Origin: Octopus sinensis
Taxonomy: Eukaryota
Length of the DNA: 64,000 bases
Assembly (NCBI RefSeq): GCF_006345805.1
Contig: NC_043006.1
Coordinates: forward strand, 84,320,001 to 84,384,000
Direction of reading: 5' to 3'
The notes beneath the pieces were generated by a model, which was given only the letters and a program-made list of their open reading frames with translations, did not search any database and had not been told where the DNA came from. Position numbers and translations under genes: made by a program. This document shows positions 1 to 64,000 of the stretch, one piece after another (the stretch's first letter is position 1; every line of letters begins with the position of its first letter).

Positions 1-339
1 GGGTGATGTGTCTTCGATCATTCATGGCTGAAACAGTTTCATTTTCTTCCATCATCAAATTTACAATCGTTGTAACAAGCTTTGAGGTCTACACACTTTA
101 TTTATAATGTTTGGGTCGACACCACACACACACTACACGCACGCACACACACATACACACACACAAACGCATACATACAAACATGTTGAGTGAAAAGTCT
201 TGCAGCATTTTGGTAACTTATTTCCTGCATTCGTCAAGCACAACAAAAGCAGCTTAGCATAGAAAATAGAGGCCAACGTGTTGCACCATCTCAAGCCACC
301 TTTCTGCCAGTTCTTTGATCCCATTCTAACACCAGTTCT

Positions 340-975
340 TGTCCATCGAGGCGAAGAATTTCTTCACTGGAGCTTCTTTGTTGATGAAATGTCGCGAGCA
401 TAGTAAGTAAGCCATAAATCGGAATAAGTAATAATCCATGGGATATATTTTTCGCAACCGAACGTGCAGAAGCAGTGGTTAAGCAAGGACCATCTTCCAG
501 AATTTGTTGCCAAACGTGGTCATTTCGAGGCGTTTCGAATACTGTGTGGTGTTCTACCTCTGGCGGAATTCTAAGGGGAGGAGTTCGCTCCGGACGGTCG
601 AACCATCGATGCCATTATACTCCGAACAGCCCATGCGGATGTATGCTATCATGCGACAGGAATACCCGGTATTGATTAACAGAAAGCGAATTCTTCTAGA
701 GCAAGACAATGCAAGACCTCATACCCCTCGAACGACCCGGAACAAACTCCAGGAACTTGATAGAATCGAACTGATGCCCTCAGATTATTACTTGTTCCGA
801 TCCATGAGCTTACTTCCTGGTCACACGATGCCTCATCAACCAGGAGGAGGTGGAAACTTCAATTAAGAAGTTCTTCACCTCAAAGAGCAAGAATTGGTAT
901 TAGCATGGGATCAAAGAACTGACAGATAGGTGGCTTCTGTTGGTGCAACAAATTGCCTTCTACTCCGAACGCTCG
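340..975 (+). pseudogene. Decayed mariner (Tc1/mariner DD34D-type) transposase C-terminal fragment
   Basis: ORF 504-866 contains INRKRILLEQDNARPHTPRTTRNKLQEL and PSDYYLFRSM, matching the mariner LLQHDNARPH...PSDYHLFRSM motifs. Flanking frameshifted pieces continue the homology, for example GIKELTDRW near 908-935. Confidence 0.85.
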
Positions 976-1420
976 ACTGTTTTTGTTGTAACTTGACGAA
1001 TGAAGCTTAACACTATATACATTGCTAAAACGTACCGTAAACACACGTCCGTAAGCTCTTATCCATTACTGTTCCTTATGACGAATTTAAACATTCTGCC
1101 CCTGTCCACAAACAAATTGTGAAGAGAAAGCTGTAAATACTACACATCCCAATTCTGTTTGTAGTTTTATCAGCAACTGTGCAACTTCGTCAACAATCCA
1201 CAAGCACACTGCTTATAAACCCACTGATATTATGATTAAAGTATACCGGAAAGTCCAATTTGCATATTTAGCACATTGCTGGCAGTAAGTTTAAACATAA
1301 AATTACTCATCTGTTTACAATATTTTCTTTCATTCTTATAGCATATGAACAGATTCTTAGTTAACATATCATTTGCATACACGTAGTGTTTACAATCGTT
1401 GTAATATACAGTGTTGGCTA

Positions 1421-1454
1421 GGACATTATAGGACATTATAGGACATTATAGGAC
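1421..1454. repeat. 10-bp minisatellite (GGACATTATA)x3 plus partial copy
   Basis: Read directly from the sequence. Confidence 0.9.
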
Positions 1455-1496
1455 AAAGAAACAAAATGCTGCTATACGCAAATACTATGTTTATTA

Positions 1497-1511
1497 TACA
1501 TACATACATGC

Positions 1512-1558
<47 letters not shown>

Positions 1559-1581
1559 ATATATATGCATATATTTTTATG

Positions 1582-1621
<40 letters not shown>

Positions 1622-1693
1622 CATACAAATATATACACATATATATATACATACATACATATATATATATATACATATACACACACACACATA

Positions 1694-1734
<41 letters not shown>

Positions 1735-1750
1735 CACACACACACACACA
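1497..1750. repeat. (TA)n/(CA)n compound microsatellite
   Basis: Direct reading; explains the YI/HT-repeat ORFs here. Confidence 0.95.
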
Positions 1751-1944
1751 TATTTCTTTGCTACCCACAAGGGGCTAAAAATAGAGGTGACAAACAAGGA
1801 CACACAAAGGGATTAAGTCGATTACATCGACTCCAGTGTGAAACTGGTACTTTATTTGTCGACCCCGAAAAGATGAAAGGCAAAGTCGACCTCGGCGCAA
1901 TTTGAACTCAGAACGTAACGGCAGACGAAATACCGCCAAGCATT
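1751..1944 (-). mobile_element. tRNA-derived SINE family A, 5'-truncated
   Basis: Contains the family core gtcgaccccgaaa.gatgaaaggcaaagtcgacctcggcg.aatttgaactcagaacgta shared with many copies in the window. B-box GTTCAAAT on the minus strand. Confidence 0.85.
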
Positions 1945-2289
1945 ACATCATAAGAGCGACAGGCAGAAACAAAGAAAACACATGTATTTGAACACTATAC
2001 AAATATACTTTGAAAAAAAAACTTTAAAATTTTTCTATATTTAATTGTTTTCCATACTGTAAGTGTGCGTGTGCGTGCGTGACTATGTATTCATATACGG
2101 ATACGCGTATAATCATATATATCTACACACACACACACATACATAGTTTGAGCAAATATATGTTTATATACGAGAACATACACATCACTCACTTGCTTAT
2201 ATGGCTTTCCTGATATGCAGCAATGGCTGCCCGTCCACTTCACATTCGTTCATTTTATTTCACTCTCAACCATATCCGATCAGGCCTAG

Positions 2290-2490
2290 TTCTCGACATA
2301 TATATGGTCACACAAACATGTGTATGTGTTTGCGCGCGCGCGTATCTGTGTGTATGCATATGTATGCATGAATGTATTTATGTCTATCTCTCTGTCTGTA
2401 TATATACATACATACATACATATATACATGCATATATATATAGATATATATACATACATACATTTATACATATATGTGTATGTATATATA

Positions 2491-2539
<49 letters not shown>

Positions 2540-2631
2540 TACACATACATACATACATACTACGTACGTACATACATACATACATACATACACACACACC
2601 ACACACCACACACACACACACACACACCACA

Positions 2632-2689
<58 letters not shown>

Positions 2690-2690
2690 G
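2290..2690. repeat. (TA)/(TACA)/(CA) compound microsatellite
   Basis: Direct reading. Confidence 0.95.
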
Positions 2691-3173
2691 AATGAGCGTG
2701 CCTAAACAAATGCTCATATGGTGGCGTCAACGGTAAGATATGTTAAGTGGATGGGAAACGAGGGGAACTGGCAGTGTTAACATTATTTGCAAGAGATACG
2801 GATGGCGAAGAGAACAGAAATATCATCCACTCGCCAACACAATTCGTGTGTGATCTTGGCTTAATGCATTGCGTCACTGAGAAACGGTGTGAAATGTAAT
2901 GGCTGAAGGTGTATTGCACGTAGGGGGGGTGCGGGTGGGGGATAAAATGGCTTGATATGATGATGTGACTGTCATGTGATGAATCTAACGTTTATATGTC
3001 TTCCACAAGCCAAGGAAGAGAGAAAGAAAGAAAAGGAATGGAAGGGAGGAAGGAAGAAATATGAGGACCAAATATGATGGGAAAGGGGAGTGCATCAGAA
3101 ATTTACAACAGCATTCCAAATCCCGATTATTACGCCACCTAATGTAAGACTAATAATAATAATAATAATAATG

Positions 3174-3230
<57 letters not shown>

Positions 3231-3245
3231 TAATAATAATAATAT

Positions 3246-3790
3246 TGGAAGCTAAGCCAACATTATGGAATAACAACAGAAAAAAGATGGTATAGGCACA
3301 CACCAGAATAGGTCACAGAAAACGAGAAAGCAACCATACTCTGGGATATACTCACAGATAGAGAAATTAAGGCCAACAGACCAGATTTAGTTGTCAGAGA
3401 TCATGAAGAAAAAAAATGCTTTCTAATTGATGTATCAATACCGGCAGATGACAACGTGTCTCTAAAAGAAATGGAGAAACTCTCAAAATACAAAGACTTG
3501 GAAATAGAGGTAACTAGAATGTGGAATCTGAAAACAGAAACAATTCTATCATAGTAGGTGCATTAGGCATGATAAAAAAATATTCAGACAAATACATAAC
3601 AAAAACACCAGGACTTACAAACACATATAACATACAGAAATTGCACTACTAGGCACTGCACACATCCTACGCAGAACACTTTCCATACAATAACCATCAG
3701 AGCATCACAACAAATCACAGCACATACCAAGGCACACAGAGCTGCGCTCGGTAGTGAAGTGAAAGCACGCTATAAAAATAAAAACTACTG
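3246..3790 (+). mobile_element. 5'-truncated R4/Dong-type non-LTR retrotransposon (restriction-like endonuclease domain plus 3' UTR) inserted in (TAA)n
   Basis: Translation from 3246 gives WKLSQHYG..RWYRHTPE*VTENEKATILWD..EIKANRPDLVV..CFLIDVSIPADDNVSLKEMEKLSKYKDLEIEVTRMW, then after frameshifts IVGALG...LGTAHILRRTL, with a stop at 3691-3693. Flanked by (TAA)n at 3151-3243 and 3791-3846. Confidence 0.88.
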
Positions 3791-3812
3791 AATAATAATA
3801 ATAATAATAATA

Positions 3813-3845
<33 letters not shown>

Positions 3846-3847
<2 letters not shown>

Positions 3848-4147
3848 GAGATGTACTTGCATAGCGAGTGACTTGATCTGAGATCGTGTGCTGGAACGAA
3901 ATCACTTGCAGCGTGGAAGATGTTTATAAGCCATTAAAAAAACACAAAAACCGTCAGATTCACTTGAACATTTAAATTTAATTTGTCAAAATATTTTCGT
4001 CGCTTTGGGACCGCGACCTGTTCACTGACAAAGGTCGCGGTCTCAAAGCGACGAAAATATTTTGACAAATTAAATGTAAATGTTCAAGTGAATCTGACGG
4101 TTTTTGTGTGTTTTTTAAATGGCTTACAAACACCTTCCACGCTGCAA
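3846..4147 (-). mobile_element. Penelope-like terminal-repeat fragment with 5' inversion, forming a near-perfect ~114-bp-arm palindrome
   Basis: 3906-4019 is the reverse complement of 4032-4147 with a 12-nt spacer. The minus strand carries a hammerhead-shaped motif and ends in an (ATT)n tail. The palindrome is seen directly; the PLE assignment is inferred. Confidence 0.6.
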
Positions 4148-4149
4148 TA

Positions 4150-4884
4150 ATAATAATGATTTCTTTTATTTGCCACCAGGGCGAACGATGTGGGGGACGA
4201 CACAAAGACAAGCATAAAGTGTGGGGGTTTACATATAATGGAATGATTAAAAAAAGGTTAAAGTATACACGGTATACATTAAAGGAAGGAAAGAATACAT
4301 AGTATACAGTAGTGAGAAGAAGAAAGAAGAAAAAGTTATAGTTGTGGGGTCCTCCTGATACAGGAAGACCTCTAGGGATAATCGAGGAACCCCACAATCC
4401 CAAATCACCCTGAATATCAAGGTCAAGTGCCCTTTCCAACTTCTTTCCTCCGAATGTCTCTGTTCTCATTCCTTTCAGTCTAGTACGCCATAAAGCCTCT
4501 TTCATCACTAAGCAAAGGAAAACTCTCTTGCCAGCTCGATTAAAGGAGGGCGGCGGATCAATCATCACTATGGACTCGAACGACAGACGGATCCGTCCCA
4601 CAGACGACAGCAGCTGTTCGATATAATTCTACAAGTCAGCAATGCCTGGACACTGAACGAGTGCATGTAGAACGGTTTCGTCGCTCTGCGAGCACCTCGA
4701 ATAAGCCCATCTGATAACACATCCGTGCCTGTAGAGTTTATCTCGAACCGGTAGCGCTCCCGGTAACACTGCCAAGCCAAAGACATCAGTTCGAAAAGAA
4801 TGCACCTCAATTGTTCCAACTTCCGCAGCAATGGCGCGAGAACCAGCACGTACAGAAGAGGTGACAGCGGGAAGCCCTGACGGA
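4150..4884 (-). mobile_element. 3' end of a Tx1/L1-clade LINE (zinc-finger/zf-RVT-like C terminus plus 3' UTR), decayed
   Basis: Overlapping minus ORFs read LAWQCYRE / GALPVRDKLYRHG...RCSQSDETVLHALVQCPGIADL / GRIRLSFESIVMIDPPPSFNRAGKRVFLCLV (C..C...H...C knuckle). The 3' UTR ends in AATAAA plus (ATT)n near 4150-4170. Confidence 0.8.
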
Positions 4885-5109
4885 CCTTTTGAACGGGATG
4901 GGTTACTCAACCAGAAGGAAGTTCTGACTGGGCCCCACCAGCAAGTTTATGCGCTGTTTATCTTGATATGAGATCATCATGTCACGCACATATGGTTGTG
5001 ATGCATGTGCCTAGTGTACCCTTATCAGACAGGTAGTCATGATGGGTATACTGGGCTTTGTATATTTTACCCCAGTGTCACTTTGATGGCATGCACTGCT
5101 CTCTCACTC

Positions 5110-5110
<1 letters not shown>
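4884..5110 (+). mobile_element. 3' part of unclassified (AAT)n-tailed repeat (element D)
   Basis: Near-identical to 19790-20005; both end ...gcactgctctctcactc followed by (AAT)n. Confidence 0.75.
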
Positions 5111-5199
<89 letters not shown>

Positions 5200-5229
5200 C
5201 TTGATGATGATCATGATAACGAGAACAAC

Positions 5230-5810
5230 AATAAGGGTTGTGGAAGAGAAAGGGTGTACCCGTGGTATGTTGGTGTACTTGCTACAATATCCAATGTGCT
5301 ACCGAATAATAACAGGCGTGGCCGTGTATGTAAAAGTGTGCGTCTGGATGTTTGTTGAGTGTGTGGATTTAAAGCTACGAGAAAGCGGTATAAACAGGAG
5401 CCAGAGGCGGTTTTAAAGAACAAAAATTGTAGGATTTCATGCCATAAAGACTGACCATATCATTGAAAGAAGAAAACTAGATTTGATTATATAGGAGGAA
5501 AAAACAAACAGTGTAAAAATAGTAGACTTTTGTGATATCATATGATAACTGAGTGGATACCAAAGAAATTTAAAAGAATTGCGGAATATCAGGACCTAAC
5601 CAGAAAGCTAAAGAGACCGTAAAAAACTAAATCAACAATTATTCTAGTGTTAAATGTTGCTCTTGACATAACACCCAAACTGTTATCCAAGAGTCTGAAG
5701 GATATTGGAACTGAGACTTGCATTGTCAACTTGTAGAAAAGTACATCGTGTATTCAACAAGAATCTTAAGAAAGGTTCTTGAGATTCGAAACTTGTTGTT
5801 ACCTTATCTC
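5230..5810 (+). pseudogene. Heavily decayed R4/Dong-type retrotransposon C terminus (second subfamily)
   Basis: Broken translation includes ..YKQEPEAVLKNKNCRI..IKTDHIIERRKLDLII..EYQDLTRKLKR..STRILRKVLEI, homologous to 21950-22450. Preceded by (AAT)n(GAT)n. Confidence 0.65.
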
Positions 5811-5850
5811 AAGATAACATTCCTGCTTATTAAATTAGCATGTAACAGAC

Positions 5851-6071
5851 TAGTGGTAGTAGTAGTAGTAGTAGTAGTAGTGGCGGTGGTGGTGGTAGTA
5901 GTGGTGGTGGTAGTGGTGGTGGTGGTCGTCGTCGTAGTAGTAGTAGTAGTTGAAGTGATGGTGGTGGTAGTGGTAGTAACATTGGTGGTGGTGGTGGTGG
6001 TAGTAGTAGTAGTAGTGGTGGTGGTGGTGGTAGTGGTAGTAGCATTGGTGGTGGCGGTAGTAGTAGTAGTG

Positions 6072-6117
<46 letters not shown>

Positions 6118-6224
6118 CAGCAGCAGCAGCAACAGCAGCAATAGTAGTAGTAGTAGTAGCAGCAGCAACAGCAGCAATAGTAGTAGTAGTAGTAGTAGAG
6201 TAGTAGTAGTAGTAGTAGTAGTAA
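5851..6224. repeat. (GTA)/(GTG)/(GCA) compound trinucleotide repeat
   Basis: Direct reading. Confidence 0.95.
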
Positions 6225-6485
6225 TGTTTATAGTAATGTTGCTGTGAATTTCCTTTCCATTTTTCCTTTTTATTTTCTTTGTCTACTTTTTTCATTTTTT
6301 TTCTATTTTCCTGTTTCTCTCTTTCTCTATCACATGACCCTGCAAATGAACAATTTGCTGTGCTTATTTTAATGGCTTACCAATGTATACTGTGAGTTTC
6401 TCTGCCCTAGGTGTCAGGAAGATACTCGGCAAGAAACGGAAAGAGAATTGAAAGAAGATGATAGTGGCGATAATAATAACAACAA

Positions 6486-6703
6486 TAATCCTTTCTACTA
6501 AAGGCACAAGGCCTGAGATTTTGGGTTAGGGGATTAGTAGATTACAGCGACCCCAATGTTTCACTGGTACTTAATTTATCGACCCCGAAAGGACGACGGG
6601 TATAGTCGACCTCGGCAGAATTTGAACTCAGAAAGTAACGGTGGACGAAATACCGCTAAGCATTTTGCCCAGCGTGCTAACGATTCTACCAGTTCACCGC
6701 CTT
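6486..6703 (-). mobile_element. SINE family A, near full length
   Basis: Family core plus A-box-like head (ggcggtgaactggtagaatcgttagc on the minus strand). Confidence 0.85.
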
Positions 6704-6704
6704 C

Positions 6705-6772
<68 letters not shown>

Positions 6773-8199
6773 CAACAACAACAATCATAAAAAAATAATA
6801 ATAATGATCAGTCTCGTCATTATAAATCCCGTTCTGTTTGTTTTTTGTGCGCTTATAACTCGAGTATTGTTCATCTGATTGCGCTGAAATTTTAAACATG
6901 GATACATGAGAGCGTGGAGCGTTCCGTAATCTAATAAGATTTTCAAAATTGTCAGTTTCAAAATGAGAATCGCTATTTTTGTAATGTTTGCCTGCCCATC
7001 ACACAATTAAAACTTCCATTTTTTTATTTTCAATTGAAACTACTGTTACGTATCCCGTTGTTCTTACCACTACGTCAGTGAAAATCGAGATAAAATACTT
7101 AAAGCAACAGTTGTCAAATACAAAAGCCAAGGCCCATGTAGTGTCATGGGCTCCACAAAATTTCTAACTTCTTGCCTAATGCGAGCCCAGAGCAATCTCT
7201 TATCTTTTACACTATTTCAGTATTACGTCTCCATTGTATTGTGAGATAATACGTTCAGTTTGAAAGAAGTCTGTTCTATAAATATATGTTCCTTATGCAT
7301 TCCAAAACTGAGTTACCGATTTTGAAGTATAGGCTATCAAAAGATTCAGTACTATTTCGGCTACAAATTAAGCTTAATTTCCATCCACATATTTGCATTT
7401 CAAAAATTTAACATTATAATATTTTCCATAAATCAACTATCGTAAACATTTTATACGATGATGACGTCACATTTCCTATATGTGTGTACCTTAAAAGACA
7501 TTAATCATCACGACACACCTTTACTCACTCACTATCACTCTTTCTCTCTCTCTCACACACACGCGCACGCACACACACACACACATCCATTTTATATACA
7601 CGTACATACATCTTTCACTTCCTCATCTCCTTCACTTTCTTTCTCTGTCCTTTTCGCTTTCTCTTCTTTCAATTTCTGCTCTCTTCGAATAAATTTTTAC
7701 GGAATGAGCAGGAGAAACACAACATGAGCCCCCCACAGCAGAATGGTGTGTCAGTGTATGTGTTGACTGACATAACGAACGGCGGGAGGTGAAACTCTTG
7801 ACAAAAAACAATAAGGTGGCAGGTCCAAGATATATAAAAATACACGTTTACCGTTCAATTAACAGTTCATAATTATCGCAGCAGTTGCAAGGTTGCAAGG
7901 TATTTACAGTTACATATTTACTCTTAAATTAACATTTATATTTTTATATCTTAAGAAATTTATCTATAATAATTATTGCGGCATTTACCGTTAAATTAGC
8001 AGTTTACATATACATGTGCTTCTATTTGGTTAATTAATACTGCATACAAAATTAAAAATATACTACATACATACAACTGTAAAATTTTTTGTTTACAATA
8101 TTAAAAAATATCCCAAAATTAAAAATATGTCACCAAAGAAAAAAATGTATCTCTCCTGAAACAAGTATAAAGCAAGGAGGATTGTAGAAAACCCAAGGT

Positions 8200-9110
8200 G
8201 AGAGTCTGAAGAGAGAAGTGAGATGAGATTTTCTCAAGATCAGCAAATGCATGTTGCAGCACTTAATGCTGGATCATTAAATCAATGTTTTAATGATTAG
8301 ACAGAGGTTCAATAGAATAGCTCTCATAAACAGACTACGTACAAATTCGTTCTTCACAACTCCTGAAGCTGTTTTCAGATATGATCCATCCCATTCTTAT
8401 AAAAATGGTAACTCTGTCCAAGTTGGTGTGCTAAACACAAATTGTCTTTTCTGTAGAGCTTTAAAATTTTAGAATGAAACAAATGGTATATGCTACTCAG
8501 GCGGTCAGGTAACACTGCGAACACTACCAGCTCCTTCTCAATCTCTAATGGATCTTCTAGAAAGCACTTCAAACCAGTCAAAGGATTTCTGAACAATATC
8601 AGACAATACAACTCTGCATTTCAAATGACATCATTTACTGCATCTAAGAAGATAGTTAAACATGAATTTACGCCGATGTCAAAGTTCAGAGGCAAGTCTA
8701 TCAGCTCATTGGTTCCCTGTTACCCACAAATGAACAATCACAGTTCCTCCAAATTTAGTTTATGAGTGATGTAGGACAACAAACCCGAAGGTGGTGTCAA
8801 AAATTTCAGATGATCGATCGTGTTAGACACAGCGCCGACTGCTGCAAAAGAGAGTATATCCACTGACAGCTTTTCGGTACGTTCAAATTTACATACACCC
8901 TCACCCCCAATTTTCCATGACAGGTTAGGGCCTGAAATACTCCAAACGGATGTATAGTATGTTGCTTAGTCGAATTAGCCCATCATTTACTCCACAAATG
9001 TTTTGTCGTCAATGCTGCACTTTCCCTATCACCTGTTTCAACATAACTCTAATATATTTTATACAAACTGTGGCATTTTAATCCCAAGCAACGCCGGGTA
9101 TCTCTGCTAA
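8200..9110 (+). mobile_element. Internally deleted Helitron: Rep/Hel N-terminal remnant plus 3' hairpin terminus
   Basis: Frameshifted translation AVFRYDPSHSY..VQVGVLNTNCLFCRALKF...FLNNIRQYNSAFQMTSF...QVYQLIGSL...QFLQI resembles Helitron Rep N-terminal motifs. The 3' end cccaagcaacgccggg-tatctctg-ctaa (9083-9110) resembles the Helitron hairpin plus CTAG end. The 5' boundary is uncertain. Confidence 0.8.
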
Positions 9111-9120
9111 TACATGTATT

Positions 9121-9810
<690 letters not shown>

Positions 9811-9855
9811 TATATATAAAGGAATTAAGGGTAACGCTATGCTACTTCGTAATAA

Positions 9856-9934
<79 letters not shown>

Positions 9935-10060
9935 TATATCACAATCAAGGAACGGCCATAATAGGCCATTCACCCACTAGAAATAACAGCCAAAAAGCTT
10001 CAACCGCAAAATAACATTAATTCCGTAAACCAGGAAAAATTAAAAAACATTTACCCTGAA

Positions 10061-10167
10061 ATTCCTTATACGATGCACCGTTTCTTCTACTGTTTAATGG
10101 TAAACTAACCTGATTAAATTAAATCAAGCCAATCTACCATAGGCCCTTAGATTCATCAGTAAGGAAT
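10061..10167 (-). ncRNA. Type I hammerhead ribozyme, array unit 1
   Basis: Exact reverse complement of 14076-14182. Confidence 0.85.
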
Positions 10168-10554
10168 AGCCAAATCGGAACAGATATTTTTCACGAGGCA
10201 TTCTCGTCCATGCCTCGCCAATATCTGACCTAAAATTTTCAAATCGTCGCACTCGCGCCAATTTATCGGCAGCAAATAAATATAAGCCGCCGATTCCATT
10301 ACGGAACCAACCAGAAAATTCATAATTAATCAATATAGGGAGGCAAAAAAAAATTTTGTAGAATTCTTTTGCCCCAGCGGCCTAGTGGGAAAAAATTAAA
10401 TAGTCATAAACCATTTTTAAGTTCAATATCACAATCAAGGAACGGCCATAATAGGCCATTCACCCACTAGAAATAACAGCCAAAAAGCTTCAACCAACCG
10501 CAAAATAACATTAATTCCGTAAACCAGGAGAAAATTAAAAACATTTACCCTGAA

Positions 10555-10665
10555 ATTCCTTATACGATGCACCGTTTCTTCTACTGTTTAATGGTAACTA
10601 ACCTGATTAAATTAAATCAACCCAATCTACCATACCATAGGCCCTTAGATTCATCAGTAAGGAAT
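10555..10665 (-). ncRNA. Type I hammerhead ribozyme, array unit 2
   Basis: Core intact; small indels in the stem II extension. Confidence 0.8.
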
Positions 10666-11049
10666 AGCCAAATCGGAACAGATATTTTTCACGAGGCATT
10701 CTCGTCCATGCCTCGCCAATATCTGACCTAAAATTTTCAAATCGTCGCACTCGCGCCAAATTTATCGGCAGCAAATAAATATAAGCCGCCGATTCCATTA
10801 CGGAACCAACCAGAAAATTCATAATTAATCAATATAGGGAGGCAAAAAAAATTTTGTAGAATTCTTTTGCCCCCAGCGGCCTAGTGGGAAAAAATTAAAT
10901 AGTCATAAACCATTTTTAAGTTCAATATCACAATCAAGGAACGGCCATAATAGGCCATTCACCCACTAGAAATAACAGCCAAAAAGCTTCAACCGCAAAA
11001 TAACATTATTCCGTAAACCAGGAGAAAATTAAAAAACATTTACCCTGAA

Positions 11050-11156
11050 ATTCCTTATACGATGCACCGTTTCTTCTACTGTTTAATGGTAAACTAACCT
11101 GATTAAATTAAATCAAGCCAATCTACCATAGGCCCTTAGATTCATCAGTAAGGAAT
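11050..11156 (-). ncRNA. Type I hammerhead ribozyme, array unit 3
   Basis: Core and stems intact. Confidence 0.85.
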
Positions 11157-11541
11157 AGCCAAATCGGAACAGATATTTTTCACGAGGCATTCTCGTCCAT
11201 GCCTCGCCAATATCTGACCTAAAATTTTCAAATCGTCGCACTCGCGCCAAATTTATCGGCAGCAAATAAATATAAGCCGCCGATTCCATTACGGAACCAA
11301 CCAGAAAATTCATAATTAATCAATATAGGGAGGCAAAAAAAAATTTTGTAGAATTCTTTTGCCCCCAGCGGCCTAGTGGGAAAAAATTAAATAGTCATAA
11401 ACCATTTTTAAGTTCAATATCACAATCAAGGAACGGCCATAATAGGCCATTCACCCACTAGAAATAACAGCCAAAAAGCTTCAACCGCAAAATAACATTA
11501 TTCCGTAAACCAGGAGAAAATTAAAAAACATTTACCCTGAA

Positions 11542-11648
11542 ATTCCTTATACGATGCACCGTTTCTTCTACTGTTTAATGGTAAACTAACCTGATTAAAT
11601 TAAATCAAGCCAATCTACCATAGGCCCTTAGATTCATCAGTAAGGAAT
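11542..11648 (-). ncRNA. Type I hammerhead ribozyme, array unit 4
   Basis: Core and stems intact. Confidence 0.85.
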
Positions 11649-12032
11649 AGCCAAATCGGAACAGATATTTTTCACGAGGCATTCTCGTCCATGCCTCGCC
11701 AATATCTGACCTAAATTTTCAAATCGTCGCACTCGCGCCAATTTATCGGCAGCAAATAAATATAAGCCGCCGATTCCATTACGGAACCAACCAAAAATTC
11801 ATAATTAATCAATATAGGGAGGCAAAAAAAAAATTTTGTAGAATTCTTTTGCCCCCAGCGGCCTAGTGGGAAAAAATTAAATAGTCATAAACCATTTTTA
11901 AGTTCAATATCACAATCAAGGAACGGCCATAATAGGCCATTCACCCACTAGAAATAACAGCCAAAAAGCTTCAACCGCAAAATAACATTAATTCCGTAAA
12001 CCAGGAGAAAATTAAAAAACATTTACCCTGAA

Positions 12033-12139
12033 ATTCCTTATACGATGCACCGTTTCTTCTACTGTTTAATGGTAAACTAACCTGATTAAATTAAATCAAG
12101 CCAATCTACCATAGGCCCTTAGATTCATCAGTAAGGAAT
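12033..12139 (-). ncRNA. Type I hammerhead ribozyme, array unit 5
   Basis: Core and stems intact. Confidence 0.85.
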
Positions 12140-12523
12140 AGCCAAATCGGAACAGATATTTTTCACGAGGCATTCTCGTCCATGCCTCGCCAATATCTGA
12201 CCTAAAATTTTCAAATCGTCGCACTCGCGCCAAATTTATCGGCAGCAAATAAATATAAGCCGCCGATTCCATTACGGAACCAACCAGAAAATTCATAATT
12301 AATCAATATAGGGAGGCAAAAAAAATTTTGTAGAATTCTTTTGCCCCAGCGGCCTAGTGGGAAAAAATTAAATAGTCATAAACCATTTTTAAGTTCAATA
12401 TCACAATCAAGGAACGGCCATAATAGGCCATTCACCCACTAGAAATAACAGCCAAAAAGCTTCAACCGCAAAATAACATTAATTCCGTAAACCAGGAGAA
12501 AATTAAAAAACATTTACCCTGAA

Positions 12524-12630
12524 ATTCCTTATACGATGCACCGTTTCTTCTACTGTTTAATGGTAAACTAACCTGATTAAATTAAATCAAGCCAATCTAC
12601 CATAGGCCCTTAGATTCATCAGTAAGGAAT
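12524..12630 (-). ncRNA. Type I hammerhead ribozyme, array unit 6
   Basis: Core and stems intact. Confidence 0.85.
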
Positions 12631-13014
12631 AGCCAAATCGGAACAGATATTTTTCACGAGGCATTCTCGTCCATGCCTCGCCAATATCTGACCTAAATTT
12701 TCAAATCGTCGCACTCGCGCCAAATTTATCGGCAGCAAATAAATATAAGCCGCCGATTCCATTACGGAACCAACCAGAAAATTCATAATTAATCAATATA
12801 GGGAGGCAAAAAAAATTTTGTAGAATTCTTTTGCCCCCAGCGGCCTAGTGGGAAAAAATTAAATAGTCATAAACCATTTTTAAGTTCAATATCACAATCA
12901 AGGAACGGCCATAATAGGCCATTCACCCACTAGAAATAACAGCCAAAAAGCTTCAACCGCAAAATAACATTAATTCCGTAAACCAGGAGAAAATTAAAAA
13001 ACATTTACCCTGAA

Positions 13015-13120
13015 ATTCCTTATACGATGCACCGTTTCTTCTACTGTTTAATGGTAAACTAACCTGATTAAATTAAATCAACCCAATCTACCATAGGCCC
13101 TTAGATTCATCAGTAGGAAT
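13015..13120 (-). ncRNA. Type I hammerhead ribozyme, array unit 7
   Basis: Core intact; 1-nt deletion in stem I (cagtaggaat instead of cagtaaggaat). Confidence 0.75.
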
Positions 13121-13505
13121 AGCCAAATCGGAACAGATATTTTTCACGAGGCATTCTCGTCCATGCCTCGCCAATATCTGACCTAAAATTTTCAAATCGT
13201 CGCACTCGCGCCAAATTTATCGGCAGCAAATAAATATAAGCCGCCGATTCCATTACGGAACCAACCAGAAAATTCATAATTAATCAATATAGGGAGGCAA
13301 AAAAAATTTTGTAGAATTCTTTTGCCCCCAGCGGCCTAGTGGGAAAAAATTAAATAGTCATAAACCATTTTTAAGTTCAATATCACAATCAAGGAACGGC
13401 CATAATAGGCCATTCACCCACTAGAAATAACAGCCAAAAAGCTTCAACCGCAAAATAACATTAATTCCGTAAACCAGGAGAAAATTAAAAAACATTTACC
13501 CTGAA

Positions 13506-13612
13506 ATTCCTTATACGATGCACCGTTTCTTCTACTGTTTAATGTAAAACTAACCTGATTAAATTAAATCAACCCAATCTACCATAGGCCCTTAGATTCA
13601 TCAGTAAGGAAT
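13506..13612 (-). ncRNA. Type I hammerhead ribozyme, array unit 8
   Basis: Core intact; minor changes in the stem II extension. Confidence 0.8.
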
Positions 13613-13862
13613 AGCCAAATCGGAACAGATATTTTTCACGAGGCATTCTCGTCCATGCCTCGCCAATATCTGACCTAAAATTTTCAAATCGTCGCACTCG
13701 CGCCAAATTTATCGGCAGCAAATAAATATAAGCCGCCGATTCCATTACGGAACCAACCAGAAAATTCATAATTAATCAATATAGGGAGGCAAAAAAAAAT
13801 TTTGTAGAATTCTTTTGCCCCCAGCGGCCTAGTGGGAAAAAAATTAAATAGTCATAAACCAT

Positions 13863-14413
13863 GGGGGCCAAAGAATTCTACAAAATTTTTTTTTTTTGCC
13901 TCCCTATATTGATTAATTATGAATTTTCTGGTTGGTTCCGTAATGGAATCGGCGGCTTATATTTATTTGCTGCCGATAAATTTGGCGCGAGTGCGACGAT
14001 TTGAAAATTTTAGGTCAGATATTGGCGAGGCATGGACGAGAATGCCTCGTGAAAAATATCTGTTCCGATTTGGCTATTCCTTACTGATGAATCTAAGGGC
14101 CTATGGTAGATTGGCTTGATTTAATTTAATCAGGTTAGTTTACCATTAAACAGTAGAAGAAACGGTGCATCGTATAAGGAATTTCAGGGTAAATGTTTTT
14201 TTAATTTTCTCCTGGTTTACAGAATTAATGTTATTTTGCGGTTGAAGCTTTTTGGCTGTTATTTCTAGTGGGTGAATGGCCTATTATGGCCGTTCCTTGA
14301 TTGTGATATTGAACTTAAAAATGGTTTATGACTATTTAATTTTTTTCCCACTAGGCCGCTGGGGGCAAAAGAATTCTACAAAATTTTTTTTTTTTTTGCC
14401 TCCCTATATTGAT

Positions 14414-14416
<3 letters not shown>
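13863..14416 (+). repeat. Inverted ~1.1-unit copy of the 491-bp repeat (fold-back)
   Basis: Reverse complement of ~13280-13822 with a 40-bp spacer (13823-13862). Followed by (AT)n at 14417-14461. Confidence 0.95.
14076..14182 (+). ncRNA. Type I hammerhead ribozyme (copy in the inverted unit)
   Basis: Stem I ATTCCTTA (14076-83) pairs with TAAGGAAT (14175-82). CTGATGA at 14084-90. Stem II TCTA/TAGA encloses a 19-bp hairpin (14103-21/14128-46). GAAA at 14159-62. Stem III A-CGG-tgca-TCG-T. GUA cleavage triplet at 14172-74. Confidence 0.85.
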
Positions 14417-14462
<46 letters not shown>

Positions 14463-14721
14463 TTCAAACATTTGTGGAATATATTACCTTTGAAAAGAAA
14501 ATTTTGAAATATAAATAAGTATATGAAAATAAATAAAAATATAAATGCACTTGGTGTACTCTGAGAATGGACTCGATTTAGTTTCACTTTCGGTTTTTCC
14601 TTTATTTACTTATCTATTTATTTATTTATTTTGTATATTTACGTATATGTTGACGTTGCTTTTGTGCTTCTTTCTTTCACTGTATAATATCGGTATTATG
14701 AAACAACTTTTCTAAAGAGCG

Positions 14722-14761
<40 letters not shown>

Positions 14762-14909
14762 TCCGTCTTAATTATTTTCTATTTACCTTCTGTTTATTTC
14801 CCTGTTGTACCTGCCTCGTCTTTATCGGCACACCACCATACAAAGCTTCCGGTCATATCCGAACTACCATCAACCATACTCGCCCCGTCATCACCTATCC
14901 TCAAATTCA

Positions 14910-14923
14910 ATCACCATCATCAT

Positions 14924-14955
<32 letters not shown>

Positions 14956-15069
14956 CCATCATCATCACCATCATCACCATCATCATCATCGTCATCGTCA
15001 TCGTCATCATCATCATCATCATCATCACCATCATCATCACCATCATCACCATCATCATCATCGTCATCG

Positions 15070-15113
<44 letters not shown>

Positions 15114-15258
15114 GTCATCATCATCATCGTCATCATCATCATCATCGTCATCATCATCATCATCGTCATCATCATCATCATCATCATCGTCATCAACAAC
15201 GTCATCGTGATCGTGATCGTGATCGTGATCGTGATCGTCATCATCATCATCATCACCA
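14910..15258. repeat. (CAT)n/(CGT)/(CAC) trinucleotide repeat
   Basis: Direct reading. Confidence 0.95.
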
Positions 15259-15341
15259 CCTATATATTGAAAATTCAGCAATCGATACCATTACTAAAAC
15301 CACTGTGACTACCACTAACATCTGCACCACTACTGACATAC

Positions 15342-15554
15342 TGGTTTCAAATTCTGGTGCGAGGCCAGCAATTTCAGAGTTGGTTGAGGGTGGCAAGTCG
15401 ATTACATTGATCGTAGTGTTTCACTGGTACTTAATTTATGGGTCCTGAAAGCATGAAAGGCAAAGTCGACTTCGGCGGAATTTGAACTCAGGACATACGG
15501 ACGAGATGCCGCTAAGCATTTGGCTAGACGTGCTAACGAATCTACCAGCTCACC
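15342..15554 (-). mobile_element. SINE family A
   Basis: Family core present. Confidence 0.85.
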
Positions 15555-15569
15555 ATATATATATATATT

Positions 15570-15727
15570 CGCCATGATAGATCGCTAGCCACTACACACA
15601 TTTTTCTCTCTCCTTGTTTCTTTCTGCGTTCCTTTCTCTGGAAGAGCTCGAAACGTTAAAGACTTTTTCAATTCCCGAGCGTTCTACACCACCTGTCTTC
15701 GTCTTCTGTTTTTTTGTGAATTCTCCC
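15570..15727 (+). mobile_element. Probable Penelope-like terminal-repeat fragment with degenerate hammerhead-like motif, between (AT)n runs
   Basis: cttt-ctctgga-agagctc-gaaacgtt-aaag resembles a minimal hammerhead with a mutated core and deleted stem II. Confidence 0.4.
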
Positions 15728-16462
15728 TATATATATATCGTTTTTTAGTGTGTTTTTCGCTCTATATTAACGTATTATTTTCGGATTTAGCACATTTTGA
15801 ATCAAACTTGCATCGTTTCAAGCAAATTCGAGGTCTGTGCAGTTTCAGGAAAAAATATATAAATTTGTTTTCATGACTGTATATAAATCTAGACTGATCC
15901 AAATTTCTCTTCTTTCCGGCTGACGACGGTTATTGCTTGCATTTCCGTGCTTGTAGTGTTTATCTCGACCTGATAGACAGATAAGGGTTCTGCTTTTGCT
16001 TTGGAATAAAAATAAGAGAAGGATATAATTTAGAATTAAATTAAGCAGAAATAAGTCTCTGATGCAATTTTGATGAAGTTAAACCGCAGGGGATTCGTTT
16101 ATATTTTGTCTAGTAAAAATTATTTCATTATTGATGCAACGTAATGTTTTCTCAGTTCAGTTAGTCTACGTATAATATCAAATTATGCAGGAATCCACTA
16201 GCTTGCACCACAAACTTGGTTTATGGTGCAAGCTAATGAATTTCTGTTTTAAGATGAATTCCAGGTGTGTTTTGCGAAATAATTATAGTAATAGCTCTCC
16301 GGACAGTTGAAGTTGTACTGGTTGACTTTAATCTGCAGTAATTATTTTACGCATACATATGCATAGTTGAATTGTATGGAGTTTCATTCGAATATCGACA
16401 CCCCGTGAAGACTTTGTTGTAGCTTCAATGTGTGTGTGTGTGTGTGTGTGCGTATCCTTTCT

Positions 16463-16729
16463 CTTTTATTTGTTTTAGCCATTAGACTGTGGCCAAGCTG
16501 GGGCACCGTCTTGTAGAATTTCAGCCGAATGAATTGACTCCAGTACTTATCTTTTTGTATAACCTTTTACTGATTCTGTCGGTCTTTTTTTTTTTTGCGG
16601 AACTGCTAAGATACGGGGACGTAGAAACACCAACGCCGGCTGTCAAGCGATGGCGGGGGAACAAACACAGACACAGACAGACACACACACACGCACAGAC
16701 AGACAGACAGACAGACACACGCACCCACG

Positions 16730-16765
<36 letters not shown>

Positions 16766-16920
16766 ACGGGGCTCTTTCAGTTTCTGTCTACCAAATCTAC
16801 TCACAAGTCTGGTCGGCTGGTGGCTGTAGTAGAAGACACTTGCCCGAGGTGCTACGCAGTGGAATTGAATCTAGAACCATGTGGTTGCGAAGCAAGCTTT
16901 TTACCACACAGCCACGTCTG
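16463..16920 (-). mobile_element. tRNA-derived SINE family B, full length with internal (CA) tract
   Basis: The minus strand begins gtggctgtgtggtaaaaagcttgcttcgcaaccacatggttctagattcaattcc; homologous to 32182-32560. Confidence 0.85.
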
Positions 16921-17247
16921 TTAGAAATTTAAAAATTATTTCCGACTGTCAATGGTTTTGCAGGTAACGAATGTAGCCGGTTCTGGAAACTTGTTGCATT
17001 TGTTCCCAGTTTTCAGAAACACATTTCTGTGAGGTGTCTTGCATCCATTTAGATCAGAAGTAATACAATAAAGTACCTATCATATATTGAGTAGCAGGGA
17101 GTGAATCGACAGTACTCTGCATTCTTAAATTTGTGGTTTCATTCTCATGTTATTAAGATAAAAGAATTTAGAAGACAGAATCAGCAGAGCGGCAGGCAGA
17201 ACATCTTGCTGTATTAAGTTAGGCCTCTTTTAATCAGTGATAAATAA

Positions 17248-17384
17248 GCTGCGGCCTGCGCAACCTTCTGAATGGCTCGCCTAACGAAAAATTATCATGA
17301 AATTTTTCAGTTGTGAGACACGCCTCATGATGGGCTATGTTCCATGCGACTTGGCCCGCTGCTCGAAAAAGGTTGCCCATCCCT
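17248..17384. mobile_element. Small hAT-type MITE remnant
   Basis: The right end aaaaaggttgcccatccctg is partly complementary to the left end ggcctgcgcaaccttc. Confidence 0.5.
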
Positions 17385-17472
17385 GCTTTAAATTCTGAAT
17401 CCAATTCTAAATTAAATTGACAAAACCTTTTACACTTACGTGGTCGATAAATTAAAAAAAAATTACTGCTTA

Positions 17473-17879
17473 AAACTTCGCGAAAAACACGCGATGAATG
17501 TATTTGAGAATTTTCAGAGTTAGTGAAGCAAGTATGTACAGCTTAACTGGATCGGCATAATGCACCGTAAAATACTTGTAGTCTGTGTTGATATCAGAAT
17601 TTAATATTTCCATAACAGTCTCAAAAAAGAATCAGCGGTTTGGAAGTTTTATAGCTTTGGTTTGGTTTGTAATGCTTCAAATAAATTTGAATTCTGTGAA
17701 ATATCAAACAGATGTCAACTTCTAATTTTGTTGCAGGAAGTGTATAAAATCTGGATAAATACTAATTTCTTTTATTCATTTCCGGTTGACGACGGTTCTG
17801 CTTATGTTTAGAAGCTGTACATCCTTGCTTCACTCTCTCTGAAAATTCTCAGACATTCATCGTGTTTTTCGCGAGGTTT
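17473..17879. mobile_element. MITE-like element with ~70-bp imperfect terminal inverted repeats
   Basis: 17476-17544 (cttcgcgaaaaacac...gaagcaagtatgtacagctt) is the inverse of 17812-17876 (aagctgtacatccttgcttcac...gtgtttttcgcgagg). Confidence 0.6.
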
Positions 17880-18967
17880 CTAACAAACACAGAAATAAAC
17901 GTATAATTATAAATAACAAGAAAATTGCAGCAAAGCTGTGTGATAATAGTGTTAGACGTGGCATGCAGGCCATCATATAACTTTTTATTCTTCTCTTCCG
18001 TTTTACGAATTCAGTGTGCACATGCACATTGCGAGTTCATACTTCTTTTTCCTTTTCCGACACAAAACTGTTTACAGATCACAACCACCCCACGAACCTG
18101 CGTTCGTGTGGAGCACTTTGCACTCCGGTGGTTGTGAAAAAGCGAAGGACGGAAAAGAAAAAAATAAAATATATGAAAAGAGACTGAAAAACATTGAATC
18201 TTTAAAATATCGTCATTGGTGTCTTTATGAATTCTGTTTGTATGCGTGTGTGTATTTGCATGTGTATACCCGTGTGTGGTGCATGTGTATGTGAATGTGC
18301 GCGTGTGTGTATATGTGTGTGTGCGTATGTGCGTGCGTGTATGTGCGTGCGTGTATGTGCGTGCGTGTATGTGCGTGCGTGTATGTATGTGTGTCTGCAC
18401 TTATCTCTGCGTGCATGCGTATATATGTACGTGAGCATGTGTTTCATTACTGTAGATAAAGTTACAGTCAATAAATATTTCAATTTTTACAGTTCAGCTT
18501 GATGTTATTACCCATCCTACGGCCAACAGAATCCCTCTCAATAGAAATTAATAGAACATAAAAAAAAAGGAACTAGTTTGGATTTTGGAATTATCTTAGA
18601 ACAAGGCAGTCAGTTCTATAACTGAAATTGCCTCTTTGTAGTCTACAAGTACTCAATAAATTCATTGAAACGGAGATTGTTGCAGAAAACGTGCAAACCA
18701 CACTTTAAAATGTTCCAGATTATTCCGTGGATATTCGCAGAGATTTCATAACTAGAGAAATCCTTTACTCTGTGGGTGAACTTTCTCTAGTTTTACGATT
18801 ACCAAATTCCGTACATGCTGCAAGAGATGTCTTCTGGAACTCAGCTGAGTAAACTACGCGTTTGACTTCTCCAAGAACATTCCTTCTCATAATTTGCTTT
18901 CAGAGACTCCTTCAGTTTCAAACCACGTTGTGTCACTGGATATCAACATTGGCCAGCAACAGTAGTA

Positions 18968-19371
18968 ATAATAGTCCTTTCTACTGAAGGCACAAGGCCT
19001 GAAATTGTGGGGGGGGGGGTCTAGTTGATTACGCCGACCTCAGTACTCAACTGGTACTTATTTTATCGAACCTCACAAGATGAAAGGCAAAGTCAACCTC
19101 GGCGGAATTTCAACTCAGGATGTAGCGGCAGACGAAATACCTATTTCTTAATTACCCACAAGGGGCTAAACACATAGGGGACAAACAAGGACAGACATCG
19201 GTATTAAGTCGATTACATCGACCCCAGTGCGTAACTGGTACTTAATTTATCGACCCCGAAAGGATGAAAGGCAAAGTCGACCTCGGCGGAATTTGAACTC
19301 ACAACGTAACGCAGACGAAATACCGCTAAGCATTTAGCCCGGTGTGCTAACGATTCTGCCAGCTCACTGCC

Positions 19372-19373
<2 letters not shown>
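18968..19373 (-). mobile_element. Two adjacent or nested SINE family A copies (18968-19140 and 19141-19373)
   Basis: Two family cores. The first copy stops at gacgaaatac, where the tail of the second begins. Confidence 0.85.
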
Positions 19374-19432
<59 letters not shown>

Positions 19433-19466
19433 TGATGATGATGATGATAATAATAATAATAATAAT

Positions 19467-20005
19467 ATACCAGGTAGTGCTCTCATGGCTTCTGATCTTA
19501 ACTGATAAGAAGTGTTATCATGTACATTGTTTTGTCTTGGTATACAAGATGGGCTATAGCAAATATTCTGCTCAATACCACAGATTTGCTTGCCAGTTGT
19601 TTGACCGTAACCAGTTGAGTATGTCCCTTAGTGGCTGACGATATGTGCATCTCTGATCATGAGCAAAAATACTGGGGGAGCATCATAGCTATGTGTTGAG
19701 AGGAATTCTTTGGGGTTTGGATAATTCATCTCTGGAAACATGGGTGTTTTGTTCATCTTCCTTAAACAACCCTTATTAAGGGATCTTTTGAACGGGATGG
19801 CCTCCTCGACCAGAAGGATATTCTAACTGGGCTCTATTGCAAGATCATTCGCTGTTTATCTTGATATGAGATCACCATGTCGTGCACATATTTGTGATGC
19901 ATGTGCCTGGTGTACTCTTATCAGACGGGTAGTCATGATGGGTATACTGGGCTTTGTATATTTTACCCCAGTGTCACTTTGATGGCATGCACTGCTCTCT
20001 CACTC
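19467..20005 (+). mobile_element. Unclassified ~540-bp repeat (element D) flanked by (TAA)n on both sides
   Basis: The 3' 220 bp are shared with 4884-5110. (TAA/TGA)n at 19374-19466 and (AAT)n from 20006. Confidence 0.7.
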
Positions 20006-20056
<51 letters not shown>

Positions 20057-20137
20057 GATAATAATAATAATAATAAAATAATCCTAAGCGTTATAACTAA
20101 GGATAAGAATACAAATAACAATAATACTAACATCAAC

Positions 20138-20269
20138 AATGGTTTCAAATTTTGGCACAAGGCCAGCAATTTCGCTAAGTCGATTACATCAGTCCCGAAA
20201 GGATGAAAGGCAAAGTCGACCTCAGCAGCATTTGAACTCAGAACGTAAAGATGGACGAAATACCGCTAA
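20138..20269 (-). mobile_element. SINE family A, internally deleted
   Basis: Partial family core. Confidence 0.75.
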
Positions 20270-20389
20270 TCAAGAATAATAACAATAATAATAATAACAA
20301 TGTCTATAATAACAATAACGATAGCGCGAATAATAACGGTAACAATAAAATTAATGATGATAACCACAACACCACCAGCACCAGCAACA

Positions 20390-20790
20390 GCACCAACACC
20401 ACCACCACCGCCGCCGCCACCACCACCACCACACCACCGCCACCACCACCGCCACCACCACCACCACCACCACGACTACCACCGAAACCACCAGCACCAG
20501 CACCAGCACCAGCACCAGCACTACCACCAAAACCACTACCATCAACACCACAACCACCACCGCCGCCGCCTCTACCGCTGCCGCCTCTACCGCCGCTGCT
20601 GCCGCCTCTACCGCCGCCGCTGTCGCCGCCGCCGCTGTCGCCGCCGCCGCTGTCGCCGCCGCCGCTGTCGCCGCCGCCGCCGCCGCTGTCGCCGCCGCCG
20701 CTACCGCTACCACCGCCGCCGCCGCTACCACTACCGCCGCCACCACCACCACCACCAGCAACAACAACAACAACGACGACATCGACGATG
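20390..20790. repeat. GC-rich (CAC)/(GCC) degenerate trinucleotide tract
   Basis: Direct reading; source of the polyproline ORFs. Confidence 0.9.
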
Positions 20791-21061
20791 GTGACAACAG
20801 CTTCTAATGTTGATGTCGGATTAATTAGAAAAGCGAAATACATAATTATAATAAATATTTTTATTATCATGAAACAATTCTCCTAAATTACATATCCTCA
20901 GGTATGTTTTCAAATGCATGGATGCTTGTGTTTTTTTTTTTCATTCAAATAAACATACACGGAATTATCCAGTGTTGTTTTGACATTTTGCTATTCAGAA
21001 TTTTGGCTGATAATTATTTTCTATGTTATCATCATCATGATCATCATCATTATTATTATTA

Positions 21062-21097
<36 letters not shown>

Positions 21098-21114
21098 TAT
21101 TATTATTATTATGT

Positions 21115-21268
21115 AAAGCGGTGAACTGGCAGAATCATTAGCACGCTGCCTTCATCCTTTTGGGGTCGATAAATTAAGTACCAGTTGAACACAGGTGGTC
21201 GATGTAATCGACTAGCCCCCTTCCTCTCAAATTGCTGCCCTTGTGACAAAATTTGAAAACCATTATTA
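21115..21268 (+). mobile_element. SINE family A, internally deleted
   Basis: Head plus 3' core. Confidence 0.75.
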
Positions 21269-21321
21269 TTGGTAGTAGTGTTATAGAGCAACAACCACAT
21301 AATAATAATAATAATAATAAT

Positions 21322-22480
21322 TGATCTGCTATATGTAGATTGTAGAATATTAAATGAGGTACGAGTAAGGGAGAAGAATTTAGCGGTTGTATGGATTGTT
21401 TACAGGAAGGCTTATGACAATGTTTACACAGCGGACACTTGGAGAGTCTGAGGACGCTTCGAGTCAATGAGAAGATAAACATCATTTTGGAGAAAGTAAT
21501 GAGAAGTAGAACTGTCATGAGCAAATGAATCGCAAGGCAACGTGAAAATACGCAGGAGCATCTTGCAGGGAACACGCTCTCTCCATTACTCTTCGACATT
21601 GCGCTAATCCCTCTGACATGTATACTGAGAAAAGCCAGGCAGGCCTGTGTGTTTGCCAAATCCAGGATGAGAATAAATCACCCACTTTATATGGATGATC
21701 TCAAGCTGTATACAAAAAATGAGAAAAGGAAGAACAACAGAACAAACAAATGGAAAGACGTTGAGGTATATGGCCAATTTGTGCGACTAATCGAGAATGT
21801 TGGAAGTAAAATTTCTTGCTCTGGTTGACGGACAGGAACTTGAAGCAAGAGACAGAAACGTAATTATAATTCCTCAAGAACAAGCCCGTAGAACAAATCT
21901 GATAAAAGCAAAGATCGACAAAACTCAGACAGCAAATGCAGGAAATGAGAGGGAAGTATCAATCAACGTTTGAGTGAATGCGGTATTCTAGCACTAAAGG
22001 TAAATAAGCAGAGATATGACTGCTTAAGCAAAAGAGTGCATTTGGATGTCAGCATGTAGCTTCAAAACAACAGAAAAGTGATATGAACACGAACTTGAGG
22101 CTGTGATAGAAAATGAGAATTACAGGGTCTTGTGGGACTTCCTCATAAACACTGATCTTACTATTGAAGCAAAAAAAAAAAGGGATATGATTATTGAGGA
22201 CACAGTAAACAGTGTAAGGTCAAACATTTTGTAATTCCATTTCATAGCAGAGTTGATACCAAAGAAATTGAAATAATTGAAAAATATCAGGATCTAACCA
22301 GCGAACTGAAGAAACTGGAAGACCAAGACCCAAAATGATGCCTAAAAGACTAAAAGAGATTGGAATTGAAACTCACATTGTTGACCCGCAGAAAAGAACT
22401 ATCCCAAATACTGCAAGAATCCTAAGGCAGATTCTTGAGATTTGGGGAGACTTGTCACCAAACATCAAGACAAAATAATA
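21322..22480 (+). pseudogene. 5'-truncated, internally deleted R4/Dong-type retrotransposon (RT motifs plus endonuclease domain)
   Basis: Broken translation DLLYVDCRILNEVRVREKNLAVVWIVYRKAYD..RRSILQG..LSPLLF..INHPLYMDDLKLY (YMDD at 21688-99), then a jump to KW..YGQFVR..LKQETE..QEQA.RTNLIKAKID..VLWDFLI..EKYQDL..NTARILRQIL. Starts right after (AAT)n. Confidence 0.85.
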
Positions 22481-22502
22481 ACTAAATTAACGTGCACTAG
22501 CG

Positions 22503-22648
22503 CAATAATCCTTTGTGATATAGGTAGAAGGACTGAAATTGGATTGGGGCAGGAGATTAATCAATTATAGCTACCCCAGAACTCGACTGGTACTTATTTT
22601 ATCGACCTCGAAATGATGAAAGGCAAAGTCGACCTCAGCAGAATTTGA
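22503..22648 (-). mobile_element. SINE family A fragment
   Basis: Partial family core. Confidence 0.7.
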
Positions 22649-22659
22649 GCAGATTGTAA

Positions 22660-22990
22660 AGTCTTAAAGCCTTAAAGAATTGTCTGACGATTTTTGAAAG
22701 CTTTATATATGTTGATGTTTTCTTTTCTCGCGGAATAAAAGTTCTAGCAGGTATGCACTTCCAGAAAAGTGCAGTCTCATCAACATTGTATACTTGCTCT
22801 GATGTGTATCCTTCTTCAGAAATCATTTTCTTCAACTGTTCAAGATAATTAGTAGCAGCCTCTGTATCAGCGATCATAGTTTCACCAGTCATTTTTGTGT
22901 TGTGCAAATTCGTGTGCTTCATAAACCTTTCAAACCAGCCTTTATAAGTCAAAAAAAGTTTTTCATTTGAAGTTCCACATTCCTTTTCTC
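22660..22990 (-). pseudogene. pogo/Tigger (CENP-B-like DDE_1) transposase fragment
   Basis: ORF 22635-23003 reads KGWFERFMKHTNLHNTKMTGE..ADTEAA..EEGYTSEQVYNVDETALFWKCIPARTFI, matching the Tigger GWF..F and N.DETGLFWK motifs. Confidence 0.9.
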
Positions 22991-24022
22991 GGCAAATCGA
23001 CATATAAACTTTTGACTCTTTTTCCTAATTACGATCGTAGTTATCGTCATATTACGTCGTTTCTTGTCCATACGCCCAAGTGTCGTTACATTTTAATCAT
23101 TACATTAGATCTAAGGAAAAATGTCAGGACAGTTAACCGAATAGCATCTTGAACACTTGACATAATTTTCTCTCTACTGTCATGTATTGTTCTCCCTATA
23201 GACGTTGCAAGATATGTTTTGGCAAATCCAGTTTTACTTTTGCATCAAGTCTTTTTAAAATATTAAGTTTAATACCCAGAGTAATCTTTTTACGGTTCCT
23301 TCTCGACAAACTGACTTCAGGTCTACTTGACAGCTTTTCTCCAGAAATCTTAAATTGAGGCAAATCCAACAGTAGCGGCGATTAATAACCCTCAACAAAT
23401 ATGTAGTAAAAATAAATTGGTCCAGGAAAGATTTGCTTTCTGAGAGCAGAAGATTGTCGTATAACATTCATACACACATTCACAGTTACAAACAATCAGA
23501 CAAACAGGCAGACAGAGACAGACAGACGCACACACACACACATGCATTCACACATACACTCATGCATGCACAAGTGTAACACGCGAGCAGTCTGTTGTAG
23601 CCAACTGAGTTCAAAAGTCAGTGGGTTGATAGTGATGATGATGTTGGTTGCATTGGTTTCGATGTTTACTGATGCTGGGTAGGCGTTGTTGGTGTTTTTA
23701 GTGGCCATGTTGTCGATGCTAACTGTATTGTGGCTGTTTAGTTAGAAGTCAACCCTCGTAAACCTAAGATCAAAGACAAATCATTCAACTTTTAAAATAC
23801 ACTAGGATACCACATCGTATATATTTTTATTTGAAATGGATTTGGAAGTGGGCATTGTGCTAAGAAGAAAGAGCAGTTTTACATAGTTGACAAATTAAAA
23901 CTACGCAATACTAGTTTCGGTGAAAGCGAAATTACAGACAGATTCCTGGAATTAACGGTCATACTTTACAATTTTCGAAAGTGCGAAACTCCGTAACCCG
24001 AGGAAGCCGTAACGCGAGGAAA

Positions 24023-24064
<42 letters not shown>

Positions 24065-24067
<3 letters not shown>

Positions 24068-24381
24068 CGTACGAATGGTTGTGTGGTAAGGAGCTTACTT
24101 ACCAGCCACATGGTTCCGGGTTCAGTCCCACAGCGTGACACCTTTGGCAAGTGTCTTCTACTATAACCCCAAGCCGAACAAAGCCTTGTGAGTGGAATTG
24201 GAAGAGGGAAACTGAAAGAAGCCCGTCGTATATATATGTGTGTGTGTGTATGTGTGTTTGTCCCCCTACCAACGCTTGACACCCGAAGGTGGTGTGTTTA
24301 CGTCCCCGTAACACAGCGGTTCGACGAAAGACCCCGATAGAATAAGTACTAGGCTTATAAAGAATAAGTTCTTGGATCGAC
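24065..24381 (+). mobile_element. SINE family B
   Basis: Head atggttgtgtggtaaggagcttacttaccagccacatggttccgggttcagtccc. Confidence 0.85.
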
Positions 24382-24778
24382 CTAACTCCAGGACGAAAGC
24401 CGCGGGGAGTTGTCCACATTTTCGGAAATCTTTACATCAAAATTGGAGAACCTAGCTATCAAGCAAAGGAATACAACTCGCCCGGCCATATTTTTAAAGA
24501 GGATTATTTCTTGAACATTTTCACCGGCGTTCTTGTGTTTTAAAACAAACATTCTTTGCAGAGAACGGTTACTGTTTAGAGAAACTGAAGAGATGTCTAG
24601 TTCACGCTAGATATGAAACCAACGGTTTATTTCTTAACTTACGTTACACATACACTGAAGAAAGAAAACTTCGAATGACCCGTCATCGTTTTCTTTGTAT
24701 CGCCCATCTGGATGTTTTGTTGTCCCATTTTTGTATCACCTAACTGTCCGAAATGATTTGCATTCTAGTCCCATTTTG

Positions 24779-24816
<38 letters not shown>

Positions 24817-25267
24817 AGAAAAAAAAAGTCAAGGTAGAAAATGCTAAAATAATTTTTGAAAACATTTCAGTACCGGTTTCAGTCATTGAGATATTTTCAA
24901 CTGTAGCAATTAAACAATTAAACTTAGAAAGATAAAGAGAAAGAGAAAGAGAGAAAGAGAGAGAACAGGAAAAGGTTTAGTGATCCAAACTGGTGTGCTG
25001 TATAAGTGCTCCAATTGATAAGCCAATTGGATCTAAGTTCACAACGGGGGCCGGAGCTGGGGATCCGCAGCCTACTTCCGAGTCAGCAGGTATAAATTAA
25101 AGGAAGAGGAAAACAAAACCAAGGCAGGACAATCTTATCAGATCATTTAAATAATCTTAATTATATATAAATACATACACACACACACATAAATATATAC
25201 ATACATATATATATATATATGTATATATATATGTGTATATATATATATATTATATATATATATATAT

Positions 25268-25314
<47 letters not shown>

Positions 25315-25397
25315 ATATTATATATACGTATATGCATGTACATACCTGTATAGATATATACATACACATACACACGCACACACACAGATATATATAT

Positions 25398-25450
<53 letters not shown>

Positions 25451-25451
25451 T

Positions 25452-25900
25452 ATCCATCCATCTGTCTTCGCTGACCATTATTCCTGTGAGGGTGATAGGA
25501 GTAATGTCTTCAGGCACCTCCACTAAAGGGTCCTACAGATATTATGCAACTCTCACGTTCTTGGTCTACCCCTAAGGTCTCCTACCGGTTGGATCAGGTT
25601 GAAGAATTCGTCTTGCGATTCTTTTTTGCGGCATTCTAATCCCGTGTTCGCAGTAGCAGAGCTGTGATTTCTCAATCCAGAGAAGTAGGGGTGCGGTTCG
25701 ATCTGGGGAGAGAGCCTGCTCTACGAGCCACACAATCAGTCGATAAACGTTGCTCCATAGAGCCCTCGAATGAACCCAATTCGACTTCTTACAGAGTATT
25801 TTGCTCGTGTTTTAATTGACAGTATAACTTTAAAATCATAACTGCTCTCTCTGTGCTTCCATACATCTGTCGTCCGTCGCGACTGTCTCATTAAAAGCTG
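25452..25900 (-). pseudogene. 3' remnant of an RTE-clade LINE
   Basis: Minus-strand broken translation ..LLLWIEKSQLCYCEHGIRMPQKRIARRILQPDPTGRRP/RGRPRT.., the typical RTE C terminus, ending in gatggatgg. Confidence 0.75.
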
Positions 25901-25960
25901 ACGAAGTGTTTTAAATACTATTACCTCCCTTCCTTCATCCCCTCTCCTTTTCTCTCTCTC

Positions 25961-26019
<59 letters not shown>

Positions 26020-26609
26020 ACTTCTCAGTCACACTTTTATTGGATGTAATATGATACATTAGATGAGCAGTAATAGGCAGCACAGTAATAGTGAGATTGT
26101 CAAAGCTCATCTTACAACAGCTAACATTAGAAAAGAGATAAAAATATATATATGAAAATAAAAATTAAAAATAATAAATAAAATGACAAAAATAAAAAAA
26201 ACTAAAAATTCCCGCCCAACCCATTCCACTCTGGAAGCCATTTTGTTTTAATGTTGTTTTTGCTAAGTGTTTTGACCTCCTGTTGAAACAGAATGCCCTC
26301 TGATCTGCTGATTATTGCTAATACTCAGAAGATAGATGAGACTGCGACACTTGTATACTTAATAAAGGAATTCTTATTTATTTATTCATTTATTTATAAT
26401 ATTTCTTTCCTTGTTATTTTGTTTTTAATTGACGATCCGTTATAAGATTTGTTTTTTTTTCTTTGTTTTATTTACTTATGTAGTGTATTTTTTAAAGCTT
26501 GTCATTTATTATTTCTGTTTATTGTTGCTACAATTCATTTTTTTTATTCTGGAAGATCTTTATAATTTTTATACTGATAAAAATGTTGACGTTGAAAAAA
26601 ATACCGTAG

Positions 26610-26664
<55 letters not shown>

Positions 26665-27012
26665 GTGTACGTGTGTGTGTTATATGTATATGTATGTATA
26701 CATGCACACACATGCATTTCTATATACATGCAGATATGCAAATGTTTGCATACACATACACATAAATATGCATTATCTGTAAATATATGCATATATATAT
26801 GTGTGTGTGTATGTACGTATATGTGTGTTTATATATATATATTTATATATATATATGTATACATGCATACACACACACACACACACACACACACATATGT
26901 TTACCGTATGTATGCATACATCTATAAAATCTCTACTTATCTATACGCCCACACATGTACGCGCGCGCACACACGCACACATATAAACATTGTGATTGCT
27001 CTGTCATGGTGT

Positions 27013-27385
27013 GAAGGCGCGTGGCTTAGTGGTTAGCGTTGTTGCACTCTCGATCTTGTGATGATGGTTTCGATTCGCGAATCGGTCGGTGCGTTGTGTT
27101 TTTTGAGCAAAATATTGGGTTGTCTGGAAAGTTGTCCGGAAAGTCCGTAACGGAAAGAAAAAGGTCAATAAATACTTGCCATTACATTTTTAATCAACCA
27201 AATATGAACCATTTTGTTGCACCATGCGTCTCCATCTTTCCTTTAACTAGAAAATACTCTCTTTCAGAATTGTGGTGCCTGGGAGGGTAAGTCGAAAAGT
27301 AAGCTACTATAAATCGGCACAAACTTTCCGGACAACCCAATATTTCATTTCACCTTGCTCTGCGACCACTTTGCCGTCTGACGCG
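27013..27385 (+). mobile_element. tRNA-derived SINE family C, split by a mariner-type MITE
   Basis: The head ggcgcgtggcttagtggttag..gtttcgattc matches 52705-52925. The sequence resumes (tttcatttcacc) after 27342. Confidence 0.75.
27115..27340. mobile_element. Mariner-type non-autonomous element (MITE) with TA duplication
   Basis: TIRs ttgggttgtctggaaagtt / aactttccggacaacccaa, flanked by TA at 27113-14 and 27341-42. Confidence 0.85.
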
Positions 27386-27441
27386 TGGTCTCTTTGCCCC
27401 TTGGTACTTACTTCACCGGTACTCTGATACTTGATTTTTAT

Positions 27442-27467
27442 CCTAACCCTAACCCTAACCCTAACCC
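27442..27467 (-). repeat. Interstitial telomeric repeat (TTAGGG)x~4 within a SINE A fragment
   Basis: cctaaccctaaccctaaccctaaccc read directly. Confidence 0.85.
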
Positions 27468-27628
27468 GAGAGGATGAAAGGCAAAGTTGATCAGAGAAAG
27501 ACAAAATTTGGACGCAGAACGCAAAGATCAGGAACAAATACCACAGAGCATCTTCGACTCTCTAAAGAATCTCCCAAGGATGAACATGAAAATGGTGGCG
27601 ACGATAATAATGATGACTATGGTAATGG

Positions 27629-27659
<31 letters not shown>

Positions 27660-28292
27660 CGTTATTGATAATGAAAACGACAACGATGATGATGATGATG
27701 ATGATATGATGATGACGTTGGTAACAATGATGGTGTTGTTGTTGATGATGATGATGATGACTTCTTGCATAATAACCAAAACATAAATTACAAATGCAAG
27801 GACGCATATGCATGATAAGTGATCATTATTTGTTCAATGATGGCGTTGTTGATATTGAGGGAATTAAATATAGGAGAATTATAACACGTATCTGATTACA
27901 CCCACAAACGACCAAAAATGCCAATATATTAAAATCGTGACTCCAGATATGTATGATATTTTCAGACAGAAATATTTTTGCAACACTGTCGTAAGTGAGA
28001 CTTACTCCACTTTTGAAAAATGCTAAGCCGTTGTACTATACTTTGACAATTTTCAGATCTTGGCATCTGAAGCAGTTGAAGATACGACAGCTTGACCAAA
28101 AGAACCGGCTATTGCAAGTAAAATTAAATATGAAAAAACGCATTTCATCAAATTTGGAGAAGGAAGAAAAAGAGGAGGAAGAAAAATAAAACTCTCTGAT
28201 ATGATGTATTTAAATCAATGACAGTTTTCTGATTAACATAAAATGACATTCCTAACGATTTATATAAAGACTGTGTTTTAATTAATTTCTAT

Positions 28293-28845
28293 GTCAATCA
28301 CATAGCCTCCTTCCGACATATGGACAAAAGTAAAGCTACTAAGTTGGCTAGATACGTATGGACTTTGAAAGATAACAAAACACTGCATGGGATTAATTGG
28401 AAAGTAATTGAGAAATCCATACCTTATGTGAATGGATTGAATAAATGTAGACTTTGTTTGGCTGAAAGAGAGCAGATCCTGTTCAGATCTAAGATCCCTA
28501 ACTCTCTAATGAACTCTAGGTCAGAAACGTTCAGTAGTTGCATTCATATGTATAAACATATTTTGAAGAACAAGGAAAATTCTGCCTATTCTTGACTGGT
28601 ATCTTTCCAGTCTTATCATTTAGGGTCTAAGGGAGCTCTTTTACCTTTTTTACTTTTTGTCTTTTACGTTTCAGTTTCTGTTTTTCGTTTTCCGTTGTTT
28701 ATTGTCTGCATTTTCTATATGCTGCATTCTGAATTTTTTCGCGTTTCCTCTGTCATTCAATTTCTTTATTTCGTTATGATATGTGGTATGTGTCTGAAGA
28801 ATATATCTGAGTTTTCTCAACATATGAAACTATTAGTAGCGCTTT
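28293..28845 (+). mobile_element. Penelope-like element 3' end: endonuclease C-terminal remnant plus terminal repeat with hammerhead
   Basis: NHIASFRHMDKSKATKLARYVWTLKD...INWKVI..PY..CRLCLAEREQIL..LMNSRSE.FSSCIH resembles the C-terminal part of PLE GIY-YIG endonucleases (family knowledge; the GIY/YIG motifs themselves are not present). Hammerhead ~200 bp downstream. Confidence 0.75.
28790..28842 (+). ncRNA. Type I hammerhead ribozyme, CpG-decayed stem I
   Basis: GTGT-CTGAAGA-ATAT..ATAT-GAAA-CT-att-AG-TA-GCGC; GUA triplet. Confidence 0.65.
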
Positions 28846-28859
28846 AATACATGTATTGT

Positions 28860-28922
<63 letters not shown>

Positions 28923-29235
28923 TTGCCAACTAAGTGTAGCGTCCTATATGAGACAGTGCTACTGATGTTTATAGCCCCAGGAAGACATCTCCAGCTGGTT
29001 AACGACACACCGATTAGTATTTGCGAGGGGAGCTCATCGATCCCATCTCTAGCCTTACGTGATACACACGGACTCGAGTTTCTGGGTGGTTACTCGTTCT
29101 CGGCATGTATTAATCACCGGCTAGTGACGGAAGCTCATTCCACTCGCAAATTACTATATATATATTTTCTAGCATATATGCACGTATGTATGCATGCATA
29201 CATGTATGTATGTATGTATGTATGTATGTATGTAG

Positions 29236-29266
<31 letters not shown>

Positions 29267-29298
29267 TGTATGTATGTATGTATGTATGTATGTATGTA

Positions 29299-29431
29299 TA
29301 TCAGTTACCGTCCACCAAATCCAGTCGCTTTGGTAGGCTCGTGGGGTATAGTAAAAGATACATGTCCGTGGTACTATGCAGTGGGAATGAACCCAGAACC
29401 GGGTGGTTAGGAAGCCAACTTTTTACCACAG
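29299..29431 (-). mobile_element. SINE family B 5' fragment
   Basis: Homology to the family B head. Confidence 0.7.
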
Positions 29432-30280
29432 TGTTCGTTTTATTTGCGAATTGGCCGCTACTTGAATCTTCATAGGAGTCTACTATTTCGGACGGATTAG
29501 AATGAAGTATCCGGTCGGAGACATCTTTGATGGTATTCTAGCATTACATAAATTTTACGCTGTGAAGCTATTATTCCGTCGGCCACAGAGTCAAGTAGAG
29601 TATGAATTTGAGACGACACTTGTGCCTTGTTTATTTGTTTAAGTAGAATACATATGTATGGGGCTGATAGCGAGGCTACTGGATACCAGCTGAGAGGTCA
29701 ACACCTAGTATCCTGAACCATATACTGACCTTGTGTTTTGCTTGTAATCTCTAACAGAAGAAAGTGCAGACGATACAGTGTCACCTTGTTTGACGTCGTT
29801 ACAGGAAACCTACTCTGTTGCAAGCATTCCAGCTAAGTCTCCGTTCAGAGGATAACTGAATCAAATTCTCCTCAAACAAAAAAAAAAACAGGGCCTAATA
29901 TGGATCATTTGGAACTGCCTTTGACGAACTCATTCAAAGAAAGAAAAGAAAAAAAAGATGGTGGAGCTTGAAGAGACAACATTAAGGGACGTAGCCAAAT
30001 TAACAAAGGGTTGTATTCTTTATTTGGTATTCGATCGTTTCTGACAATCACCGCCCTTAGACATGTATATAACGAGTCGCAGAACGAGACTCTGTATGGC
30101 CGTTGGATCTGCTAGCAATAACATTTAAAGCTCCGTCCTACCACACACTCTGAAGTCTTTTTCTTTACTATTTTGCCTCCTGGTTTATACAAGATGTCCA
30201 CAAAAATACTCCCCGATTTCATGACGCTATAATATCTAAAGTAATTAAAATATATTGATAATAATTTCTTTTATTTTCAA

Positions 30281-30545
30281 GGCATAGGAGTGGCTGTGTG
30301 GTAAGTAGCTTGCTAACGAACCACATGGTTCCGGGTTCAGTCCCTCTGTGTGGTATCTCGTGAGTGGATTTGGTAGACGGAAACTGAAAGAAGCTCGTAT
30401 ATATGCGAAAGAGTGGATGTGTGATAAGAAGCTTGCTTACCAACCACATGGTTCATGGTCCAGTCCCACTGCGTGTCTTGTACTATAGACTCGGGCCAAC
30501 CAACGCCTTGTGAGCGGATTTAGAAGATGGAAACTGAAAGACGCC

Positions 30546-30610
<65 letters not shown>

Positions 30611-30705
30611 GGTGTGTGTGTGTGTGTTTCCCCCCTACCATCGCTTGACAACCGATGTTGGTGTATTTACGGCCCCGTAACTTGATAGAATAAGTACTAG
30701 GCTTA
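30281..30705 (+). mobile_element. SINE family B with two tandem heads
   Basis: The head motif aaccacatggttc occurs at ~30319 and ~30442. Confidence 0.75.
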
Positions 30706-31384
30706 CAATATTGTATGCATTTGGTATGAATGCGAAGTAAGAGAGGCAATACAGCGGCATAATATAATGCATCGTGGTATCTGTTTCATATCAAGGAGTT
30801 CTGAGTTCAAATCCCGCCTAGATAAAAAATAAATCTAACCTAGGCGGAATATTTGCGAGATATTTATAATTCATGTTAGATATAATCACCCACTCTTGCA
30901 AATCTTCTTCATCTTATTCTATAGTTTCAGAAATATTCTTAACTCTTGAACTGAACGAAAGTTCGAGAAGTCTGTATTGGCAGCTAATCAACGTGAAATC
31001 TCGAAATTATTCCAGAAACCATAGGAAAGAAAAGAATCAAGTTGAATTTGCAACCGAGAAATAACATGTTACGTGTCGTTAGACCCGTGTCATGTGACAT
31101 CATATACAAGCGAGGCTTTCAGTCGAAAGCTCTAAAAGTACTAAGAGACATGCTGCGTAAATACTAATATAGGCGTACATACAGCCACACGTTGATTTGA
31201 TATATGTTTCTCTGACACAGCTGTAGCTGTCGGTTATCATAAGATTTCATTCCCGGTTTTGCCTGTGACACATATTCTGTTGCATGACGCCATTTTACAT
31301 GATAAATGCGATAAAGCGTAAACTTGATAATGCTTCTTCGGTTGTTTTGTCAGTTAGATAGGGATTGTTTATGTGTCTGTGTGT

Positions 31385-31405
31385 GGGTGAGAGAGAAAGA
31401 GAGGG

Positions 31406-31482
<77 letters not shown>

Positions 31483-31800
31483 AAGAGAGAGAGAGACAGA
31501 CAGACAGAAAGAGAGACAGACAGAAGAGAGAGAGAGACAGAAAGAGAGAGAGACAGACAGACAGACTGAAGAGAGAGAGAGAGAGTGTGTGTGTGTGAAA
31601 GAGTGAATGAAAGAATGTGTATGTGAGAGCGTGTGTGTGTGTGTTTGGTAGAAAGAGAAGGAGAAAGAGAGGGAAATGAGAGAGAGAGAGATACAAAGAG
31701 GCAGAGAGATACAAACAGAAAAGAGAGAGAGTGTGTGTATGTGTGTGTGCGTGCGAAAGAGTGAATGAAAGAATATGTATGTGAGAGCGTGTGTGTGTAT
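31385..31800. repeat. (GA)/(GACA)/(GT) compound microsatellite
   Basis: Direct reading. Confidence 0.9.
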
Positions 31801-32181
31801 GTTTGGTAGTACGTATAGTTATATAATGAAGGTGAGATATAGAGAGGGCGAGTGAACACTAGCGATATTAGACACATGTAGCAATATTAGAAACATGTAG
31901 CGATATAGTCAGATAGGTCTTGATGCGTATGTATGTATTCGTATGCATGTGCACACACACACACTCTTGCACACGCACACACACACATGATTTCGGAACA
32001 AGAATAGTACTGGTAGTGACTACGAAGTTTCGGCCAGCTAAACCATCATCGAACTGTGCCGAAGCTTCAAAGACACTGTCAATATTATTCTGGTTAAAGA
32101 ATAATAAATTTGTACTGTACCAAAGTATCGAATGACACTTTAGTTTAACGCAAAATTGATTTCATTATAACTTGACGTAAA

Positions 32182-32560
32182 AAAAAAAAACAGACGGCTG
32201 AGTGGTAAGTAGCTTGCTTGCCAACCACAGGGTTCCGGGTTCAGTCCCACTGCATGGCACCTTGGGCAAGTGTCTTCTACTGTAGCCTCGGGCCGACCAA
32301 AGCCTTGTGAGTGGATTTGGTAGACGGAAACTGAAAGAAGCCCGTCGTATATATGTATATATATATATATATATGTTTGTGTGTCTGTGTTTGTCCCCCC
32401 CACCAACATCGCTTGACAACCGATGCTGGTGTGTTTACGTCCCCGTAACTTAGCAGTTCGGCAAAAGAGACCGATAGAATAAGTACTATGCTTACAAAGA
32501 ATAAGTCCTGGGGTCGATTTGCTCGACTAAAGGTGGTGCTCCAGCATGACCACAGTAAAG
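32182..32560 (+). mobile_element. SINE family B, full length
   Basis: Complete head, body and tail. Confidence 0.88.
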
Positions 32561-32627
32561 AGAGAGTATGTACTGGAATAAGCAGATGTCTTTCTAGAGA
32601 ACATAGCTTGAACTGCGTGTGAAGGAG

Positions 32628-32672
<45 letters not shown>

Positions 32673-33384
32673 ACACACATATGCTATAATTCATTTAAGT
32701 TTTATATTCTTATAAGAAGACAAATGTGTATTAAAAAACGTATGTAAGAATGTGGTGTACACGCCTAAGTACATTTGTCACATGGCCAAGTCACGTGCTT
32801 CTTTTAGCGTATTTTCTTCTTTTTGGTTATACTCATTCTTTCGCGCTATATGAAGGAGGAAGGAGAAACCAGTGGCTGCGCTTAGACAGGTGCAACTGAT
32901 AGTAAGAGAAAGGCTGTTGGATTAGAGAGATAAATAAATAGACGGGTGATTGACAGTGTCACACACACTCTCTCACACACATAAATACACAAAGACACAT
33001 CTATAAGTGAAATTACGACAGCCATAAGTTTATATAATTTGCTCCTACGTCCGTTTCACCGTTGTGATTGTTTGGAACTCTGCATTGGATGTACAAATTG
33101 CAGTTTGATGCCTAACCAAAATGGATCATCAGGAACAGTTTATTTCATTATGTTACAGAGAACCAATGTCATAATTACTAATACTATTAAATACAGTAGT
33201 TACTGGAAGCAGACTGGATGATGATAATCTACGTAGAGCTCTAAAGTTAACAGTAGCAACCATACATCTATTTGTACACACGCGATATGCTATATTTAAT
33301 ATGCACATACATACACATATGCACATATATATAATTATATACAGTATCTACAGGACATTCTCTCTCCCTTTCTCTCTCCCTCTC

Positions 33385-33545
33385 TCTGTCTAACGACACG
33401 TGTGCCGTTGGCGATTTCTTCACTACCTTTGGACTTTTCCCTTTCACCTTTCCGACAAAGAGCTATGCTCAAAACATCAAACTCTCTCCTTTCACCGAGT
33501 GTCAAGCTAATACATTTCTTGTACACGTCGTCACGTTGATTTTTT
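33385..33545 (+). mobile_element. Penelope-like terminal-repeat fragment with decayed hammerhead (same family as 60965-61160)
   Basis: gtgtgccgttggcgattt...ccgacaaagagctatgctcaaaacatcaaac aligns to the minus strand of 60965-61160. Confidence 0.55.
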
Positions 33546-33624
33546 TTTCGTTTTTTTTTATTCGTTTATTAGAATTATTTGCTTATTTAAATCGACTATA
33601 TATACAAGACATACTATATACTAC

Positions 33625-33661
<37 letters not shown>

Positions 33662-33720
33662 TTAGGTATACAGGACGTACAATATATATATATACTCACA
33701 CACACACACACACACACACA

Positions 33721-34279
33721 CACTGTAATGCCGCGATATATGAACTAATTCGTTCCCGGAGACCACTCGTAAAACGAAAACTTGTAAAGCAGAGCAATAA
33801 TTTCCCATAGTAGCAATGTTAGAAATCGTAATTCGTTCCCTATAAAATTTATAATACTCGTATTCAAATGGCAAGAAAACAATAGTAGAATGTGAAGAAT
33901 ATTTTATGTACAGTAAAAAGAAAGTCAAGATCATTTATAATAATAAAAAAAATTATATGTATTATCGTTTTCTGAATCACTTTCCTTCGCACAAGACTTG
34001 AGCATACCATCACTTGCAGGCGCGGTCGACGATTCACAAGCACTCGTGGACGAACTTATAGATTTCTTTTTACAAAGCAAGTCTAAAGTTGTTTTGCATA
34101 GAAAAACCTTTTTTGCACTCTCTATAAATTTCTCAGTAACACGCAGAAACATTTGTTATGGTAGTAGAAACTTTTGCATTTCGTTCAAAATTTGGATCTT
34201 GTGTTTGAGAAATTTATAAAATAAAACTTACAATACCGGTCTTTCGTAAAGCAGGTCCACGTAAATCGAGGCATAGCTG
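33721..34279 (-). mobile_element. Tigger-like non-autonomous DNA transposon
   Basis: Imperfect TIRs cactgtaatgccgcgatatatgaac / gtccacgtaaatcgaggcatagctg followed by TA. The internal minus ORF has KTTLDL, like Tigger C termini. Confidence 0.6.
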
Positions 34280-34807
34280 TATATATATAAACATGTAAAC
34301 ACAAATATTTAAGCATACGTGTATACATGTACAAACTGTTTATATGTGTGGGTGAAAGTTTGTATACATACAGAAACGCGCAAACACACACGCACACACA
34401 TACACACTGACACACACATACACACTGACACACACACACACACTAACACACACACTGACACAAACACGCACACACACATTCATACGTATCTACACACATA
34501 ACTCATATATATATATATATATATATATACATACATATATGAACGTAGATACACGTCTAATACATCTGATACACTCTCCACACACTTTACTGTTTTTTTG
34601 TTTAGATATTATCTTTTACAAGTTCATCTTAACCGTTGAGTAGTTGCGTGCGCGCGTGTGCGAGTGAGTGACTGTGTGTGTGTATGTGTGTGTGTTTATT
34701 TCTACTTTCATTCTCTTATTTCTTTCTATATTTCCTATCTCCTCCTTTTCCATAATAATTCTTTATTTCGAACTCAAATATGTACCTCTATTTAACCATC
34801 TCACATC

Positions 34808-34855
34808 GTCTCTGATGAAGGGATATCCATAATATCCCAGAAACAGCTGTAAGAC
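34808..34855 (+). ncRNA. Minimal type I hammerhead ribozyme (PLE type)
   Basis: GTCT-CTGATGA-A-GGGATAT-ccata-ATATCCC-A-GAAA-CAGCTG-TA-AGAC: stem I 4 bp, stem II 7 bp, palindromic stem III, GUA triplet. Confidence 0.75.
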
Positions 34856-34929
34856 TATATCTTTATCTTCTTCCTTATAAATGTCCTGAAAAACTCCTCA
34901 CAGCCTTGGCTTTGTTATCTCATTTTGTC

Positions 34930-35420
34930 TAGGCCATGCTGGAGCACCGCCTTTAGTCGAACAAATCGACCCCAGGACTTATTCTTTGTAAGCCTAGTAC
35001 TTATTCTATCGGTCTTTTGCCAGACTGCTAAGTTACGGGGACGTGTCAAGCGATGGTGTGGGCGGGGGCAAACACACACACACGCACACACACACACAAG
35101 AAATTCGCCTTGCAAGCATTAAATCTCAGGTACGATTCTGCAAAGTCACTTCTACTATGGCCCTTGTAAGTAAATTAGGTAGGTGGAAACTGTGCAGAAG
35201 ACCATCGTATATAAATGTGTGTGTGCGCGCATGTGTGTATGTGTGTGTGTATGTCTTTGTGTTTGTTCCCCCAACGTTTGACGACCACCCATTGATTTAT
35301 GTCCCTTCAACTTAGTAAAGAAAAGAATAGAATATTTGGGTTTGTTCGATCGACTAAATCCCTTCAAGGCGCACCCCCACCCCCACTGAATTCGCTGTCC
35401 ATGGACTGAAACGAGTAAAT
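34930..35420. mobile_element. SINE family B fragments in opposite orientations (34930-35060 minus, 35135-35420 plus)
   Basis: Homology to the family B body and tail. Confidence 0.65.
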
Positions 35421-35457
35421 ACAATAAAAATAACACGAACATTTTAGAAATACAATA

Positions 35458-35679
35458 TTAGTTTCAAATTTTGGCGCAAGCCAGCAATTTTGGGCTGGGG
35501 GTTAAGTCAATGTGATCCACCTCAGAACTCAACTGCTACTTATTTTAATGATCCCGAAAAAAAAAAAGTCAAAGGAAAAGTCCATCTCGGCGGAATTTGA
35601 ACCCGGAACGTAAAGACGAACGAAATACCGCTAAGGATTTTACCCGGCGTGCTAATCAATCTGCCAGCTCGCCGCCTTA
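35458..35679 (-). mobile_element. SINE family A, full length
   Basis: Family core plus head. Confidence 0.85.
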
Positions 35680-36257
35680 TTTTTAGAAATATATCAACTT
35701 AACTTCACGCATCGAGTTGTTTCTTCAGTTTATATTTTAGTTATTATATCTAAAAAAAAAAGAGAAAGAAATACAATAAAAATATATGAAGGTCATTTTA
35801 AATATTTGCATAACCATGAATATTTTCCATCAGGTTATATAATGAAATTTATTTAAATTAACTATTATATTCTAATACATATTTTGTATCCTTTATTTTA
35901 AAAGATAATAAAAGCGACGATATTTCATCTTAATTATACTATGAATTTTTTAAAAGCGTTTCTAACTAAAATTAATTCTGTTTAAAGATAAAACAATTTT
36001 TTTACAGATATTATGCGAAAATAGTTAGACATTCTCCTTCGTATAGCAAGTCTTCTCAATTCGCCCATATATCAATCCTTTCTGAAATTAGACCGCTTTC
36101 AAATTCAGGGGTCTTTATATTCGTAAGTTCGCAAACCGCTTGAATTATTTATACGATCTCACGTATTTCAAACATCCTCCATCATAATCAACTTTTTTTT
36201 TTCACTAATCTTTCACCTCACATATATATTTTTTTACTTCCTATTTCTTTCGAATCT

Positions 36258-36735
36258 TTACGTTCTGAGGTCGACTTTACTTTTCATCTTTTGAAATAAG
36301 TACAGTTCAAGAGTGGGGCTGATGTAATCGACTACCCACTCCACACAATTTCAGGCCCCTACCTTTATTAAAAAGCATTATTTTTTAATTCCTATTTCCC
36401 ATGGCTCTTTACGTTTGAAATTCTGCCGAGATAGACGTAGCCTTTCATCCATTCGGAGTCGATGAAATAAGTACACGTTTAAGACTGAGGACAATGTAAC
36501 CAACTATACTGCTCTCATCATTTCAGGTTTTGTGCCTTTATTAGAAAGCATTATTTTATAAATTCCTATTTCTTCTGGCCCTTTACGTTGTAAGTTCAAA
36601 TTCCGCCGAGATAGACTTTGCTTTTCATCCTTTCCAAGTTGATGAAATAAGTACCAGGCAAATACTAGGGTCAATGCAATTCATTTACCCCTCTCCCTAA
36701 ATTGCTGCTCTTGTGCCAAAATTTGGAACAATTAT
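36258..36735 (+). mobile_element. Head-to-tail triplication of 5'-truncated SINE A including a shared linker
   Basis: Three cores about 170 bp apart; the linker aaagcattatttt..aattcctatttc..ctttacgtt is repeated. Confidence 0.7.
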
Positions 36736-37226
36736 TTTTCTTCGTCTAAAGAGGCGATTTGGTAAAATCACAAGGGCTTTTCAATATTGTTTCAATATTC
36801 TTTTTGGGTCTGTACATCCTGACTTCAGATCCTGCCGAAATCAACTTCATCTTTTGCTTCTTTGAGGAACTGCTAGCCTTGTATCTGAATCGAAAACTAT
36901 TACAGGTCAGCGGGCTGGTAAGAATCGTTACAGCTTCGGAAAAATATGTTTTGCATTATTTCTCCTGGTCCTGTAAGTTCTGAGTTCAAATACAATCAAG
37001 ATCAACTTTGCCCTTCGTCTTCTCAGGGTTGAGAAAACAATCAATTACTTCTCGATGGTACCGACTGATATCTGCCCCTCAATATAGCCGGCATTGTCCC
37101 TGGATATCACATGACAATTTCTCCTCTCTTTTATCCTATATTGAACACATCCACACTATGATAATTTCTGTTGGTTTATTTATTTATCTATTTATTTATT
37201 GTCCTATATCGATAATGCTACTACAT

Positions 37227-37549
37227 TAGGACTGGCCAACCTGAGGCCCGTGGGTAGCATGCGGCCCACAGACTTTTATCTTGCGGCCCGCTTGATACTT
37301 TCTCGAAATGGATTTATTTAAACAAATATTTAAAAAATTTTCTGAAAAAATAAAGAATGTAATGAAAAGTAAAAAAGAAAGATACTACTGTTTTTGCAAA
37401 GATAATATTTCGTGTTGAACCAATGGTCATTCATTCATTATTGTAATAATAGCATTCAATTCTTTCAATTCTGTCAGTATACAAGCGGCCCTCAAGAAAC
37501 TTCCTGTGATTAAAATGGCCCGCAATGTAATTCGAGTTGGCTAGGCCTC
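37227..37549. mobile_element. hAT (Charlie-like) MITE
   Basis: Ends taggactggccaacc / gttggctaggcctc with subterminal gcggccc motifs. Confidence 0.65.
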
Positions 37550-37943
37550 CACTGCACCAATCGTGACAATTACTTCCATCTTTGAGTCATCAAAATATTT
37601 ATAAATGACTAATAACTTTTCTCCTAACAAAATGGCAAATTTTGGTGAAAAAGTCACTGTTCTTGCCACCATTTTATAAGAAATAAATCACCTAAGCATC
37701 TGCATCGCTTTGTGGTTAACAAGTGCGCTTCGCAACGACGTCGCTTCAATCTCAGTCTCATTGCACTGGCGTTAACTTGGGAAACTTAGGAACACAGAAC
37801 CCTTGTGTCACATAGCCAACTGGAAACGGGGTTTCCTTGGGCTAAATAGCAGTAGCATTTTTCCCTTTATAGACTAGTAGTCTATAAAATTCGACCTTTA
37901 ACTGTCTTCTTACATTTCATTACCACTAAATATATCTATTTCT

Positions 37944-38130
37944 TATTTCTTTATTGCCCACAAGGGGCTAAACACAGAGGGGACAAACAAGGACAGACAA
38001 ATGGATTAAGTCGATTACATCAACCCTAGTGCGTAACTGGTACTTAATTTATCGACCCCGAAAGGATGAAAACCAAAGTCGACCTCGGCGGAATTTGAAC
38101 TCAGACAAAATACCGCTAAGCATTCCGCCT
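37944..38130 (-). mobile_element. SINE family A with 17-bp target-site duplication
   Basis: TSD taaatatatctatttct at 37927-43 and 38131-47. Confidence 0.88.
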
Positions 38131-38668
38131 TAAATATATCTATTTCTACACCTTTAATCTTTATTTCTATTCACCTATCGCACTATATTTCTCCTCTCTA
38201 AGTGTTCTCCTAATTTCTTTTTTCTTCCTCCTCTTCGTATAAATTACCTTTGACGTTATATCTATCAACGGTTGTTTTTTAAAATAACTTACCAGCATTC
38301 CCTTCATCATATATGCAGTAATCACATTCAGTTAAAAAATCATATTGATGCGTTTTGTTTCTCTTTTTTTTCCCTGATGAGAAAATTGCATTGTTTTACA
38401 TTATTTTATTCCTTCTGGAATAATGCCAATGTTGTCTTCGAAACATATGCCGGAAGTATAAAGATTTGAATAATACCTGCGTTTAATTCCATTTATTTAT
38501 TTATATATGTTAATTAAAAACAATTCACTAAACCCAGGAATTTCTACCTTTATAAGTAGGCTGTTACATCCTTGATACCTATATGAATTTTTGTTACCCT
38601 GGCAACTATTTATTTGTTATTTGTATATTTTTGAAAAAACACATCCATTTATATATACACACACACAG

Positions 38669-38699
<31 letters not shown>

Positions 38700-38973
38700 T
38701 ACATATATACTGACATACGTATGTGTGTATGCATTATACGACGGAACTTAGTGCTGTGTTTTTACTGAGATCTCCCTTTTAGTAGAAAGAATAGCTATAA
38801 CTCTTTGACTGCTATTTCTAAATTCGGTGTGTGGTGAGGCAATTCGTTGCTAAACCCTTAATTGCTTAGTATTACTTAAATTTTCCTCGAATGAGGCTTT
38901 TACATGCCGAAATCTACTTGGTGTAATTAATAATTATTCCAAATTAATTAATTTCACCCTTTATTGTTACTGA

Positions 38974-38979
<6 letters not shown>

Positions 38980-39040
<61 letters not shown>

Positions 39041-39053
39041 TATATATATATTA

Positions 39054-39096
<43 letters not shown>

Positions 39097-39355
39097 CATA
39101 TATATAAACATATATATATATATACACACATATATACATATATATATACATACACACGCACACATACATGCATATATACACACAGGTTTTACTGATATCT
39201 AAGAATGAGTAGTCAATACATTCTACTGGGTGGACAGTCACTTCGAACTTTCGCCGATGAAGGCTTATTGAACATTAATAAATCTAGCTCGGTAAAATTC
39301 CCAATTCCTAGTTAACATCATCCTTAATACACACACAAACACACGTACACACACA

Positions 39356-39420
<65 letters not shown>

Positions 39421-39440
39421 ACACGCACACACACACACTC
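38980..39440. repeat. (TA)n and (CA)n microsatellites
   Basis: Direct reading: 38980-39180 and 39325-39440. Confidence 0.9.
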
Positions 39441-39789
39441 ACACCTATTAGCGTATGTGTGTTTTCTATATAACAAGCAACTTGTGTCCTCTCGGCTTAA
39501 CCTCAATTCTTCTTTTACAATACGGAACTCGCTTGGCGATTATGCTCGCAGAAATCCTATACTCTTCCATTTCCTCTCAGCGCGCTCTCTCTTCACATCA
39601 GAGGAATCAGATTATTCGACTGGGGCAGAAAACTGAACCAATCAGCTTATTATAACGATGCTTTACGGATCAATACTGGCTATCAGTTCTCGCAGTTCTT
39701 ATAAATATTACGCCAAACTTCGCATATCGCATCAGAGTCTCCTTCTCTCTCTTTTTTTTTTATATTCTTTATATTTTGCTGAGAGTTTT

Positions 39790-40350
39790 TCTCGCTAGTG
39801 CCTCTTCGCCATCACCGCCGTCACTGCCATTGCCGCCACTGTTGCCGCCACCAATGTCGCCGCCACTGCCGCCGCCCTGCCTCCCCCACTGCCGCCGCCA
39901 TTGCCGCCGCCACTGCCGCCGCCCTGCCGCTGCCACTGCCGCCGCCACGGCCGCCGCCACAGCCGCCGCCACTGCCGCCGCCACTGCCACCGCCACTGCC
40001 GCCGCCACTACCGCTGTCACTGCTGCTGTTACTTCCACTGTCACTTCCGTGCCGCCGCCGCTGCCGCCACTACCACCGCCACCGTCACCGCCTCCGGTGC
40101 TGTCGCTGGCACACTGCCATCGCAGTCCCCGCCGCGACGACTGAAACGACGACATGACGACGACACGGTAACGACACGACGACACGGTAACGACTCGACG
40201 ACTACGACGACGACGACCACCACCAACACCAACACCACCGCGACCACCACTGCCGTCGCCGCCTCAACAACGTCCATAACTTGAAGCAGCAGCATCACCA
40301 TCACCATCTCTACGGTGTCCAGATGTAGCACCAATCATCATCACCACCAC
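39790..40350. repeat. CpG-rich (GCC)/(CAC)/(GAC) degenerate triplet tract
   Basis: Direct reading. Confidence 0.9.
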
Positions 40351-41694
40351 AATGACGACGACGACGAAATTGAATGATTTTTCAGTCTGGCATCCGGTGC
40401 TTGACCTTCTACTGACGATTTGTAACTACGACGAAATACGAAATCACGCGGGTTCCAATGACATTTGGTCAACCGATAGGATTTCGATACTTCTCACCAT
40501 TTGTCGTTTACACGAAACGACTTTTCGGGACGTTGACCGCAGTCCGTCGCATTATAACAACACATCGTGACAGCATTCATCCCTTGATTGTTTTCATAGT
40601 CAGAGTGTGGAGCTGTTTAAGTACTTCCCTGAGTGTACATACGGATTTATCTCATCATTACAAGAAATATATAGTCTTCTAAGGTACTGTTTCTCTATCA
40701 AATATGCCGGTAATTTCCTCTTTATAGAATCTACTACAGCACCGAGGAAATTTGTGTAAGCCACGTTTTTTGATGAAGAGAAACGGAAGCACGCCATAAC
40801 TATTAATAAAGCCAATTAGTTTAATATTTTGGATTCATTACGGATTGATAATATTCTGATCTTAGCTGCTTCTGATTCTTTGGAAAGCATAACAGTCTTC
40901 TTTACCTTAGCAAAATCTACCAACAATCTATTCTTCCGATAATATTCCTCTCAAACATTTCAAAAACATCGTTTATTCGGCGCTGCATTATTCTGCATTC
41001 ATAATTATCGATCTCCGTATATTATTTTGTTTGTTATTATCCTCATCCGTGGTCATCAAGTCCCTACCTTTGTCTCCTCTTGAGAACAAAAGGACACAGT
41101 TAATTAAATTCCCAGCAAACTGATTGCATTTTACGCAAATCAATGGCTAGATATCTACAACTATTTTTTCCTTGTCTATGTAAAACAGCTGCCATTTCAG
41201 AAGCGGCGGCGACCAATGGAAATCTTGCGTGTCACAGTTGCTACGTTATATATGTGGGATATAAATAAATGCCTGTGTACTCAATGTACACTAACAACAA
41301 ACTCTTGATCAGTATAAGTATCAAGATGTGTACATTAAAGTGTGGACAAAAGTCATTGTTTTATTAGAGGCAGACAATAATCCAATTGAGAGAAGTTGAT
41401 ATACGACTCCTCGACCTCGCCTTGTCGAAATACAACCTCTAAAGACAGGTACCGATCATATTTTCCTACCGTCGAGGTGAAAATATGTTGTAACTCTGGA
41501 TTAAGAGCTGGTTCAAGCCATATTCAGTAAAACTGAATATTCTGTAAGAAGTAGGTTGAATCTGCCATTTTAGCTTTCATTATAGTTGAGTCATTTTTAC
41601 GTACTCCCAACCTGGACCTCTTCTTGGATCCTTAACTATATCTAGCATTCAGAACAAACAGAATTTAACCGAGACCTGTCCTCTTCTGCAGATA

Positions 41695-41948
41695 AATGTC
41701 TCCTCCTCCTCCTTTTGCCCTTCCTCTTCCTCGTCTTCCTCATCTTCCTCATCTTCCTCATCTTCCTCATCTTCCTCTCTCTTCTTCCTCTTCATTCTCT
41801 TCTTTCTCTTCTTTCTCTTCTTTCTCATCCTCCTCATCCTCCTCATCTTCCTCATCTTCCTCTCCTTCCTCTCCTTCCTCTTCTTTTTCTTCTTCCTCCT
41901 CTTCCTCATCTTTCTCTTCTACCCCTCCTCCTCCTCCTCCTCCTCCTC

Positions 41949-41984
<36 letters not shown>

Positions 41985-41985
41985 T
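41695..41985. repeat. Polypyrimidine (CTT/CCT/CAT) tract followed by (ACT)n
   Basis: Direct reading. Confidence 0.9.
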
Positions 41986-42610
41986 ATCGATAGCATCTCT
42001 CTGCCTTCCTACACTTTTTCTCCTATTATTTTTTGGTCCTTTATTTCTATTCATTTTCTTTTCTATCAATTTTTTTCTATTAATTTTTTCTTCCTATCCT
42101 TAATATATATCTATTGAAAAACGAAGGCTGTCTGGATAGGCACTAACTACAATGTATAATAATAGTTAATTATATTAGTTACGTTGTATTGTTAGTTAGA
42201 CCCAAATTGTCAGCTTTGTGATACAGATATGGGTACAGTAACGCTAAACACATGCGCGCGCAGACACACACACACACACACACACACAAGCTCATCATAA
42301 AAAGAAAAGTTCAGAGAGAAGAAAAAGAAGTGATTTTTTTTTTCACAACTGATTGAATATCTTATATCGGACATAAAAGACGGAGAAGCAAATAACACGA
42401 TCGTATGTTTTTATAATTTTGTGTTTTTTTTTTCTCGTATAATTTCATTGAAATGAATGTGAAAATATATCTTCGCATTCTTTGGAAAGATAAATTTCTG
42501 TCGCGACACATATGCGCAGTAAGAGTGTGGTTGTTCGGTAAGAAATTGCCGATCCCTCAACGTCGGCTGACGACGGGAGAGCCCATGACGTGCATACATA
42601 CATACATACA

Positions 42611-42671
<61 letters not shown>

Positions 42672-43174
42672 GTGTATCCGACCTAATACCATTTGTTAAT
42701 AACGTAAATGCAACACTGAAAGACTAACTTACTGCAGTGTTTGTCCAGAGATAACATCAGCTATGGACGTACTGTGCTGAATACAATATATATGTATGTA
42801 TGTATGTAAGAAACCAAAGTGTACGTACGCCGCCATATGTATATAAAAAGGAATAGAAAAAATGGGACAAGAACGCAAAATATCTAGACAGATGATACAA
42901 AAATGGGACAAGAAAAAACAAGGACGGGTCATTTGGAGTTTTCTTTCCTCAATCGAGTTCCAGATTATCTTTGCAATTTCGGCTGGTATACTCGAGATTG
43001 CTCCAATCTGGCCAGCCCCATGGAAAAACTAAGCTAAGAGCACTAGATTTCTTGGAAGAAAGCAGCGAATGTATATGGAAACAAGGACGAAAAAAAAAAA
43101 CGGAGAAATAGTACGCAGATACAAATGCAAACAGGACATCATTAACAACAGGTGTGTTTCGACTAAGGACGAAT

Positions 43175-43213
<39 letters not shown>

Positions 43214-43678
43214 TTTATATGTATGTATGTTTGTATGTATGCATATATGTATATAAATGTATATATATATACCTATGTGTATATATATATAGTATATGTG
43301 TGTGTATATATATATATATGTATGTGTGTATACATCTAAACAAACACGCACACGCACAAACACACACACGCACACACAATTTAACATTTCGTTTAGGCAT
43401 AGTGATATTAATAATATTCAAGGCTCTGAAGAAGCTACAGGATATTATCCTGGTACTCAACTTAGTGTTCACTATATTTTATAGCTGAAAGAGATGTAAG
43501 CTAATGAAGACCCTTACATAAAATTTGATTTCTCTGGTGTTTACATTTTCGCGGATGCTTGTATGAGCGAGTGTACACGCACCGCCATGCAACTTGCGCG
43601 AGGGCGTTTATACATCCATATTTGTTAACGGTTATTTTTAACACTTTTCTCGCTTTATTGCGTGTTCGTTTCTTTTTG

Positions 43679-43778
43679 NNNNNNNNNNNNNNNNNNNNNN
43701 NNNNNNNNNNNNNNNNNNNNNNNNNNNNNNNNNNNNNNNNNNNNNNNNNNNNNNNNNNNNNNNNNNNNNNNNNNNNNN
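43679..43778. other. Assembly gap (100 N)
   Basis: Direct reading. Confidence 0.99.
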
Positions 43779-43782
43779 GAGG

Positions 43783-43837
43783 GATGGGTGCTGATGAGGA
43801 GGACAACACCCCGCGAAATATGGCATATATACTCATT
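43783..43837 (+). ncRNA. Type I hammerhead ribozyme immediately right of the gap
   Basis: GATGGGTG-CTGATGA-G..C-GAAA-TAT-ggc-ATA-TA-TACTCATT: stem I 8 bp with G-U pairs, stem III 4 bp, AUA triplet, weak stem II. Confidence 0.6.
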
Positions 43838-44429
43838 ACCCATTTTTGTTTCCGGTCTGATCGTTTCGTTTGCATCTGACGTCTCGATACGAAACGTTGT
43901 AACAAAAATCAGTGCTGACTTATGACGTCAATAGCATATCTGTAGAAATACCCTTAACAAAATACTAAGAATGCTGAGTTTCGGAAGAAATACTGCAAGA
44001 CGTTCTGTCTATTGCTCACAAAATTCTGCTAATTTTGCTGCTTTTAAGACTAAGGAGATTAGTTCTATTATGGAAGTCTGCCTGGCTCTGTCTTTCTCCC
44101 TTCTCTTCTTTCCTCTTTCGGGAACGTTCTATCGTGCTCAAGCGATAATACAAAGTCGAGCAAATCCATCGTTTCGGAGATTTTCATTATTATACAAAAT
44201 GATTTGCATAAGATGTTGCTTGTTAGTACTTGCGGGTGTATGTGTGTGTGTGTGTGTGTGTGTGATGCACAGAATGAGAGAGGAAGAGGAAGTGTAGAGA
44301 GAGGGAGAAAGTAAGAGAGAGAGGAAGAGAGAAAGAGTGAGAGAGCGAGAGGAAGAAAGAGAGAGCAAGAGGAAGAGAGAAAGAGAAAGAGTGAGAGAGC
44401 GAGAGTAAGAGAGAAAGAGAGTGAGACAG

Positions 44430-44462
<33 letters not shown>

Positions 44463-44469
44463 TGAGAGG

Positions 44470-44501
<32 letters not shown>

Positions 44502-44666
44502 TGCTTTCGCGTGAGTTTATGCACAGATGCTTTCTACGTTTTCAATATGCCTGGCGTTGTTTAGTTTCAGATCTGTCTTAGCAAGAAGATGTCAGATCAA
44601 AAGCGTTCCGACGATGATCCTCCAGTGTAATTGGTGTCTAGTTTTGGAAAGTCTTGCGGCATACAT

Positions 44667-44716
<50 letters not shown>

Positions 44717-45148
44717 TACATGCACATACATATATACATGTTAATTACTAGTAACGGAAGCACTATTAGTTCAAAATTAGTGATATGTAATACATACTCA
44801 AAATGTAAATATGTCGAAAGCTTTCTTAACTGTGGTTGTCATTTTGAAAGAGTATGTCTTATGGACATAAGGGTTACTTTCTCCAGAAGAATACCGTGCG
44901 GAAACCCGTCGTATGAGCGCGTGCGTATGTATTGAAAGGTAGCCATTTCAAATGAGATAGCTTAACAGTTAACCTGTGTTTCTAAATCCATATCTATCCA
45001 TCTTTCAATCAGGAACTAAAGAAAATTTGTTTTTCGATTATCGTTTGGAATTATACGCATTTGAATAGATTACAGGGAGTATATCCAAGTCAAGATTAAA
45101 AATAGAGATTCGGTTTCAAAATTAATTTTATTATTGTCATATACTACA

Positions 45149-45582
45149 AGGCGGCGAGCTGGCAGAAACGTTAGCACGCCAGGCGAAATGCCTATCAGTA
45201 TTTCGTATGTCTTTACGTCCTGAGTTCAAATTCCGCTGAGGTCGACTTTGCCTTTCGTCCTTTCGGGGTCGATAAATTAAGTACCAGTTGCATACTGGGG
45301 TAGATCTAATCGACTAGCCTCCTCCCCATAATTTCAGACCTTGTGCCTAGAGTAGATAAGCATATACTTCAAGGGGGTAAGCTGGCAGAATCGTTAGTAC
45401 ACCGTGCAAAATGCTTAGCAGTCTTTCGCCCGTCGCTACGTTCTGAGTTCAAATTCCACCGAGATCGACTTTGCTTTTCACCCTTTCAGGGTCGATAAAT
45501 TGAATACCAGTTGAGTACTGGGGTCGATGTAATCGACTATCACCCTCCCCAAATTTCAGGCCTTGTGCCTATAGTAGAAAGG
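45149..45582 (+). mobile_element. SINE family A dimer enclosed by one target-site duplication
   Basis: Two full copies; attattgtcatatactaca at 45130-48 and 45583-601. Confidence 0.85.
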
Positions 45583-46339
45583 ATTATTGTCATATACTAC
45601 ATACTCTTGGATTATGTAATTCCCTACGTAACAATGAAAAGTTTGTTTCGCAACCTAATCTCCAGTTTTATTATGGTCTTGTTTGCATATATGTATGTAT
45701 GCATGTATCTATGTTTGTGTGTGTGTATATATATAACTATATACACACACCTCTCTGTGTGTCTCTGTCTCTTTATATATATATATATATATATATATAC
45801 TAGTATATATATATACGTATAAATATTTGTTGTGCAAGATTTTTTATGTGAAGTCGTGTGTTGAAATATGAAATATGACCATTCCGAAATATAACAATAT
45901 ATATATATATATATACATATATCATCAGCCATATGCTTGTATTTAAGTAGGAGTATTGAATTTATAACTATATTTGTGTACGTATATGTGTACCTGTACA
46001 TATGTGCTGTCTGTATTTGTTAGTTTGTGTTCGTATGCGTATGTCTCTGTGTATACACCTATTTAAATATGTGCTAGTGATGCTCTCCTTCGCGTATAGT
46101 TGTATATCGGTGCGGTGTTTTGCTTAAATTAATAGACGAGTGTAAATGAGTGTTTGTGTGTATTCATTTATGCGCAAGAACGTGAGCGGGAGATAGTTAG
46201 ATAGATAGATAAAGAAAGAGAGAGAGGTGAGGAGAAGGTATGAGGTATATTCAGATGATTTTAGGTGGATTAATTAAAAAATGGATACGTCAGCAGCGTA
46301 TTTTGGACGAGCAACAACCAAATCAAAAAATATCATTTC

Positions 46340-46825
46340 AGCCCTCGAAGCATCATATTTGTGACAGCTGTTGCAACCACTTCAGCAACCACATCAGCAA
46401 CACGCACAAGATGAACCAAAAAAATAACAACACGAATATCAATAATAGCAGAAGCAACGACGACAACAACAACAGCAATAACAAGTGGTAGAAGGCACAT
46501 TTAACGAAGAATGAACAGTCGAAGACCGGTATGGTGGATGGTGCGACGTATACGTAAATCAATTTGTTCTTTAATGACAATTCCGCAAATAGATTTCCAC
46601 AAATTAACACCAACGTCACCATCACAAATCTCGCCGCCAACATTACCAACACGATTACAATGGTGATGATGATGATGATGATGATGATGATCGTGGTCGT
46701 CGTCGTCGTCGTGGTGGTGGTGATGGAAATGATGATCCTGATCATCACAATCGTCGTCATCATCATCATCACGACCACCACGTCCACCACCACCACCACC
46801 ACGAACACCTCCACCACCGCAGTCG

Positions 46826-46869
<44 letters not shown>

Positions 46870-46905
46870 GCCACCACCACCACACCACCACCACCACCAC
46901 TCATT
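46340..46905. repeat. Mixed degenerate triplet repeats ending in (GCC)n
   Basis: Direct reading. Confidence 0.85.
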
Positions 46906-47253
46906 CCACTTCATCTGCTCATTTTCATAATAACCGTATAATGCTCATATATATTTTGTTAATACATACACGTGTAAGTGCGCGTTCATGCGTGTGCACG
47001 TTCTTCCCTGTGTGTGTGTGTGTGTGTGTGTTTGCGTGTGCGTGTCCGTTTGCACGTGTGTGTATGAGTGAATGTGTGTGAATGAGTGTATGTGTGTGCG
47101 CATTCATATCTGTTGGTACAAAGTATTATTTAACTAATGGTCGTGTCTTTTTGATCGAAGGGTGTACATGTGCATGTGTAGGCGTCAGTGTTGTGTGTGT
47201 GTGTGTGCGTGTGTGTGCGTGTGTGTGCGTGTGTGTGTGTGTGTGTGTGCGTG

Positions 47254-47300
<47 letters not shown>

Positions 47301-47607
47301 GCATATTGTCCAACAGTAACACATATTTATAGGATAGCACAGATCGAATTACAAATCCGTTACCATTCCATAAGCAAGAAACACATCTGGACAATATACG
47401 GACTCACACGCCTCGACAACAAGACGAGCACTCTCATTTACTCAAAAGACAAGATTAATAGATAAATGATATAATAAAATAAATTCAAATTATGCAACAG
47501 AAGCCATTTTATAACTTCAGCAGTGTCAGTCCATGAACTGTTCAAACGCCAGAAGCTGTAATTTTCCGTCCGAGAAAAATCCCTTTACAAGACATATTCT
47601 CTTTTTT

Positions 47608-47816
47608 ATTTTAATTGTTTCAGTCATTTAACTGCGGCCATGCTGGAGCACCGCCTTTAGTCGAGCAAATCGACCCCGGGACTTATTCCTTATAACCCTA
47701 GTACTTATTCTATCTGTCTTTTCTTCCGAACCGCTAAGTTACGGGGACGTAAACACAACCCATCGGTTGTCAAGCGATCTTGGGAGGACAAACACAAACA
47801 TATACACACATAGATA

Positions 47817-47890
<74 letters not shown>

Positions 47891-48135
47891 TATAGAATTA
47901 AGAGACAAAACCTCTATTAAGTAATTCAATTAATAGTGAAAGATATCTATAATAAATCATAGAGAAAGATTTTAAACATATTTTAATAAATATTATTCTA
48001 AAAATCACTAAATTAAATAAACATACACACACACACATACATATGAATAGATATGTGTGAATGAGCGTATGTGTGCGCGCATTCATGTCTGTTGGTGGTA
48101 CAAAGTATCATTTATCTTTATCAATATACTTTATC

Positions 48136-48167
<32 letters not shown>

Positions 48168-48322
48168 GATGTGTTTCTTTCAGTTTCCGTCTACCAAGTC
48201 CACGTCCACAAGGACCGAGGCTATAGTAGAAGACACTTTCCACAAGGTGCCACGCAGTGGGACTGAACCCGGAAACATGTGGTTGTTAAGCAAACTACTT
48301 ACCACACAGCCACTTCTGCGCC
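47608..48322 (-). mobile_element. SINE family B split within its central microsatellite (3' part 47608-47795, 5' part 48166-48322)
   Basis: Both halves are collinear with the family B consensus. Confidence 0.7.
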
Positions 48323-48910
48323 TATGTAAAGAAAAAAAATCAAAAACAGAATAAACAAAAAACCTAGTATACTTCAGAGCTGGGCGAAGTGAAAATAAGA
48401 GCGACAGATACAGTATTTCGCCATAATTAGATTAATTTTGATACTGATAATATTTACATTATGAGATTACTTCTGTTGTATAATTTGCGACACAACTGCA
48501 AATCAGCTAATCAGAAAATAGCTTATACACTAACTGTCTATACTAGAGACTAGCGATTCTGATTTCGTTTCGGGAGTAAGGTGACTACGCGGTATTGACA
48601 AGTCGCAATTGCAGCGAAACCCGCCGTTCTCGTCTTCAATTCTGGGGCAATTTCTTTTGACCTAGCCCTGAAACATACTGTGTTTCCTTGAACAACGTAC
48701 AGCATCTTCTGGCGTTTAAACAACACACGTACATTGAATATGTGGTGTTGGTAATATTTGCAATGAAATATACTTTTTACCACAAACATCAATGAGTGCT
48801 CGTACACCCCACCCCACGTCTTCTCTCTAAAGCACATACTATATCAACTATACAACACATGCACACGCTTCCACCACGTATAAACACACACAAGAACGCA
48901 AACATTCATA

Positions 48911-49146
48911 AGGCGGTGAGCTGGCAGAATCGTTAGTACGCCGGGCGAAAAGCGTAGCCGTATTTCGTCTGCCGTTACGTTCTGAGTTCAAATTCCGCCG
49001 AGGTCGACTTTGCCTTTCATCCTTTCGGGGTCGATTAAATAAGTACCAGTTACGCACTGGGGTCGATATAATCGACTTAATCCCTTTGTCTGTCCTTGTT
49101 TGTCCCCTCTATGTTTGGCCCCTTGTGGGCAATAAAGAAATAAGAA
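48911..49146 (+). mobile_element. SINE family A, full length, young-looking
   Basis: aggcggtgagctggcagaatcgttag (A box) ... gttcaaattcc (B box) ... ccccttgtgggcaataaagaaataaga. Confidence 0.92.
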
Positions 49147-50115
49147 TGAAAACATTCATTTCAGTGTAAAAAAAAGGGGAAATCTAGCTGACCCTGTGGA
49201 TAGCCCACGATTCATTTAGAAACCACCTCCAAGTACAACAGACCAATATGCCATTTTAAACGTTTTATTTATATATGTTACATATATATGTGTAAAGATA
49301 CATATAATGTACATAGTGCCTAATTAGATATATAGAATGTAAAACAAATAAATCGAATAAATTTAACAAATGATTGAATCAATTGAAATAGAATATTTTA
49401 CTCTTTTGTTATTCGAAGATAAACAATATTTTTCGAAAAAGTAAGAACTCTTTCAATTCCTACACATATGACAGCTAATGGTCTACACACACATACACGT
49501 GATCCTTCACCTGTTCACATACATATACACACACTCAGCTCGTTGTCGTCTGTATTTGCGCGCACGCCGGTAGCGTTCGTATGTGTGCACGTGTGTACGT
49601 GCTAGCAGCGTTCGCTTAAATCTCTCCCCTTCTCTCTCTCTTTCTCTCGCTCGCACACACACTTTTACCATCCCGTTTCTACAGCGCGACAGATTTTTTA
49701 CCCCACAGGAGTCTACCTTTAGCAATTTTAATATAAATAAATTATACTAGAGATTTATCGTGAAAGTACATTCCACGGGTAGATAATTCACAATCAATGA
49801 AATCAGAACAACTGAGTGTAAGCGGTAAACTATAAAATCTTTTTTCGAAATGATTGCGATCGTTATAATTGAATATCGATAATAACCAATAAAAGATAAT
49901 TTAAAAGCAATTTCATTGCCTAGCTACTTAAATAAGAAACTAATTAAAGATACAGTTAAAGTGAGTTATTGATTTTCTTATTTTTATATACGCACATTTT
50001 ACATCACCACTGCCATCACAACTGATAATAAAAACAACAACAACAACAACAACAACAATAATAATATAATAATAATAATAATAATAATAGTAATAATAAC
50101 AACAAGAGCAACAAC

Positions 50116-50425
50116 AATGGTTTCAAATTTTTGCACAGGGCCAGCAGTTTTTTTAAGGGGAGGGGGAATTCGATTAATAATAATGAAATATTGATAATAT
50201 TTATTTCTCCTAAAGGCATAAGCCTTGAAATTTTATGAGGGGGTTAGACGATTAAATCGGCTCCAGTGCTCAACTGGTACTTATTTTATCGATCCCAAAA
50301 GGTTGAAAGGCAAAGCCCACCTCGACGGAATTTGAACTCAGAACGTAAAACGAATTCAGATAGATGGATGAAATGGCGCGAAGATTTTTGTCCGGCATGC
50401 TAACGTATCTGTCAGTTCGCTTCCC
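50116..50425 (-). mobile_element. SINE family A, diverged
   Basis: Family core present. Confidence 0.75.
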
Positions 50426-52116
50426 TAATAATGAAGATAATAATGATAATAAAAATTAAGTTGTGAATGTATGACATTTCTCTAACGCTGACATTATCTT
50501 TGTTATGACGGTCGTGTTGCAAACAAAATGCGTTACAGTGTATAGTTACGGCTCTTTTTGTCTTCAAACACGCCGATGTCAACGTTTAGCAATGGTAGTG
50601 TTTGGGCATGTTGTTGCTAATCTTTTCTTTGTTACATGTTGTTGTTGTTGCTTTCGTCACAGCCAAGAGTTGTGTTCACCTGGGAATAGTGAGAGAAAAA
50701 TTTAGCGATATCGTTTTTGTGTGCGTTATTCCAACAGTTATTCATACCTTTAATTTGCTATGCTACACGCCTTTTTTTTATATTAAAGGAACGTTTAAAT
50801 TCGAGAAAACGTTTAAAAATTCCGCTACCAAAGGCCTAAACAGAACGTAGCCGACCAGCTCTTTATGAACCTGTTTAGTTTGGCAACGAAACAGAACAAA
50901 AAAATTTACGTAGACTTTTTAAAAACATTTAAAAACAAAACTTTCAAGCCGGTTTGCTTGATTTCTTATTCAGGCACAAGGCCAGTAATTTTTATGGAAG
51001 GGAAATAGATGATACCATCCACCTCCTCGTAGTATTTGACTAATACAATTTTTTTGCCAACGCCGAGGGCATAAAAGACAAATTTAACTTGGTCAGAATT
51101 TGAGACTTTTTTTTATATAGTATCGGCTCGGGTAACTTTAAAGAGGTATTTCAGTTGGATTGGTGGTGGAACTATAAATTTTAAATTTTGCGATATATTC
51201 AACCGATAAAAATATTTTTCAAATCGGTATATGCACAGGAAATAACATTAAAATACGATGTGTATACTTTTTATAATGTCTATACAAACCTAGAACGATG
51301 TTAGCTCAGGCATTTTGTCTCAGAAACTTTTCAAAGTGATTTGCGTATTGAAGAAAAACTCAGAGCTCCTTCAGAATGTCACTTTTGGATCGTCAGTGTT
51401 TTGACTTCATTTGTTCCCCTCAGTGACGAACACCTCTGGGCATTCTGAGCTCACCGGAAAAACAATGTGACGCCTATGTAAAAGAAAATGCACATTTTGC
51501 ACATTAATGATGCATTACAGACATACATCACTTCCGCTGTAATATGGAATACAGCTTTTCCGTTGACTGAAAAATCATTGTTTGTTCTGGTGTTATCTAA
51601 GCAAACCATTTAAATTGACAAAGTGTTCTTCCCGTGGTGAAAAACATGTGAAACGTGGCGTGAAGGACTATCTGTTTCCCACGAAGCAGAAACGTTTTCA
51701 TGTGGCACTAATTCAATATGAATAGAGAACGCTTCACGATCTTCTTCTGACACTAGTGATGTAGTATGTGTTATAACGATTGCATTATAGGCAGTTGATT
51801 GTAACGAACGCAAACAAAATTAGCCTTTTTTATTTATTATATCTATTTTCATTTAGCTAAACACCGGCGCTAAGCATTCCATATAGCTGTTTTGATTGAT
51901 TTTTATGATTTAGAATATTACATAAAAAAAGTGATTGATGCATAGCAAAGTAGCTTAAATTTAAAGAAAAACAATTCAAACGTATGTTCGTACACACATA
52001 AGAAAATACAAAAAGTAAGTGAAATCTAACTTTTGAAAATAGATTAAATTTCAAATGAAGCGAAATAAAGTAGTCACTTGTTAATAACTGATTAGCCTAC
52101 ATATGAAATTAGATGA

Positions 52117-52156
<40 letters not shown>

Positions 52157-52704
52157 GGAGAGGGAGAAAAAATACTTGAGTTGTTAATGTGTTTTGAGCG
52201 TTACAGACAGAGAAAATGTGACATTGAATATTTTATGCATCATCACAGCGAAAAATAATTCACTGATTTAAAATTAGTATGCACAATAAATTCCTCCAAC
52301 AGCTTGTTCTCTTAGTTAACGTCTCTAATTTCTCTCTCTTCCTCTCTCTCTCTTTCTCTCTTAATTTGATCGCAGTCACGTGTTTATTCGTATTTTTGAT
52401 CGTTGACACTCTCATATTTCCAGTCATGTGATTTTATTAATGTTTGTTCAGATTTCGTTGGGTAACATTTTCCATGATTGTTCTCAAGCAGAAAAAGAAA
52501 AAAAAAAAAGAATGAGAAAAAGAAAAAAAGAAAGAAAGAAAGAACGAAAGAAAGAAAAATGCATGCAACAGCAACAACGGAACCAGTCACAATTTTAAAG
52601 AAGGATCAGCAAACAACAGAATGATTTTGCAAAATTTTTGTCGAGGTCTAATAGGAACCGAAAGTCAACAAATGCAATTATGTTTTTCTAAATAGAATTA
52701 TATA

Positions 52705-52925
52705 GAAGCGCGTGGTTTAGTGGTTAGGGTCTTGGACTCATGATCGTAAGATTGTGGTTTCGATTCCTAGACCGGGTGATGTGTTGTGTTCTTGAGCAAA
52801 AACATTTCATTTCACGTTGTTCCAATTCACTCAGCTGGTGAAAAGGAGCAATCCACGACGGACCGGCATCTCGTATACGGAAGAATAATATACATCAGAG
52901 TAACCAGGAAACTGGCCCTACGCTC
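52705..52925 (+). mobile_element. SINE family C
   Basis: A box tggtttagtggt, B box gtttcgattcc, body ttgtgttcttgagcaaaa. Confidence 0.8.
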
Positions 52926-53023
52926 CTTACGGTAATGCGGATTAACCAATATAGAATTATGCATATAAAAACTGGCCATTAACGGAATTCAAAAAGAGAT
53001 ACCGACATGGCAATTTATCAATG

Positions 53024-53415
53024 ACTAGCAGTATTGCCCGGCGTTGCTCGGGTTTGATTTCTTTTCGACTCTTTAGAATTGGAATTTTTGAAAAGTAAAA
53101 ATTTTGCATTATGTAGCTTGTTATTCTCTTTAAGTGAACATTTTTCTGGTTGAAATACACCGAAAAATGGCAATACAGCAATCAAAAAATCGTAAAAAAA
53201 TCGGGATTTTCATGGGAAAAAAGCACCTTTTTGATGTAAATAACTTTTGGTCTTAACATGGTCCGATTTGAATTTTTTCTTCTACAGAATGAAGAGCAAG
53301 TCTTCTATCATACTCTCAATTTTGCTCAACTTGCGCCGCAGGGTCTCGGAGGAGATAGTGTTAGTTGAAGCCTACCAAACCTGCCACACACAGACAACTT
53401 CAGCTTTATATATAT
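53024..53415 (-). mobile_element. Non-autonomous Helitron-type element
   Basis: The minus strand starts atatatataaagctgaagttgtctgtg and ends cccgagcaacgccgggcaatactgCTAGt. Confidence 0.8.
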
Positions 53416-53715
53416 TGGCAGCGGTTTGTTGTTGGGGTTGGTAATTTACCTATTTATAGTTTAAACATTCCTAGTTTAAACATACCTATGATCAAAAGCA
53501 ATTAATCTATGACCATCTCTTTTTTCCAGACTGGTAAACTTAGGGCACCAGATTAGGTAACCAGTTAGGAGAGTCGTTAGAGCAGTGGTTCTCAGCTGGG
53601 GTCCATATGCCCTTTAAAGGTTCATACAAGATTATTTTGTTAAAATTTATGTGCAATAATTTTATTCATTTCTAGGCACAGAAAGAAACGACGCGGTCTT
53701 AACGATTACGCTATA

Positions 53716-53788
53716 TGCCCATAATGGTTAAGAGCACGGGCTACTAACCCCAAGATTGCCAGTTCAATTCCAGGCAGTGCCTTCAATA

Positions 53789-53861
<73 letters not shown>

Positions 53862-54012
53862 GCATCAGCAAAAAATACCTTAGTAATGAGAACTCAGGGT
53901 TGGGTTCAAAATTCTACCAGGACACCCGATGAAGGCGAGAGAATAAATCAGCCGAAACGTTGTGTTAACAAAAAACAAGATGAGGATACATATCCGTCCA
54001 ATGTAAATAATG
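53716..54012 (+). mobile_element. Composite element: tRNA-like head plus (AAT)n plus Penelope-type tail with hammerhead
   Basis: Head gcccataatggttaagagcacgggctactaacccc...agttcaattcc (A/B-box-like), (AAT)n at 53785-53860, and hammerhead ACAC-CCGATGA-A-GGC..GCC-GAAA-CG-TT-GTGT at 53922-53965. Confidence 0.55.
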
Positions 54013-54234
54013 TGAAGACTGTGAAGACTGTTCAGTCGTAACAATCGTACCTTTCGGTGAAAGTGGGATGGAAATGAACAATATATCTAGGACTACTACA
54101 TCCAAAGTACCCTTTACTGTTTTTTTTTTTTTCAGTATTCAAGAGGTATGTAGCTGGTATTTGTAACAATCAAATCTGCCACACAGGGGTTTCTTCAGCA
54201 ATTGATGTCAGCTAACATCTCATATATTTATGTG

Positions 54235-54450
54235 TTTCTGTGTTTGCTTGACGCACTACACTGCTTGACCACCGGTGTTGATTTGTTTACGTCTCCATAA
54301 CTTAGCGGTTCGGCAAAAGAGCCTGATATAATAAGTACTAGACTAAAAAATAAAATCTCCCTGGGGCGATTTATTCGATTGAAACCCTTCAAGACGGTGC
54401 CCCAGCATGGCCGCAGTCTCATGCCTGAAACGGGTAGATAAAAAAAAAAT
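54235..54450 (-). mobile_element. SINE family B 3' fragment
   Basis: Homology to the family B tail. Confidence 0.7.
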
Positions 54451-54639
54451 AAAAGATACATGAGTCACATTCTAGGACTGAAATGAAATTGCTTAATCAT
54501 GTTAATTAAGAAATTTCGAGACACCGCTGGACGGAAGCTTCTTACTGTCATTACACTGTGATACATACCGCTCTCCAACGTTAAAAGAGTAAAAACAACA
54601 TATAGAAAAAATATACACAATATGTCTACGACTGTGTGT

Positions 54640-54675
54640 GTTCTACAAATATATATATATATTTGTGTGTGTATA

Positions 54676-54715
<40 letters not shown>

Positions 54716-55026
54716 AATATATATATATATATATATTTGTGTATGTATATATATATATGATATATATATTTCTGTATATATATATATATAATATTTGTGT
54801 ATATATATATATATATATAATATATATATATATATATTATTTGTGTATATAATATATATATATATATCTATATATATATATATATATATTCTGTATATAA
54901 TATATATATATATATATATTTCGTATATATATATATATATATTTCTGTATTATATATATATAATATATATATATATATTATATATATATAATATATTACA
55001 AATATATATATATATAACTACATACA

Positions 55027-55074
<48 letters not shown>

Positions 55075-55179
55075 ATATATATTTGTGTATGTATATATAT
55101 ATATATAATTTCTGTATATATATATATATATATATTTGTGTATATATATATATATTCTGTATATTATATATATATTTCT

Positions 55180-55273
<94 letters not shown>

Positions 55274-55333
55274 CATACACAAATATATATATATAGTATA
55301 TATATTATATACATAATACATATATATATATAT

Positions 55334-55378
<45 letters not shown>

Positions 55379-55380
55379 CA
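54640..55380. repeat. Long interrupted (TA)n microsatellite
   Basis: Direct reading. Confidence 0.95.
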
Positions 55381-55759
55381 AAGATTAGTGGGTTAACGAG
55401 TAGCGGTGGGTCGTCTTTAGTTAGCAAAATGCTCTCCCTAGGGTATTTTCCCTGTCAGTCATAATGTGTGTTCCCGCGTTTCATTTATGATATATCGGGT
55501 AACTAAACACAACAAAACGGCGGGAAGTAGCGATAAATCTGTCATATAAATTCAATTGCATTTTTTATTTGACTGTTCTTATTGTTTAGCCCTAGGCCAA
55601 GACCTTTCCAGTACACCTCTATTCAACGGCGTTCCTACCATAAATCTCTTGCTTATTTTTTTTGTTTTCAGCTGACACCGTATATCTAAGACTGCATTAT
55701 CTAATGTCTCTTACATTTTTATTTTCTAACAAAAGCAAAAACAATTTAAAAAATCAGTG

Positions 55760-56095
55760 TAACAGCCGTGGCTGAATGGTTGAGAAACTTGCATCGCAAC
55801 CTTGTGGTCTTGGGTTCATCCCCTCTGCGTGGCACCTTGGGCAAATATCCTTTACAATGGCCCAGATTTGGGGCAGAAACTGAGAGAAGCCCGTCGTGTG
55901 TGTGTGCGTGTGTGTGTTCGCGTTTGCGTTTGTCCCGATCCACCGCTTGACAACCGGTGTGGGTTTGTTCACGTCTTCGTAACTTAACGGTTTGGCAAAT
56001 AAGTACTGGTGTCGATTTGTTCAATTAAACCCTGCAAGGCGGTGCCCCAGTATGGCTGCAATCCAATGCCTGAACCAAGTAAAAGATAAAAAGAT
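55760..56095 (+). mobile_element. SINE family B-related copy
   Basis: tRNA-like head plus family B body and tail. Confidence 0.75.
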
Positions 56096-56631
56096 AAGCA
56101 ATATGATTTGAGGGTGATTTGATTACTGTTTCTAACATTTCGATCGGCCACTTTAAAAAGGGGCCCCTCGCTGTGCCGTGTTGGTGTTACTGTTATTGTT
56201 ATAGCAGTTTTTGTTTTCTAGCATCATTGGAACCTGCCGAACGAAAACATATTCTCGTTTTACATTTTTATCCTCGGCGCCATCATTAAATCTCTTTCTT
56301 ACCTAATAAGTGAGCTTCATCGAAAGGAGACCCTGCTAGGAGGACCAACAAAGACGATATTATGATGAACTCCGTTCACAGTTTTCCTCGTCGTTTCTTT
56401 TCCTTATATTATTTCCATGTCTATATTTAGAATATATTCCGGAAGCAGGCAGGGGTTTAGTCTATAAGTTATTAAAGTACCTTGATTAGCTAGGGCGGGC
56501 CACCAGCCCCGTTCACTTTATGGCTAATGAAATCGGTGTATGTTTGATATATATCTCTGTGCGTATGTGCATATAGACACACGCACACACAAACGGACAC
56601 ACACATATACATATATATACACACAATATCT

Positions 56632-56666
<35 letters not shown>

Positions 56667-56878
56667 AACCACATATACATATGTGTCCAATAAAAGACCT
56701 TCACTTAGCAGGAAGTAGGAGTGGAACCGGAAGACTACCTATGTCGTAAAAGAAGAAGAGAAGAATAGTGAGGGGTGGGAAGAAAAAGAGACAGACAAAA
56801 AGCTAAACAGAAAGATAGATAAATAGAGAAAGCTGAAGAGAGAGAGGGGGAGAAAGAAAGAAAGAAAGAGAGAGGGGG

Positions 56879-56934
<56 letters not shown>

Positions 56935-57084
56935 AGAACTACTAAAATGTTGCTCCATGTGGAATTAATTGATATTCTCTGAGAATTTATAGGTTTTGAT
57001 TGGTATCTTGAGGAGGTCGCCCATATTAATCTTTAATTTCATCATCCTCATCAACCACTGGACATAACTGTCTAGGATCCCTAG

Positions 57085-57645
57085 GGTCGGTTACTCGGTT
57101 TCCGTGTCATGTAACTGACCGATATCATCACATCATCTCCTGGACGGGACGCCAGTCCGTCGCAGACTTACTCATTTTGTCAGTCGAAAAAGTTCACACT
57201 TTTTCAAGCATTCGGTTGGGATTTTCAGTTTGAGGATAACTTCTTCCCTTCGCCTCTTACCTGTTGAAGACCATGAAAACTCAGAGAATCACGGATGGTG
57301 ATATTCTTCCTGAGGGTAAAGTGTAAAGATCACCTTTGGTCATGAATGACCGCTGGATTACACCTAGAAATTTACCCTCACAAGCACGAGTCCGGTTGTT
57401 TATGGAAGAGCAGCAGTCGTCCATGTAAACCAGCTTCCCCTCTCCAGCCCACCAATGGAAAGGCAAAGGCCAATACAGCTTTGCACCGGTGACGTAGCAA
57501 TTCATTTCTACAGGTGAGTGAACTGGAGCAGTGTGAAATAAAGTGTCTTGCTCAAGAATACAACATGCAGCCCGGTCGGGGAATCGAATTCAATGCTTCA
57601 TGATAGTGAGCCCGACGTTCTAACTACTGAGCCATGCGCCTTCAC
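57085..57645 (-). mobile_element. SINE family C pieces (57085-57185 and 57330-57645)
   Basis: Minus head gtgaaggcgcatggctcagtagttag..ttcgattcccc; body cttgagcaagacactttatttcac. Confidence 0.7.
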
Positions 57646-57923
57646 AACTAAAAGGGGAAAAAATTAAATACCGTCGTGTTTTGGGGCTTTATCTGTCTCT
57701 CAGTTATCGGACTGGCATGATGGTTGCTGCATTCATAATTGAAAGGGATCAGCTAAGAAGTAGATACGAGCGGAAATCAGTCTTTGGGTTGCAGGATTGT
57801 TTCGCCGGAAGCTAACTTCTTACTCTACTGTGCTCAGCACTCGCACACTCTCTAAAACACACACACACACACACACACACAAAAATGCACACACACATAC
57901 ATAAGCGCACACACACGCTCATA

Positions 57924-59043
57924 TCTAATATCTACTACATATGTGTAAAATCGGTGTGTGTTTGTTTGTGGCGTTGTTAGCTAATTCCTACCACATCGCT
58001 TTATTGATTTTGATGAAATTTGACACGTGATTAGAACTGATGTCTGGAAACCTCGTGACATACTTAGATTGTTAAAAAATCGATAATACGGCCGTATTAA
58101 CGATTTTTATAACTAATTTTTTAATCACCCAAGGGAAATAACCCATAGCACCTGTACAATATTGTTTCAAGGGAAAACCCATTTCTTTGTTTGTGTTCGA
58201 TTACTTTGAATATTGATTTTTTTGTGTGTCCTATTTCTAATTTTTGCAGACAATATCACTTTTATACTTTCTTTGACACGTGAGTAGAACTCATGTCTGG
58301 AGGCCTCGTGACATACTTAGATTGTTGAAAAAAAATCGATAATAGGTCCCTTCCAATGGATCCTTCAACATATTAATAATATTATATTTAAACAACCCAA
58401 GGGAAATAACAAGTACCACCTGCAGATGTTAGCGAAGCGATCAATATTTCATTCTCACGATCAACCGACCTAATTATGCATTTCACTACTCAGTTTTGAA
58501 CTGCTAAACATTATTATTCACTTTCTTAATTCGAATCTTAAACATTAAAGACTTCATTCATACATTTCTACACATACATACATTTTTGAATGTCCATTAC
58601 TCCAATAATTCTGCATTTTTACAGTTACACTTTTTCCATGACAGTAGATAAATTTTTTTATTCCACAACGTATTTGTAGTGGCTTCGTGCAAGCATAGTG
58701 TGGATTCGATCCTCGATTGCCAAATTTCCCTTAACATTTCAACAGCGCTTTTCGCATGGTGAAGCAATAGTTTTTCTGTGAATAACAGTAGTTATACATT
58801 TTCCCAGATGTCGTCGCTAAGCAACATAATGTCTTTGCCTCTCGCCAACTTCTGACAACCTCTCTCACCAACCTCTCACAATATTTCTCGCCAAGCTTCG
58901 GAAACTTCTCTCGCCAACCTCCAACAATCTCTCCCTCCTCCAGCTTTTGTGGCAGTTATAACGAAATTGCTTTCTTATATCAGGGTTATAAGGCATTTCA
59001 ATAGAACATCTTTACCCCAGAAATTACCGGGCACACCAGCTAG
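57924..59043 (+). mobile_element. ~1.1-kb non-autonomous Helitron with internal direct repeat
   Basis: Starts A|TC..tctactacat, ends in an imperfect hairpin (ccccagaaattaccgggc) then accagCTAG|T. Internal repeat 58019-58142 / 58272-58410. Confidence 0.7.
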
Positions 59044-59061
59044 TATACATACATACATACA

Positions 59062-59129
<68 letters not shown>

Positions 59130-60123
59130 TGGTGTATGTTCGTATGCATGTATGAATGTAAGCGTATGTGTCCATATATATATGTGTGGTTATGTGTATT
59201 TATGTGTATTTGTTTGTGTGTGTGTGTGTGTACGTACATATATGTATGTAACACATGCATATCATTCTTGATTACAACTGCCAGATGAACGGGAACGTGA
59301 AACTCTGAGTAGCAGCTTTTTCTGATATTTTTGAGATGTTTCTGCAGCTGTAATAGCAAAGCATGTTACTCTGCCTGCAGTATTCGAGTACTATTTTTTC
59401 CCACTTTGTTTCACATTTATGTGCTTACTTGGCTATGTATGTATGTATGTATGTATGTATGTATGTATGTATGTATGTATGTATGTATGTATGCACGCAC
59501 GCACGCGTACACACACACACACTCACAAGTGTCGTGAGTTCCAAATCCTCTCACTTCGTCTCCTTTACTAGTTTTCTCCCTCCTTTATCCTTTCACTCTC
59601 CTACTCTTCCACATTTCTCCCATTCCTCCTTCTCTTCCTCGCTTTCCCTCCCTCTGCCAATTATTATCTTTCTCACTCCTTCATTCCTGCATTTTCTCCC
59701 CATTAACCCTCACTTTGTCTCAAATTTTGTCTACAATCCTTCTCCTATCGCACATTTCAAATTGTATTTTACATGAGGAATCGTAATTTCGGTTTTGTAT
59801 ATGCTTTCATTGTCCATTGCCTCGCTTAACACTTTTCTTTTTCATAAACTGTATCACTCGAAACGTCAGAGTCTCTTCCGTTTTAGTTTGGTGTATTTAT
59901 CTTCATTGTACATTTCTTTGATTTTTGTTTTTCTGCCTTATATTGCTAAACTTTTCCAGTCTTATGCTTTCAATGGTTTGATTTCTTCTTTTATCTTCTT
60001 TTACATGTTTCAATCGTTGGAATGTGGCTATGCAGAGGCAGTTTTCTTTGTCCCGTAAACTTGCCTATTTTATTTGTGTAATCTTTATATATTTTCTCTC
60101 TAACCAACCAGCCGTCCACCCCA

Positions 60124-60193
<70 letters not shown>

Positions 60194-60214
60194 GTTCGTC
60201 TGTTTATCTATCTA

Positions 60215-60245
<31 letters not shown>

Positions 60246-60252
60246 GCCTGCC

Positions 60253-60305
<53 letters not shown>

Positions 60306-60457
60306 GACTCGCTAGCTAGCTAAGCTGCCTATGTATCTGTCTATCTAGCCCTTACTCTTTCTCTCTCTCTCTTTCTATGTGTGTGTGTGTGTATGTGTGT
60401 ACCAAATTAATTCGTGTAAAAATCAATAAGAAGAGTACTCCATCTAATGAGAGTCTA

Positions 60458-60694
60458 ATATTAATATAAATGCTTCATGCTACATGCATTATATGCGCTA
60501 CTAATAATTTAACGTAAATAAGTACGTTCATCAGGAGCTTTCGTATGGCTTCCGTATCGCTTCACACCTGTCCTCTATTAAAAAGTAACCCTCTTGGTTA
60601 AATAGTTCAATCAGCGCCTGATGAACGTACTTACGTACGTGAAACTATTAGTAGTGCAAATAATGTATGTAGTATGAAACATTTATCGTAATAT
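60458..60694 (+). mobile_element. Penelope-type terminal repeat with upstream inverted twin
   Basis: 60458-60539 is the diverged reverse complement of 60613-60694. Followed by (TA)n. Confidence 0.7.
60614..60657 (+). ncRNA. Intact type I hammerhead ribozyme
   Basis: GCGC-CTGATGA-ACGTAC-ttac-GTACGT-GAAA-CT-att-AG-TA-GTGC; GUA triplet at 60651-53. Confidence 0.82.
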
Positions 60695-60964
60695 ATATAT
60701 ATATATATATATTCCAAGAAAGTAAGAGGTTGTGAATCCAACCATCTAAGGGATAATGTCTATCCAATATACTGCTGGTAGAATACCCAATTATTAATAC
60801 ACAACTGTTTTTTATTGCATTGCAATTACATTACCGAGTGTACAAAAATGGGTGAAGGTAAAAAGATATTTTACCATTAATTTATAGAGCAATAAGAAAA
60901 TGGAGGGGATCAACAGGTGGTTCATCAACTTTTAGATATTATAATGTCTAAAAGTTGATGAGCT

Positions 60965-61160
60965 ACCTGTTGATCCCCTCCAACAACGCGAGGACGTGGA
61001 ACAAGTATAGTGTTATTGGACGCTCAGGAAACGAAAGAAAGAAGGAGGATTTAACGTTCCGAGCGAAGCTCTTCGTCAGAAACATAGGAAAAGGAAAGAT
61101 CCAAGGAAGGGAAGACGGAGGAAAAAAATCGCCAACGGTACACACGCGGTCACATTTTGA
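60965..61160 (-). mobile_element. Penelope-like terminal-repeat fragment with one-mismatch hammerhead (61049-61083)
   Basis: Minus strand GTTT-CTGACGA-A-GAGC-ttc-GCTC-GGAA-CG-TT-AAAT (GAAA mutated to GGAA). Confidence 0.6.
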
Positions 61161-61284
61161 ATATATATATATATATATATAGTTATACATACCTACATAC
61201 ACACATACACACATGTATATATACACCGAAAGAAAAGAGAGTGTGAGAAGAGAGAAAAACACAAAGATCAATGGATTGATGGGT

Positions 61285-61505
61285 TAAGGCAGCGAACCGT
61301 CAGAATCGTTAACACGTTGGGCAAAATGCTTAGCGGCATTTCGTCCGTCGTTGCGTTCTTAGTTCAAATTCCTCTGGGGGTCGACTTTTCCTTTCATTCT
61401 TTCGGGGTCGATAAAATAAGTAGTAGCTGAGCTCTGGGGCCGATGTAATCGTCATACCCTGCTTCCCCGAACTTGCTGGCCTTATGCCAGAATTTGAAAT
61501 CAATA
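61285..61505 (+). mobile_element. SINE family A, full length
   Basis: Head plus core. Confidence 0.85.
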
Positions 61506-61617
61506 TAACGAAATAACTATCATGATAATGATGACAACAATAATGATGATGATAATGATGATGATGATGATGAGGGGGATGATCCTCATCATCAGTCTCA
61601 ACTGCGGTAGTAGCAAT

Positions 61618-61655
<38 letters not shown>

Positions 61656-62381
61656 TAACCATCAGAACCAACGACCACAAATCGACTAACGTTTAATGGC
61701 AATCTTCTATCGCCTGCCTATTTATCTAGGCAATCAACCACATAAACGGTCACCTACTCGTTGGTGATTGCTACATTGAATTAGATACGATGCTGATGTA
61801 CTTAAAAACAATGCTCTAATTGAGTTAAACTCGTTTTACACAGGATTCTTGACAAAATGCAATTTGTAGTCTAAAATTATACTCATTCAAATTATTTCTC
61901 TCTCGCTCTCCCTCTCTATTTTCGTTTTGAGCACATCGCTAAGCAAACACACGCACACACGCAGTAATATGCACATATGTTCTCAAATATATAGAATAAC
62001 TAGTTATTACTGCAGTTGAATTTTATTGCTGGTCAAATTATGGCAAATTTAATAATTGATCAGTTATGAAAAGAATCGTGTCCATAATAGCTGCATTTCG
62101 CGATGGTTAATGCTTCTTGTATGGTAAAATCGTTAAAACGATAATTATTAATTTTGGAGGAAACATATGCTGTAGTATACACACACTCACAAAACACACA
62201 CACACACACACACACACACCAACACACACACACACACATATAGATTATCTATCTATATATATATATATATATATATATCATATATTAGGATTCTACATGT
62301 ACACATTCATGCATGTATTCTTATATACGTATACGTAATACAGGCAGGGACATCGCACGCACGTGCACATACATACATACA

Positions 62382-62423
<42 letters not shown>

Positions 62424-63103
62424 GTTACTTTTATATGAAAAGATGGACGATGACTTCACAGCCTCATAATGACGAGCAAGCAGAAACTTCGCAGTCACTG
62501 TCAACACTTTTCTTGTAAAGATCTATAAATATGTACTCTACTTGAAAGTATTGATTAATACTTTAATTTAATGTTTTTTAATATATAATTTAACATAAAA
62601 ACAATCATTTATAGACATGCATACAATATATCATATACGTGTGTGTGTGTGTGTGTGTGTGTGCGTGCGCACGCGTGTTTTTTAATGTGTGTATGTGTGT
62701 GTATGAGTGCATGCATACATACACACACATGCATGCAAACGTACAGACACACATAAATACATAATACATATATACATATTTACATATACATGCATTCATT
62801 CATGCTTGCATATATATAAAAATACATACATACACACACATACATAGAAAAATACGTACATACATGCACACACATACATACATACATATATACAGACACA
62901 TATGCTTACACACACATACATACATACATACACATACATACATACACACATAGTACATATATACACACATACATACATGCATACATACATACATACATAC
63001 ATAAATACATAAGGTTTTTTTAAAATTTAAAGGATGGCGGTTAAACAAGATGCTTTCTTGGTAGCCTTGGTAGTTATTCTAAATTCAAAAGAGAAAGAGG
63101 TGC

Positions 63104-63390
63104 TACATACATACATACATACATACATACATACATACATACATACATAATACATACAATACTACATACATACATACTACATACATACATACATACATAC
63201 CATACATACATACATACATACATACATTCATTCATCATTCATTCATTATACATACATACATACATACATACATACATACATACACACATACATACATACA
63301 TACATACATACATACATACATACATACATACATACATACATACATACAACATACATACATACATTCATTCATTCATTCATCATTCATTCA

Positions 63391-63421
<31 letters not shown>

Positions 63422-63828
63422 CATACATACATACATACATAATACATACATACATACATACAACATTCATTCCATTCATCATTCATTCATTCATACATAC
63501 ATACATACATACATACATACATACATACATACATACATACATACATACATACAGACATACATACATACATAACATACATACATACATACATTCATTCATT
63601 CATTCATTCATCATACATACATACATACATACATACATACATACATACATACATACACCATACATCATACATACATACATACAGACATACAACATACATA
63701 CATACATACATTCATTCATTCATCTCATTCATTCATACCGACATACATACATACATACATACATACATACATACATACATTCATTCATCATTCATTCATA
63801 CATACATACATACATACACATACATACA

Positions 63829-63860
<32 letters not shown>

Positions 63861-64000
63861 AACATACATACATACATACATACATACATACATACATACA
63901 TACAACTACATACATACATACATACATACATACATACATACAATACATACAATACATACATACATTCATACATACATACATACATACATACATACATACA
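63104..64000. repeat. (ACAT)n/(CATT)n compound tetranucleotide array running to the window end
   Basis: Direct reading. Confidence 0.95.

What the first reader, a model, noticed from the sequence alone, without database searches (positions are those of the whole stretch)
9936..14416. Tandem 491-bp hammerhead-ribozyme array: candidate cephalopod retrozyme or self-cleaving circular RNA system
Seen in the sequence: nine copies of a ~491-bp unit, each with a complete type I hammerhead on one strand. The parts are an 8-bp stem I (ATTCCTTA/TAAGGAAT), CUGAUGA, stem II, GAAA, stem III and a GUA cleavage triplet. The core nucleotides are identical in all nine copies, whereas other positions carry indels and a few substitutions. 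Predicted cuts (for example between 10069/10068 on the minus strand) recur every 491-495 nt, so one read-through transcript would be diced into monomers. Established knowledge: tandem hammerhead repeats of this kind are the metazoan non-LTR retrozymes and hammerhead satellites (newt satellite 2, schistosome Sm-alpha, cave-cricket pDo500, coral and mussel retrozymes), and several are expressed as small circular RNAs. Inference: this is such a system with a large unit. I do not recognise this family, but I cannot confirm it is undescribed.
Basis: partly seen in the sequence, partly recalled or inferred. Interest (0 to 1): 0.93.

Follow-up and report, generated by a model that had tools for sequence, protein, structure and literature searches.

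The report
Hammerhead retrozyme array, Penelope-type insertion
This 4.5-kb block of 491-base non-coding repeats, each carrying a hammerhead self-cleaving RNA motif, is one of several hundred recent insertions of a ribozyme-bearing mobile element (a "retrozyme"); its insertion scars suggest it was reverse-transcribed from a small RNA into (TA)n microsatellites by Penelope-like machinery, so it is a new family of a known kind.

Summary
Window 9936-13862 carries 8.0 direct 491-bp units. An inverted ~1.1-unit arm follows (13863-~14416). All nine units keep the hammerhead core boxes, and eight pass a full descriptor that random sequence almost never passes. The motif is atypical. Stem II is 68 nt long, its core-proximal position 10.1/11.1 is unpaired, and Rfam's hammerhead models do not score it.

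The family is dispersed, with at least 1118 motifs and at least 480-770 (TA)n junctions genome-wide. Twenty other loci share one layout: two head-to-head arms with sense strands pointing outward, a variable inner junction, outer ends fixed at unit position 133 or 238 (usually one of each), and (TA)n on both sides. These features match published Penelope-like element (PLE) insertion scars.

Locus-private substitutions sit in every unit of both arms (25/25). This points to a single one-unit template per insertion, most simply a circular RNA copied by rolling-circle, twin-primed reverse transcription.

One stem I pair covaries genome-wide: C-G 385, U-A 729, discordant 2.

Self-cleavage, circular RNA and the autonomous partner were not shown.

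Verdict: a new member of the known animal non-LTR retrozyme class. The scan already reported this same family at other places in this genome.

The parts
9887..9935 (.). Left (TA)n microsatellite flank (target site)
   Evidence: TRF rows 9858-9939; sequence; same kind of flank at 20 of 21 loci
9936..13862 (-). Long arm: 8.0 units of 491-495 bp, hammerhead-sense strand is the minus strand. The outer (left) end is at unit position 133 (..CCUUGAUUGUGAUAU). The inner end is truncated at unit position 145.
   Evidence: TRF; blastn map against a monomer numbered from the predicted cleavage site
9936..9948 (-). Terminus type 1: UUGAUUGUGAUAU, ending at unit position 133 and abutting (TA)n
   Evidence: 483 such junctions genome-wide, control 0
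11050..11156 (-). Representative hammerhead motif. Stem I 11156-11149 pairs with 11057-11050. CUGAUGA is 11148-11142. Stem II is 11141-11074 (10.1=11141, 11.1=11074). GAAA is 11073-11070. Stem III/loop is 11069-11060. U16.1 is 11059 and A17 is 11058. The predicted cut lies between 11058 and 11057.
   Evidence: variants mapped
10061..10167 (-). Hammerhead motif, copy 1 (cut after 10069). Further copies: 10555-10665, 11542-11648, 12033-12139, 12524-12630, ~13015-13120 (1-nt deletion in stem I), 13506-13612.
13746..13942 (.). Palindrome formed by the head-to-head junction of the two arms (junction at 13862/13863). It gives a spurious sub-threshold MIR8562 match.
   Evidence: 84.8 bits against a gathering score of 211
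13863..14416 (+). Short inverted arm: ~1.1 unit, hammerhead-sense strand is the plus strand. The inner end is at unit position 183. The outer end is at unit position ~238 (..CCCUAUAUUGAUUAA), running into (AT)n.
14076..14182 (+). Hammerhead motif of the inverted arm, predicted cut after 14174
14409..14420 (+). Terminus type 2: UUGAUUAA(UUAU), unit position ~238. The exact end is ambiguous against the microsatellite.
   Evidence: 774 such junctions genome-wide, control 1
14417..14461 (.). Right (AT)n microsatellite flank (target site)
   Evidence: TRF

Best explanation
This locus is one insertion of a young, non-coding, non-LTR retrozyme family with a ~491-nt unit, 37% GC and no ORF. The inferred life cycle has three steps. 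(1) Arrays are transcribed on the hammerhead-sense strand and the type-I hammerhead cuts after GUA, releasing ~491-nt monomers that host ligase can circularise. (2) A Penelope-like element (PLE) reverse transcriptase/GIY-YIG endonuclease nicks a (TA)n microsatellite. The two DNA 3' ends each prime cDNA synthesis on the same RNA at one of two internal start sites. Each start site is a hairpin followed by UUGAUU-N5-6-AU and ends at unit position 133 or 238. (3) Reverse transcription runs round the one-unit template several times, which produces the tandem units. The two cDNAs are then joined head-to-head by microhomology. Shown here: the array anatomy, its dispersal, the fixed ends, the (TA)n target, the single-template origin of both arms, and covariation in stem I. 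Inferred: RNA cleavage, circularity, the initiation signal, and PLE as the enzyme source.
For: Motif and chance: (8 hits in the array against 0.005 expected per window).

Dispersal: at least 302 near-identical matches on many chromosomes, 1118 motifs, and 483 plus 774 terminus-(TA)n junctions.

Architecture: 18 two-arm loci all have a minus arm followed by a plus arm. In 17 of the 18, one end lies at ~133 and the other at ~238. Inner junctions vary. Both sides are (TA)n at 20 of 21 loci. Published PLE hallmarks are tandem/inverted insertions with an inverted 5'-truncated copy, a one-sided tail, and a (TA)n bias (PMC8557442).

Single template: substitution divergence is 0.30% within an arm, 0.21% between arms of one locus, and 0.78% between loci. 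All 25 informative locus-fixed variants are present in all units of both arms, and within-array variants are singletons.

Hammerhead under constraint: the stem I pair is C-G in 385 copies, U-A in 729, U.G in 0 and C.A in 2. Contigs from other species labels show G.U to G-C in stem III, GUA to GUC at the cut site, and no listed variant in CUGAUGA or GAAA. Core minor-allele frequency is 0.07% against 0.36% elsewhere.

Inner ends are enriched just 3' of the predicted cut: 8 of 36 fall within positions 1-30, against 2.2 expected (P=0.0012).

The monomer RNA is strongly structured (z=-6.1), and stem I closes the body of the molecule.

The genome holds many GIY-YIG copies, some in 780-883-aa open frames.
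Against: - No Rfam hammerhead hit, even at E<=10.
- Position 10.1/11.1, normally G-C, is A.A here. Across 32 loci it is A.A 7, A.C 12, A-U 6 and U.U 7. That could weaken or abolish catalysis.
- No read-level RNA evidence for cleavage or circles.
- No PLE with a matching 3' end was identified.
- The one-sided extension is 105 nt, against 30-40 bp reported for PLEs.
- The stem I covariation is essentially one evolutionary event inherited by two subfamilies.
- The inner-end enrichment is a post hoc window on 36 points.
- Array homogeneity could owe something to gene conversion.
Confidence: 0.72

Rival explanations
1. Same retroelement, but the hammerhead is a catalytically dead or dispensable relic. 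Templates would be uncleaved linear multimeric transcripts of existing arrays, copied by target-primed reverse transcription without any circular intermediate.
For: The 10.1/11.1 position is unpaired in ~81% of sampled loci. A lineage that broke an A-U pair to U.U still amplified. No Rfam match. No RNA proof. PLE-type hammerheads cleave poorly in vitro (PMC4209133).
Against: Locus-private variants occupy every unit of both arms (25/25), which requires a one-unit bottleneck. The stem I pair covaries, and the core stays invariant across subfamilies and species labels. Inner ends cluster just after the predicted cut.
Confidence: 0.15
2. An ordinary satellite or minisatellite that grew locally by unequal crossing-over and replication slippage. 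On this reading the hammerhead-like motif is a passenger and the inverted copy is a later rearrangement.
For: Tandem structure with 98% unit identity. A recent preprint models retrozyme arrays as expanding by unequal crossover (10.64898/2026.07.22.740005).
Against: Hundreds of separate loci share the same two termini, the same arm orientation rule and the same (TA)n flanks. Unequal crossover cannot homogenise inverted arms. Many insertions are shorter than one unit yet still carry both termini.
Confidence: 0.04
3. A DNA-level mobile element: either a Helitron-like rolling-circle transposon that targets AT dinucleotides, or re-integration of rolling-circle-amplified extrachromosomal circular DNA.
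For: Tandem units and an A/T-rich target. No direct RNA evidence.
Against: The ends do not resemble Helitron termini (read from the sequence against established knowledge). Both outer ends are 3' ends of the same sense strand with variable 5' truncation at the centre, which is the twin-priming geometry of reverse transcription. Re-integration of circular DNA predicts random break points, not two fixed ends.
Confidence: 0.04

Closest known systems
Metazoan non-LTR retrozymes (Cervera & de la Pena 2020, PMC7229834: coral, mussel, axolotl)
   Same: Non-coding, low-GC tandem repeats with a type-I hammerhead in each unit, dispersed in the genome. The authors proposed copying of a circular RNA into tandem cDNA, with PLEs as the likely helper.
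   Different: The unit is 491 nt, against the reported ~170-400 nt. Stem II is 68 nt with an unpaired 10.1/11.1 position. RNA forms were not shown here. This family also has stereotyped two-arm insertions with two fixed termini in (TA)n, which that paper does not describe.
Penelope-like elements and their pLTR hammerheads (PMC8557442; PMC4209133)
   Same: Tandem/inverted insertions, an inverted 5'-truncated copy, an extension at one end only, and a (TA)n bias. [quoted passage not shown] Pairs of motifs on opposite strands 100-700 bp apart were reported.
   Different: There is no RT/EN ORF in the unit. The one-sided extension is 105 nt, not 30-40 bp. Stem III here is a 4-bp hairpin rather than the minimal form. 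No sequence link to a specific PLE was established.
pDo500 hammerhead satellite of Dolichopoda cave crickets (PMC2837043)
   Same: A ~500-bp tandem unit with a hammerhead, and compensatory changes in the stems.
   Different: pDo500 is described as a satellite making up about 5% of the genome. This family is a set of dispersed short arrays with defined insertion ends.
L1 twin priming
   Same: Two target DNA ends prime on one RNA. This yields two segments with their sense 3' ends outward, joined by microhomology.
   Different: Here both primings use specific internal sites and each arm can hold many unit lengths, which implies a circular or multimeric template.

Membership tests
Hammerhead ribozyme, type I | Conserved core CUGAUGA ... 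GAAA ... UH| in the right order between three helices, with stem I open | tested here: met
   eight copies pass a full descriptor and all nine keep the core boxes
Hammerhead ribozyme, type I | Match to the curated covariance model (Rfam RF00163 or other hammerhead models) | tested here: not met
   No hit at gathering score or at E<=10. RF00163 does find other hammerheads in this genome. The 68-nt stem II is the likely reason (inference).
Hammerhead ribozyme, type I | Watson-Crick pair (usually G-C) at 10.1/11.1 closing stem II on the core | tested here: not met
   A.A in this window. Across 32 loci: A.A 7, A.C 12, A-U 6, U.U 7.
Hammerhead ribozyme, type I | Helices supported by covariation | tested here: met
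   Stem I pair: C-G 385, U-A 729, discordant 2. This is one event, so support is modest. Stem III shows G.U to G-C. The distal stem II hairpin shows both pair-keeping and pair-breaking changes.
Hammerhead ribozyme, type I | Site-specific self-cleavage | not testable with these tools
   Needs in vitro transcription. The only indirect hint is the enrichment of cDNA stop points just 3' of the predicted site.
Metazoan non-LTR retrozyme | Non-coding, low-GC tandem units, each with a type-I hammerhead, without LTR, PBS or PPT | tested here: met
   GC 36.8%; the longest stop-free stretch is 68 codons; tandem structure. PBS/PPT were not specifically searched.
Metazoan non-LTR retrozyme | Dispersed multicopy family (mobile) | tested here: met
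Metazoan non-LTR retrozyme | Expressed as linear and circular monomer RNA | tested here: inconclusive
   Only contigs were available: one 208-nt contig in a poly(A) RNA-seq metatranscriptome, and other holders of unknown library type
PLE-mobilised (non-autonomous Penelope-like) element | Tandem plus inverted 5'-truncated arrangement, a one-sided extension, and a (TA)n target | tested here: met
   compared with PMC8557442. The extension is 105 nt rather than 30-40 bp.
PLE-mobilised (non-autonomous Penelope-like) element | Autonomous PLE present in the same genome | tested here: inconclusive
   147 GIY-YIG matches over the cut-off, some in 780-883-aa open frames. RT linkage was not checked because no more genome DNA could be fetched.
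PLE-mobilised (non-autonomous Penelope-like) element | Sequence shared with a PLE pseudo-LTR or 3' end | not tested

The most novel reading that the evidence does not exclude
The insertion scars of this family may be a genomic read-out of the retrozyme life cycle, which has so far only been hypothesised. On this reading each insertion comes from one monomeric circular RNA. Both ends of a (TA)n break prime on that RNA at two specific hairpin+UUGAUU..AU start signals. The RNA is copied by rolling-circle reverse transcription, and copying tends to end where the hammerhead opens the circle. This would also mean that a hammerhead lacking the 10.1/11.1 pair and carrying a 68-nt stem II is active in vivo.
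Probability: 0.35. Interest if true: 0.65.

Novelty: new member of a known kind. Interest (0 to 1): 0.42.

Why it matters
Animal retrozymes are known, but two points are still argued from co-occurrence: how they are copied back into DNA, and whether PLEs do the copying. This family is young and has hundreds of stereotyped insertions. The scars themselves constrain the mechanism, because they show a single one-unit template, two defined start sites, twin priming and a (TA)n target. The family also offers a natural hammerhead variant with an unpaired 10.1/11.1 position whose activity can be tested. It extends retrozymes to a genome that the scan's notes call an octopus; I did not verify the species.

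Tried and rejected
- **Rfam, whole window and relaxed scan.** No hammerhead was found. The MIR8562, snoRNA and RalA rows are sub-threshold artefacts of the arm-junction palindrome and of (AT)n.
- **RNA evidence.** Both run searches returned only Logan contigs and no raw reads. The single read-laying run therefore could not show RNA ends, strand or circles. The "goes back 491" joints are equally expected from tandem DNA.
- **Further genome DNA.** I did not try to get round this.
- **Higher-order periodicity within arrays.** None found.
- **Arm length against terminus type.** No association by eye.
- **Window ORFs of 150 aa or more.** No Pfam domain. No tRNA or tRNA-like heads.
- **Literature.** No paper pairs octopus with hammerhead retrozymes or with such a satellite.
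- **Snap-back (hairpin) synthesis as the source of the inverted arm.** Rejected as the general rule, because the inner positions and outer ends of the two arms differ. Two loci (L036 at 93/93, L039 at 184/184) do have symmetric junctions at hairpin bases.
Full report
**Observation.** Tandem Repeats Finder reports 9936-13862 as 8.0 copies of a 491-bp unit at 98% identity. The array then inverts at 13862/13863. The stretch 13863 to about 14416 is roughly 1.1 unit in the opposite orientation, 98-100% complementary to the direct copies.

A strict search finds the motif AUUCCUUA-CUGAUGA-(68 nt)-GAAA-CGGUGCAUCG-UA|UAAGGAAU seven times on the minus strand and once on the plus strand (14076-14182). 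A ninth copy (about 13120-13015) has an intact core but a 1-nt deletion in the 5' strand of stem I. Predicted cuts fall after 10069, 10563, 11058, 11550, 12041, 12532, ~13023 and 13514 on the minus strand and after 14174 on the plus strand.

A generic type-I descriptor hits only the array in this window: 8 hits, against 1 hit in 200 random 64-kb sequences. The motif is therefore not a chance match.

**How good a hammerhead is it?** The eleven core nucleotides, the GUA triplet, an 8-bp stem I and a 4-bp stem III with a UGCA loop are all in place. Stem II is unusual. It opens with an A.A mismatch at 10.1/11.1, continues with UCUA/UAGA and an internal loop, and ends in a 19-bp hairpin. No Rfam hammerhead model matches at the gathering score or at E<=10. 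RF00163 does detect other hammerheads elsewhere in this genome.

Genome-wide pattern counts give a clean covariation at one stem I pair: C-G in 385 copies, U-A in 729, U.G in 0 and C.A in 2. This is essentially one double substitution separating two subfamilies. I estimate roughly 1 chance in 100-300 that two subfamily-diagnostic changes would land on paired positions and stay complementary; this is my own rough estimate, not a computed value.

Contigs from runs under other organism labels show three further things:
- Stem III changes from G.U to G-C.
- The cleavage nucleotide changes A to C, giving GUC, which still obeys the GUH rule.
- No variant is listed in CUGAUGA or GAAA.

Among 132 units I aligned, the core has a minor-allele frequency of 0.07%, against 0.36% outside the motif.

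Against this, position 10.1/11.1 is A.A, A.C, A-U or U.U in 7, 12, 6 and 7 of the first 32 loci listed, so it is not kept as a pair. Published PLE hammerheads typically have a long helix II and an unpaired nucleotide at its 5' end (PMC4209133), which this feature resembles. Those ribozymes cleaved poorly in vitro. Catalytic competence is therefore plausible but unproven.

**What the element is.** The unit is non-coding: GC is 36.8% and the longest stop-free stretch is 68 codons. Its RNA is predicted to be much more structured than shuffled controls (-155 against -118 kcal/mol, z=-6.1), and stem I closes the rest of the molecule.

The unit is dispersed in the genome the window comes from (2.72 Gb):
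- at least 302 near-identical matches on many chromosomes;
- 1118 hammerhead motifs of this type.

**Insertion architecture.** I fetched 20 other loci and mapped them against a monomer numbered from the predicted cleavage site.

All 18 two-arm loci, including this window, share one layout:
- The left arm has its sense strand on minus and the right arm on plus, so the sense 3' ends point outward.
- The inner junction differs from locus to locus, with 0-5 nt of overlap or a few extra bases.
- The outer ends are fixed at unit position 133 (..CCUUGAUUGUGAUAU) or 238 (..CCCUAUAUUGAUUAAUUAU). In 17 of 18 loci there is one end of each type.

At 20 of 21 loci both flanks are (TA)n. Genome-wide there are 483 position-133 junctions and 774 position-238 junctions with (TA)n (controls 0 and 1). 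Many form minus/plus pairs only 180-500 bp apart, which means heavily truncated insertions.

The ends do not lie at the ribozyme cut site. They are also not explained by AU microhomology alone: ATAT occurs at three further places in the unit that never serve as an end in the loci I read. Both ends instead follow TTGATT by 5-6 nt and lie a few bases 3' of a stable hairpin.

This set of features is what Craig et al. describe for PLE insertions: tandem plus inverted 5'-truncated copies, an extension at one end only, and a (TA)n preference (PMC8557442). The geometry is that of twin priming.

**Template.** Substitution divergence is 0.30% between units of one arm, 0.21% between opposite arms of one locus and 0.78% between loci. 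There are 32 substitutions fixed within a locus but different from the family consensus. For 25 of them both arms cover the site, and all 25 are present in every unit of both arms, including variants private to a single locus. Variants within an array are almost all singletons.

Each insertion therefore passed through a one-unit sequence bottleneck, and both arms were copied from it. Cervera and de la Pena proposed copying of a monomeric circular RNA into tandem cDNA but did not show it (PMC7229834). That is the simplest account, and it is an inference.

Inner ends, where cDNA synthesis stopped, are enriched within 30 nt 3' of the predicted cleavage site: 8 of 36, against 2.2 expected, P=0.0012 (one entry corrected by hand). 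This would fit a template that ends, or is opened, at the ribozyme site. The window for this test was chosen after seeing the data, and the sample is small.

**Helper element.** GIY-YIG domains are abundant in this genome: 147 of 150 scored candidates pass the Pfam cut-off out of 5029 first-look candidates, and several lie in 780-883-aa open frames without stops. That suits PLE RT-EN genes. I could not fetch their DNA to confirm an RT domain or a shared 3' end.

**RNA evidence.** Only assembled contigs of public runs were available. A poly(A) RNA-seq metatranscriptome holds one 208-nt contig (11067-11274, depth 2.7). Other holders are of unknown or guessed library type. Expression, cleavage and circularity are not shown.

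**Comparison and novelty.** The element meets the structural definition of a metazoan non-LTR retrozyme. Four differences are worth noting:
- the unit length, though pDo500 is also about 500 bp (PMC2837043);
- the long stem II;
- the unpaired 10.1/11.1 position;
- the very regular two-terminus, two-arm insertions.

A 2026 preprint argues from vertebrate genomes that retrozymes derive from PLEs and models array growth by unequal crossover. The data here favour arrays that are already tandem at insertion.

I found no paper on cephalopod hammerhead retrozymes. The scan's own notes already describe this 491-nt family at other places in this genome and reach the same reading. I came to my reading before seeing those notes, and they are not independent evidence. 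I did not verify the species.

**Verdict.** This is a real, well-defined retrozyme insertion and a new member of a known kind. It has useful mechanistic detail, but ribozyme activity and the RNA circle remain untested.

Noticed in passing
window 13746-13942: A sub-threshold 'MIR8562' Rfam match (84.8 bits against a gathering score of 211). It is simply the long palindrome made by the head-to-head arm junction, not a microRNA.
   Followed up: yes
run X16 laid on window 10920-11410: Summed contig depth is about 5e4-6e5 over the unit, roughly 5% of a 2.2-billion-letter run of another organism label and unknown library type. The unit makes up about 0.04% of this assembly. Either copy number is far higher in that species, or this assembly is collapsed, or the run is an RNA library rich in this RNA. 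The tool warns that summed depths are not copy numbers.
   Followed up: no
own genome, e.g. C1:48469825-48470114, C1:64482131-64482362, C1:151335266-151335466: Many minus/plus pairs of the two termini lie only 180-500 bp apart. These are mini-insertions shorter than one unit that probably lack the hammerhead. I counted them but could not read them.
   Followed up: partly
L051-L057 (own genome): Other hammerheads pass Rfam RF00163. Several are of CUGAAGAG...CGAAAC type with short stems. One pair lies in a 431-bp tandem (L056/L057). One canonical CUGACGAG motif (L052) sits next to an open frame with a weak zf-RVT match. None is related in sequence to the 491-nt family.
   Followed up: partly
own genome, e.g. 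C10:27570372-27570635, C6:82399801-82400064, C1:207477583-207477846: GIY-YIG domains lie inside 780-883-aa stop-free frames, and several have identical scores. They are candidate intact, recently active Penelope-like elements.
   Followed up: no
L036 junction (93/93) and L039 junction (184/184): Two of 18 loci have perfectly symmetric inner junctions placed at the bases of the two hairpins that precede the termini. Several other inner ends cluster at positions 183-233 (9 of 36 against 4.1 expected).
   Followed up: partly
window 14910-15255: An (ATCATC)n hexamer array of about 58 copies, immediately downstream of the insertion, overlapped by a mechanical 167-aa ORF (14805-15308).
   Followed up: no
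window 45138-45578: Two copies of a 223-bp repeat at 82% identity, with a GC-richer, SINE-like look. ARAGORN finds no tRNA there.
   Followed up: partly
window 54649-55378 and 62710-64000: Very long microsatellites: (AT)n of about 730 bp, and (CATA)n of at least 1.3 kb running off the window end. Such (AT)n tracts are potential targets for this family.
   Followed up: no
window unit position 433 (e.g. 10614, 13067 and 13558 regions): This is the only within-array substitution shared by several units. It is C/G in the stem II hairpin, with G in direct copies 2, 7 and 8 and C elsewhere, including the inverted arm. Its cause is unknown: recurrent mutation, gene conversion or assembly error.
   Followed up: no
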